Source of the DNA: Adineta vaga
Lineage: Eukaryota > Animalia > Rotifera
Assembly: GCA_021613535.1 (NCBI GenBank)
Contig: CP075494.1
Span: 15,066,001-15,130,000 of the forward strand
Length of the DNA: 64,000 bases
Direction: 5' to 3'
Shown: positions 1-64,000 of the stretch, piece by piece
How the letters are laid out: each line of letters opens with the position of its first letter
How positions within the stretch are numbered: position 1 is the stretch's first letter
Position numbers and translations under genes: made by a program
Notes under the pieces: generated by a model
Databases searched by the model: none
Seen by the model: the letters and a program-made list of their open reading frames with translations, nothing else
Told to the model about the DNA's origin: nothing

Positions 1-368
1 TACATACGAGATATTCATATGAAGGCTTATGTTATCGAAGTATTTGCACATATTCCAACGAGATATTGACTTTATTTGAAAGAGGAAAGAAAATATCCAA
101 TCGAATGTTTCTCTCAACTATCCAAGATCGAACACTTGCTGAAAATTACATTCAAGAACGAAAAACTGCGGAACAATATGTGATTATGATGATATTCAAA
201 ATTCGTCATCGTTATACAGCATTAGATATTGAACAGATTTCGGAATTTCCACATGAAAAGGAAATCTTAATTATGTATGATAGTATATTTGAAGTAACAC
301 AAATTATTGAAAAAAATCAATTGGAATTTGAAATCAGATTATCAGAAATTAAATCAAATTATCGATAG
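1..368 (+). CDS. C-terminal part of an ADP-ribosyltransferase (R-S-E class) domain protein, 5' end outside window
   Basis: Frame is open from base 3: ...CYRS...FLST...ISEFPHEKEIL...FEVT. This matches the Arg / Ser-Thr / ExE motifs of R-S-E class ARTs. Confidence 0.75.
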   Translation, partial: HTRYSYEGLCYRSICTYSNEILTLFERGKKISNRMFLSTIQDRTLAENYIQERKTAEQYVIMMIFKIRHRYTALDIEQISEFPHEKEILIMYDSIFEVTQIIEKNQLEFEIRLSEIKSNYR

Positions 369-606
369 AAAGACAAACATTTTTATCTTTCTTTTTGAAT
401 TTTATACAAAAAAAAATAGTCGAAATAAAAGCAAAACATTTGGCAGTCGAGGAAGTGCGATTGTATGTGAATTTTCCATACCAAATAAAGGAAGTGTATC
501 AAATTTGAATAGATAAGATAAGCATAAATCATGACCTTTTTATTTCGAGATTTGGGAGTACTATATATAGATAGTTAGTTTACATAGTTTAAATCATTCA
601 ATAAAA

Positions 607-1119
607 ATGCTCACAATGCGAATGTGTTTGATTTTATTCATGGGATATTATTTGACCATTGACAAAATTGATGCTGGGAATGTGGATTTGACTCAATTTT
701 CGGCAATGATCAATTATAAAGGTTATTCGTCTTGGGATTATTATGGTTATGGTTGTTGGTGAGTATTGAAGAAATTATCTATACATTGGAAGTTATTGTA
801 TCCTATTTTTAATAGGTGTGGTTCGGGAACACATGGTACTGAAGTTGTAGATAGAACAGATAATTGCTGTCGAGTACATGATCTATGTTACGATGAAGTT
901 CAAAGCCAAGGCTGTTCACCTAAATGGGGTGTATCATATTCTTGGAGTCGTTTATCAAATAGAGAAATTCGTTGTACTGATGGATATGGAACATGTGATC
1001 GAAAGACATGCGATTGTGATAAAGCAGCTGTGGACTGTTTTGCAGCGACTAGGAGAACATACAATAGCTTTTATCGTCAACTCTCTAATAGTCAAAAGCA
1101 ATATTTATGCAACTGGTGA
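607..1119 (+). CDS. Secreted phospholipase A2 (group I/II-like), 2 exons (607-758, 816-1119)
   Basis: Signal peptide MLTMRMCLILFMG. Splicing GT759..AG815 restores the Ca-loop YGCWCGSG. Catalytic DNCCRVHDLCY and CDCDKAAVDCF are present. Confidence 0.92.
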
Positions 1120-1214
1120 GTATCTCCACCATTAGAAAGTCATTGATCCAGTGAATAAAACATAATCCTGGGATTTTATGTCACTTTACCTCTTTATTAT
1201 ACTAAAATAAAATT

Positions 1215-1645
1215 TTATTCACAACATAATTCATTCCATTCAGCTTTAAAAACTGTTCCCCATGTTACAAAACATCTTGTATGTGGACATGGATTAGTTG
1301 TTTTAACTATTGTTCGTAAAGAATTGAAGAAAACATACATTTGAATATCAATTTCAATTGATTTAACACTATTATCGATATTGATAGTTGCAGATTGAAA
1401 TGAGGATAAACCACCGGAATTTGATAATTGTCCTTGATTTTTCGAATTTTGATAACGAACGAGAACACGAGCTATGTAAGCACCTCGATTTTCTAGACGA
1501 ATTTGTATCGAATTGATTTCTACAAGAAATAACACAAAGAAAGTCTTGAGAAAATCGTATTTTAATTGTTTCTAATCCTACCATTGAAACTAAAAAATAT
1601 AAGTAACAGATAAAGAGTAAAGTATTTGTTACGACGCAAAGACAT
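1215..1645 (-). CDS. Small secreted protein resembling domain 4 of cholesterol-dependent (thiol-activated) cytolysins; 2 exons
   Basis: Exon 1 MSLRRNKYFTLYLLLIFFSFN (signal-like) joins in phase 1 to INSIQIRLENRGAYIARVLVRY...FVTWGTVF. Compare the CDC D4 motifs HSGAYVAQF and IWGTTL. Confidence 0.65.
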
Positions 1646-2021
1646 TTTCTAAATGAATCAATACCTGTAAGTACATATTTATTAATCGAATTGATTTTAT
1701 TGATTCATCCTCTTCTTTACATAACTAACAGAAGTTTCTAATCCAAACTACCACGCATAATCTTTATCAAATATCTACAGATGTTTGCTAATATGAACAT
1801 CTGCCGACTGAAATATGTTTAAATTATTTACAAAATAAAAAGAATCTATGAAGCAAAAGTATAACAGAATGTTTATTCTTATAAATATTCATTACATATA
1901 ATTTATCTTAATTGTGTCTAGTCTCATTAGACAAATATTAGACTTAATAGACAATTTCAGGAACTTTTCTTTACTTCAATATATAAAGAGACAAATAATT
2001 TCTTTTCATATTCATTTAAAC

Positions 2022-3083
2022 ATGAATGAAAGAAATGAAACAATAACAATTCTTCTTCGTACTGCATCGTATTTAAATCGTTCGATACCAATTCCACTTT
2101 TAATCTTTGGAACAATTGGAAATCTATTGAATATATTCATTTTAACACGTCAAACACTTCAAAAGAATTCCTGTGCATTTTATTTTCTTTCTTCAACTTT
2201 TGCAAATCTATTTTGTTTATGGTTTGGTCTTTTAACAAGATTACTTTCCGGTTATAATCTCGATCCAACTGTTTGGAATACATTAGCTTGTCAATTTCGA
2301 TTCTATATTACATATATGGCTTTAGCTTTAAGCGCATGTTTTCTTGTCTATGCTAGTATTGATCGTTGGGCATCATCAAATGCTAAACCAAATATACGTT
2401 CATTTAGCCGTATGTATATCGCTCGACGTATGGTTATCTACACAACATTATTTGCTTTTGTATTCTATGGTCAAACATTTTATTGTTATAAATCCGTCTT
2501 ATATCAATTTCCGATTAGTTGCTATTGTCCCAATCGAATTTGTCGAATATATAACGATGTTTTATTTCTTGTACTTATCTCAGTTATACCACCGATTTTG
2601 ATGTTAAGTTTTGGTTATTTAACCATTAAAAATGTACAAAAAATTCGGCAACAAGTTAATTCAATGACAGTCATACGTCAATCTTCTAATCAACGTACTC
2701 GTTTATTGAAAAAGAAAGATCATCAAATGATTTTGATGCTTTTAGTTCAAGTTTTTTTCTTCGTTATTTTTGTAACACCTTCAGGAATATCGAAAGCATA
2801 TTCAACATTAACATTGAATCAATCAAAAGATTCTTTAGAATTAACAAGAGAAAATTTCTTCTTTCAAGTTGCTGTTCTTATTCTTTATATTAATTGTTGT
2901 TCGGCTTTTTATCTTTATACTCTGACGGGAAAAATCTTTCGACAAGAAGTGAAACGATTATTATCGAATATTCTATTATCCAGTATAACAACAATTAGTG
3001 AAGTTAGAGTCGTTCCATCGGATCAAATTTCAGTTGCATATTTTGATGAACGAACTGAAATTCGAATTAAAACTGGTCAATAA
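2022..3083 (+). CDS. Intronless orphan class A (rhodopsin-like) GPCR
   Basis: Seven hydrophobic segments with GTIGNLLNI, SIDRW and FYLYTLTGKIFRQE motifs. The first ATG in the ORF is at 2022. Confidence 0.88.
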   Translation: MNERNETITILLRTASYLNRSIPIPLLIFGTIGNLLNIFILTRQTLQKNSCAFYFLSSTFANLFCLWFGLLTRLLSGYNLDPTVWNTLACQFRFYITYMALALSACFLVYASIDRWASSNAKPNIRSFSRMYIARRMVIYTTLFAFVFYGQTFYCYKSVLYQFPISCYCPNRICRIYNDVLFLVLISVIPPILMLSFGYLTIKNVQKIRQQVNSMTVIRQSSNQRTRLLKKKDHQMILMLLVQVFFFVIFVTPSGISKAYSTLTLNQSKDSLELTRENFFFQVAVLILYINCCSAFYLYTLTGKIFRQEVKRLLSNILLSSITTISEVRVVPSDQISVAYFDERTEIRIKTGQ

Positions 3084-3757
3084 ATCGATTTCATATCTAC
3101 ACATTTGAAGTTTTTCGTATTTCCCTGATTGCTAGGTCACTAGAGTGAAAATATTGTTCGTTATATAAATAATAAAGTATCTATTAGATGATATAAATAT
3201 TTCTATTCATATCCGAAAAGAAAAATGTATGTAGGTGTTTCGAAACAGATGATAATTGAAATTGTTCTTATAGAATTTCTAAAGAAAATAATATCTCATT
3301 TTCTTTTCCTAAGTACTAATTGATCCGATCGGTGCAAAACGATCGACAAATAGAACGACGTAAAAGAATCCGAAAGATAAATAATGGTCAACTCGATCTT
3401 CTTTCTTTCGCTAGTACATTCATCTTTCTAATTCCATTTGTTTTAAAATGTCTAGAGATTATCATCACATTTGACGATGCGCGTCGTTTATTAATCTTCT
3501 AGCTTTAGAAAAAAAAAATATTTTTCGAAGATGGATTTGTATTATATTTGTTCTTGATGAAAAAGATAATGATTCTTCTGTCATACAATAGAATAGAGAA
3601 AGAGAGAATTTCTCTTATTTTTCTTTTCTTCAAAATATGTTCGGAAAAAGAAAACGAGAGAAAGGTTTATAGAATATATAAATTGAGCGAGAACATCGAT
3701 TGAAGATTGTTTCATACAAAAAAAAATCCAACAGGTTATTTCTGCCCATATCAAATT

Positions 3758-4868
3758 ATGACTACTGTTACAATGTCGACAATTCTTATTGCTTTCCTTA
3801 TTGCTGCTTTCTGTCAACTAGGCACCATGGGTGAAGAAGAAAAAGTAAGTATTTTTGATAAAAGAAAGTGTGAAGATTATAAGAGATGTGAGAAAAATTG
3901 GTGTTAATGAAGAGAAATCAGTGGAAAGTCAAAGTTGATTAATTGCTGTTAAGTAGAAAGGACATATTTATTTGATCGAATCCTTCAACGAGCATAAGAA
4001 AGAAAGTGTTACGATTCACGGTGATTAGTAATAATTAATTCATATGTTTTATCGGTTCTTTGTAGAAACGTACACTTGATTCATTATCTGGCTCGGATTT
4101 TTTCAAAAAAGTAAGTACTGATAGAGATAATAAATTAAATTTTACGATGATTTTTCTTTGTTATTTAGAGTCTTGACAGTCTTTCTGGCAACGATTTTTT
4201 CAAACGTGAAGATGAAGTAAATAAAAGAATCTTTATTTTCATTTTGAAATCTTTATTATCGATTGTATTTAGAAACGAACACTTGATTCCCTTTCTGGTT
4301 CTGATTTCTTTAAGAAAGTAAATATCAAAAGTTTCTCATAATTTTTCTTTTAAAAACTTCTCTTTGTTTATTAGAGTCTTGATTCATTATCCGGCAATGA
4401 TTTTTTCAAACGTGAAGAAGAAGTAACTAATTTTGATATTAAATTTCATTTCATTCTTTATATCGAATGTTTAGAAACGAACATTAGATTCTTTATCAGG
4501 ATCAGATTTCTTTAAGAAGGTCTGTTGTTCCATCTTATTAATCAATCATTATTTCATTGGATTTCTTTAGAGCTTGGATTCATTGAGTGGAAATGATTTC
4601 TTCAAAAAAGTAATCGATTGATTTGTGTTTTCTTTGAAATAACGATCTCTTTGGATGTTTAGAGTTTAGATTCATTGAGTGGAAATGATTTCTTCAAAAA
4701 GGTATGTTTCGAAATGAAACTTGAAATTGAATATTTTATTGCTTTGTATAGAGTTTGGATTCATTATCAGGCAATGATTTTTTCAAACGTGGTGTCCGAC
4801 CATTAGGAGTGCTTCGATATTCAGGACGACACGCGCATCGTCATCATGCACAACCTCAAAATGAATAA
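3758..4868 (+). CDS. Neuropeptide precursor (orcokinin/pedal-peptide-like), 9 exons: 3758-3844, 4066-4110, 4169-4216, 4273-4317, 4375-4422, 4475-4519, 4571-4609, 4663-4701, 4752-4868
   Basis: A signal-peptide exon is followed by 8 copies of (T/S)LDSLSG(S/N)DFF flanked by KR/KK. All introns are GT-AG and phase 0. Confidence 0.88.
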
Positions 4869-5392
4869 AACAAACGAATGAACATCCCGTCTTGTTGTCG
4901 ATAATCTGTGAAAAAAAAACTTTTTTTTTTTGTTCTTCATTTGGGGATTTGTTTTCATCAAATTCAATAAAGAAGAAAATCATAAAGAGAACAAATCAAT
5001 ATGTCACTGTTCATCACTTGACAATGTCAAAACTTGAAAATAATAAAAACATCTGCTCTATTCGGTTCATTTGTCAAAAAAAAACCTAGTCTTTATCAGT
5101 AAATATTTAGGATTATACTCAATAGCATCCGTTTTCAAATCGTGCAAATGAACGATTGATTCTCTGAGTGCAAGAATAAATGTGCTGATCTCAGTAGGCG
5201 TTTAGTACATATGACTAAAGTACAAAAAAAAATAATGAATACTGAATTTATTGACGCAATCGTAGGTTGTGATGAGATTTTCGGAAGAGACAAATGTAAA
5301 TAAATACGTTTGATTTATAAAAATTAATAATTCTATTAAATCTACCAGTTATTTGTTTTTCTTCAAACTACGTCATGAAAATGTGTTTATGA

Positions 5393-6328
5393 TTAAGCAT
5401 TCAATGGTTGTTGAATTTCTCGTTCATTAGATTGATGAGCAATTGTACTAACAAATGTTCCAATTGAAGCGGGTAATGGTTGAATATGTTCAAAGAAAAA
5501 AGCATTGATTTGTGCGCCTATGATGAGAATAACTGCCGAATAAAAAAGAAATAAAAGTAAAATCACAGCAAAACCAATTTGACCCGAATAACTTGCCATA
5601 AAGTTTTTCACATATATGGGAAAAATGATCATAAATAATTGTAAAGCAATAGCAGCAACTAATGATCCACACCATGTTCGTTTGATTGTCATTTTTTTAT
5701 TCGGTACAATGAAATAAATGATTTCAAATAGAATAAATGATAGGAATAAACTTGTTAAAAGACCAAATATATACGCAACAAAACGTCCACCAAAATTTGG
5801 TATAATACCGAGAAGTAATGTAGGTAAGGATGAAGCAGCAATCATTAGTGGAATTAAAATAAGAAATAGAAGGAGCATTGCAATTGCTAAAAGATATTTT
5901 TGTAGAAATTTTCGTTCTTCAACACGATAAATGATTGTTAAACACCGATCAATTGCAACGAATAATCTCGAACTTCCAATAATAGCAAATAATAAACCAA
6001 AAGCAAAAATAAGACCAGCATCTTGATGTAATTTTTTAAAAGCCATATTCATTATTTGTTGTATTCCATTTTTCGTTTCCGATGGAAATGTATTGATAAT
6101 TTTTTGTTTGATATTATTTCGTAAATCCGGATGATTATCAAGTACAAGACCAAGAATACCGAATAATGTTATTGCCATTGGTAAAAGTGCAATTAAAATA
6201 TTAAATGCTAACATTCCTGAAAAGACCAATGACCAATCATATTTTACTTTTTGAATAAATAATCGAAATGGTGTCGTTTCTTTTTTTGCATATTGAAATA
6301 AACGAATATTCGTCACTATTGGCTCCAT
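5393..6328 (-). CDS. YihY / virulence factor BrkB family membrane protein (bacterial type), intronless
   Basis: Motifs LAFNILIALLP, LTIIYRVEER, FEIIYFIVPN, GSLVAA and FLFYSAVILIIGAQINA are typical of the YihY family. Confidence 0.85.
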   Translation of the reverse strand: MEPIVTNIRLFQYAKKETTPFRLFIQKVKYDWSLVFSGMLAFNILIALLPMAITLFGILGLVLDNHPDLRNNIKQKIINTFPSETKNGIQQIMNMAFKKLHQDAGLIFAFGLLFAIIGSSRLFVAIDRCLTIIYRVEERKFLQKYLLAIAMLLLFLILIPLMIAASSLPTLLLGIIPNFGGRFVAYIFGLLTSLFLSFILFEIIYFIVPNKKMTIKRTWCGSLVAAIALQLFMIIFPIYVKNFMASYSGQIGFAVILLLFLFYSAVILIIGAQINAFFFEHIQPLPASIGTFVSTIAHQSNEREIQQPLNA

Positions 6329-6870
6329 AACCTAACTCAATAAATGATACCAGCGTCGAGGGAAGATTGTTTTTGTGTTTACATTTGTATCATACTCGTT
6401 ATGCTATTTTTTCTCCTTCATGTTCTTTTTTTTCCTCTTTAACCTTGACGAAGATACGTTGCGATAATGAGATATATCATTGAGTTATTTGAATGGTAAA
6501 CATATCGAAACAGAATTTGTTCGGATAGTTTGATTTCACATAATTTTCGACGCAGAAACTTCTTATGATTATGTTTGAGAAACTATGATGTAATAAATCA
6601 TTTGAATATAATAATAAAGGTTTTTTTTAGATTTATTATCCAGTCTTATCGTTTGAAATGTCCGATTTTGTAATCTTAAAAGGCATTAAACGGAATTTTC
6701 ATTGTTCGAAAAGAAAATTTTTACGAAGCAAAGTAATTCAATTGAAGTGGTTTGTTTTTTACGATTAAATCATAAGACTTTGATTTATTATCGATAATAA
6801 AATATTTTCGTATATAAATGATTAACATCGAACAAAGTTCTCAAGAAATTCTTTGTGAGAAACAGCACAA

Positions 6871-7529
6871 ATGATATCAATTCAATCAATTGTTTTCGTT
6901 CTTTTGATCTCATCGGTAAAGAAAAACTTGCTTTTTTTTTCAATTCATTTCAATGATAATAATTCAAATATTGTATTTAGATTCTTATCGATGCTCAAAC
7001 GTTTTCCAATTGTGGTTCAGGAAATCATATCAAATTGAATTCTCTTACGATATCTCCATATCCAGTTCGAGTACCTGGTCCTGCTACATTTACATTAGGT
7101 GTTGGCGTCTCGGAAGATATTAAACATCCACTACAAGTAAATCAGATCATTTTTCTTCGAAAAAAAAAACAAAGATCAATTTTCATTGATTTTTAGACAG
7201 CATTTGATCTGAAAGCAACAGCTCTTGGTATTACTTTACCTATCAAATGTGAAAATGGTGTTGGATCATGTACTTACGCTGATTGGTGCACAGCTTGTTC
7301 AACTTGTACTTGTCCAGTATTTTCTGTAAGAGTCTCAATTTTGGTTCGTTTAGATTAGTAAATCGATTGTTTCGTTTAGGGCGATCAACAAATGGTTATA
7401 TCATTGAATTTCACATCGGGTATTCCTATTGGTTCGACAGCTAAAGTTCGAGCACAAATTGATTTTCAATCCGCCTCTGGTCAAAAAGGATGTGTTTTAA
7501 TGCCTTCGATAGATGTGCGAAAAAAGTGA
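6871..7529 (+). CDS. Secreted ML-domain lipid-binding protein, GM2-activator-like; 4 exons (6871-6915, 6981-7136, 7197-7325, 7380-7529)
   Basis: The spliced product has a signal peptide, FSNCG, LTISPYPVRVPG, IKCENGVGSCTYADWC, CTCP and KGC. It is not in the ORF track. Confidence 0.82.
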
Positions 7530-7900
7530 ACTAATCAATTACAATAAAATGAACTTGTTCTCTTTTGAAATCTTTCGAATAAAAAGAACGTCTTTTTCGA
7601 ATCATAAACTGTTTCTCATCGCAGATATTCTTCAGCCAATAACGATTGATAAGATTCTTCTATTTTCATCTAGTTTATTGCAAATTTGTTAAACATATAT
7701 ATATAGAAAAATAAATACGGCAAAATGATTACATAGTTGAAGAAAAAACTGAATCTAACAAGATCAATAAAGCATGTAAAAGAGAAGACTTATACATAAC
7801 TGTTCTACGAAAGAAGCATAGAATTACATTCCATAGATTGTTTTTTTTCTGAAAACACGCACATTCAAGCACAGAATGACTATGTCATTGTTTTCATAGA

Positions 7901-10900
7901 CTAATCGTCATTTAATGAAGGTGGCGTAGCTGCTGTTGTTGTTGATGAACGAAACAATTGCCGTCGTCGTTTTTCTGTTAATGTTGGTGTATTTCTTCCG
8001 GAATGAAATGTATTATCTGATAAGATTTTGTTCGAATTCGATAAAGTAGGTTTTTTCAATTGTTCAACAAGAAATTTTTCATAATCAATTCCACTATCGG
8101 ATGCCACAGTTAATGCTAATGATGATGATCGTTCATGTAATCTTTCTTCTGCCATACTACCTGTCATATGAATTGGATCAACATGATCGACTTTTTCTAA
8201 TTCTTGTGTTAATAAATCAACTTTCTTGCCGCTGGAATTTAAGGGTGATGTATCATCATTTGGCGTTTGTTTTCTTTCGAAATAAGTTGCACGAACAGCA
8301 GCTAACCAATGTACACGACGTATACGTAAAATTTGTACAGTTTCACTAACACGTAAACTAAAATCAGGAATAAATGGACGAAATTTATTCGCTTTTGAAC
8401 GAATAAGATCATCGATTTTCTCTTCAGGACTCTAAACAAATATCAAAGAAAAGAAAAATGATTCGAATTTTCAACAAATTCATTCTCACATATAATGCAC
8501 TAACACCAAAATAATAGAATGAACCAATTTCACTAACAATCTTTTCTTTGCCTGTTTCTAATTCAGCATTACCATTAACGATTAAAACAAAATAATCCAC
8601 TGGTTTACCATATTCATAAATATACGTGATTTTACCCGATTTGGCATCATCTTCATCATATTCGTATTCTTTATATAGATCAGCATTTAATAGAAGACTT
8701 AAAATATTTGGTGAAATGTATTTTTCTTTGAAAGTTTCAATACCTATGTTGAAAATATGATGTGATAGATAGGAAAATCGAAGAAATAAAATGATTACTT
8801 GTAGAAAGAAATTGAAAAACCGCAACTCTCATTTGTGCAGAGATTTTACCTGCTGCTTCAGTGGAAGTTTGACCAATAAAGACAGAGAGATCATGTCCTT
8901 GTGAAAGAACATTTCGAACTTTTCGACGATTATCAGCTAAAAAATAATTATAGAAATGAATTCATATCTTTGGGAATCGATGTTTTCCTCAAAACACATG
9001 CACTACGACAATCATCTAATTGGTTAATCTACGCTCAAAAATAGTGGATTATGTAAATAGTAATGTATCTAAGGTCCGATTTAAAATGTCAAAGTTTGAC
9101 GTAATCGTTCGTATTTGATAATAAAAAAATACATTTTTTTATAAATGTCAATCAGTGAAGGCTTTAGATAAATATCACACTTACTAAATACGTCAGTTTC
9201 GTCTACAATTTCTTCTTGAATCATTTCTTCAATAATATCTTCTAATGTAATAATACCAATTGCTTTTGCACGTGGATCTTTCTCACTTGTATTATCATAT
9301 TCAACAACAACACCCAAATGATATTGTTCTAGAAAGAGATAATATTAAAACTTCTCAAACAAACTAAGTTCTTCGAACCTTTTTTGAATAGATTAAAAAC
9401 ATCATAACTAGAATCATCCGGCGTAATTGCTGTTCCATAACGATGTTTACAAAAATTCATGATCGTTCGTACAGTAAATTTTCCTGAATCAGTATCCGGT
9501 AAAGTAAAATCACGAGCATAAACTAAACCAATAATATTATCTCTGAAAATAGAGCTTTTTAAAAAAGAATTTTCTCATGAAACTTTAACAAACTTTTCTC
9601 CTTCATAAACTGGAATTCTTGAATAACCATAACCATAAATAGTAAGAATAAGTTCATCATCAACAATACGATCTGCTTCGAGCATAAAAACATCTTCGAG
9701 ATTCGTCATTACACCACGAATTTTCTTGGCTTTTAAATTTAGTACACCTGTCATCATAATTTTCTCTCGATCTTCAATATCGGTCGTCGTTGTATGTTTT
9801 AACAAAGCACCCATTTGATCTCTTGTATATCGTGCACCGACTTCTTCTCCTTTAAAAAGAACCTTTAAAACAGTTTTGTTTTTCAACAAGAAATCTTCTA
9901 CCTAAAATAATATCGAGTAATTTACTCAATGGATATGAAATTGGAAATGTTAAAAACATGAATATTTTTGTTAAAACAACTGTTTGGGAACCAACTTTTA
10001 AACCATGACGTGAACATATAGCTTGAGGAATAATTTCTCCAAAAATCACAATAGTTAACGTGGCACAAGCAACAGCCAATGCACCACTGATCAATGTATC
10101 GAGCAGAATCGTTGTTGTTGAATTAACCAAAACATTACCTAATAGAATTGTACATAGAAGAAAATTACCACGTTTACGTACAGGATAGATTCGTTTCGCA
10201 TATTTTTGATCATTTGGTGTTCCAGCTTCTTGAATAACCTTTAAATCATGTGGAGTTAATGACATAAGACCAAGATTTAATCCAGAAAATAAACCAGATA
10301 AAAGTAAGAGACAGATTAGAAAAAGTATTGTTGTCCAAATAGGTAATGCTCGACGAGTTAGACGAAGTTTTAATAAAGGTCTAGAATAAACAAGGAAGAC
10401 ATTAGAGATATTTTAGAGAAAAAACAAAATTTACCCATTTCCTTGATGAAGTACTTCAGATGAATTCGCTGGTGATAGACATAAATATAAAGTTGAATTA
10501 TAAAAAGGTAAATTAAGTGTAACAAAAGCTAATTGGCCCATTTGAGGATTTGGATTGATTTGTTCAATTTGTAAGGGATATCTTCGTTCTTTACGTTCCC
10601 ATGTACATGATGTTGGATGAACGGTAAAAGATAATTCAGCATCTTTTATATTCTCACCTATGATTCGAATAAGAAGAAGAAGAAAAGAAAAGGAATCAAT
10701 CAGTTTATCGTGAACTTGTTCTCTATTCCCTCGAGCTTTCTTTTTCTTTTTCGGGAAAAGAAGTTATTAGAAACTAAGCGACATGTTTTCTCGACGAATA
10801 GAATAATCAATAAAAGAAATCATTTTCTCTACATACCATAAATAGCAAATTTAGTATCTGTATCTCGTTGAATTTCCCATTCTTGATTATTTTGACCATT

Positions 10901-11161
10901 GAAAATATGTTCACCTGCAGTTCTTGGCAACATTGTACGGATAAAAGTTGATGAAATATCTGTTGGCAATGATTTTTTCTCAATTGTAGAGGAAATTTCT
11001 CGAGTTTTATTTCTTTTTGAAATTGATCGTCTTGTAGTCTAGAAAAATGAACTTTCAATTATACTACAAAATCAAATGTTCAAACTTACTGTTTGTTCAT
11101 CTTGTTGAATTGCGAATGTTTGAATGAGTAAACATAGAAGAAAAATGTGCAAAACATACAT
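7901..11161 (-). CDS. CNNM: CNNM-family metal transporter (DUF21 + CBS pair + cNMP-like domain), multi-exon
   Basis: [50 protein letters not shown] and [22 protein letters not shown]; signal-like first exon starting at 11161. Confidence 0.92.
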
Positions 11162-12286
11162 TTTTCACGCAAAAATATGAAGAAATCAATGGTTATTTAT
11201 CACACAAAACGCGAGAGAGTTCGATCAATCAACTGAATTCAATTATTGGAAATAAAAAGAACACACAGAAGATGAATTAACCTAATTTATACCAAAACAG
11301 GAAAGAACGAATGCGTAGAAGAAATGTTATTCAGAAAGGAAAGAGAGAGAGAGAGAAAAAGAAAAGAAAAAAACACAATTGTAGGTATTAAAAAATCTTA
11401 GTCATTAAATTGATTTGATTCATTTCTATAGGCAGACCATCACTTCTATTAAACTGCCAAGAAATCCATGGATAAATTGTTCCAAAAGAGAACATTATTT
11501 GACAAGAATTTTATGTATTGCAAGAACAACAACAATTCGAACGACTAGTTAAATATTCTGAAAAAAGAAGAAAAAAAAGTTGTGTTGATAATAGATCTTT
11601 TTTTCTTTCTATCGTCATTCTTTTCTGCTAGAAAGAATTTCCTAGAAATCAAATATATTTAAATTCATCATATTGAAACAAACAATTCATATCATAGAAC
11701 CATGATCTTTGACGAGTATGCGTACAAAAAACTGGAGTAATGTACCGAAACGAAACAGTCATGCTCAATTATGCATTCCGAAAATTAGTCAGACAATGAG
11801 GTCAATTAAAATAAACTTACCTTACCGAAGCAATGATTTCTTGAAGGAAGAAAAAAGTATTTTTGCAATCAAATGAATTTACTTCGAGTAAAAAAGACTC
11901 GTCTTATCTGTCATCATATCTGTCATTTTTGATTCAATCTTTGAGAAATTCTCGATTTAAAAATGAATAGAAGGAAATAAATGATTAAATATTAAATAGT
12001 CTTATCGTTTCCTTTTCACTATTAAAAATATCTACGATGATGAAAAGAGAATTTTTGAAGAGGAAAAGAAAATATGACGAGTATGTTTTTTTCAGACTTT
12101 TATTCACTCGAGAGAAGATTGTTTTGATGGAAGAATCGATAGAGGACACTACTATTTCTTTTATAATCGAGGCTATTTTGACAACATTCATGGTATCTAA
12201 TAAACCAATCATTGACGAACGACAACGTTGTTTTATTACTCTAGTAGATAGTCGATAGACGTTTCATTTTCTACTTAATACAACTG

Positions 12287-15200
12287 ATGTTACGGTTCTT
12301 GATTTTGTTTTTTATCTGTTTTTCCTACGGAAAAACTCAACCAAATTCCGATGTAATCGGTTGTGGTGGTTTTATCAAATCTGAAACAGATATCAATTAT
12401 AAAGTTGTTCGAGTAAATCATCATTTCTCATTCATTCGAATCAAATTTTATTTCATTTCTTATCTCTATTAAGATACAATTAATTACAAAAGATGGCATT
12501 CCAATTTATACAACAGAAGCTGCTCCTATAAATGGATAGTAAGTTTTTACGATGTTCTTAGTCAAAGAAAGATATTTTTATTGATTACCACTTAGTTATA
12601 TGATTCCGGTGTATGAACGTGGAGAATATATGCTCAAACTTCTTCCACCATCAGGATGGAGTTTTGAACCATCACAAATTGAATTGAATATCGATGGAGA
12701 AACAGATCCATGTACACAAAATCATGATTTAAATTTCGTTTTTAAAGGTTTCGGATTAGCTGGACGTGTATGTTATTCAAATTTTGACTCTTTACAAGGA
12801 AAATATGGTGTTTTATTTTTCAGGTTATTAGTGCAGGTAGTGCAAGTAGTATGGGTGGTGGACCAGCCGGTGTAACCTTGACATTATATCAAGATAATAA
12901 AAAGTTAAATGAAACCAAATCAAAAAGCGATGGAAGGTGAGTTTGATTTTCTCTTCTTAGTAAAAGAATCGTTTATTGTATATAATTCATTTAGTTTTGA
13001 ATTCTTTGATGTTTTACCTGGTCAATATACTGTCAAAGGTAGTCATGATCATTGGAAATTTCTAACAGTAAGCCAAAGATTTAGAGAAGGGAAATGCTCA
13101 AAGATAGGATGAATTTTTCTAGGCAGTTTCACACGTTCAATTATCAAAAGAACGTTGGGAAATCGAACATCCAATTGTTGTACGTGGTTATACCCTCAAA
13201 GTAAATCATTTGTTTTTTTTATTCAATGATTCTTTTTCTTAACGAAAAATTCTTTAGGGAAATGTTGTTCATCAATCATCACCATTGATTTCTATTGATA
13301 TTTTACTTTTTCGTACTTCATCAAGTGATAATCTTCCAACGCCAACATGTTCAAATGATGGACCTTTGAATAAAAATGAACTTGCTCTTTTACCACCAAC
13401 AGTTAATTCACAAAATTTTATTTGTCGAACACGTACTAATGCAAAAGGAGAATATGTTTTCGATGATGTACCTATTGGCCTTTACATTGTCGTATGTATT
13501 TCATATCAGAAATCGATTTTTATGATTATCGATTTGTTCTCTTGTAGTTACCAATCTATTCAACACCATCATTGGATATTGTTTTCATTCCTGATCAAAA
13601 AGCGATTACAGTTACACATAAAGATTTTCTTATTCAAACTCCATTTGAAACAGGAACTATTTCATTTCATGGTCGTGTTGTTAAATCAACTAAAACAGTT
13701 CGTTATTTTTTTTTCTCTGTTTTATTCTTTCAATTTTCTTAATCATAATCATTTAGGATAAATTAATTCCATTAGCCAATGCACAAATTTCGATCGATGG
13801 TAAACCATATTGTCAAACCGATTCCAATGGTTTATTCAAATTGAAACATATTCGTCCAAGTGGAACAATAAAAATCAAAAGTGAATTAGATGGATATATA
13901 TTTAAAGAACTAACCCATTCGATTAATCTTAATCGTTTAATTGGCATTGGTGATACATCAACTGCACTTGTTCTTTCACCGGAAAAGTAAGTAAACAATT
14001 GAATGAAAGCAAGAAGAAAAAAAGACGAATTATTGATTCTTTAGAGTTCGTGTAACTGGTCGTGTTCAATGTTCGTCAACACGAAAACAAACAATTCGAT
14101 ATACAGATACAGAAAAGAAAACGATTGAACGTTTTGAAGTCGAACCAAATACAGAATATTCAATCTATATCAATCCAGGAATTTATACATTTTCCGTATG
14201 ATGAAAAATTTAGTTTGTCTACAAATTTTATTCTTTGGTTTTTAGCCTGAATTATCTGATGCAGATGTTCGCGCGGGAGTTCATTTAACTCCTGAAATCA
14301 TCGATGTCGATGTTTCTCAAGCTTCTCCAATCGATCAAATCAATTTTTCGCAGCTTAAAGCTAAATTGAATGGTGTAATTCATTGTATTGGTAAATAACA
14401 ATCATTTCATTGTATTTTGCAAAGGAAAAAAAAACGTTTTTTGTTTTAGATGATTGTCAAAATGATTTATCTCAAATTGAATTAACATCTCGATCTGGTA
14501 TTGCGAATAAAATTGATTTAATTAAAAATCCAAGTAAAACAAATGAAATCCATTTCGAACAAGATAATCTTCTTCCAGGAAAATTTTCAGGTGATTTGAA
14601 AATTTAGATTGAAGATGTTTTTTTTTCAATTTCTTAACGATTTGTTTTGTTTTCAGTTTCATTAATTAAATCGAAACAAACGGATAAATATTGTTGGAAA
14701 GAATCTCAACTTGAAGTTGATTTATCCAATGCAAATAAAACAATTCGTTTCGAACAAATCGGTTTTAAACTTCGTATTTATCTTCAAACATCGAATAAAG
14801 TTACTTTAGTAAGAAGAAACAGACTTTTCTTTGATGAAATCATTTTGTCTTTTTTCGATAAATAGAAAATCAATCAACTCAAAGAGAATTCTTATACAAA
14901 TACAATCGATTTAATATCCGGTTTAAATGAAATTTGTTTACCTAATCATGGTTCTTATGAATTAATTCCATCAAGTTGTATGAAATTTGAAAAAGACAAA
15001 TATTCCTTTGATACATCGAAATCTTCGTCATTAACACCGATTGAATTAATTCCAAGTGAATATCGAGTTTTTGTTTCCATTCAAACAGATGATAACGATC
15101 AAAGTACAACAACATTTCCCGTTCTTATTAGGTATCGATTATGAAAGTAGATTGATTTCTGATATCTTCGATGTTTTCCTTTAGAAATTTAAAACAAAAT

Positions 15201-17056
15201 GATGAAATTACACTTGATTTACAAAAGGAAAATACAAAATGGACAGGTTCATTTTGGGCAAAGTAATTCATTTATAAACTAATCTGTTATTCTTCTAATT
15301 GTTTTCGAAATAGAAATGGTGAACAATTTTCCATCTTTCCTCGATCGGATATTTGGTTATTTGAACCTGATCATCAAACAATCACAATATCATCGGATAC
15401 TTGTCAATCTAATCAAGTGAAATTTCTTGCTCGTCGCGGTCTTTTTATCAATGGTGTAACTGATCCACCTGTTACTGATGCGAATGTATCTTTATACACA
15501 ATTGCAAGTGAAAATACGAAAAATGATCAAACAATCGATGTTAATGGTAAATCAATGAATCTTCTTTTATCAACTTGGACGAAATCGGATGGTACTTATA
15601 CATTTGGTCCCTTATTAAACAGTCCTTCTTATCATGTTGTTATTCAAAAGACTGGTCATGTTTTCACACGAAAATCTTCATCATCATTATATGATTTTAA
15701 AACGGAAAAATTAGCTTCAATTCTTGTTCAAATCCAAGATATAGATGGTGTTTTTCTCTTATTAACTTCATCAACTAATAATATGCGTCGACGAACAGCA
15801 ACAACGGATAGTACAGGTGAAGTTTTATTCAGTGATTTACAATCAGGAAAATATTATTTACGTCCACAATTACGTGAATATAAATTTCATCCAGAAGATG
15901 CACATATTGAATTACAATCAGGTGATGAAGTTAAAACAAAATTTCAAGTTGAAAGAGTTGCATTTAGTTGTTACGGACAAATCACGTCACTTAACAATGA
16001 ACCCGAAAGTGGATTGATTATTGATGCAATTGGAATCGAACAATGTGAAAGTGTGACAAGAGAATCAGCTAAAACAGATATTAACGGGCAATTTCGTTTA
16101 CGTGCACTTCAACCTGGTTGTCGTTATCGTCTTCAATATCGTTCAAATCCAAGTGAATCAAGTCAAACGGATGTTTTACAAATCGAACCGAAAAATAAAA
16201 TCATTGAAATTATGAATGACGATGTCAATCATATTCATTTATATACAATTAAACGACCATCAGATGTTGATATCAATGTATTTATTCAAACACAAACACA
16301 ATTTCTTAATCAACTTAAAGTAAAATTTCACTTCTTCTTTTTCCGTATTTAACAAAACTCTTCTTTCAGGTGAAATTATACAAATCATCACAACGTGAAA
16401 GTCCAATACAAACAGTGACATTAACTAATTCACCATTTGCATATTTCAATTCAGTACCATTAGATAACGAAGTATGATTATCTTCTCAACACATTCGATG
16501 AATAAGTCTTCTATTTTTCTAGAGTTATATACTTCGCGTTGATTCACCATTATCGACAAGTGTTTACAATTACATTCAACCGGAAGTATCGTTTACTGCT
16601 AATCAAACTTTCTTATTTTTTACATTTAATTTTCAACCCCGAGTACGACAACTATCTTTTCAATCGATTGTTTTATTTATTTTTATGTTTAGTTGAAAAT
16701 TTATGATGGAGAAACTGGTTTAACTGGATCTTATTCAGCATTTATCATTGCTTTGATGATTATTGCATTGATATTCAAATATGAAACTGTAAGTTCGCTT
16801 CTTTTCGAAAATGACAATCAATATGTCTATTTAGATTCTTCCATTTGCTCGATCATTTTATGGATATGCTCGTGAAACTTTATTACCTAATTTGATCAAA
16901 AAATCTTCATCAGTTCTATCATCAAACCAAACAAATGATCAAAATAGCAAAGTAACATCATACAATACAGTCAATACAAAATCAACAACAAATCTTAATA
17001 ATGATAATGTTCCTTCAACAAATGAACCGAAACGACGAGCGAGAGTTGCTGATTAG
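12287..17056 (+). CDS. NOMO1: Nodal modulator (NOMO1-like), multi-exon
   Basis: SDVIGCGGFIKS, MIPVYERGEYMLKLLPPSGWSFEP, FVFKGFGLAG, GKYYLRPQLREYKFHP and RVAFSCYGQITSLNNEPE; C-terminal TM; stop TAG at 17054-17056. Confidence 0.92.
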
Positions 17057-18087
17057 GAAATTTTCATCATCATAAACAAGATCAAATACTCATTTCTGTC
17101 GAGTGATTCTTTTCGTTTTTCTTATGTCTAGTTCTCCATAGTCATGTTGTTTTTCGTCTTCTTGTTTTTTTCTTTAATACAAGTAAACGCTTTCGTTATG
17201 CAATTACCACCTTCAACAATTTTATAGTTTAGCTTTAAAAACACATAAATAACAGATACAATCATAACAAGAAAAACAAGAAAATTACACTACACTTTAA
17301 CTTCGCAAGTTAAGCTTGGTGAAATCTAATATTCGATTTCTTCCATTTTTATTTCCATATTTGATCAATTACGATCATTTTAGCATTTGAAAGACTTTGG
17401 GTATGACTTAATTCATATTTCCATAAAATACATGATTTTTCACTCTTAAGCGACAAATAATTATCAAAATTATTAGCATTATTAAAATGAAAATACGTGA
17501 AAATGTTATTTCAATTGGTCTTAATAAAACCAAGACTGATTCAATGATGAATATATAATTCTAATCGAGACAAAGATTTTCATCATTCCTTACTGAAATT
17601 CGAACGGTTGAAAATGAAATGAAATTCTATAATGAATTGTGATGATGAATATTGTTTTCTTAACTGATGTTGAATGGAAAAATGAAGATAATATTCATCA
17701 AATAAGAATTTTATTAAATAAACTTTGTTCATTTAATAAAATTAAGTCACCTGATTTTCTATTCATTCTAATAGGAAGTGGCTTTGTGCACTCAAGTAAG
17801 TGTAAGGAATTAATAAGGAAATATAAAACTGCTTTATTGTCTTACATATATTTCACTGTTAATATGAAGAAATTGTCTAAAATTTTTAATAAGTTTCTAT
17901 TGCACTCAAATAAAGTATAAAGCAAGCACTACAATCACATAAGTATTTCTTTTTGGATAATCTTGGTGATTAACGAGACTATGCTATTCATTTCATGTAC
18001 AAAGATATTTTGATGATTACTAAAATTTATGTTTCGAAGAATCACAATTTTATTTTATAAATCTTTGTAGTAGCAATCAGAACTAGG

Positions 18088-18131
18088 ACAAGTACAAGTA
18101 CCGCAAGTAAAAGTATTATACTTGTACTTGT
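18088..18131. repeat. 13-bp perfect inverted repeat (hairpin)
   Basis: acaagtacaagta (18088-18100) pairs with tacttgtacttgt (18119-18131). Confidence 0.7.
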
Positions 18132-19212
18132 AAAAAAGCATTTGTTAATTTTGTTCTCATTTCGTAAATCGCTAAATATGGAAGTTTTTATCTCTTTTCC
18201 TATGAGAATGGAAAAGAAAACCTTCTTCTACACAACACATCAACATTATTAGCTGTTTTCTTTTGAATCTAAAACAATGAAAAAAAGAACGAACAATCAC
18301 ATACTCTATAATTTTGGTCAAATGTATATCTTTTCTGATAAAAGAGAAAGTTCTTATCTGAAAACATCAAGTATTAAAAATAAAGAAAAAGAATTCATTC
18401 AGTTTTTCGTGTGGACTCAATAGTCATTTGTCTAATTATGCTAATGGATAATATCCGTTTACAATCGATTATTTTAAAATTTACAAGCTCGTCTTCCGAA
18501 TGACGTTTGAAAATGTCTACATTTTTATCTTGGTTGTGATGCAACACTCGTTTGAATTCTCATTGTTTGGATGCTGTGAAATTGTTCAAAGGTTATAGAT
18601 GACTATTATATGAGTTCGATATTTTTTGCAAATTTATTTAGAACATTTCAATCAAAATTGATCAAATCAATTCAGACAAAGTTTATCATTAATTGTGCCA
18701 GCTCTTTTCCACTAATGCTAAATATTACTTGTTAATTCATGTCAATTATAATTCTGTTTTTGTTAAAATACCAATATCATATGAAAAGGAATTTCCATTT
18801 AGTGTAATGTACATTCAACAACTAAATGTTCATTATCCTGTGTAGTTATTCGAACGCACAACATGAAAAACTTCAAAAGATCTAATATAGCCGGTTTCAC
18901 CGACACCTATAATGAATATATTCAAAAAGAAACATGTGCGAACTCGAGATAGAACGACTTCACCACTCGCATATCATTGGTACTCTTGTAATTCTCTTAA
19001 TGCCAATGAGAGCATAGAAATGGAATATAAGTACGGGTCACTATATAAACATGAAACATTCTTTATGTTTACAAATGCGTCTCGCCGCATTTCATTGAAA
19101 CTCGAATATATCGGAAACTGTATCCAGATGCGATTTATATCCTATATTGTGTCTCTACACATTTATTAGTCAAGACTAAGATGCACACTTTTCTCTAAAA
19201 GTTTCTTTTTTT

Positions 19213-19495
19213 TATCCCGGGACGATCGTTCCTGGAAGCAGTATTCCGCTTATTTCCGACGAAAACCCGCAGGATATCTATAGTTTCCGCGCTGGAAATC
19301 GCGAGAAAATACTCGCAATCCCGCTAAAGGAACCGGTGACCGTATCCGACTATCGGTTGTGGCAGGTTCTTGTTGGTTCCTGATAAAACCTGGTAAACTC
19401 AATAACAGGATCCGGTCGCCGAAATACTGCTTCCATGAAATCTCCGGAAGGTCCTGGAACTGGTCGGTTTCAGGTCGGATTGTTTGACCTGGATA
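19213..19495. mobile_element. GC-rich non-autonomous (MITE-like) element
   Basis: Abrupt GC rise. Internal inverted repeat ggaagcagtattccg (19234-19248) / cgaaatactgcttcc (19420-19434). Imperfect terminal complementarity tatcccggg / cctggata. Confidence 0.5.
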
Positions 19496-20183
19496 TGTTG
19501 AATGATGTACGAATACAAAACCTCTTTCTATCTTCAGACATCAAACGTCAAATTCAAGAAGCAACTCAATGAATTGGTAAAACTAGTTCTCCACTTTATC
19601 TTGACGCCAACCCCGACTCTCTAGCGTTTCAAATATACTAACGATTTGCGACGAACTCAGACATTAAACTAAACTCCATTATGAGAAATATTCAAAATAA
19701 AGTTCGACAGTATATTTTCCTACGCTTTTAATCACAAAATAATGTTTAAGAGAGAATTTCCCAGTCGTTCCCATAGATCAGCGGTGGCGATGACCCTACC
19801 GGACCCATTAAAAGGCTTATAAAACGAACCAACGGCTGTCCCTTTTCTTCATACCCTTTGCATTCTTCAAATTTTTTTAGGAGACATTATACTGAGCGTA
19901 CACAGTTTTAGAAAATGTGATACGATACACATACAACTTATCGAAAAACTGATAAACTAAATGCATTTCAAATACACGATTCTAGTTTCTCGGACTTACA
20001 CAAATCAATAACTTAGATGAACAGCCACTTACCACACTCCCAACTCAAGAGTTTACAACAAAACGCGCTATCATACGATTAATACGAATTCGAAGCACGA
20101 TATGCCTTTTTTTCCACCCATCAGTTTACTCTAAAAACTTGTCCAGAAACAAACACTGCAAAACAATGTCCCTTCAGCCCAAA

Positions 20184-22935
20184 CTAAAATTTCAACCTGT
20201 CTCCTGAAACATTTCGCAGGTATTCTACTACTGGATAGCCAATTTGATTGCCCTCAAGATCAAGTGTGATGAGTATCTAGAGACGAAAGAGAGAGAATCA
20301 ATGTGTCAGTTAGGTGAAGGGCGACTGATTATTACCGTATTCGTTAGCAAGGCATCACCAATATGTCGTGCTCCTTGTTCACCGATTTGATTGTACGCGA
20401 GATCTAGTGTGGTGAGTGTCTGGAAAGAACAGACAGCGTGGATCTTTCAATTAGGTGAAGAGTGGATGAGTTTTACCGTATTCGTTCGCAAGGCATCACC
20501 AATATGTTGTGCTCCTTGTTCACCGATTTGATTGTACGCGAGATCTAGTGTGGTGAGTGTCTGGAAAGAACAGAGAGCGTGGATCTTTCAATTAGGTGAA
20601 GAGTGAATGAGTTTTACCGTGTTTGTTCGCAAGGCATCCCCAATATGTTGTGCTGCTTGATGGCCGATTTGATTGCCCTCGAGATTTAGTCTGGTGAGTG
20701 TCTATAAACGAAAGAGAGAGCACGGATGTGTCAATTAAGTGAAGGGTGAATCAATATTACCGTGTTTGTTCGCAAGGCATCACCAATATGTTGTGCTCCT
20801 TGTTCCCCGATTGGATTGAACGTGAGATCTAGTGTGGTGAGTGTCTGGAGAGAACAGAAAGCGTGGATCTGTCAGTTAGGTGAAGAGTGAATGAGTTTTA
20901 CCGTGTTTGTTCGCAAGGCATCACCAATATGTTGTGCTGCTTGATGGCCGATTCGATTGTTGTAGAGATTTAGTGTGGTGAGTGTCTGGAGAGAACAGAG
21001 AGCGTGGATCTGTCAGTTAGGTGAAGAGTGGATGAGTTTTACCGTGTTTGTTCGCAAGGCATCCCCAATATGTTGTCCTCCTTGTTCACCGATTTCATTG
21101 GACCCAAGTTTGAGTGTGGTGAGTGTCTTGAGAGAACAGACAGCGTGGATCTTTCAATTAGGTGAAGAGTGGATGAATATTACCGTGTTTGTTCGCAAGG
21201 CATCACCAATATGTTGTGCTCCTTGTTCACCGATTTCATTGAACGTGAGATCTAGTGTGGTGAGTGTCTGGAAAGAACAGAAAGCGTGGATCTGTCAATT
21301 AGGTGAAGAGTGAATGAATATTACCGTGTTCGTTCGCAAGGCATCACTAATATGTTGTGCTCCTTGTTCACCGATTTGATTGCCCTCGAGATTTAGTGTG
21401 GTGAGTGTCTATAAACGAAAGAGAGAGCACGGATGTGTCAGTTAGGTGAAGGGTGAATGAATATTACCGTGTTTGTTCGCAAGGCATCACCAATATGTTG
21501 TGCTCCTTGTTCACCGATTTGATTGTGCCAGAGATCTAGTGTGGCGAGTGTCTGGAGAGAACAGAAAGCGTGGATCTGTCAGTTAGGTGAAGAGTGAATG
21601 AGTTTTACCGTGTTTGTTCGCAAGGCATCCCCAATATGTTGTGCTCCCTGTTCACCGATTTCACCGGACCCAAGTTTGAGTGTGGCGAGTGTCTGGAGAG
21701 AACAGAAAGCGTGGATCTGTCAGTTAGGTGAAGAGTGAATGAGTTTTACCGTGTTTGTTCGCAAGGCATCACCAATATGTTGTGCTGCTTGATGGCCGAT
21801 TCGATTGTTGTAGAGATTTAGTGTGGTGAGTGTCTTGAGAGAACAGAGAGCGTGGATCTGTCAGTTAGGTGAAGAGTGGATGATTTTTACCGTGTTTGTT
21901 CGCAAGGCATCCCCAATATGTTGTGCTCCCTGTTCACCGATTTCACCGGACCCAAGTTTGAGTGTGGTGAGTGTCTGGAGAGAACAGACAGCGTGGATCT
22001 GTCAGTTAGGTGAAAAGTGAATGAGTTTTACCGTGTTTGTTCGCAAGGCATCACCAATATTTTGTGCTCCTTGTTCACCGATTTGTTTGCTGTAGAGATT
22101 TAGTGTGGTGAGTGTCTAGGTATAGAATATTTAGTTCGATAATGTATGTTAGACAATCGAAAGTTTCGGGTTAGGTTTTTCAGCTGGAAATAGCATTATA
22201 GGAGGGTCGTGGTGGTAGTGTGTGGAAGAATTCAGAAAGTGTTTGGTTTGGATCCATGGTGCAAGAAAGGAAAAGTGAGTGCATGACTAATCATTACTGA
22301 GTGAATGTATGAATAGTCGATTGAAGAGTTTGACTAATGTACTGAATGTAATGATAGTAGTTTGTTTTGGATAGTTTAGGATTGAGATTTTTACCGTTGA
22401 TTTGCGAAAGATAGTATTGACTCGTTGCATCGTATAAAATAGTGTACTTTATTTAATTTGGTTGTTTTCAAAGATAGTTGTGCTATTTTAGGAGGTGCAA
22501 TGGCGACATTTGTATGAAATGGGAAAAGGTTTCTACAATTCTGCGGTTCTATTCTTGTTTGACACATGAGTGCACGTTGAATAAGATGTGTATTCTATGG
22601 ACATGGACAGAAAAGATCAGATGAAAGGAAGGGTTGTTTTTAGTAACATGAGTCAATATTGTGGTTGATTCACTCATGAAAAATGCTTCAGAATTGTGAA
22701 ATCTTTTTTTTTCGAGTGAACTCTTTAAGTTAGATATTACGAAGGTTATGTGTACCTGAGCAGATGAGAAAATAATTAAAACACTCAGAAGACTTACTTG
22801 ATAACGATGATAAACATTAAGGATTTGATTAAAGCGTTGGGAAACATTTTGCATCGAACAAAATAGTGTAAAATCAGTCATATGATCCAGAATCCGATAG
22901 ACGAGTTCGATGGGTAATGTTGAAAATGTGTACAT
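20184..22935 (-). CDS. F-box + RNI/NLRC3-type LRR protein: F-box exon 22798-22935, thirteen 84-nt LRR exons, terminal exon 20184-20276
   Basis: Exon 1 MYTFSTLPIELVYRILDHM...NVSQRFNQIL...YQ|gtaagt. Each following exon reads TLTTLxLxxNxIGEQGAQHIGDALRTNT between AG and GT. The last exon is ILITLDLEGNQIGYPVVEYLRNVSGDRLKF*. No internal stops. Confidence 0.88.
20277..22115 (-). repeat. Tandem array of 13 units of 141-143 bp (84-nt exon + 57/59-nt intron)
   Basis: Exons at 22032-22115, 21891-21974, 21750-21833, 21609-21692, 21468-21551, 21325-21408, 21184-21267, 21043-21126, 20902-20985, 20761-20844, 20618-20701, 20477-20560 and 20336-20419. Confidence 0.95.
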
Positions 22936-24146
22936 ATTCGCTTTAAGTTCCACGAAAGTTTGTTGAGAATGCAAGCTATTGAATATATTTTGTTTGTTAT
23001 GAATAGAAATTCGGTTTACTGAAAGTGTTGTATTTTTGTTATTGAAAAAAGAGAATGAAGTCTGACGATTTCAACTAAAGTGAATAGTTAGTTTATGCAG
23101 AAAGATGGCGTTAATGTATGTGTTGATTGGAGTTTCGGCTGCTGTGTATGATTATGAGCGTCATTATACTCTCAAGATACGTAGTTTTCATTAGTAATTT
23201 TTTGATTGTTACGAAAGAGTTCATTTTAAGAAAGGACATTTTTAGACGTGATATTCAACAAAAGTTCAATCAGAAAGGGAAATCTTTGATGGTAGATATC
23301 GATAGTTTCTTCTTTCCTTTTTCCGCCCACGTTTCACACCCTTATAAACTAATTTCATTCTATTAGTTCGACATAACTTAATTTTTATTTCACATACGTC
23401 TATCCTTAAAGATCTGAACAAGAAAATTAACTGAATTAAAGAAAATAAAGCGGGTTCATCTTATCGTGATGCGCCAGATAAATATAATCTATGAACAATT
23501 GGTGGTGTATCAGATATCCTCAAAAGCAAAAGAGAACACAGGAAATTATAAACTAACGTCGAGTCTCACTCTCACTCAGTTAACTGAGACTGTTGCATGT
23601 CTATGCGATCTTATCACTAAGATATTTTTATATGATTTGCTTATTACCCTACGTTTTTCATTGATTTCAATAGTGTTTAAACTAGACAGATTTTACTGTA
23701 TTTTATTTTTCTCAAACCTGATACTGGTTCGATTCTACCTATGTGTTCATTTATTGAATTATCATCTCTAGAATGATCAATAGTTCCTATTTTAATATTA
23801 CTAAACTTTTAATGATGTTATGAATAAATAACGACCGACTGATTGTAATCTCATATTATATCATATCTATCGAGAGCGCGTATTTAGCCCGTACTGAAGG
23901 GTATAGCAATATTTTTATGTTGTGCCGCCTTTAACTTTTGACCCTTAATCCTTCACGTTGACCCAACTCATCATCCTATCCTCGTCATACTCTCGGTTTC
24001 CAATGTTTAAGACAGTCTCGAAGAAAATATTTTTTTGACCTTTGACACTGACACAAAAGTACACAGAAACTTTTTTTTTCATATGACCCTCCTTTCAGTC
24101 GAAGGAATAAGGTGTGGATGTAAATGTTCCTTAACAGAGTACCCAC

Positions 24147-24334
24147 ACAAGGGGAAAGGCAGATCCTAGATCCTCATAGTTCGTGAGATCCTAGAATTCA
24201 TGATGACTCATTAGAACCCATGAGTATCTTTCAGGATCCACGATAGTCTGCCTTTTTGTGATGCTATGATCTATGAGGATCTATGGTGAGCCATGAGGAT
24301 CCGAAAGTTTTATAGGATCCGCTTTTCTCCTTGT
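24147..24334. mobile_element. MITE with 22-bp imperfect terminal inverted repeats
   Basis: acaaggggaaaggcagatccta (24147-24168) vs taggatccgcttttctccttgt (24313-24334), 19/22 complementary. Internal gatcct/aggatc repeats. An outer inverted pair gtgtggatgta / tacatccacac brackets it. Confidence 0.7.
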
Positions 24335-24372
24335 ACACGCGCGTCTACATCCACACCCACACCCTTGCAAAC

Positions 24373-24987
24373 TTCAATTCGGTACCATTAGATAACTATG
24401 TACAATCATCTATTTTTCTAGAGTTATATACTTCGCGTTGATTCACCATTACCAACAAGTGTTTACAATTACATTCAACCTTAAGTATCGTTTACTGCCA
24501 ATCAAACTTTCTTATTTTTTACATTTAATTTTCAACCATGTAAGAAAATCCTCTCCAATCAATTCGTCTATTCAATTTCTTGTGATTCTTTAGTTGAAAA
24601 TTTATGAAGGAGTAACAGGTCTCGTCGAATCTTATTTAGCATTTATCATTGCATTGATATTCAAATATGGAACTGTTAGTCCACTTAATCAACTTGATTA
24701 TTTAGATTCTTCCATTTGCTCGATCATTTTATGGATATGCTGGTGAAACTTTCGTACCGAATACGATCAAAAAATCTTAATAATAATAATGTTGTTTTCA
24801 CAAATGAACCAAAGCGACGAGCAAGAATTGCTGATTACAAAATTTTCATTATCATACACGAGATCAAATACACATGTTTGTCGAGTCAAGTGATTCTTTT
24901 CGTTTCTTCTTATGTCTAGTCTAGTTCGCTATTAGTCATGCTATCCTTTTTCTTTAATGCAAGTAAACACTTTTGGTCTGCAATCAC
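24373..24987 (+). pseudogene. Degenerate direct duplicate of the NOMO 3' exons and 3'UTR (source ~16445-17205)
   Basis: Collinear with 16445-17205, including introns (e.g. gagttatatacttcgcgttgattcaccatt). CCG GAA has become CCT TAA (~24481), and there are several internal deletions. Confidence 0.88.
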
Positions 24988-25036
24988 ATCCTTTATATTC
25001 AAAACTTCACAACAACTAAAACCATTTACATCGATT

Positions 25037-27282
25037 TTAAACTTCTGAAGCTAGTCTAGGTGAATGTGGATCTTGATTTGCTGTTGACAAAGACATTTTC
25101 ATATCAGGTGAAATATTCATTGGTGGACTTGATTCTTCACCTAGGTATTAAAGAAAGTTTCTATATATAAATCATTCAATTGCAACATACTTTGTTTCAT
25201 TGATTCGATCGAAGGTGATTGAGATTCTCGAACAATAATCGAATGAACTCTTTGCTAAAATCAACAAATACAAAAGACTTCTCTGTATTCAAAAAATATT
25301 ACCGTCATTTTCGCTGTTGAAAGACGTTGTGCTTGACTTAATCCATATTTCTTTCCATAAAACAAATAATTTTTCATTCTTAAACAAAATTTCAAACGAC
25401 AAATAATCAAACTCAATGTTAACATTGCTAAAACAAAGATCGATGCAAAAGTTACAATGATCAGTTCAATTGGTCGTAAAAAAGTAGTGAAATTTGTTTG
25501 TTGAAATGATGATGTTGAATTGATTTGAATAAGAAAACAAGACTCATTTGAACGAGAGGAAGAAGAACAAAGTTCATATTGAGATAAAGATAAAGATGAA
25601 TTCGATTCAATAATATTCATTTGACAATCATCAATAAATATTTCATTTTCATCTTTCGATGAAATCACAAATGAAGAAAATGATAAAATCTTTGTATTTG
25701 TTCTCACAACTTGAAGTTGAGCCACAACACTTTTCATTGATAAATCATAAAGTGAATAATAAACATTTTCATGACAAAGATTTGAAGAAAAAGAAAATTG
25801 AAGAAGAATTTGTTGAGATAAAATTTGTTTTGTTAATTGATGTTGAATCGAAATGTGAAGAAAATAAATGATCGATTGATTGAATAAAGAAGGATTTGTC
25901 AATTGAAATGCATAAATATTCGTTTGATTCGAAGAAGAAGAAGAAGGAGGTGAAGAGGGAGAAAGAGAAAAGAGAGATTGAGAATCAATGAGAGAAAGAA
26001 AATATTGATCAGAGAAATAAAAAGAAGGAAGAATTTGAATGAAAAAAAGAATTTGATTTCTTTGTAAAAGTTCTTTCGGAGAGAAAAGAAAGGAATTCTG
26101 TTGAATTGATTGAATTGATGATGAAAAATTAAAATAATTCAATGAAAACATTTCAATTTGATCAAATAAACGAAAATAAATGGAACAATTTGTAATTGAA
26201 GATAAAAATTGTTTTGTTTTTAAATTAAAAAGTTGAATTTGAAAGAAAATCAAAGTTTGATTTAATAAAATTTGTTCATTTAATAAAATTAATTTTCCAT
26301 TTTCATTTATTTTAATATTATTTTCAATATTTTTATCTTTTATTTTATAAATAATATTATTAGATTTTTCATTAATTTCAATTTCACCAATTTCATTATT
26401 TTCTTTTAATAAATATTTCATTTGAATTATAAATTTATAATTTAATTTGAGAAAATGAATTCGTTGAATTTCAATTTGAATTTTCATTGAATTATTTAAT
26501 CTTTCTTCTCGACATTTTTCTTTTGGATTACAATCAAATGAATTTATAATTAATTCATAAAAATCTTTATTTTCATTTACAAATGAAAATTTTAATAAAA
26601 TTTGATCAAATTGATTGGAATTTTGTGATTTCGAAATTAAAATTAATTGAAATAAATTTGAACAATTTTTTTCTTTATTTTTATTAATTAATGAACAATC
26701 TAATTCATATTCAATATTATTATTTATTCCTTCATCTAAATCATTTGCACCTTCAATTGTTATTTGATATTTCATTTCTTCATTTTCTTTTAATTTTATT
26801 TCAATTAATTCATTTTTAAATTTGGGTTTATTATCATTGACACTTTAATTTGTTATAAATAAAATATTATTTTATAGAACAAAAAACAACAAATCAACAA
26901 CTTACTCAACAATATGAATTGGAATAACAAAATATCTTTGACCATCATTGATTAAAATATGAATTTCAATTAAACATGAAAAACGATCAAAACATTTTTT
27001 ACTTTGAACAAATTCTTCACGATCAATTTCTTCTTCTATTATCAAATGTTTATCTTTTATTCTAAAATATCTTCTTTCAAATCCACTTAAATTTAATAAA
27101 TAATATTTTGACATTTCTTCTTCTTCTTTTTCTTCTTCTTTTTCGTCATCGAATCGAAGAAGAATTGTACCAACCGGAAGATTTTCTTTCATTTCAATTG
27201 TTTCAAATGTTTTGATTGATGTTATGGATTCACTTACACGAATAATCATTATTAAAATTAATAAATAGTGTTCAAATAACAT
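25037..27282 (-). CDS. Divergent protocadherin-like type I membrane protein, copy A (4 exons)
   Basis: Signal peptide; ENLPVGT, IDREE, spliced DVNDNKPKF and ANDLDEG cadherin motifs; TM IIVTFASIFVLAMLTLSLIIC; tail ends RLASEV*. Confidence 0.78.
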
Positions 27283-27990
27283 TCTTTGTCGAATATGTTT
27301 TAATGATCTAAAATATAAAGAAAAAAACTAAACTTCACTTCGAACATTTCGTTATATGACATGAGTCAATATTGAACACAAAGAGAAAGAGAGAGAGGGA
27401 ATAATTAACTCATTGACGTCTTTAGTTAAACAATTCTCACTTTCAATGTCTACAATCAAAAGCACGCACAACTCATCAATCCGTCTTACGTCTGTCGTCT
27501 TCTTCTTCTTCTTCTTTAACTATTAACTTTGGACACACGCACAACAATGACCAATCTGTGAACATCAAAGAATGGGCGATCGACGGACGAGAGGAACACA
27601 CAGGTTTCGTCGAGTGATTGATTAATTGAAATAATGACAACGACAAAAGTACAGAAAAAGAAAAGGGAAAAAACGGAAGTTTGACGTGAAAAGACAAATC
27701 ACCTCTCTTTTCTGAACATATCTGTGTAAATGAAGAAGATGAAAGAATATGAAACTTGTCTTTGTTGTTGTGGTTGTTTGTTGTTCTTATTGATTTGTGA
27801 AAAGAGAATGTCTGAATGCGCGTGTGTCGATAAATAATTTGTATGTTGAGATGATTTGAACAGATGATCATCAAGAGATGCAATGAAGCAACGCTAACTA
27901 TTTGTTTTGCTACTTTTCTTCTCTTTCTCTTTCTCTCTCTCTCTGATTCGAAGAAAATACAATAGCAGAAAGGTTATTTAGCCGATATCG
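25180..27990 (-). repeat. Left arm of a ~2.8 kb near-identical inverted repeat
   Basis: Reverse complement of ~40523-43320, including the upstream non-coding sequence. Confidence 0.92.
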
Positions 27991-28627
27991 GTCGTGTCAT
28001 TGTTGATTGTTAAACAAATTGTTCCAATTAGAGAATCGAAAAAAGAAAATTGTATGTTGTAAGATGCAGGTGAGCGAATGATTAGAAAGATCCGGTGTTA
28101 AAGTTTACATAGATGCAAATCAAAGAGGAAAGTGATCAATGAGACATAAAAAAACTGGCCTTAGACAGGAAATCAACAGTCGAGTGCGATGTTAACTGGA
28201 CATCGCATCATCAGTTCTTTTCATTTCAATGCGCTCTACAAACAATAGAAGTAATGCTTGTGGATATGTAGCGATTAAGTGAAAGAAGAAGAAAAAAAAG
28301 CAGGTGACACACCTTAACATAGGCGTCTGTGTTCTAATCATTTCCAGAAGATATTATTCTTTATCAAAGCAATACGAGAATTGTTCGTTAAAAACACAAA
28401 AATATGAATTCAATTTCGTCTGTCTTGGTTCGAACCTTTATAACAACCGTGAATGACATGATCTATCAGATCTATCAAACTTCATTGGACAATATCATAT
28501 ATCTTTTATCATGCAGGTTTTTATTTACTAGTGAGATTAAAGTTTACACTACAAAATAAAAAATCATGGAGAGAGAGATATATTTGTGACAAGGTCATGT
28601 TAGTTGAAAAAAAATGTCATTGTATCT

Positions 28628-29074
28628 TTAATTTTTTGTAGCTACTTCTGGATGTGTATAACGATAATGGGCAATGCGTGCTAATTGTTGTGCACCGACA
28701 AATGCTAAGAATATATTGACTGCAAATAACATGTAGTTTTTTGGTACAATAACCATTGAATATCGACTCCAAATAGTACCGGTTGCGAATAAAGATATCG
28801 ATTGATTCAATGAAAGTTTATTCGCTGGACGAAGCATGTCACCGAAACCAGCGCCGACTAATGACCATTTCATTAATGGTGCCCAAAAATGAATATATTT
28901 CATTCCAGCTGGATGTTCCCTATAGATATGAATAGAAAAAGAAATGAAATAAAACAAAACAAAAATTTCCCTATTGAAAAATAATTACCATTTAACAATC
29001 TTTTTCATACCCGGTGATAAAACTCGATCACCAGTACGAACGGCTACACGGTACAAATCCGAAAGAATCAACAT
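28628..29074 (-). CDS. MPC2: Mitochondrial pyruvate carrier 2, 2 exons
   Basis: Spliced WEHPAGMKYIHFWAPLMKW...ATGTIWSRYSMVIVPKNY. Confidence 0.92.
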
Positions 29075-29449
29075 TATTTTCGTTAGATTTATTCAATCTA
29101 AATACAAAATTGATCATTTTATAATTGAATTTGACTATAAACGAATATTTTTCAAATCAAGGAAAAAGAAATTACAAACGCTGAAATCCAAAAGGACGGT
29201 AAAGTATAGAAAGAAAAACAAAAGAGAAGAAAAATCAATTAGTTCTTTGACAGATGTATATGAAATTTGACTTGAATATTTCTGTTTAAATATTGCACTT
29301 ATAACAAATAAAAACAAACATGACATTGAAAAGAACACCGTTTGTTTCACTAATGACAGAAAATATAAAAATAGGAAAGAAAAAAAAACAACAACACTGT
29401 TTATTAGATTAGCATAATATACAAATTGACTATGACAAGATTTGATATT

Positions 29450-31164
29450 TCAACTAAAGCCGGGTGGTGGTGAACCAACATCGATGAGGATATGAGTAAA
29501 TAAGGGATAGGATATAATAGAAGTTAGATTATATCGAGCTGATGAAACACCATCCCATGTGTACCGTTTAGCAGCTGAATAGAGTAATTTTGCTCTAGAA
29601 AAAGAAAATGAAATTATGTATGTAATTGTGAATAATTTAGATAAATTTTACCGTTTATTCCAAATCGATGGTGTTCGTTTCGTATGTTGAAGCATTCGAT
29701 ATCTTGCAATCGATGAAGGTGGACGAATAACTTTTAAAGAGATTTCTTTTAACCTAAATAAAACCGAAAAATCTTTTCCAAATTCAATTTTATTTCTCAT
29801 ACCGATAATATAAATCATCATCTTCAGCTCCCCAACCCCAATATAGATTACTATAACCATTAACAGCTAGAAAATGTTCCATTCGTATGTTAAATACACC
29901 ACCAATCAATTCTTCATAAGTTAATCTAAATTTATATTAAAAATTCAATCCTATTTCTTTTGTTTCTTTCTCTATTTACTTATAATTCATTTCATTAACA
30001 GCAACTGACATATGTCGAGGAAATATTGGACATGAATACATATTTCGATCATCTTCAGGTATCAAATCCACATCATGAAAGACAAAACATTGAAAATCAT
30101 ATTCACTAGATGCATAAATAAAAGCTGCATTCATTAAAACAGCTTTATTATATGTTCCATTTCCAATCTGTTCGGAAACATAGATTTTATAATCAAGTTC
30201 TTGTCTTTGTAAAATTGGATGTAAATAATAAAGTAAGGTTAATAAATGTTCAAATCGATCGCGATATGGAATAATAATTGCAACCTAAATCAAAATAAAA
30301 AGAATTTTTTATTTGTCAATTACAAATTTCATGTAGAAGATTAGATTCAAAAGCAGTAAAGAAGTTTTATTTTTGTTAGGAAAGACTTACATTGATACTC
30401 CTTCGATTCGAAAGAAAAAGAATGAAAATAGGAAAACTAATGAATTTGATTTTATATTATATGTTACCCTATGACGTGCAAGACAATGCGTCGGTGACCA
30501 TTGACCACCTGATCTGACATTGGAATAATTCATTTCCATTTCATATAATGATATATTTGAAACAGTTCCATTCTCATCAAATATTCGACCTTCTACAAAA
30601 TCATATAATTTTATTATGGATTATTTCATTCGACAGTTAGTTCTTACTTAATTGACTAGGTTGTTCAGGACAATACTTTCTTTTTTTAAATGAAGATGTT
30701 TTATTTGTTATATGATTTAGTAAATAGGAAGGTTTTGTTTGTTGTTGAGAAAGTTGATTGTTGGAATTTGTTTGATTGTTATAGAAATTAAATAAATATT
30801 CGAAACGATAAAGATATGTTTGTATATGGAAAAGAAGACGCCATTTATCAATCGGTAGAACATTTGCACTGAGTATACGTTCCATACTTTCGTCCATTTG
30901 TTTTAATTCTCCTTGAATCTTTTGCATGGCAGAAAAATTCGTTCCATATCGAGATGAATGAACAACAAGAATTTGTGAGAGAATAATAATAATTAAAAAG
31001 AGAAAGAATAATAAGATTAGAATTGGTGGAATGTCACGACGAAGATTATTTGTCGATGATACTGGATCATGATGATAACGATATAATTGTTGTGATGATT
31101 GAGGTGTATGTTGTTGTTCACGTACACGATCAGTATTAAGTAAAGCTTGATATCTTGTATACAT
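29450..31164 (-). CDS. GT7 beta-1,4-galactosyl/N-acetylgalactosaminyltransferase, multi-exon
   Basis: Type II TM, then VAIIIPYRDR, LHPILQRQELDY, FVFHDVDLIPEDDRN, PRHMSVAV and NGYSNLYWGWGAEDDD read on the minus strand. Confidence 0.9.
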
Positions 31165-31755
31165 CGGGAGAATCTTGATTACATTTTGAAATAGTTCGTT
31201 AGCATTATGAAAAGAAAAAGTCAATGATCTAAAAGTCAAGAACGGTACTATTTCTTCTTTTTCTTTTTTTATAACAACATAAAAGTCAATTTTAATTGTA
31301 CAATATGTACTCGAAGTCATAAATAGGCACGAACAAAGAATAAATGTTTCTCATCTTCTTCTTCTTCTTCTTTCCATCTCTCGTCTTCTTTGTCAGGAAG
31401 CTGTTATTTCGGCTCATTGTTTTCTCATCATGACGATGTAAGAGAATAAGAAGCAAGAAAAAAAACTTGCGCTCATGAAAGTGGTCGTTTTCCTTTTTTT
31501 AATGGGCGAACAAAATCATCATGCATTTGCATAGGAAAAAGCGTCTGTCGATACGTCGACAATCGGATTCAACTTCGAGATAGATAAACATTTAATGATT
31601 GAGAAAAATGCTTCGCTTTTATTCTATTCATGCATACATGCAAAGATTTAATTGAATAAGACAGAAATGAATTTGATTTATTGAAGAAATATTCTACTAC
31701 AGACCTTTCGAAGAGAAATTAATTGAATGAGAAAATGAAGCAAGAGAGAAAAATT

Positions 31756-32749
31756 TCATTTTTGTTTTTTCTTGTTTAAATAAGCATTTTGTGTAGCATA
31801 ACCTGTAGCTGGAACATTTGTATTACTGTAAACTTGACTTGAAATACGATTGATATAATAAAGTGCAATCATTGAGAAGATAATACTGAAATATTCAAAT
31901 AGAAATTTTTCCTTCTTATTATTATTCATTGTATTCTCTTGAGAATAAAAGAAAGAAAAAACACTATGTCAAAGTCATGTAAGTTCACGATGTGACTGAT
32001 CACGATTTCTTATTTTAAATTCAAATGAATAGATTCACAGCTGTTCTTAATATAAACCAGGAGAAAAAGGAAATATTCAACGAATACGTTTATCACATCA
32101 TTTCATGGACACTTGCTGTATCTCCATAGACTATCATTTAGTATTCCGATAAAAACACATTGCGATTCAGCAGAGACTGAAATCCATGAAACGTGCTATG
32201 TTTACCAGAAGAAATAAGAACATCATTACTTGAATAATAATGATAGATAATTAGATACTTTTCTGTACAGTTAATATTTCTAATAACAGTTCATCTAGTA
32301 ATCTTACCAAGTTGTTACACAAACTCGATGAACAAAGGCGCAACAGATCATGGAAATAAATAAACATGAAACGACTAGAATCAATTCAATTTTGTTTAAC
32401 GTAGAAAATTCATTTCATTTTACCTTCCGGAACGATTCTTGCTTGATAATTTGGTCCAATAGTATTCATTTCAAAATTACTTGTAGCCTAGAAGAAGTTA
32501 ATTTTTGATTCAATCAATTCTTTAACTTTTAAATCATACCGTTAACAATGAAATGAATAGTAATGAACCAAGGAAACCACCGACGATCGTCAATGGTTGA
32601 CTAGATGCCAGTTGAGAACGAAATAATTGCATTGATGCAAATAATAATAAACTAATCAGAAGGGAAATAAGAAATGATGTCGCATGAGATGCAGCTAAAC
32701 ATAAATTCAAATATTAAGATGAATATTTTTTGTGTTTTAATTTACCCAT
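31756..32749 (-). CDS. KRTCAP2: Keratinocyte-associated protein 2 (KCP2, OST accessory subunit), multi-exon
   Basis: Spliced LLLFASMQLFRSQLASSQPLTIVGGFLGSLLF...VHRVCVTTCIIFS...INRIS. Not in the ORF track. Confidence 0.88.
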
Positions 32750-33275
32750 AACGAATTGTTTGATCACAGATAGTCTTTGTTAAGTAAATCTAAAAAATAA
32801 CAATGATGAATTATCTTTATGTATCGATAGGACCGTATTTATTATTCTATTTTGAATAAGCGAAAAGAAATCATTGAAGCGATTTTGCACCATGTTAATC
32901 TATATCTATAAATAAACATGTAATATATAAGAATGATTCATAATAGGACCGGAAGCTAATCAATTCGTCGAAGGACATTTGAGAATTTTTATTTCTTCAT
33001 GAAATATTTTCTCGAATTAACAATGAATAATTTCATTGGAATAGAAAATTTTATGGAATATGAAATGAAATCAATATATTTTTTTGTTTCGATAAACAAA
33101 TCAACCAATCAGATGTTTAGGATGAGTCATCATCAACTTCCTCGCAAATATTATTCTTATAGGACGATGCCAACTAAAAATTCCTTTCATTTTTCGAAAC
33201 TTCTAACATTCAGTATGATTTGGAACATCAATTAAAATGTTTTTCCTTCTTCAGAAATAGTTTCTATATATATAA

Positions 33276-34439
<1,164 letters not shown>

Positions 34440-34602
34440 AACAGATGTCAAAGAGAATATTGACTAAATCGTCCAATTTTTGTGATATACTTGTTCTTAT
34501 GAATGAATTTTTTTTATAAAAATATATTTTCCTTTTATCAAATAAATTCAAATTCATCTGGAATAGTTTCCATTTTGATATTTCAAACAACACTGTAGAT
34601 AA

Positions 34603-35418
34603 ATGTTTACCGCTGATAAAATTGATGATTGTGGTGTTTGGTTAGGTGATGTAACCGCATCAGAAAATCATCAAGCTCTTAATAATCATCAAATAACTCA
34701 TATAGTAACAATACTTGATTATAAACCAAGAAATCTTGATTCAAATCGTACGTATTTATTTATCGATGCTGAAGATCTTCAATCAACAGATTTATTAACA
34801 AATGAATTCGACAAATGTTTTCAGTTTATTGAACAAGCAATTCAACAAGGTCATCAAGTGTTAATTCATTGTCATGCAGGTGTATCACGTTCAGCAACAA
34901 TTGCAGCGATGTATCTAATGCGAAAGTATTCATTAACACGAGAAGAAGCATTGGAAAGATTAAGAAATAAACGACGCTATTGGTCGGTTTTACCAAATGA
35001 TAGTTTCCTTCGACAACTCGACTTATTTCATCAAATGAATTATAAAATTGATTTCGAAAATGAACTTTATAAAGACTTTCAACGACAACGATTCATTCTC
35101 ATTGAATCGAAAACATCTACAAAGAATGAATATTTACCTTCAGATGATATTGAGAAAAAATATCAATGTCGTCAGTGTCATTGGAAACTATTTACTGGTA
35201 ATGATATTCAAATACATGAACTTCAATGCAAAAATTCCACTCAAATGTTTACATTTTTTCTGGATTGGATTGAGGAAATCTTCAATAATCCAATAGGAAT
35301 AATTTATTGTCCAAATTGTAAAGTTTGTCTCGGTGAATATTCTCTTCAAGGTTTACAATGTGTCTGTCATCAATGGATAAAACCTGCTTTCGTATTTCAA
35401 TGTCATTTGATTGAATAA
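34603..35418 (+). CDS. DUSP12: Dual-specificity phosphatase 12 / YVH1-like, intronless
   Basis: HCHAGVSRS active site plus a C-terminal Zn-binding region (CRQC, CPNC, QCVCHQWIKPAF). Confidence 0.85.
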   Translation: MFTADKIDDCGVWLGDVTASENHQALNNHQITHIVTILDYKPRNLDSNRTYLFIDAEDLQSTDLLTNEFDKCFQFIEQAIQQGHQVLIHCHAGVSRSATIAAMYLMRKYSLTREEALERLRNKRRYWSVLPNDSFLRQLDLFHQMNYKIDFENELYKDFQRQRFILIESKTSTKNEYLPSDDIEKKYQCRQCHWKLFTGNDIQIHELQCKNSTQMFTFFLDWIEEIFNNPIGIIYCPNCKVCLGEYSLQGLQCVCHQWIKPAFVFQCHLIE

Positions 35419-35847
35419 AAATTGCAAGATAATTTGATTTTTGTACGTGTCTCTATGCCCACCTTGATTTCTAAATAATAGAACGGATAAGAATTGATGA
35501 TGATCTTTTACTTGTCCAATAATTGTACAACGAAACATTCTTTCATTCGTGGTCAATAACTATCTATTAAGAAAAGAATGTTTCTTTTTCCTGATCGGAT
35601 GGCGAGTATTTGTTAAAGTCTTAACTCTACCGATGATGTTAAACAATCTCTTTTCTCTCTCTCTCTGAATATTCGTACGTGTAGATGTTAGAGAAAATCG
35701 TCTTGATCGAATGTTTGCATATATGCGAATATTTCACGGCCATCATCATTCTTTTCATTGTATATTTGAATAACACGACAAAAGAAAAACGAGAGAAAAA
35801 TTTAAGAAGTGAGGAAGACATGATTTGAATCATCAGTTAAGACAATC

Positions 35848-37686
35848 ATGGACGCACGATCACGCATGTAGAAATTTCTTTCTTTATTGGAAAATATCCT
35901 TGTTTTCATTCAATATTGATATCTTTCTAATAGAAGTGGACCTTATACGGAAGGAACGGCAGAATATGTTCGAAATGGTGGGCGATATGCACTAGCTACA
36001 GCTGTTCTTGATAGTATCGTACTTGTATTTGCTGTTATCGTCGCATTTCTTCTTCGGTAGATTTGAAGAAGTAAAAAAAACGTTTGAAAATCAATCGAAT
36101 TTTTTCATTTCTAGTGCATCGGATATCTTTCCTGTTCGACAACAACGATTTTTATGTGATGATGCTCGTTATTATCAATCCTATGAAGATGCCAATACCG
36201 AACGAACTTATATAATTCTTTCCAATCTTACACTTTATATATTATGCTTAGCAGTTCCAATTCTTATCGTAATACTTCATCAATGGACGATCTTCTCAGT
36301 TCTTCTTCTCTTTTTTTGTGTTTAGATTTCAATCATTGAATTAATTCGTTCATTTGTAACATATAATTCTTATCGAGCTCGTTTTGCTGTTCGTTTTAAA
36401 GAATGTTTACTTCGATCATTAGCTCGTATTTTGAAATATACTTGTAAGTTGATTGATTGATCGATTAATTTGATTATGTAAATTTTCCTTTGAACTTTAG
36501 CGGTATTCATATTTGGTGCATTGGCAACGACTGTTCTTACAGATATTTTAAAAATTATGTCCGGACGTTTACGACCATACTTTTTAACTTTATGTAATCC
36601 CGATCAAAAATCATGTAATGGAATGGGTAGGTTCTTCATCCAAGAAATATTCAGCATTATTAAGAACTATTTTAGGTTTAACCGATGCAGAATTCGTATG
36701 TCCTCGAAGAATATGACTGGATTATTACGAGAAGCAAGGTAGGATCTATGACAACTTCTTCTATATTCATTCCTTTCAATTGATTTTCTCTAGACTTTCG
36801 TTTCCATCGTTACATGCTTCGTTATCGATGTATAGTGCAATGTTCCTTGCTGTAAGTGAAGAAATTAAACCATAAAGAAAATTTTATATTCAATTGTTTA
36901 GATTTATCTTCATCGTGGGATACGTATTGAACGTGTTCGAATTGTCAAACCATTTTTGATTTTATCAATAGTTACATTATCAATTGTCGCCGGTGGTATT
37001 CGATTAGCAAGTAATAAAAATCATTGGGAAGATGTGGCATTTGGATTTGCACTAGGAACATTGATTGCTTTTTATCTCGTAATATTCAAATTAAAAATAA
37101 GATATTATTTATTCTCATTTAATCTTAGATGAAAACTCTTCGATCATCTAAACCATACTTTGGTTCACCATTAGCTAAAAATGGAAATTATGATGATTAT
37201 CAAAGTTATGTGGAAGATCAAACACAATATAATAAAGAAGTAACTAAAAATGAATTGAAAATTTATTTTGAAAGAACGTTTATTAATATAGATGGATGCA
37301 ACATATGCTCCGGGAATGGACGCTGTCTATCAAACAACAGGTTATAGTGTTAGTGGTCCTGAACAATTTTCTTTACAACCAAGTGCATCTCAAGGTAAGA
37401 AATCATTTTGAAGATGTTGAAAGTGATTTATAATGAGAATTCAGGTCATATAGCTGGTGGTTTTGCTCGTCATCGATATGATCTTCGAACTCAACAACAA
37501 CAAGCTGCTGCTGCTGCTGCTGGACTTGCACCACAACAAATTTCATTGGATAAAACAGGTACAACTGTCGGTCGTGGAGAAGCAACGAATGGTGTTGTAC
37601 AACATCTTGTTCATCAAATTCAACATCAACCACATACATCAACAAGTAGTCAACGTGCAAGTACATCAATGAGTGCACTTAGATAA
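35848..37686 (+). CDS. PAP2-superfamily lipid phosphate phosphatase-related (PLPPR-like) protein, multi-exon
   Basis: C1 KIMSGRLRP, C2 SFPSLHAS and C3 IRLASNKNHWEDV motifs; long low-complexity C-terminal tail. Confidence 0.8.
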
Positions 37687-38584
37687 ATATTTCAAATAGG
37701 AAACAGATTTTATTTCATTTTGTTGCATTCAGGGTGCTTGAATATTCACAAGTAGATTTTCGCTTTCTTTTTCTTAATCATTTTATTTTTTTTTGTTTTG
37801 GAGTGAATATTTTACATTAAAAGCAACAAATAGTGTTAAATTCAAACAATACATAAAATGAGGCGAGAACAACAAAAACGACATCAAAAGAAATATCGAT
37901 GAGTTAATTTTTGTTTCCATTGGAATCGATCGATTTTGATATAGGATACTGATCCTAATTTCGGTTGAACTTGTGCTTTGATTCTCAATTTGTATTTTTC
38001 ATCGATATACTTAAGTAATAATATAGCCGGAATTTACAAATACGTTCATTCACTTTTCCTCCTATTAATTTTAGTACGAATTGAGTGTCATACCAAGTTC
38101 TTCACCATATTGTGTATTTGATGATAAAAACTACAAAACGAAATTGACGTTGAGAACATTTGGGATAAGATGCTTCGAAGACAAATTTTTGGATTTTTCA
38201 GTCGAACAGCTCGAATTTATAAAGTTGTGGATGGTTAAAATAAATATGTTTTATATCTTGGTGTAAAAGATTTTTGATCAATGAATCGCTGAATCATTTT
38301 CAGTAATCGTATGTCTTTATTTATTAGTCTACGCTGGTAGTTAATGTTTGAAATGAATATGTATGATTCAAACATTATTCGAAATACTCACATAGACATA
38401 CGTATTCCCTTATCTTCCGTTTACTTGTTAAATACTCACGTTTCACTATGAAGGACTATTGATTAAGAGAAGTTGTTTCTCCGACCAGCTATCATCGATT
38501 TTATTCTTTTTTACATTTCTTATCTTTCTTGTTTGACGTAGTCTTTGCACCTATGGCACATATTCCTCTTTTATTATCATACTG

Positions 38585-39657
38585 ATGACTTCAATGCCTA
38601 ATCGTCAATTGGGTAAAAATGGACCTAAAGTATCAGCGATTGGTTTTGGAGCAATGGGATTTGCAGGATTTTATGGCGTATCAGGTTCGGATGAAGAACG
38701 ATTTCAAGTTCTTGAACGAGCCATTGAACTTGGAAGTACATTTATTGACAGTTCGGATGTTTATGGCGATAACGAAGATTTACTTGGAAAGTTTTTTCAA
38801 AAATATCCACAACAACGTGAAAAAGTTTGTAAAAAATCCAATCGAAGAGTTTTATATCTTTCCATATAGGTATTTCTTGCTACAAAATTTGGTAATACAT
38901 ATCTTTCTGATGGTACACGTCGTGTTCGTGGTGAGCTCAATATGTTCGTGAAGCCAATGCTAAAAGTTTAAAACGTCTCAACTTGGATTACATCGATCTC
39001 TATTATGCTCATCGGATCGATAAAACTGTTCCAATTGAAGAAACAATGAGTGTTTTAAAAGAACTTGTTGAAGAAGGTAAAATCAAATATATTGGTTTAT
39101 CTGAATGTTCCAGCGATACACTTCGACGTGCTTATGCAATTCATCCTATTGCTGCTGTTCAAATTGAATATTCACCATTTAGTTTAGATATTGAACATAA
39201 AGAGATAGGTCTTTTGAAAACCTGTCGACAGCTCGGTGTAGCTATTGTATGTTATTCACCATTAGGTCGTGGTATATTAACGGGACAAATCAAAAGTTTA
39301 GATGATTTAGAAGAAAATGATTCTCGTCGACGAATGCCTCGATTTTCTCAAGAAAATTTCAAGAAAAATCTTCATTTAGTTGATATTTTAACATCATTAG
39401 CAAAGAAAAAGAACTGTACGTCGAGTCAATTAACCTTAGCTTGGATATTAGCTCAAGGTGAAGACTTTATCGTTATTCCAGGGACGACAAAAGTCAAAAA
39501 TTTAGAAGAAAATATTGCTGCAGCACAAATTCAATTGACTAAAGACGAAATTGAGGAAATTCGACATGCTTGTGAAAGCACAAATATCATTGGTGGACGA
39601 TATCCTGAAGCATTATCTGCGCTTTTATACGCTGATTCTGCACCGAAACAAAACTAA
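38585..39657 (+). CDS. Aldo-keto reductase (fungal/bacterial YakC-like); one intron; 1-nt frameshift at ~38936
   Basis: GPKVSAIGFGAMG, DSSDVYG, FLATKFG, DYIDLYYAHR, KYIGLSE, QIEYSPF and YSPLGRG. As written, exon 2 stops at GTT TAA unless one base is restored in GAG CT CAA. Confidence 0.88.
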
Positions 39658-40522
39658 CTCAACCATTGTCTAAATTTTCATATAAAAAAGACGATAATAC
39701 TCTGTCATAACAAAAAAAATTTTCAATGAACTTAGTGGCGTCGTGTATATAAACAGTTAGATAATCAGACTCCTTGACGAAAAGAAAAACATGTTCGATT
39801 TCGACGAATTCAATTGCAAAGCACTTCACACAGCAGGAAATCGATACAGTCAGATTGGTAATGAGAAACGAAAATAATTTGAGCAAGGTTGTTAACGTTT
39901 AAATGAATTAAAAATGACATGCTGAGACGACTAGCCATTCCAAGAGTCATTTAAATGATGACAATTCAAAACTAGACAACATCACCCACTGTTCGAAAAC
40001 AACAAAATGTGAAAAAATGATTGACAAAAAGTAGTAACACGTAACACAATCAGAATAACAATGAAGATTTTCTTTTCATATTGATTGATTACGAGACATA
40101 TTGATATTGACCTCGTCATCTTCTTTTTTTCTTCGCTTTGTAAAAGTATAACACCTGCCTATTTTCTCTCACTTCATCAATATATACACGTGCAAATGTT
40201 CATTCTTTTGTTTGTCCAATGTGTTCAAAGACCGAACATCATATACATAGAACAAAGTTATCATCACACTCGACTGTCGATTTCCTGTGTTCGTTGTTCG
40301 AGGCATACTTTTTCATGTCTCATTGATTACCTTCCTTTTTTTTATCGGCTACGCCTGGACAATGTAAACTGTAGAACCGGATCTTTCTAATTATCATTCT
40401 CTCACCTGTTCGTGACAATTCAACTTTCGTTTATGTTTTACAATCGAATTGGAAAATCGACATTCCCTCAAGGACATATCCGCTTACTGAATAATCGTTA
40501 AAAGGATAAAATAATAAGAGCG

Positions 40523-43320
40523 CGGTATCGGCTAAATAACCTTTCTGCTATTGTATTTTCTTCGAATCAGAGAGAGAGAGAGAAAGAGAAAGAGAAGAAA
40601 AGTAGCAAAACAAATAGTTAGCGTTGCTTCATTGCATCTCTTGATGATCATCTGTTCAAATCATCTCAACATACAAATTATTTATCGACACACGCGCATT
40701 CAGACATTCTCTTTTCACAAATCAATAAGAACAACAACAACAAAGACAAGTTTCATATTCTTTCATCTTCTTCATTTACATAGATATGTTCAGAAAAGAG
40801 AGGTGATTTGTCTCTTCACGTCAAACTTCCGTTTTTTCCCTTTTCTTTTTCTGTACTTTTGTCGTTGTCATTATTTCAATTAATCAATCACTCGACGAAA
40901 CCTGTGTGTTCCTCTCGTTCGTCGATCGCCCATTCTTTGATGTTCACAGATTGGTCATTGTTGTGCGTGTGTCCAAAGTTAATAGTTAAAGAAGAAGACG
41001 ACGACAGACGTAAGACGGATTGATGAGTTGTGCGTGCTTTTGATTGTAGACATTGAAAGTGAGAATTGTTTAACTAAAGACGTGAATGAGTTAATTATTC
41101 TCTCTCTCACGCTTTGTGTTCAATATTGACTCATGTCATATAACGAAATGTTCGTAGAGAAGTTTATTTTTTTCTTTATATTTTAGATCATTAAAGCGTA
41201 TTCGATAAAGAATGTTATTTGAACACTATTTATTAATTTTAATAATGATTATTCGTGTAAGTGAATCCATAACATCAATCAAAACATTTGAAACAATTGA
41301 AATGAAAGAAAATCTTCCCGTTGGTACAGTTCTTCTTCGATTCGATGACGAAAAAGCAGAAGAAGAAGAAGAAGAAGAAATGTCAAAATATTATTTATTA
41401 AATTTAAGTGGATTTGAAAGAAGATATTTTAGAATAAAGGATAAACATTTGATAATAGAAGAAGAAATTGATCGTGAAGAATTTGTTCAAAGTAAAAAAT
41501 GTTTTGATCGTTTTTCATGTTTAATTGAAATTCATATTTTAATCAATGATGGTCAAAGATATTTCGTTATTCCAATTCATATTGTTGAGTAAGTTGATTT
41601 GTTGTTTTTTCTATAAAATAAGATTTTATTTATTTTATTTATAACAAATTAAAGTGTCAATGATAATAAACCCAAATTTAAAAATGAATTAATTGAAATA
41701 AAATTAAAAGAAAATGAAGAAATGAAATATCAAATAACAATTGAAGGTGCAAATGATTTAGATGAAGGAATAAATAATAATATTGAATATGAATTAGATT
41801 GTTCATTAATTAATAAAAATAAAGAAAAGAATTGTTCAAATTTATTTCAATTAATTTTAATTTCCAAATCACAAAATTCCAATCAATTTGATCAAATTTT
41901 ATTAAAATTTTCATTTGTAAATGAAAATAAAGATTTTTATGAATTAATTATAAATTCATTTGATTGTAATCCAAAAGAAAAATGTCGAGAAAAAAGATTA
42001 AATAATTCAATGAAAATTCAAATTGAAATTCAACGAATTCATTTTCTCAAATTAAATTATAAATTTATAATTCAAATGAAACATTTATTAAAAGAAAATA
42101 ATGAAATTGGTGAAATTCAAATAAATGAAAAATCCAATGATATTATTTATAAAATAAAAGATCAAAATATTGAAAATAATATTAAAATAAATGAAAATGG
42201 AAAATTAATTTTATTAAATGAACAAATTTTATTAAATCAAACTTTGATTTTCTTTCAAATTCAACTTTTTAATTTAAAAACAAAACAATTTTTATCTTCA
42301 ATTACAAATTGTTCCATTTATTTTCGTTTATTTGATCAAATTGAAATGTTTTCATTGAATTATTTTAATTTTTCATCATCAATTCAATCAATTCAACAGA
42401 ATTCCTTTCTTTTCTCTGATCAAGAACTTTTACAAAGAAATCAAATTCTTTTTTTCATTCAAATTCTTCCTTCTTTTTATTTCTCTGATCAATATTTTCT
42501 TTCTCTCATTGATTCTCAATCTCTCTTTTCTCTTTCTCCCTCTTCTTCTTCTCCTTCTTCGAATCAAACGAATATTTATTCATTTCAATTGACAAATCCT
42601 TCTTTATTCAATCAATCGATCATTTATTTTCTTCACATTTCGATTCAACATCAATTAACAAAACAAATTTTATCTCAACAAATTCTTCTTCAATTTTCTT
42701 TTTCTTCAAATCTTTGTCATGAAAATGTTTATTATTCACTTTATGATTTATCAATGAAAAGTGTTGTGGCTCAACTTCAAGTTGTGAGAACAAATGCAAA
42801 GATTTTATCATTTTCTTCATTTGTGATTTCATCGAAAGATGAAAATGAAATATTTATTGATGATTGTCAAATGAATATTATTGAATCGAATTCATCTTTA
42901 TCTTTATCTCAATATGAACTTTGTTCTTCTTCCTCTCGTTCAAATGAGTCTTGTTTTCTTATTCAAATCAATTCAACATCATCATTTCAACAAACAAATT
43001 TCACTTCTTTTTTACGCCCAATTGAAATGATCATTGTAACTTTTGCATCGATCTTTGTTTTAGCAATGTTAACATTGAGTTTGATTATTTGTCGTTTGAA
43101 ATTTTGTTTAAGAATGAAAAATTATTTGTTTTATGGAAAGAAATATGGATTAAGTCAAGCACAACGTCTTTCAACAGCGAAAATGACGGTAATAGTTTTT
43201 GAATACAGAGAAGTCATTTTGTATTTGTTGATTTTAGCAAAGAGTTCATTCGATTATTGTTCGAGAATCTCAATCACCTTCGATCGAATCAATGAAACAA
43301 AGTATGTTGCATTTGAATGA
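40523..43320 (+). repeat. Right arm of a ~2.8 kb near-identical inverted repeat
   Basis: Begins atcggctaaataacctttctgcta, the reverse complement of 27963-27986. Confidence 0.92.
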
Positions 43321-43524
43321 TTTATTTTTACTAATAAATAATTTTTAGAAACATTGATTTATAATATCGATCAATTATTGGGTGAAGAATCAAGTCCACC
43401 AATGAATATTTCACCTGATATGAGAATATCTCTGTCATGTTCATCAATATTAAATCGAAATGAAGAAAATGAAAGTGAAATCAATCGAGATTTAAATTTA
43501 TCTAGATTAGCTTCGGAAGTCTGA
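41212..43524 (+). CDS. Divergent protocadherin-like protein, copy B (inverted paralog of 25037-27282)
   Basis: Near-identical translation to copy A. The last exon (43382-43524) is longer but also ends RLASEV*. Its acceptor reads TGG instead of TAG. Confidence 0.75.
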
Positions 43525-44107
43525 TGTTTTTTTGTAACAGTTGATACATATTTGTTTTTTTGATGTTGTAGTATGTTTGTTTTGATTTTTCTTGTCTGAA
43601 AATTGAGTATCACTTATAAAACACGAAATATTCTTTATTGCGATGTGAATATCGGTGCAAATGTTGCTTATAACATCGTGACACACACTCTCATCCTTTT
43701 GAAAAGATTATAGATGAGGTAGAAAATGAAAAGTTCGAAGAAAATTAAGGTAGAAATCGGATTCAATGGGCTGTAGACATTAAAAGAGGTAAACACGTTT
43801 GCCACAAGGTTAAATTATATTTTCACCCACGCTGTGAACTATTCATCCGTATAATCTGATGCGTTTTTAACTTTTGATGGACGAGAGAAAGCAATTTCTC
43901 GGACAGTTTTCATCGTTTTGTGATTGCGATACAAATGTTTTGTATGATCGAATGCTTCGCTGACTCTGATTTTTGTTATATGAATAATACTTTCATTCGA
44001 TATTCCTCGGAGAGACGAATCTTCATATTCACATTTTCGTGCTCGAAAACCTAATCATCATTTACCTTTTTTTCCTTCATCGATCATCGAATATTATTCA
44101 AATTACC

Positions 44108-44550
44108 ATGGGATTTTCCACCAAATTGATCTGTTTATCCTTCGTGGTTATCGTGTTTGTAATAAACAATAATATTTCAGCGCTACGTAATGAAATGGAC
44201 AGTGATCTTGAATCGGATGAAGCAGAATACAACTTGCGTCGATTGAGTAAACTGTTTTTAGACAAACGTGCTGGTGCTTGCTTCAGTACTTCTAAACCTT
44301 GTGCTTACACTTCTGATAACTCAAAAATTGCTCCTGTTGATAAATATAATACAAATGGTTGTTGTAAAGGTAGTGTTTGTCGTTATAATCATACTATACC
44401 TAATGATGATGATGCTGAATATTACGGTACAGCCGGTCCCTTTTATTATCATATTTACTCTTGTCAATCAAAGAACAAATCAGTATGTAGAGTTATTTAT
44501 ATACTTGAAGGTCACGAACAAAAACATATTCTTTTTCTTTCTAGAAATAA
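44108..44550 (+). CDS. Secreted Cys-rich prepropeptide with a knottin (ICK)-type framework; likely intron 44483-44544
   Basis: Signal peptide, acidic pro-region and DKR cleavage site; mature C-x6-C-x19-CC-x4-C-x27-C. The intron gtatgt...ttctag gives the ending SKNKSK*. Confidence 0.7.
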
Positions 44551-44658
44551 GAAACAGATAAAGACGACTCTTTACATAATCAATCCAATCGCATTAACTT
44601 CTTTTCTTTTTCAAAATCAAATCATACATGTGCCCTTGTCTTTTTATCAAAGAACATT

Positions 44659-44943
44659 TCACAATAAAATAATAGAAAAAGCGACTTTAATTATAATTTT
44701 AATAAATGGTCCAACAACTTTCAAAATCGGTGCAACTTCTTCTAATCGTTTTGTCCAAACATTTTTCTTGTTTTGTGCAGCTCTTTCTCGTTGTGCTTGT
44801 TTTATAAGAACGAAAGCTAATACAATTGCACAACTAATTGCAATGACAACTAAGCAAACAGTGATAAATAACTTCGTAGCATTTCGTTGACACCATGGAA
44901 TGTCATCATAATAATCCTCATCATTAGCATATCGATGACTCAT
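44659..44943 (-). CDS. Small orphan membrane protein
   Basis: ATG-initiated 94 aa ORF with a clear TM, basic/charged linker and hydrophobic C-terminus. Confidence 0.55.
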   Translation of the reverse strand: MSHRYANDEDYYDDIPWCQRNATKLFITVCLVVIAISCAIVLAFVLIKQAQRERAAQNKKNVWTKRLEEVAPILKVVGPFIKIIIKVAFSIILL

Positions 44944-45024
44944 TTGAAAAGATAACTAAAGTATAAACAAGAATAGAAATGATTTTTGTCAAACATTTCA
45001 CGCGGCTTTTTCTTTTGTCGTATT

Positions 45025-45387
45025 TCATTCATTGAATAATGTTCGAGAAATATCTTCAAATAATTTTTGAAATACCGTAGCAATTTGACCTTTAGATTTC
45101 TTAAGAAAACGATTGAGTTTACCATCTTTCATAATAAAATCTAAAACTTTATCAGTTACACCATGTTTACGTTTAAATGCATTTTTAGCTCGTAAACGTT
45201 CTCGATCACGTTCAGCGAATTTATTTTTGTAATAAACATAAGAAATTGCCGAAGTAATCAGAATAATGAAAAGAAAACAACTGATCACTTGACACCAACA
45301 TAGTTCACAACAGGAAGAATCGTTATTGCGACGTTTTCTACGATGCATTTTGTAGGACAATGAAGAGATTACACTTGTATCGCTCAT
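45025..45387 (-). CDS. Small orphan single-pass membrane protein
   Basis: ATG-initiated 120 aa ORF with a Cys cluster before the TM, a polybasic juxtamembrane segment and an amphipathic C-terminal helix. Confidence 0.6.
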   Translation of the reverse strand: MSDTSVISSLSYKMHRRKRRNNDSSCCELCWCQVISCFLFIILITSAISYVYYKNKFAERDRERLRAKNAFKRKHGVTDKVLDFIMKDGKLNRFLKKSKGQIATVFQKLFEDISRTLFNE

Positions 45388-45557
45388 TTTGTTAATTTGA
45401 CATGAACAAAATGTATGTAACTAAGGATATGAATACGCGGAGAAAGTAACACACATAAACACAAATTTTTTATTTTTATACTCAAAAGAAAAATCGAACA
45501 CTCAACAAACAAATTATCCTATAAATAGAATTACGTTTTGCTCTTATCCTCAACTTT

Positions 45558-46664
45558 TTATTTTGCTTTCTTTCCTTTTTTCATATAACTTTGTAAGTAA
45601 AAATTCGAAAATAATACTAGAATTGTTATTCCATAGAAGATAAATGAAACATCAAAAATTTTTGGATAATTACATGGCGTTATCAAATTAACACTTGAAT
45701 GCGTAATTACCATTATAAATTGTGCCTAAACACAGAAGAAAAACAGAATTTAAAATCAAAATTCAAAAACAAAACTTTACAATTTGAGCTTGAGTTAAAT
45801 AACGTTTCCACCAAAGATATTTTTGAATGTTTTTTCCACAAGCACTTAAACCATAATAAGCATACATAACAACATGAATAAATGAATTTATAATAACAAT
45901 AAATAATGCTAAAGAATATCGATTGGATTTTGATTAAAAATGAAAGTTTGAATTTACTTACATTGACCACCTGGAACATAAGTTGTTCCATACCAACCAA
46001 AAAAGACCATGGTTAAATGATGATAAACATGTAAAAATGTTATTTGATTGTCTTTTTTTCGTAATACAAATATAATCTAGATATAAATTGACATACAAAA
46101 CATTTCTATAACGTTCTTTTCACTTACTGTGTCAATTAAATCGACTAATTTCATCATAAAATACCACCAACTTACGTTACATGCCTAAAACAATCATCAA
46201 AAACTTGATCTCGATATTGAATTTCAATTCGATTAAACTTACTCGCATCGCATCTTTTCCATTCGAATAATCAACAGGTTCACATAACAAACTATATCTA
46301 TTATTAATCCATATATATGTTGCCTAGTTACAAAAAAAGGTTTTTTTTTATATCAAAGTCAAATCGAATATTTTTTATCGTATTACTTCGAAAGTAATAT
46401 ATGTGCAAAGAATCACTTGAATAATATTATAGATAAACATAAAATGTCGTAATTCAAATGGGTTTTGAGTTTTCATCCATACTCGTCCAAAAACAATCGC
46501 ACATACATAGATAACAGTTATAATTACAGTTGGAATCACACTTTGCATCATCAGCCAATCTCTAACACGAACATCTAAAGAAACAATATAGATAAGAATC
46601 AAAATCACGAAGAATTTAGTTCATACAAACCTCCATTTGTTGGTAAGGTACTAAATAAATCCAT
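45558..46664 (-). CDS. Very-long-chain fatty acid elongase (ELOVL family), multi-exon
   Basis: [42 protein letters not shown] and LWKKHSKYLWWK-like region; C-terminal KKAK. Confidence 0.9.
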
Positions 46665-47332
46665 TCTAATCTAAAGACGTAAATTCAACTGACAACAACT
46701 ATGAAAAGTTCTTTTCTTTACATTTTAAATGCACTTGTATATGTATGAATGTTTTCATGTAACTGTGGTAACATGAGAAAGAGAAAAGGAGAGAAAGTAT
46801 ACATTTGAAAATGCAAATGATCTTTGTTCCTTTTTTTTTATTTCAATAAGAAATCTGAACGAAAGAACTGATGACGACATTGCCGAAAAGAAAATGAAGT
46901 TTATCAGTAGAAATGCAGGTCATTTCCTTCAACTGTAAGTAGTGAAGAAAACGAATACAAAGACCGTAAATAAAACTGGCTTAGAATTAATTCGGTATTA
47001 TTTAGACGATCTTCGGATTGTTTAGTAAAGTTATTGAAAAAAAGACAAATGATGTGAGTAGAATAAATGAATGAAGAGCAATTAGAAATTTACTCGTTTC
47101 TTAGAAAATCTCTCCTTGCTTTAACATTTGTCAAGCAAGATATTCGATCACTTGTTTATCAGCAGTAATGATCTGATGAAGCGCTTTTGTGAAAAAATGT
47201 TGACTAGGAAGTAAGAAAGAAAGTAACTTCCATATATGGACATTTTCTTTGACTTCTTTTCTATGTTTTCGTATATGAAATTTATCATTTATTCTTGTTC
47301 TTGGAATTGCATTTGTGAAGCAACACTCTACG

Positions 47333-48260
47333 ATGTTAAATGGTCTTATTTTATTCGTGTTTGTTTATATACTTTTGACTAGTATCAGCACAATTTCTCT
47401 TAGACTATTGTTCCAATTCAAATGATCCTACTACAAAGGGATTTAACGTATGATGTCTACTTTTCAATAATTCCGTATGTAATGGATCTGACTGACGTCA
47501 ATATATGAGTATAAATACAATTTGTGTTACGCCAGACACAGCTGATTATACGGCTTGATTTGTGCCGTATTTTAGTTGTACGTGGATATGGTTTTACAGG
47601 TTTTTCCTGCGACGAATGCTAGTATGATTCAACAGTTGCACTAGACATTCAAACGGATTTTACAACTAATGAAAAGTACAACTTCTTGATATTATATTCT
47701 TGGATCAGATACTTCTTCCTCGATTTCTATTTATGATTATTTTTCATCTCTTCATTATATGTCAACGAATATGACACCATCGAGATTGCACAAACGATAC
47801 ACTTATTCGGGTACAGCAGTATCTAATCTATTCTTTTGGCTACATCATGGATGAGAAAAATATCCAGAATCAATAATTTCCTAGACAACAACTAATGCTA
47901 GCGCTTAACATTCATATAATGATTGTCTAGCATTTTTTCTTTCACTTTATTTACAGATGAAATTCTTTTAAAATACAAGTTCTTATGGGTATTCTATGAT
48001 GAGCTTCAAACACCGCCAGATACAATTCTTCTCATTACGATATCAATATAATGATACAGGCTGATGTCAAAAGTCTTTACGATCAAATAAAAGCTCATGA
48101 GAATAAGTCAGGTTCAATCACTACAACATTATAATGCCAGTAAACGGAATAATATACCACTAACATTCTCATTTGATATGCATGCATACTTTTAGCACTC
48201 CTCCACGTAGCATTTCCGAGGTTTTCGAATTAACTGTTACATACAATGATGTCTGAAAGA
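47333..48260 (+). pseudogene. Possible decayed tyrosinase/TYRP-like gene
   Basis: Across stops and frameshifts it reads signal-like MLNGLILFVFVYILL, AQF..YC, NSVCNG, GFTGFSCDEC and NLFFWLHH. Compare tyrosinase GQFP..C, FxGFNCxxC and DLFVWMHY. Confidence 0.4.
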
Positions 48261-48721
48261 AGTCTCGTAATACGATTGAAATAGGATCGAAAACTATTGA
48301 TGCGATCAAAAATGCTTTTTTAAAAACCTTCTCAATGAATAATATTAATAAAATTCCTACATTCTATCAATGATGTAATTTTTATTGACTCAACACTCGA
48401 AGAGAACGTTTTCATAGAGTATCTATATTGATCCTAACATCTTTAACTTTAAACTTTTCGTCGAGGAAGTTATTTCGTAACATATCTATGAGATATTCAT
48501 TACATTCAATACCCATACATTTCACACAACTAATGATCTAAAAGTCTTTATCGTCATTGGAAAACTATTCACTGTACAAATATCATTTCAATTTTCTTGT
48601 TTTAACTTCTTTTTCTTTATTGAAATAAAACCGGCGAAAACATAACATCACAAAACATTTATTTCAGGATCTTTTCATATCAAACGTTTAAAACGGAATA
48701 ATCATCACGAATTTTCCAGGT

Positions 48722-51700
48722 TTATTCAACGAAATAAACTAAACTGTTGCCAACATCTTGATCACCTAAGACAAGTGTACCATGACGTGAATCAATTTGT
48801 ATAACTTGATCTTTATTGGAGAATTCAACAAGACCTTGTAATGGTGTTGATATATTTGGTATTGTTCTTGTATAGAATTCCCAATTTTGAAAATAAAATA
48901 ATCGAATTATTTTATTTGCTTTTAAATTTCGATCACCTTGTCTTCGTAAACGTGCTTCTAATTTTTCAACTGTATCACCGTTCATAACAGGAATACTCCA
49001 TTCAAAATTTGATGAATAAGGTTGACGATTGACGAAACGTATCATCACTGATTCTTCATGACGAAAATGTATTAATGGTTCACCAGGTAAAATATCTTCG
49101 AAATTAACTGGTGCATTTATCATTTCATTCTCATTTCCATCTATTGAACGAATTTCAATTTGTTCAACATTCAAAGCACGTCGAAGATAATCTTGATTCA
49201 TTCGTAAAACTTCATATTCATCAAATGATAAATGTTGATCAATTGATTTTATATCACCACTCTTTTCAAATAAACTCTTCAAATGAGTTACAAATGGCAT
49301 CAATTTCTTCATATATTTCTTATCAATTTCGGATCGATCTTTGAAATGAACAGACAATTGTTTATTATCTGGTAAAACATTGCCATTTGAATGAAATAAT
49401 TGTTTTAATTCATTGATAACAAATGTTTGCCATGATGGATATGAACGTGCAACAAAGATTGTTGCATGTGTTGGTGCTAATGGTGGTTGACTTTTTGTTG
49501 CTCCTTTCGATTTTCCACTTGATTGTTGAGTCGCATAAGATTTGAGACGAAGACGAAAATCATGAGCAGTTTTCATCAAATAATCACAGGAATCAACCAA
49601 AGATGAATCAACTTTACCTATTTTCAATAAAAATATTCAAAAATTTAATCAAAATAACTTCATCTCTTTGGTGCTCTCTCTCTCTCTTACCAGCAGTTGG
49701 CCATTTAGCATTCATAATTGTTTGACTTGGATGAAGAAATTGATAAACATAATCACAAATATGTGGACAAATCGGTGCCAATACAATCGCTTGAACTTCA
49801 ATGAATCGTTTGATCAAATGAATATTCATTTGTTCACTTTCCGAACATAATTCACGATAATTATCACGTGCAATTTGTAAACCAAAGAATCCATATTTCA
49901 AAACATCTTTATACAACATCTTTTCATAACTTTCTTCTGTTAATTGAATAGCACGATTGATTTCAGATTCAAAAACACGATCATAATAATTATATTGTGT
50001 ATCGATACGATAATTTGCTTTTTGATAATCACTAAATTCTTCAGTGGAATGATCTTCACTTGGTGAAAGATGTAATTTATCTTTGATCCAACTAATGGCT
50101 GATGAAACGATCGTTGAACTATCTTCTGACGTCTTATCTTTTGAATTTGGATCAACAAGATCAATGGGATTGATTTGAAGAACTTCTTTAACCCATTCAA
50201 TAAATGTATAAAGACGAAGAAGTTGAGCTTCAGCCATTTCTTCTTCGAAATTAGCATCTTCAATTGAATCACCAGCATCAGCTAATGTCAAACGCATACC
50301 TAAACAACACAAGAATGAACAACATTTCATTCGATTCTCCATTCATTAAACAAACCATCTGCTGAGTATTTGTCAATGGCTTGAACTAAAGTTAAAAAGT
50401 TTCCAGTTGATTTTGACATTTTCTCTGCATTCAATAACAAATGTCCATTGGCACGAAATGATTTTGGCCAATATTCCGGATTATTTGGCCAAATAGCAGC
50501 GTGATTATACAAAGCATAAGTTAAATGATTTGGAATTAAATCTTTTCCACTCGAACGAAGATCAACTGGATACCAATATCGAAATTCATTTCGAAGATGA
50601 TCAAGTGTTGCACATGGAATATCAGTTGATGATGATGGATAGGATTTGTTAGGGAAAAAGATATAATCCCAAACTTCAATCGTTAATTGTGATGGAAGAA
50701 TATTTGCTGGACCTTAATTAAAAACAAAAAAGAATTCTTTCTTTCATCGAGCGATGAAGTTGTCGCAAACCTAGTTTTTCTCCATTATATGAATCACGTG
50801 CTTGTAAAAGATGTGCAACTGTATAATAAGCCATGTAAATAGTCGAATCAGATAAAGATTCAATGAGATATTGTTCATCCCAAGGTAGTTTTGTTCCAAG
50901 ACCATATGAACGTGAACATGCATGTTCATGTAACCAACTAAGAACACCTTCAAATTGATTCTTTGTTTCAATATGATAAAGATTCATTCGATCTAAAACT
51001 TGTTTCGTTTCTTGTTTCCATTTTTCATTTCCATAATCGAGAAACCATTGATCAACAAGTGCAACAACACATTCATCATTTGAACGTGACATTACTTTTC
51101 CTTCAGGTTCATAATAAGCACATGCGTGTCCATTAGCTATTAAATCGTCACGAACAAGTTTTTTTGCATCGGAGATTTTTGTATTCGAATATTTTCCAAC
51201 AACAAGTATTCCTTCATAGAATGATTTTGTATAGATTTGTTCTTTTGCTTCAGCTAATTTATCACGATCATTTTGTGATTGAATTTTCATTTGTTTACAA
51301 ATTTCAGGTGCTGCTAGACGACCAAATGGAGCAAGTTCAATGATTGGAACAGGATTAGGGTAAAACCATCGAATCTTGTATATGATATTTTTCACGAAGA
51401 TTTGCCTATTTCAACAGATTCAAAAAATTAAAATGAAAAACCAATGGAAAACAAGTCAAAATCATTACTTTGTTTTTCAAATCAGTTAATGCAGCATAAT
51501 CATCTGGTGAATCACTTGGTACAGATGTAACAACACCAGTTCCTTTATCTTCTTTGATCGTCATCATAGGTAAAACATAGATTGTTTCATAATGTGAAAG
51601 TGGTGCATGTAATGGTAAACCAAATAATTCTGAACCAAGAAATTCAGCTAAGATTGTATATTGACCATTAGTTGATGTAAATTCTTGATAAGACATATTC

Positions 51701-53099
51701 TTTGCTGCACGTTTCGTACAAATGAGAATACCATGAAGACGTGTTTCAAATGCAACATAACGAATATCAGGATGAAGCCAACAATTCGTTTGTCCATACA
51801 TTGTTTCAGGTCGAAGTGTTGCTGCAGCTAAATGAACACCAGCTGTTGTTGATGTTACATGTGGTTTCAATTTGTCAGGAATATGATCATCATGAATACG
51901 AAGTTTAACTACTGTATATTCTTGTGGTGCAACACCTTCACCACTACTTCGATCATGATCCATACATGGTTGACCATCTTTTGGTGAATAGATTGTATAT
52001 CTATGTTAATGAAACGAAACATTATTTGAATGATAGAAGAAGAAGAAGAAGATAATGATGATGATGATGAAATGTTGAATTACCGTTTTCCAAATTGAAT
52101 TTTTCCGCCTTCTTTTAAATGATGAAATTGCCATCGAACAAATGAATCGTAGAATGGATTTGCATCAGTTGTAATAAATGATCGACGCCAATCAACCTAA
52201 AAAGGAATTTGAAAACAAATGGAAAGAAGAAATGTTTAATACTTTTAATCCCATCATTTCAAGATCTCGTTTGACATGTGGTGGAAAATAGGAAATCCAA
52301 TAGAGTGGATCAGCAAATCGTCGAATTTCGTCATCATCATCAATTCCTAAACTTCGCATGATTTGCCATTGATATTTTTCACCTCCACTTTTTGCTGCTG
52401 CTTTACTCTATTTAACAAAATACAATAATCTTTACAATATAATCAATTAAACAGTGGATTACCTTTTTACTTTTTGCTTTGTTATCAACTTTACTACTTT
52501 CACTATCTTTTGATGTTGTAGATGCAGTTTTATCGTCTTCGGCATCGTCAGTAACCACAGGAAATTTCGGTGGAAAACCGAAATCTTCTAATTCACGTTT
52601 AAGTTTATCAGCAGCTGCCTGCAATAGAAAAGATGATTAGATGAGAGAAAAGTGATTCGAATATTGTAAATCGTACTCGAATAGGCATGCCTGTGCAATG
52701 AAATCCAAATGGAAAGAGACAATGTTTACCACGAAGACGTTGAAATCCAACAGCAAACTGAAAAACGAAGAAAACCAGTGTATGAAAAAAAAGTAAAAGA
52801 AAAGCAAACCTCGCATTTCGATAAAGAAAATGTATGACCAAGATGCAGACGACCGTTCATATATGGATATGGAAATGTAACCAAAAATGTATTTGAACTA
52901 AACGAACAATATTCAAAAAATCGAATGAAAAAAAAGATTAACTTTACTTGTCAGTTAAATGACCAGGTGCATCAGCTTCAAATACTTTCAAGTCAGCCCA
53001 TACTTTTTGCATTTGTCGTTCAATATCTCGAATAGTATCAAGTTTAACTGTTGATCGTTTTTCTGTTGTTGCTGTAGAAGTTGCTTTTGGCGGTGCCAT
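48722..53099 (-). CDS. LARS1: Cytoplasmic leucyl-tRNA synthetase, multi-exon; apparent 2-nt deletion at ~51356
   Basis: [63 protein letters not shown] and KMSKSTGNF. Confidence 0.95.
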
Positions 53100-53659
53100 G
53101 ATTAGGTTTGATTTATTTTCCTCTCTAGAAGAAACGTATTTATATAGAAAAGATATTACGTTATTCTACATAATAAATTTTGATGAGAAAAAAACTACAT
53201 TACAGCAGATTAATCGTAATCGTATACAAACGATCCAACTTGCTGCTGATGAAATCAACGGAAAGAATAGTCAACCTATGAGAAAGAAACAGTTTTAAAC
53301 TCAGTTTTATACAGATATACGAGGGTTCGATAGAGGTCATTCTTGTACAGCAGTCATCGATTATATTCTGATGAACTAGAAAAATATTATTTTGAAAGAA
53401 ATCAATTCTTGATTTGGGCACTGATTAACTTTATTCCTGAGCGCATGATATTTTCAAGAACTATTTTTAGTAAATGCGTATAAGATATTATTATTATTTA
53501 TTGCCAACATCCATTTGTCGGTAGGACTTGTTTAATAATGCCGAGACACATGATTCTATGAATAAAAAATACTACTTTTAATTAAAATAAGATCATATTC
53601 TTACATACGATTTAGCGAAGACGCGTCATTCGTTTCTTCTTCATTATCATCTGTAAGAT

Positions 53660-54651
53660 ATGTCGACGTTAGGTGATCTTCAAAGATCTCTAACTCGTTA
53701 TGGAATGAGCAGTTATTTAATTCTTGGAAATATTGGTAATGTGATCAATATATTCGTTTTTTGTCAAAAAGAACATCGAAAAAATTCTTGTTCTCTTTAT
53801 CTTCTCATCGCATCATTCATCAATATATTTATTATTAATTATGGAATTATTCCAACACTTTATTCTCTCGATTATCCTAATCCAGAATTATATTCAATCA
53901 CATTTTGTAAATTACGTCTTTATTTGTTACATTCAGCTCTGATGATCAGTCGATCATTAGTTGTTCTTGCTTGTATGGATCGTTGTGCATTGAGTTCTGC
54001 ATCACAACATATACGATCATATTGTAAACGAAAAATAGCAGTTCGTCTTATTATTTGTGTGATCTTTGCTGGTTAATTATCTCTTTACATATACCTGTTT
54101 TATTAACAATTCAATCTGGACGTTGTAGTACATTTGGTACATACAGTTTGATCTATAGTATTTATTCTTTTCTTGTTGCTGGTCTTCTTCCACCAATATT
54201 AATGATTATCTTTGGATTCAAAACAATACGTCATCTTCATCAAATTCGTAATAGAGTTCGAACAAATGATCCTAGCACGTATTCACATATTCATCAAAGA
54301 GATTATAATTTAATGATTATGTTATCATGGGAAGTAATTATTTATCTTATTTCAACAATACCATATCCAATTCAAACACTCTATTTAACAGTAACAAGTA
54401 ATCTTATAAAAACAACATTACGCCTTCAAATTGAATCGTTTATTACTTTTATGGCATATTCTTTTCTTATTTATATCAATAGTGCTTCGACATTTTTTGT
54501 CTATGCTAGCACATCACGTACATTTCGTGAAGAATGTAAACGCTTATTTATACGAACTAGACAACTTCCAATTATGACAACACGAATTGATCACATCAAT
54601 CGTACTAATCATTCAATAACGCAACAACGGCGAATAAAAGATCGATGTTGA
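53660..54651 (+). CDS. Intronless orphan class A GPCR, split by a 1-nt frameshift at ~54066
   Basis: GNIGNVINI and CMDRC in the first ORF; TM4-7 and FFVYASTSRTFREE in the second. Same family as 2022-3083. Confidence 0.82.
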
Positions 54652-55277
54652 TACCAATTCTTTTTCACATTCGTTTATCTAAGCATTCTGAATGAAACTT
54701 TATAAAACTAAATTACATGTTGTATTTGGTAGAAATTCTATCGTGTGTTGTTCAATAAACGTTATTAACATTATTAATTTTCCTTAAAGCAATGGACGTT
54801 CTATTATCATCTTTCAACAGGTAAACAGAAGATGCACTGAAGTTAGTTAGCGAAAGAAAAAGAATTAGAGTATTTCTATTTCGGTTCGGATGTACAAGTG
54901 GATTCTGTTATCAACGATAGAGATATGTTCGGACTTCGGAGAGATCGCTAATTAAACTTCTTTTGCTATTTGTGAAATGATAATTTTTGTTACTGTCGAG
55001 AATCATTGAAAATATTTAAGTAAGAGTAAGTCTCGGAATATTGCTACAGAGGACATGTTCCTTATCATGAATAAGAGAATCAGTTTGTTTACTGGAATGA
55101 TGATGAAAATATTTTAAATCTTTTCCTTCATCTTGTCGACTTTTCAAAGAGACCTTTTATACGATAATACTACTTTATGATAAATACATAGGTTAAAAAA
55201 ATATATTTTGATGCAAAAAAATGCTACGTAAAATCGAATTCAAATAGAAAAGTAAGGAAAAAATAGGTTAACATATG

Positions 55278-56750
55278 TCAGTCGTTAATCATCTGATCCA
55301 ATCTTTTTGTTGTATAATCACGTAAACTTTCCAATATATTCATTGGAATAACAGGATCTGTTCCAACATACATAACTGATAATATTCCATTAACAGTTTG
55401 AATTGTAGTAAATGGCATAGCTCCGCGATTCATATTAACAAACGGAGTCATTCCCATGAGTTTCCATTGTCCATATTGTTCGTTAAATGGTAGAACGCCC
55501 CAACTAGATACACCTGAAGTAGGCAATTCTTTCAAATTTATTTCAGCTAATGTTTTCTGATATAGTTTTCCCATGATCAAACCAAGAGCAAGAGTTTGAC
55601 CAACATCAACACATGATTTCATATGCTGTGCAAAATTCTTAGCAAGTTCCCATGTATCTTCAGTTGTGTTTGGTATGTCACTCGTTGGCAATGTAAACGA
55701 CATTATACCTGACACATGATAACGAAGCTCATGGTTAGGAATAGGTGGTATACATCGTCGACGAGTATCGGCTCCGATAGAAAAATTCAATAGAGTTGTT
55801 TGATTTTCTTCAGATTTGGCTAATGTTGAAAGAGCACATAAAATAGCAGCAGACACTGCTGAAGTTACAGTTACGCCTTTTTGACGACATTTTTCTACTA
55901 ATTTTTGAGTATCTTCTTTGTTTAATGAACTATAACACATTTCAGTGTGAGAATGATTGACCAAATCACTTAATGGAAAGTCAATTGTTGCTAAAGGTAT
56001 TCTGGCAAACGATAATCTATTTGTTGAACGTATATAAATCATTGATACTATAAATCGAGTAAGTGATAAAACTCTACCGAACATTGAAAGGCTATTTTGA
56101 ATAGCTGTTTCCATTGTTGATGGCCAATCTAATGAATTCTGAAACATATTTTCATTTTCACCAGTTAAAGCGATAAGAAGTTCGTGTGCTAAATTACTGA
56201 GTGATAAACCATCACAAATAGAATGTTCAGCTACGATAACAATCTCACGTGGACTATTACTGTCATTGTTATCTTCTGAATCCTAAAAACAAAATAGCTT
56301 ATCATATATGTATATACATGCAAAAGTTTATTTTGATTTTGATTTACCTGAAGAAGCCAAAATTGAAAGAGTCCTTCACCAATAGCTGTTGTATCTCGTT
56401 CTCGTTCTCGCCATTCTTGACGCCAAAAAGTTTGATAATCAGCACGTTTGCGTGGTATTTCTCGAATTTTCAATTGAACTGTTTCATCTTCCTCAAGAAA
56501 AAACTGTCCGACTTTTCAATGTCATTCGAAGACGACATCGTAAAGTTGGATGACGACGTTGTAAATGCTGAATGGCAATCGATAATGCATCGAAAGAAAT
56601 ATAAGGACCTTGAAGATGCAAGACTTCACCAAGTTTTAAAGATCCTTGGTAGCGATGAGAAGCTTGCATAAGTGAATTCTCTGCTGAACCAAGTGGATGT
56701 TGTTTGGGATTAACATCAGTCGATGCAGTTTGACGAAACCACGAAAACAT
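55278..56750 (-). CDS. Condensation-domain / alcohol acetyltransferase (PapA5-like) acyltransferase; one intron; frameshift at ~56500-56527
   Basis: LGSAEN, LQRRHPTLR, spliced EHSICDGLS (HxxxDG), CRQKGVTVTSA, ADTRRR and SSWG. Confidence 0.8.
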
Positions 56751-57403
56751 TTGTTTGTAATTCAATAAAAATAAAAATGAATAATGTTTAGTGAAAAAGA
56801 AATGTACAAAACTCAATAGAAACTATTCCTATATAAATGTCAACTTATTTAGATGATATGACCTTTATTGCCACGTCGACAACCGGCATGTGTTCTGTGT
56901 TGACTCATTTTTGTTTTTCTTTCAAGATTTGACAAGGTAAGTAAGACAGTATGAGAAGAAAAAAATGTACCGAGATGTTTGACTCATAATATAAAGAACA
57001 AAGTTACGCTAACGACATGTTAAACTATATCATGAGAAACATGAAATTCCTTTTGATAATCTTAATAAAGATACATTTATAGGTCAATTATTGAAAATGC
57101 TTTTCAGAGAATTATAGGCATGAGCAAATCGATTTGACAAATTCTAAATCACGTAGACATAAAGCAATTACGAGAAATTCAGATATTTACAACTAACTAA
57201 CAATAACAGGAATGGAGAAGAAAACAACTATATAGCAGAGTCGATGATTCTAACGAATGACATCTGTTGACAAGAGAATGATCGCTAGTTGTTCAAAATA
57301 ACCTTTATTTAGTCTTGAATAACATAATCAGATTAACATGAATATAATTTTAACAAGAAAAGAAACAACAATTAACAAATAGATGAAATCATTAACTATA
57401 TCA

Positions 57404-60400
57404 TCACCGAAATGTATCTGCTGAAGTACATCGATTCACGTAGATCGTTGCGTCACTTCCACCAATCATAGCTGGATAATGGAATGGTATCGGTGTTGAT
57501 GTTCCCGAAATATCATAATTCAGATTTCGGCGATTGGATAATCTTTCCTTCTTATAATGATAATTTGCACCTTTTGGAAAAGATGATTTCGTTGATAATT
57601 GTCTTGATATTAATAAATCATTTGATCGACAAAAGATAATATTCAAAAATGCACGTCGAAAAACATCACTAAATATTGTATAGATAAATGGATTTGCCAT
57701 TGATGAACTATAACCTAACCATGTGATAGAAAACCAAACATTTGATGATAATTTCTCTCGACATTGTTCACATACAGCTGATATAAATGTACAAATAAAA
57801 AATGGTGTCCATAATGTAATAAAAACACAAAATATAATCATTAAAACTCGCAGAGCTTTACGTTCATTGGCAGCAACAATATCTTCCACTCGAACACGAT
57901 GATGTTGCTGATGACTTGAAACTGTGGGAAAGAATTTTGATTGATAACGATACATAATCGATGATGAATCGGAAGAATTTGTATTTGTTGTTGAACTTAA
58001 TTGTTGAAATGATCTGGGAGAATTGGCGATAACATATGCGGATTGTGAATGATATTGATGACGCCGTAAAGGTTTATAATATTGAGTTGCTGTATGACTT
58101 CGTTGTCGATTGGTTGTTGGTGCAAGACAAGATGAAGAAGTTGAGGCACGTGGACGATGTCCGATGGTTAACGCTGCTTCAAATTCGGGTTCGACAGGAC
58201 GATGACGACGAAAACTAGCGGAATAAAGATGACGCGCTTGATTCGATGATGAAGCTATGGATGAATGTTGAACAAATGAAACGGTTGATTTTGTTGAACT
58301 TTCACTTAAACGAATACGTTCCATGGGAGAATGGCGAAAGAAATTTGATAATAATGTTGTAGAATTCGATAGAATCTGGCGATTAAATGGAAATAATCGA
58401 CGTTTTGATGAATTTTGTTCATAAATAGTCGTTGGAATGGTGATTTCTATTGGTGAATTCGTTTGTGTTGAAACAGAACGATGTGTTTTAATGGATGTTA
58501 TATATATTGATGATGTTGATGTTGATTGATGAAATTTTAATGAATTTTCAATAGCAAATGGTCGTAATCGATATGGAAAGAAGAAAATATAATATTGACG
58601 AATAAATTCAATGATTAACGTACAATATTTCCATGGAATTGTAAGAAATATTGATTCATTCAAACAAGATATCGACGAATGTTGAGATGCTGATGCAATT
58701 TGTACGTAACGTGTATCATGAAGTTCATCTAAATTACAAAAAAAGATATTTTGACATTCGTAATCAAATAGATTTGGATAAAAATAGTTCAGGTCATTGT
58801 TCTGTTCATAAATATGAACTATTTTTACAAACGTAATCATTCGATGTATTCTAAGATAACAAAAATAGTCATGAATATATGCTTATTAGATATGCTTCAT
58901 AATTCTACTAAATAATAATCGGAAAAATCCTCTTTTGTTTCGATTGAAGATGAATAGATATTAATCAACAAGAATCTACGAGCTTTGTTTGCAAGGAAGA
59001 AAAAGAGCATTTATAGCTTTTTCAAATCTGATTTACTTACTTTCACTATTGACATCTAATGTTGAACTTGAATCTTCTTCAACAACGGGAACAATTTCAT
59101 TTGTATCTTTAGAAATTAGATTCGACAAATTTCGTGTAGATTCATCCATTTCAACCACTTGTAATTCATTTGGAACAAGTGATTTTCTTTTAATATTATT
59201 GCTAATAATCGTTGAAACATCATAAGAACTTGATGTTGATTTCGAATATTCTGTTATTTCATAAACTGTACTCATATCAAGAGAATTTTTCGTTGGATTT
59301 ATTGTTATCGCTTGTTGTTGTTGTTGTTGTTGCTGTTGTTGATAACGTCGTTTCTTACTTCCACTATATTTCATATAACTAATGGTTAAATGTTGAGAAT
59401 TATGATGATGATGATGATTATCCATATTGATTCCATTTGTAAGTGTTAACGAATTTGTATCCTCTTGTAAATTTCCATTGGATTGATTTGGAGAAAAGAA
59501 TTGTGCACGAGAATCAGTTGGTGATGTTGACGTTATGATTGTATAAGGAGTTTTATTTAAAAGAGAATTTGTACGATTCATTGGCAAAGTTGTTGGTAGA
59601 GATGGCATGGAAGATTTTTTTGTTGACGATGTTCGTCGAATTCCATGAGCAATTTCAGCATATTGATTTATAATTTGTGCTAATGGTCGAAATGTTTGTT
59701 TTCGTCGTCTTTCACGATCATATTTTTTTTTATTAACTAAAACATTTCTTAATGAACGCATTGTTAATGCATATGTTGTAATCATAATTAGAAACGGAAT
59801 ATAAAATGCAAAAATTGAACCATAAATTTTAAATAAAGGATTCGTTGGTGCACAAACACCATCGGATAGAACATTATTTTTATCGACAATACCTAAAACA
59901 AATATAGGCGACGACACAGCAGCACTTATTGCCCAAACAGCAATGATTTTTAATAACATTATTCGACGCGTTTTATTTCTTCCATAACGAAATGGAAAAC
60001 GTATAGTAAAATATCGATCCATCGACATTGTACTCATATGCCAAATTGATGATGTACAACATAGAACATCGATAGTTGCAAATATAATACAAGCATAATG
60101 AGGTAAGGGAAAGTATCCTAAGACTTCGGAAATCATTCCAATTGGCATGACTAGAATAGCAACAAGACAATCGGCAATCGCTAATGACATAAGAAAATAA
60201 TTGGTCGTATTTTGTAATTTTCTTTCGCGTGCAATGGCTAAACATACAAGTAGATTGCCAGCGGCAGTTATAAAAATGACTAGAATAGAAGACAAAAAAC
60301 AATAATGAAATATTTCTTATTAATGTCACGTTTTGTCAAAAATGTATTTCCGATCTGATTTGAATTTATTCAACATAGGAAATCAGATAAACTTGTCGTC

Positions 60401-60503
60401 GATTAATCTGATTAGATATGTTTACATATGTCGAATTCAATAGTATTCCTAAATCTTTAAGAAAATGATACTTACTAATAACTAATAAGAAACGATACCA
60501 CAT
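57404..60503 (-). CDS. Serotonin 5-HT2-like receptor with a very long third intracellular loop; intron 58729-59040; 5' end uncertain
   Basis: GNLLVCLAI..ERKLQNTTNYFLMSLAIAD, DVLCCTSSIWHM..SMDRY, ANERKALRVL, WTPFF and WLGYSSSMANPFIY. Confidence 0.88.
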
Positions 60504-62655
60504 TATTCGAATAGGTTCAGAATTTACTAATGTTAAATTTCGTTCATTAATGATCCGAATAGTCGATGATGATGAAGTTGTATTTTTCTTAACAAAAACA
60601 AAAACAAAAACGAAAATAACAATAACATACATTTATATCAATTATCATTGAAGACAAAAAAAAAGAATCTTTTCATCATATCTCTACTCGATCAAACATT
60701 GATTGAAAGCAAAGGAGATTTTCTCGCTCGTATTCTCTTCATCATCATTTTGACAAGTGATAATAAGAAAGCCGATGAATTCTTCGTTTCTCGACACTCT
60801 CTAGTTTTTCTTTTCTTTTTCTTCGTCTCCTTTCTCTTCATTCTATTGCCGGAACTTTCTATTATCGTTTGTTTTATAATAATGATATTACTAATGCTAT
60901 GTCACTTGAAATACCAGGCAAAATAAGTAAAGATTTAGCCTAGTTCTTTTTCTATTCTTGATTACGAACGGACATGAAAATAAAGAATAAGTAGAAAATT
61001 TTGCTCAGTCGAAGAGATTGTCGAAAAACTCAGTTGAAATAAGGTAAATAGATGAACTTCGACTAAGAATGAAATGAATCTTTGAATTGTCATTTAAGAA
61101 TACTTAATATTGACATATTCTCTCATTAAAATTCAAGTGAATATCGGAAATACTTACTAAAATTAAATGACGCACGATAGAGAATGACGATGATGAATTA
61201 ATTATATTCGACATTGTATGAAAGTTGTTTTTATTTAAAAAAATTAAATCTACAACGTTATATATTTGTTTGAAAATGATAATCGAGCTTTGCTTTTGTT
61301 TTCGAGTATTGTAAAAAACATAAGAAATGCAGTTTCTCTTCGATGAATCGTATAACTAAATGATAAAGAATGTTCTTCGTCTCTTCTTCTTCTTCTTCTT
61401 CTTCTTCCTTTCAGTCTCTTAACGAATAGATGCGTGATGACTTGGGATAAATAATTAGAAGGTGTGTTCTAAGATTTTCAAAGAAAAAAAAGGTTATTAT
61501 CCTACCAATTGTGCCTGGGTGATAAGAGAAAAGAAAGAAATTGCTGATCTTTCTTTGAACAAATAAGACGTAGACTTAATTATTCTTTTTATAATTATCG
61601 ACATATTCATATATTCCTGGATAGAAAGAAAAATACCTTGATTTTTACAATGAAAAACAAATACGGTCACATTCGAAAAGACTTATTCAAATAGAAGATA
61701 CGATCATCATCAGAAAGTTTAACATTGAAAAAGATAAAAATAATCAATGGTTTGAAGAAATTATTCATTATGGAACGAGGTATATAAAACTAATCTATCT
61801 AAAATTAGAAATATCTATTCAATGAAATATTCAATTTCATTATAATTATTTCAGACATTCTTAATAGAAAAGGTTCTACATTTAGAAAGAAAGAAAGAAA
61901 AAAAAGAAAATGATTTTTTATAATAGATATCTTGATAGGTCTCGATTTGATTCATAAATTATTAATAGAATGTATGAATAGTAATCTAGAACTATAAATA
62001 TATATATAAGTCCAGGAAATTCTTCATAGTTCATTTAAACACGCACATTGAACTGTGAACCCTGTTTATCTCATGAGATTTTCAATACATAAGAATCTTA
62101 ATGACAAAATCAAATTTATCTTTGAAAAAATTTTCTTCGAATATCTTCTTATCCTAGTTTATGTCTTACATGAGAGAAAAGATAATACAGAAAATTCAAT
62201 TTCGTCATATATGATTAATCATCCATGTGTTTTTCTTTTTATCACTGTCAATTATTAATTACCGATCATGTTTTTCAATACGGATAGAAAACAAACATAG
62301 TCGCAAATTGATTGATCAAGTGAAACAACTTTCGAGTGAATAATCGTTATCATTGGAATAATATAAGAATGACAAAGACTATATGTTATGTAGAATATTC
62401 AGAAGAAGAAGAAAGATATTATAGACAAGATTTGAATTATTTATTTTCATCATTAGATTATTTTTAGTAATATCTCATTAATAATATTCCGACATATTCT
62501 ATTGTACATATCGTTCATAAAGTAAAATATGTATTCTCAATGATGATTGGTTACCTGTTCATATCATACCTATTGAAGAAAAGGAGACCTATCAAATACG
62601 TATTGGTTGATATGACTAATAACTGATTATATGAATATTTTGTTTGATTGTATAG

Positions 62656-64000
62656 GAAAATATTTCCTTGATAGAAATTGGATTCAATTGAACGATTAAT
62701 GAATTCATCAATGAATAATAAACAAGATGTTACTGAACAAATTCTTTTTTGTCAAAATGGTATTACTAATTTGAACGTATCATCAAAGAAAAACATTCTT
62801 ACAGATGTGAATCATATCAAATCAATTGAAGAAACAAAATCTGTCGATGAAAGATTAGTTGTCGATATTCTTTCGAATGAATATCAATATAATACATCAT
62901 CATTTGAACTTCATACAGTTCAACAATGTTGTATAGTATCAATAATCTCTCCACGTGCATTTACGATTCAATTAACTCGAAATCTAGTTGAATGTGAAGA
63001 ATTCTATCAAAATATGAAGTAAATACAGATGATTATAATTTCATTATCTTCTAAATTTCTTTTCTTGTTTAGTAATTATTATAATTCAATTGATGATCTT
63101 CAAATTCCTCAAGAATATTTACGTAAAAATCTTCTTTGTGTTACTTATGATGAATCTATTCATTGTTGGAATCGTTCTCAAATTATGGAATATGATTTAT
63201 ATGAAGATACTGTCAATGTTTTCTTTGTTGATTTAAATTCTTGGCAAGAAAATATTTCACGTTCACGTATTCGATTTATTTTAACAAAATATTCTTCTCA
63301 ACCTGTTTATATATTAACATGTCGTTTAGCAGCGATTGATTCATTGCATAATTCCAGTGAATGGACTGATGTAGTAACAAAAACATTTCAAAATGTTATT
63401 CAGCATTGTCAATGTGATGTTGAACCATTATTGAAACGATGTGATAATATGTTTTATGTGAATTTATTTGCCGCACATGATGAAGCATATGTTTGTATTA
63501 ATGATTTTTTAATTCATTGTCAAATGGCAAAACCTGCTGATGATAATATTAATGAAGTAAATTCTGTAAGAACAAAATCAAATTGACTTTCAAGATAAAG
63601 TTAATTTTTCGTTTGTTTGAAGATGATTATGTTCGATGATAATGGACAACCTATGCATGCAATGATGGCACTCTATTGGAAAGCAGAAGTGTAAGTTTAT
63701 TGATAAGAGAGATTTAGCTAAGACGAAAATTGAAATTCTTTTTCTTTAGAACGATATCCGAACCAGAAGTATCTATTAAAAAGCGAGATGATGATCGTCA
63801 ATCGAATGCTTCTACAGCATCTTCGCAAACAAAATATTCATCTCTGATAAGAGTGATTTTCATCAATGAAAAAGATAAAATAATATTTGCAAGATATAAA
63901 TCTTATATTATGTTGCCCTGGTTTACTCTATCAACTATTCTAAATGAAGCAAATGAAGAGAAAATAAAAAGTCTAGTGAGTTCTCTTAGAAAGAATATGT
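62656..64000 (+). CDS. Extended Tudor-domain protein, partial (5' exons unresolved; continues past the window)
   Basis: VSIISPRAFTIQL, LCVTY..WNRSQI..VNVFFVD, CRLAAI and WT..F; successive GT-AG exons stay open to 63975. Confidence 0.72.

What the first reader, a model, noticed from the sequence alone, without database searches (positions are those of the whole stretch)
20184..22935. F-box/LRR gene built as a cassette array of one-LRR exons with hypervariable, shuffled binding-face residues: candidate diversifying recognition system
Seen: after an F-box exon come 13 phase-0 exons of exactly 84 nt (28 aa, one RNI-type LRR each) and a capping exon. Framework residues are nearly invariant. The block following the LxxLxL strand switches among discrete variants: NLYSKQ, KLGSGE, NLYNNR, KLGSGE, DLWHNQ, NLEGNQ, DLTFNE, KLGSNE, NLYNNR, DLTFNP, NLEGNQ, DLAYNQ, DLAYNQ, DLEGNQ. 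These radical amino-acid changes sit next to introns that barely differ between units. Established: these positions form the concave ligand face of LRR solenoids, and F-boxes couple substrates to SCF ubiquitin ligases. Inference: this is an intracellular receptor whose specificity is reprogrammed by unit shuffling, gene conversion and exon skipping, since any subset of exons stays in frame. It may act as an adaptable anti-pathogen or anti-foreign-protein degrader, analogous to exon-shuffled LRR genes of brown algae or VLR cassettes.
Basis: partly seen in the sequence, partly recalled or inferred. Interest (0 to 1): 0.9.

Follow-up and report, generated by a model that had tools for sequence, protein, structure and literature searches.

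The report
Rotifer F-box gene with LRR cassettes
This is an intact Adineta vaga gene for an F-box protein whose 14 leucine-rich repeats are each encoded by one small exon and vary almost only on the ligand-binding face; it is one of about 50 close copies of a fast-evolving family that looks like a germline repertoire of protein-degradation receptors, not a unique or self-rearranging locus.

Summary
On the minus strand lie an F-box exon, a 682-nt intron, 13 phase-0 exons of 84 nt separated by 57- or 59-nt GT..AG introns, and a 30-codon cap exon, giving an open 440-codon model.

Between the 13 units, codons 6, 8, 9 and 11 differ at 49% of non-synonymous sites. Introns differ at 7% and framework non-synonymous sites at 3%. 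In a fold model these codons lie on the beta-strand and the following loop of a ribonuclease-inhibitor/NLR-type solenoid. The F-box passes Pfam's cut-off. It is predicted to dock on the animal's own SKP1, with score 0.83 against 0.02 for the best control.

The locus is not unique:
- The genome is Adineta vaga.
- At least 47 loci carry an F-box exon 80% or more identical.
- At least 435 cassettes exist genome-wide.
- Arrays hold 1 to 23 units.
- Genes only 4-7% apart share almost no variable blocks.

The gene sits inside a dispersed repeat. Related copies are 8.6-10.9 kb units with fixed ends and no transposase.

Germline shuffling and diversifying selection are supported. Somatic reprogramming and exon skipping are not shown. 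The immune role is inference.

The scan's first readers noted the same architecture at least 17 times elsewhere in this genome, and none of those notes was followed up.

The parts
22798..22935 (-). Exon 1: F-box, 46 codons, ATG at 22935, followed by donor GTAAGT
   Evidence: Pfam F-box scores 21.3 bits against a cut-off of 20.5, E = 2.5e-4. Diversity by codon position across 17 paralogs is .029/.023/.082, which indicates purifying selection. Predicted docking on A. vaga SKP1 scores 0.83 against 0.02 for the best control.
22116..22797 (-). Intron 1, 682 nt. It holds a long read-through frame that is not coding.
   Evidence: There is no codon periodicity of substitutions (.107/.115/.099), and diversity equals neutral levels. 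The spacing to the first LRR exon is about 808 nt in most paralogs.
22032..22115 (-). LRR exon 1 (block NLYSKQ)
21891..21974 (-). LRR exon 2 (KLGSGE)
21750..21833 (-). LRR exon 3 (NLYNNR, H..A variant). Its exon and the first 30 nt of its following intron are identical to those of unit 9.
21609..21692 (-). LRR exon 4 (KLGSGE)
21468..21551 (-). LRR exon 5 (DLWHNQ), followed by a 59-nt intron
21325..21408 (-). LRR exon 6 (NLEGNQ)
21184..21267 (-). LRR exon 7 (DLTFNE)
   Evidence: Pfam LRR_6 scores 23.4 bits, exactly at the cut-off.
21043..21126 (-). LRR exon 8 (KLGSNE)
20902..20985 (-). LRR exon 9 (NLYNNR, H..A variant)
20761..20844 (-). LRR exon 10 (DLTFNP), followed by a 59-nt intron
20618..20701 (-). 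LRR exon 11 (NLEGNQ, H..A variant). It is a chimera: the 5' part resembles unit 6 and the 3' part resembles units 3 and 9.
   Evidence: Upstream-context distance to unit 6 is 1. Downstream distance to units 3 and 9 is 3, against 7 to unit 6.
20477..20560 (-). LRR exon 12 (DLAYNQ)
   Evidence: Pfam LRR_6 scores 23.6 bits.
20336..20419 (-). LRR exon 13 (DLAYNQ, most diverged framework), followed by a 59-nt intron
20184..20276 (-). Cap exon: 30 codons plus stop TAG. It encodes a last LRR strand (DLEGNQ) and a C-terminal cap of the family type ..YLRN..G.RL..
   Evidence: The cap is conserved in most paralogs. Its acceptor at 20276 is used in a spliced contig of run X3, which also covers 20103-20276 without a mismatch.
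18139..24318 (-). Extent of the stretch alignable to the paralogous loci: the gene plus about 1.4 kb upstream and about 2 kb downstream. It is an internal part of the dispersed 8.6-10.9 kb unit, and the unit's termini are not found here.
19212..19493 (.). 282-nt stretch in the 3' flank that the paralogs lack. It has 20-nt inverted arms at 19229-19248 and 19420-19439. It is probably a small insertion.

Best explanation
The locus is an intact, expressed gene of Adineta vaga for a roughly 440-residue intracellular protein.

Its N-terminal F-box docks on SKP1 and so plugs into an SCF-type ubiquitin ligase. This step is inferred from motif and model.

Its C-terminal solenoid has 14 ribonuclease-inhibitor/NLR-type leucine-rich repeats. 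The solenoid presents a concave sheet and loop face whose residues differ from repeat to repeat and from gene to gene. These are unit positions 6, 8, 9 and 11, and partly 14.

The gene belongs to a bdelloid-specific family with at least 47 close paralogs and at least 435 cassettes in this genome. Every repeat is a 141-bp module of an 84-nt phase-0 exon plus a 57- or 59-nt intron. Unequal recombination between these near-identical modules adds, deletes and recombines repeats without breaking the frame. Selection keeps or drives diversity at the ligand-facing codons.

The family thus forms a germline-encoded, fast-turning repertoire of substrate receptors. It most likely marks variable non-self or conflict proteins (pathogen, virus, transposon or horizontally acquired proteins) for ubiquitination. 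New gene copies arise by spread of a discrete 8.6-10.9 kb unit that holds the whole gene.

Shown here: the anatomy, family size, selection pattern, array turnover and fold class.

Inferred: the ligase function, the nature of the targets and the means of dispersal.
For: Anatomy and open frame:
- Searches give the exon layout and the open frame.
- The F-box is over Pfam's cut-off, and single exons hit LRR_6.
- The F-box exon is under purifying selection across paralogs, at .029/.023/.082 by codon position.

Selection pattern:
- Within this array, variable codons show pN 0.486 and pS 0.081. Framework codons show pN 0.027 and pS 0.154. Introns show 0.073.
- Thirteen paralog arrays show the same pattern: pooled 0.362/0.180 for variable codons against 0.053/0.132 for framework.
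- Synonymous diversity in the variable codons is not raised. Selection therefore fits better than local hypermutation.

Family:
- 233 units carry 112 distinct blocks, and entropy peaks at positions 8, 9, 11, 14 and 6.
- All nine blocks of this gene are private to it among the 21 genes compared.
- At least 15 of 21 copies are intact through up to 23 exons, with a conserved cap.
- Genes 4-7% apart in exon 1 plus intron 1 differ 4 against 20 units and share 0-12% of blocks.
- The 22-nt framework motif has 435 matches in the genome and none for the control pattern.
- 47 loci have an F-box exon at 80% or more.

Fold: the LRR part has pLDDT 80-92. The strand covers unit positions 4-8 and the helix 14-26. 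The best matches are NLRP14, NOD2, NLRP3 and ribonuclease inhibitor.

SKP1 docking: score 0.83 against 0.02 for the best of 3 controls, partner pLDDT at least 84, and runs agreeing in at least 88% of contacts. That mark was reached by 51 of 78 solved complexes and 2 of 108 mismatched pairs. The interface lies on SKP1 residues 97-160.

Expression: a spliced contig uses the cap-exon acceptor and matches this copy's 3' end without a mismatch.

Distribution: spliced gene models of the same architecture exist in A. ricciae, A. steineri and Rotaria magnacalcarata.
Against: - No full-length transcript was seen. The only splice evidence is one 204-nt contig from a run whose RNA nature is a guess.
- No substrate, no infection response and no ligase activity are known.
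- The SKP1 pass may come from the model's memory of solved Skp1-F-box complexes.
- In the one pair of arrays that can be aligned unit by unit (L027/L028, 1.5% apart), the variable codons differ 0.036 per nt against 0.023 in introns. That is not a significant excess, so fast change at these codons is not seen on the shortest time scale.
- Comparisons between repeats are confounded by gene conversion.
- This copy is 21% diverged from its nearest sampled paralog and lacks the unit's termini.
Confidence: 0.6

Rival explanations
1. This is an ordinary regulatory SCF adaptor family. The proteins target the animal's own proteins, for example in development, stress or desiccation proteostasis. The diversity would then reflect subfunctionalisation after duplication, not conflict with non-self.
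For: The F-box and SKP1 docking say nothing about what the target is. Bdelloids have many expanded repeat-protein families (PMC3846280). The closest aligned pair of arrays shows no significant excess at the variable codons.
Against: The non-synonymous excess at ligand-facing codons is 4-7 times intron divergence. Block sets are private to each gene, and arrays are almost wholly replaced between genes 4-7% apart. Such turnover is unusual for receptors of conserved self substrates.
Confidence: 0.15
2. The gene is selfish cargo. It serves the dispersed 8.6-10.9 kb unit that carries it, for example by degrading a host silencing or restriction factor as viral F-box proteins do, or by acting as a drive or toxin-antidote part.
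For: Related copies have identical 5' and 3' termini next to unrelated flanks. At least 20-25 copies are 93-96% alike. The F-box/LRR gene is the only long coding feature in the unit.
Against: There is no transposase or reverse transcriptase, no terminal repeats, no target-site duplication and no hammerhead. The transposable-element nature of the unit is therefore unproven. The same architecture occurs in Rotaria and other Adineta species, which points to an old host family. The window's copy lacks the termini.
Confidence: 0.12
3. The gene is neutral repeat DNA: a decaying or functionless copy in which the tandem 141-bp repeat merely mimics a gene.
For: It lies in a dispersed repeat. This copy is truncated relative to the full unit. 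The public annotation mostly lacks or mis-models these genes.
Against: All 15 exons are open, with GT..AG at all 14 introns. The F-box and the framework codons are under purifying selection. The cap exon is conserved, and most paralogs are intact through up to 23 exons. There is a spliced contig specific to this copy.
Confidence: 0.08
4. Diversification is programmed within the animal. The array would be rearranged somatically (VLR-like copy choice), or read out as many isoforms by regulated exon skipping, so that one gene yields many specificities.
For: Every internal exon is 84 nt and phase 0, so any subset stays in frame. One contig joins the cap exon to a 25-nt anchor placed at the end of exon 12, which would skip exon 13.
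Against: That anchor has one mismatch to exon 12, and exons 12 and 13 differ by one base there. Normal splicing explains it equally well. The gene is complete in the germline. No orphan cassettes lie in the window, and the first 100 genome matches listed all lie beside F-box exons. No read evidence of rearranged DNA was seen.
Confidence: 0.05

Closest known systems
Ectocarpus LRR-ROCO and NB-ARC-TPR genes with one repeat per exon (Zambounis et al. 2012, PMC3341825; PMC11378527)
   Same: There is one repeat per small phase-0 exon of fixed length. Exon order is not conserved between recent paralogs, and local duplications occur within arrays. Diversifying selection acts on concave-face residues. 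The genes are proposed as a germline way to evolve new recognition specificities (here).
   Different: This one is in an animal, not a brown alga. The unit is a 28-residue RI-type repeat (84 nt), not a 24-residue repeat (72 nt). The output domain is an F-box (degradation), not a ROC-COR GTPase or NB-ARC. The introns are very short (57 or 59 nt) and are homogenised with the exons. The whole gene rides in a dispersed unit with fixed ends.
Expanded, positively selected F-box families of nematodes and plants (for example C. elegans; PMC8120010, PMC8665587)
   Same: Both have a conserved F-box joined to a fast-evolving substrate-binding part. Both are large lineage-specific expansions. The same hypothesis, that they target foreign proteins for proteolysis, has been put forward for them.
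   Different: In nematodes the variable part is an FTH/FBA2 or other domain, not a cassette array. Their diversity arises by point substitution and gene birth and death, not by re-sorting of exon-sized repeat modules.
FBXL proteins (SKP2, FBXL2/3, TIR1): F-box plus LRR substrate receptors of SCF ligases
   Same: Both have an N-terminal F-box followed directly by an LRR solenoid, and predicted SKP1 docking through the usual SKP1 C-terminal helices.
   Different: FBXL repeats are the shorter cysteine-containing type (from established knowledge). Here the repeats are 28 residues, RI/NLR type, by period, Pfam LRR_6 and fold. FBXL genes are few, conserved and single-copy.
Ribonuclease inhibitor and NLR LRR domains
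   Same: They give the best fold matches and have the 28-29-residue strand-helix unit. Their genes are also built of repeat-sized in-frame exons (from my own knowledge, not tested here).
   Different: RI and NLR exons encode a pair of repeats (57 residues), and there is no F-box. Their arrays are stable in number.
Penelope-mediated spread of intron-containing host genes in A. vaga (Arkhipova et al. 2013, PMC3846280)
   Same: That paper reports that intron-bearing members of multigene families, including an LRR gene, can be copied to new sites. It also notes that LRR families are amplified beyond the copy numbers of transposable elements.
   Different: No pLTR-like terminal repeats, no target-site duplication and no hammerhead motif were found in or around the unit studied here.

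Membership tests
F-box protein (SCF substrate receptor) | F-box motif recognised by the family profile | tested here: met
   PF00646 scores 21.3 bits against a cut-off of 20.5, E = 2.5e-4, covering residues 4-40 of exon 1. The margin is small because the exon is short.
F-box protein (SCF substrate receptor) | Binds SKP1 through the SKP1 C-terminal helices | tested here: met
   In silico only. The score is 0.83 against 0.02 for the best of 3 controls, partner pLDDT is at least 84, and the runs agree in at least 88% of contacts. The mark was reached by 51 of 78 solved complexes and 2 of 108 mismatched pairs. The interface lies on SKP1 residues 97-160. The pass may reflect memory of solved Skp1-F-box complexes. 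It shows likeness, not binding.
F-box protein (SCF substrate receptor) | Assembles with CUL1/RBX1 and drives ubiquitination of a bound substrate | not testable with these tools
   This needs biochemistry.
FBXL subfamily (F-box plus cysteine-containing LRR) | LRRs of the short cysteine-containing type | tested here: not met
   The repeats are exactly 28 residues with an LxxLxLxxNxIGxxGA..I..AL..N. consensus. The fold matches best to NLR and ribonuclease-inhibitor LRRs.
RI/NLR-type LRR (Pfam LRR_6) | 28-29-residue unit with a strand, a loop and a helix, forming a horseshoe | tested here: met
   Single exons hit LRR_6 at 23.4 and 23.6 bits (cut-off 23.4); the others score below it. A model of the homolog P0153:1-245 shows alternating strands and helices at pLDDT 80-92. 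Foldseek gives E values down to 2e-12 to NLRP14, NOD2, NLRP3 and RI. The window's own joined protein was not folded.
Exon-per-repeat 'shuffling' receptor genes (Ectocarpus type) | Each repeat in one exon of fixed length with symmetric phase 0 | tested here: met
   There are 13 exons of 84 nt, all on codon boundaries. The same holds in 20 paralogs.
Exon-per-repeat 'shuffling' receptor genes (Ectocarpus type) | Exon order and number not conserved between recent paralogs | tested here: met
   Arrays hold 1-23 units. Pairs 4-7% apart share 0-12% of blocks. The pair 1.5% apart differs by 5 unit indels.
Exon-per-repeat 'shuffling' receptor genes (Ectocarpus type) | Excess non-synonymous change at concave-face positions | tested here: met
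   pN is 0.486 against intron 0.073 and pS 0.081 in this array; the pooled values are 0.362 against 0.180. The comparison is between repeats, so gene conversion confounds it. No site-model test was run.
VLR-like somatic assembly system | Incomplete germline gene flanked by donor cassettes that lack their own start | tested here: not met
   The gene is complete. There are exactly 13 framework motifs in the 64-kb window, all inside the gene. The first 100 genome matches listed all lie 1-5 kb from an F-box exon.
Transposable element carrying a cargo gene | Many dispersed copies with the same termini next to unrelated flanks | tested here: met
   This holds for the paralogs. The 5' end starts at nt 1-4 in at least 25 loci, and the 3' end stops at nt 395-398 in at least 20 loci, at 93-96% identity. 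Eight paired copies have unrelated flanks. The window's own copy lacks both termini.
Transposable element carrying a cargo gene | Terminal repeats, target-site duplication, or an encoded transposase or reverse transcriptase | tested here: not met
   No terminal direct or inverted repeats were found. No target-site duplication is seen in 8 paired ends. There is no ORF over 125 residues outside the gene. No hammerhead or other Rfam match was found.

The most novel reading that the evidence does not exclude
Bdelloid rotifers hold a germline repertoire of evolvable degraders. Each is a self-contained F-box/LRR gene whose 141-bp exon-intron cassettes re-sort by recombination. The genes are multiplied around the genome by a discrete 9-11 kb mobile unit of unknown class. 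On this reading an ancient asexual animal gains receptor diversity against pathogens, viruses or foreign proteins without sex. Alternatively, the mobile unit carries its own ubiquitin-ligase adaptor as a counter-defence.
Probability: 0.2. Interest if true: 0.8.

Novelty: new variant of a known kind. Interest (0 to 1): 0.6.

Why it matters
Bdelloid rotifers are the textbook ancient asexuals, and how they keep up with coevolving pathogens is an open question. I found no paper that describes this family. It has about 50 close genes and at least 435 cassettes. It combines a ubiquitin-ligase adaptor with an NLR-type binding surface that is diversified by module re-sorting and by selection. It is therefore a concrete, testable candidate for an intracellular recognition repertoire in these animals.

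It would also be the first animal counterpart of the exon-shuffled LRR receptors of brown algae. It further shows a gene family spreading as a discrete unit with fixed ends but no recognisable transposon features.

In practical terms, the public annotation seems to miss or mis-model these genes, so they are absent from the expression and infection studies done so far.

Tried and rejected
1. Coding read-through of intron 1. A 141-codon open frame runs past the donor, and GenBank's ADD91459.1 model uses such a read-through. I rejected it because substitutions among 17 paralogs show no codon periodicity there, and spliced models in other species join the F-box straight to the first LRR.
2. Penelope-mediated mobilisation (PMC3846280). 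No hammerhead, no pLTR-like repeats and no target-site duplication were found.
3. TIR, LTR or Helitron ends. None were recognised.
4. The search for homologous proteins on the F-box region of P0151 gave a single candidate, which was uninformative.
5. The look-up of encoding contigs for P0003 found nothing on record.
6. Reads. Only Logan contigs were available and no raw RNA reads. One spliced contig was found and no full-length transcript. The DNA-like runs X2 and X4 cover the introns contiguously.
8. Local hypermutation of the variable codons. This is unlikely because their synonymous diversity is not raised.
Exons were searched one by one by reference. The fold used a natural homolog (P0153:1-245), and the complex used exon 1 alone.
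Full report
**1. Observation**

The gene lies on the minus strand. Exon 1 (22935..22798) starts with ATG, encodes 46 residues and ends at a GTAAGT donor. After 682 nt come 13 exons of exactly 84 nt. Each starts and ends on a codon boundary. The introns that follow them are 57 nt (ten) or 59 nt (three), all GT..AG. A final exon of 30 codons ends in TAG at 20186..20184.

Tandem Repeats Finder gives period 141, 13.3 copies and 85% matches. A 27-nt framework motif is found 13 times in the window and never in 100 shuffles.

The open model has 46 + 13x28 + 30 = 440 codons. Exons were searched one by one by reference, and natural homologs were used where a longer chain was needed.

**2. Where the variation sits**

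Among the 13 exons, differences are confined to codons 6, 8, 9, 10 and 11, plus a linked E..G / H..A pair at codons 14 and 16.
- Of the 18 nt in codons 6-11, 13 are polymorphic.
- The rest of the exon has 16 of 66 polymorphic (P = 4e-4).
- The 57-nt introns have 9 of 57 (P = 1.6e-5).

Nei-Gojobori-type proportions over all unit pairs:

| Site class | pN | pS | p |
|---|---|---|---|
| Variable codons 6, 8, 9, 11 | 0.486 | 0.081 | |
| Framework codons | 0.027 | 0.154 | |
| Introns | | | 0.073 |

The ligand-facing codons are thus about seven times more diverged than the introns beside them, while their synonymous sites are not raised. That argues for selection and against a local mutator. The same pattern holds in 13 paralog arrays: pooled 0.362/0.180 for variable codons against 0.053/0.132 for framework.

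The caveat is that these are comparisons between repeats that exchange sequence.

**3. Domains and fold**

- Exon 1 passes Pfam's F-box cut-off (21.3 against 20.5 bits). Single LRR exons hit LRR_6, two of them at the cut-off.
- I folded a natural homolog (A. steineri, P0153 residues 1-245: F-box plus seven units). The LRR part has pLDDT 80-92. The strand covers unit positions 4-8 and the helix positions 14-26. Positions 6 and 8 therefore point out of the concave sheet, 9 and 11 lie in the loop after it, and 14 lies at the helix start.
- Foldseek's best matches are NLRP14, NOD2, NLRP3, ribonuclease inhibitor and axonemal LRR proteins. This is the RI/NLR class, not the shorter cysteine-containing class of FBXL proteins.
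- SKP1 docking was tested in silico. The animal's own SKP1 (P0160, found) was folded with exon 1. The score was 0.83 against 0.02 for the best of three controls. Partner pLDDT was at least 84, and the runs agreed in at least 88% of contacts. That mark was reached by 51 of 78 solved complexes and 2 of 108 mismatched pairs. The interface lies on SKP1 residues 97-160. Because Skp1-F-box complexes are solved, this shows likeness, not binding.

**4. Organism and family**

The genome has 100.8 Mb in six contigs. Proteins that match are labelled Adineta vaga, and one sits on a contig of the same length as contig 4.
- The F-box exon has 145 matches in the genome, a lower bound. Of these, 47 are 80% or more identical.
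- A 22-nt framework motif has 435 matches and the control pattern none. The first 100 listed all lie beside F-box exons.
- I fetched twenty paralogs. Most show the same plan, with 1 to 23 units and a conserved 30-codon cap. At least 15 of 21 are intact throughout.
- Across 233 units there are 112 different blocks at positions 6-11. Entropy peaks at positions 9 (3.12 bits), 8 (2.95), 11 (2.16), 14 and 6. The common residues there are Y, W, R, E, D, N and G. All nine blocks of this gene are private to it among the 21 genes compared.
- Introns differ 0.084 within genes and 0.162 between genes, so arrays evolve in concert.
- Across 17 paralogs the F-box exon shows purifying selection (.029/.023/.082 by codon position). 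Intron 1 shows no coding signal despite its long open frame.
- Named relatives are all bdelloids: A. ricciae, A. steineri and Rotaria magnacalcarata. Their spliced models join the F-box directly to 28-residue repeats.
- More distant F-box genes in this genome are intronless and lack the array.

**5. How the array changes**

- Units with the same block are also nearest neighbours in their flanks. For example, units 3 and 9 are identical in the masked exon plus the first 30 nt of the following intron, and units 2, 4 and 8 differ by 3-4. The 'shuffled discrete variants' are therefore mostly duplicated units.
- The 59-nt intron type always precedes an xLEGNQ exon (units 6 and 11, and the cap).
- Unit 11 is a chimera: its 5' part is like unit 6 and its 3' part is like units 3 and 9.
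- Between genes, turnover is fast. Pairs only 4-7% apart in exon 1 plus intron 1 have 4 against 20 or 20 against 11 units and share 0-12% of blocks. The closest pair (1.5% apart) differs by five unit indels.
- In that closest pair, aligned units differ 0.036 per nt at the variable codons against 0.023 in introns, which is not significant.
- Nearest-unit distances in other pairs are 1.2 to 5 times the intron value.
- Germline re-sorting is therefore clear. Accelerated substitution is likely but not shown on the shortest time scale.

**6. Expression**

Only assembled contigs of public runs could be laid. One 204-nt contig of run X3 (kind guessed as RNA) covers 20103-20276 without a mismatch. It then jumps with GT..AG ends to a 25-nt anchor placed at the end of exon 12, with one mismatch.

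Exons 12 and 13 differ by one base in that stretch. The contig therefore proves use of the cap acceptor in a copy-specific transcript. It cannot tell normal splicing from skipping of exon 13. No full-length transcript was seen.

**7. An unexpected context**

- The whole locus from 24318 to 18139 aligns with the paralogous loci at 80-89%, non-coding parts included.
- Among the main subfamily the shared unit is 8.6-10.9 kb, with sharp, identical ends next to unrelated flanks.
- The 5' end starts at nt 1-4 in at least 25 loci. The 3' end stops at nt 395-398 in at least 20 loci, at 93-96% identity.
- The unit has no other long ORF, no terminal repeats, no visible target duplication and no hammerhead.
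- Arkhipova et al. 2013 (PMC3846280) reported that Penelope elements can move intron-bearing host genes, including an LRR gene, and that LRR families are amplified in A. vaga. I found no Penelope signature here.
- The window's copy is an old member, 21% from its nearest sampled relative. It lacks both termini.

**8. Comparison and novelty**

- The design principle of one repeat per phase-0 exon, scrambled order and selected concave face is that of the Ectocarpus ROCO/NB-ARC genes (PMC3341825).
- The idea of fast-evolving F-box adaptors aimed at foreign proteins is established for nematodes and plants.
- New here: the combination in an animal, the RI/NLR-type unit, the co-homogenised mini-introns, the scale of the family, and its spread as a discrete unit.
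- Searches of the paper library for bdelloid or Adineta together with F-box or LRR found no description of the family.
- The first readers of this scan flagged the same architecture at least 17 times elsewhere in this genome, and none of those notes was followed up.

**9. Verdict**

The gene is best read as one member of a germline repertoire of SCF-type substrate receptors. The repertoire is diversified by cassette recombination and by selection. Somatic reprogramming is unsupported, exon skipping is untested, and the immune role is inferred.

Noticed in passing
L035:8517 to L036:3447 (genome C4:13248416-13259347), and at least 20 other loci: A dispersed unit of 8.6-10.9 kb has fixed 5' and 3' ends and unrelated flanks. 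It holds the whole F-box/LRR gene plus about 1.85 kb upstream and about 5.5 kb downstream. It has no other long ORF, no terminal repeats and no target-site duplication. Its class and its way of spreading are unknown.
   Followed up: partly
Genome loci such as C5:2517022-2517173, C5:2581557-2581700 and C1:14448920-14449094: The first roughly 180 nt of the unit's 5' end also occur on their own at 10 or more other places, at 80-92% identity. These could be solo ends or the ends of a related, perhaps autonomous, element.
   Followed up: no
window 18069-18138: Directly beyond the point where similarity to the family stops lies a roughly 60-nt palindromic short repeat. It recurs at 10 or more loci at 85-93% identity. 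It may mark an insertion or break that truncated this copy.
   Followed up: no
window 24406-24993 and 16507-17213: The host DNA on the two sides of the F-box locus is a direct duplicate at about 79% identity. Further related pieces lie at about 25817-26317 and 42180-42674. This looks like a local duplicated host region around the insertion.
   Followed up: no
L063-L066 (genome C1:4245300-4247800, C6:11757000-11759100, C4:7790800-7792800, C2:14962300-14964300): These are intronless genes of 444-567 codons. They carry a related F-box (..LP.E....I...LD......S..NV..R.N.I...Y.RY..) but no regular 28-residue array. They form a second, large F-box family in the same genome.
   Followed up: partly
genome C1:6817565-6819328: An array beside another F-box exon has a unit spacing of 147 nt, not 141. 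It is a subfamily with longer introns or exons.
   Followed up: no
P0003 (UJR34376.1), P0151 (ADD91459.1), P0154 (A. ricciae): Public gene models of family members look faulty. One ends at the F-box exon after an unrelated N-terminal part. One reads through intron 1. One fuses a Tc1-like transposase fragment to the F-box exon. The family is probably under-annotated.
   Followed up: partly
L035:1725-1802 (genome C4, about 6.7 kb upstream of a paralog's unit): A mir-9/mir-79-like hairpin scores 52 bits, E = 2e-7, below Rfam's gathering score of 58.6.
   Followed up: no
window 20001-22000: The array has 44.5% G+C in a window that averages about 30%. The mini-introns themselves are about 41% G+C. 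This could reflect GC-biased gene conversion or constraint on the introns.
   Followed up: no
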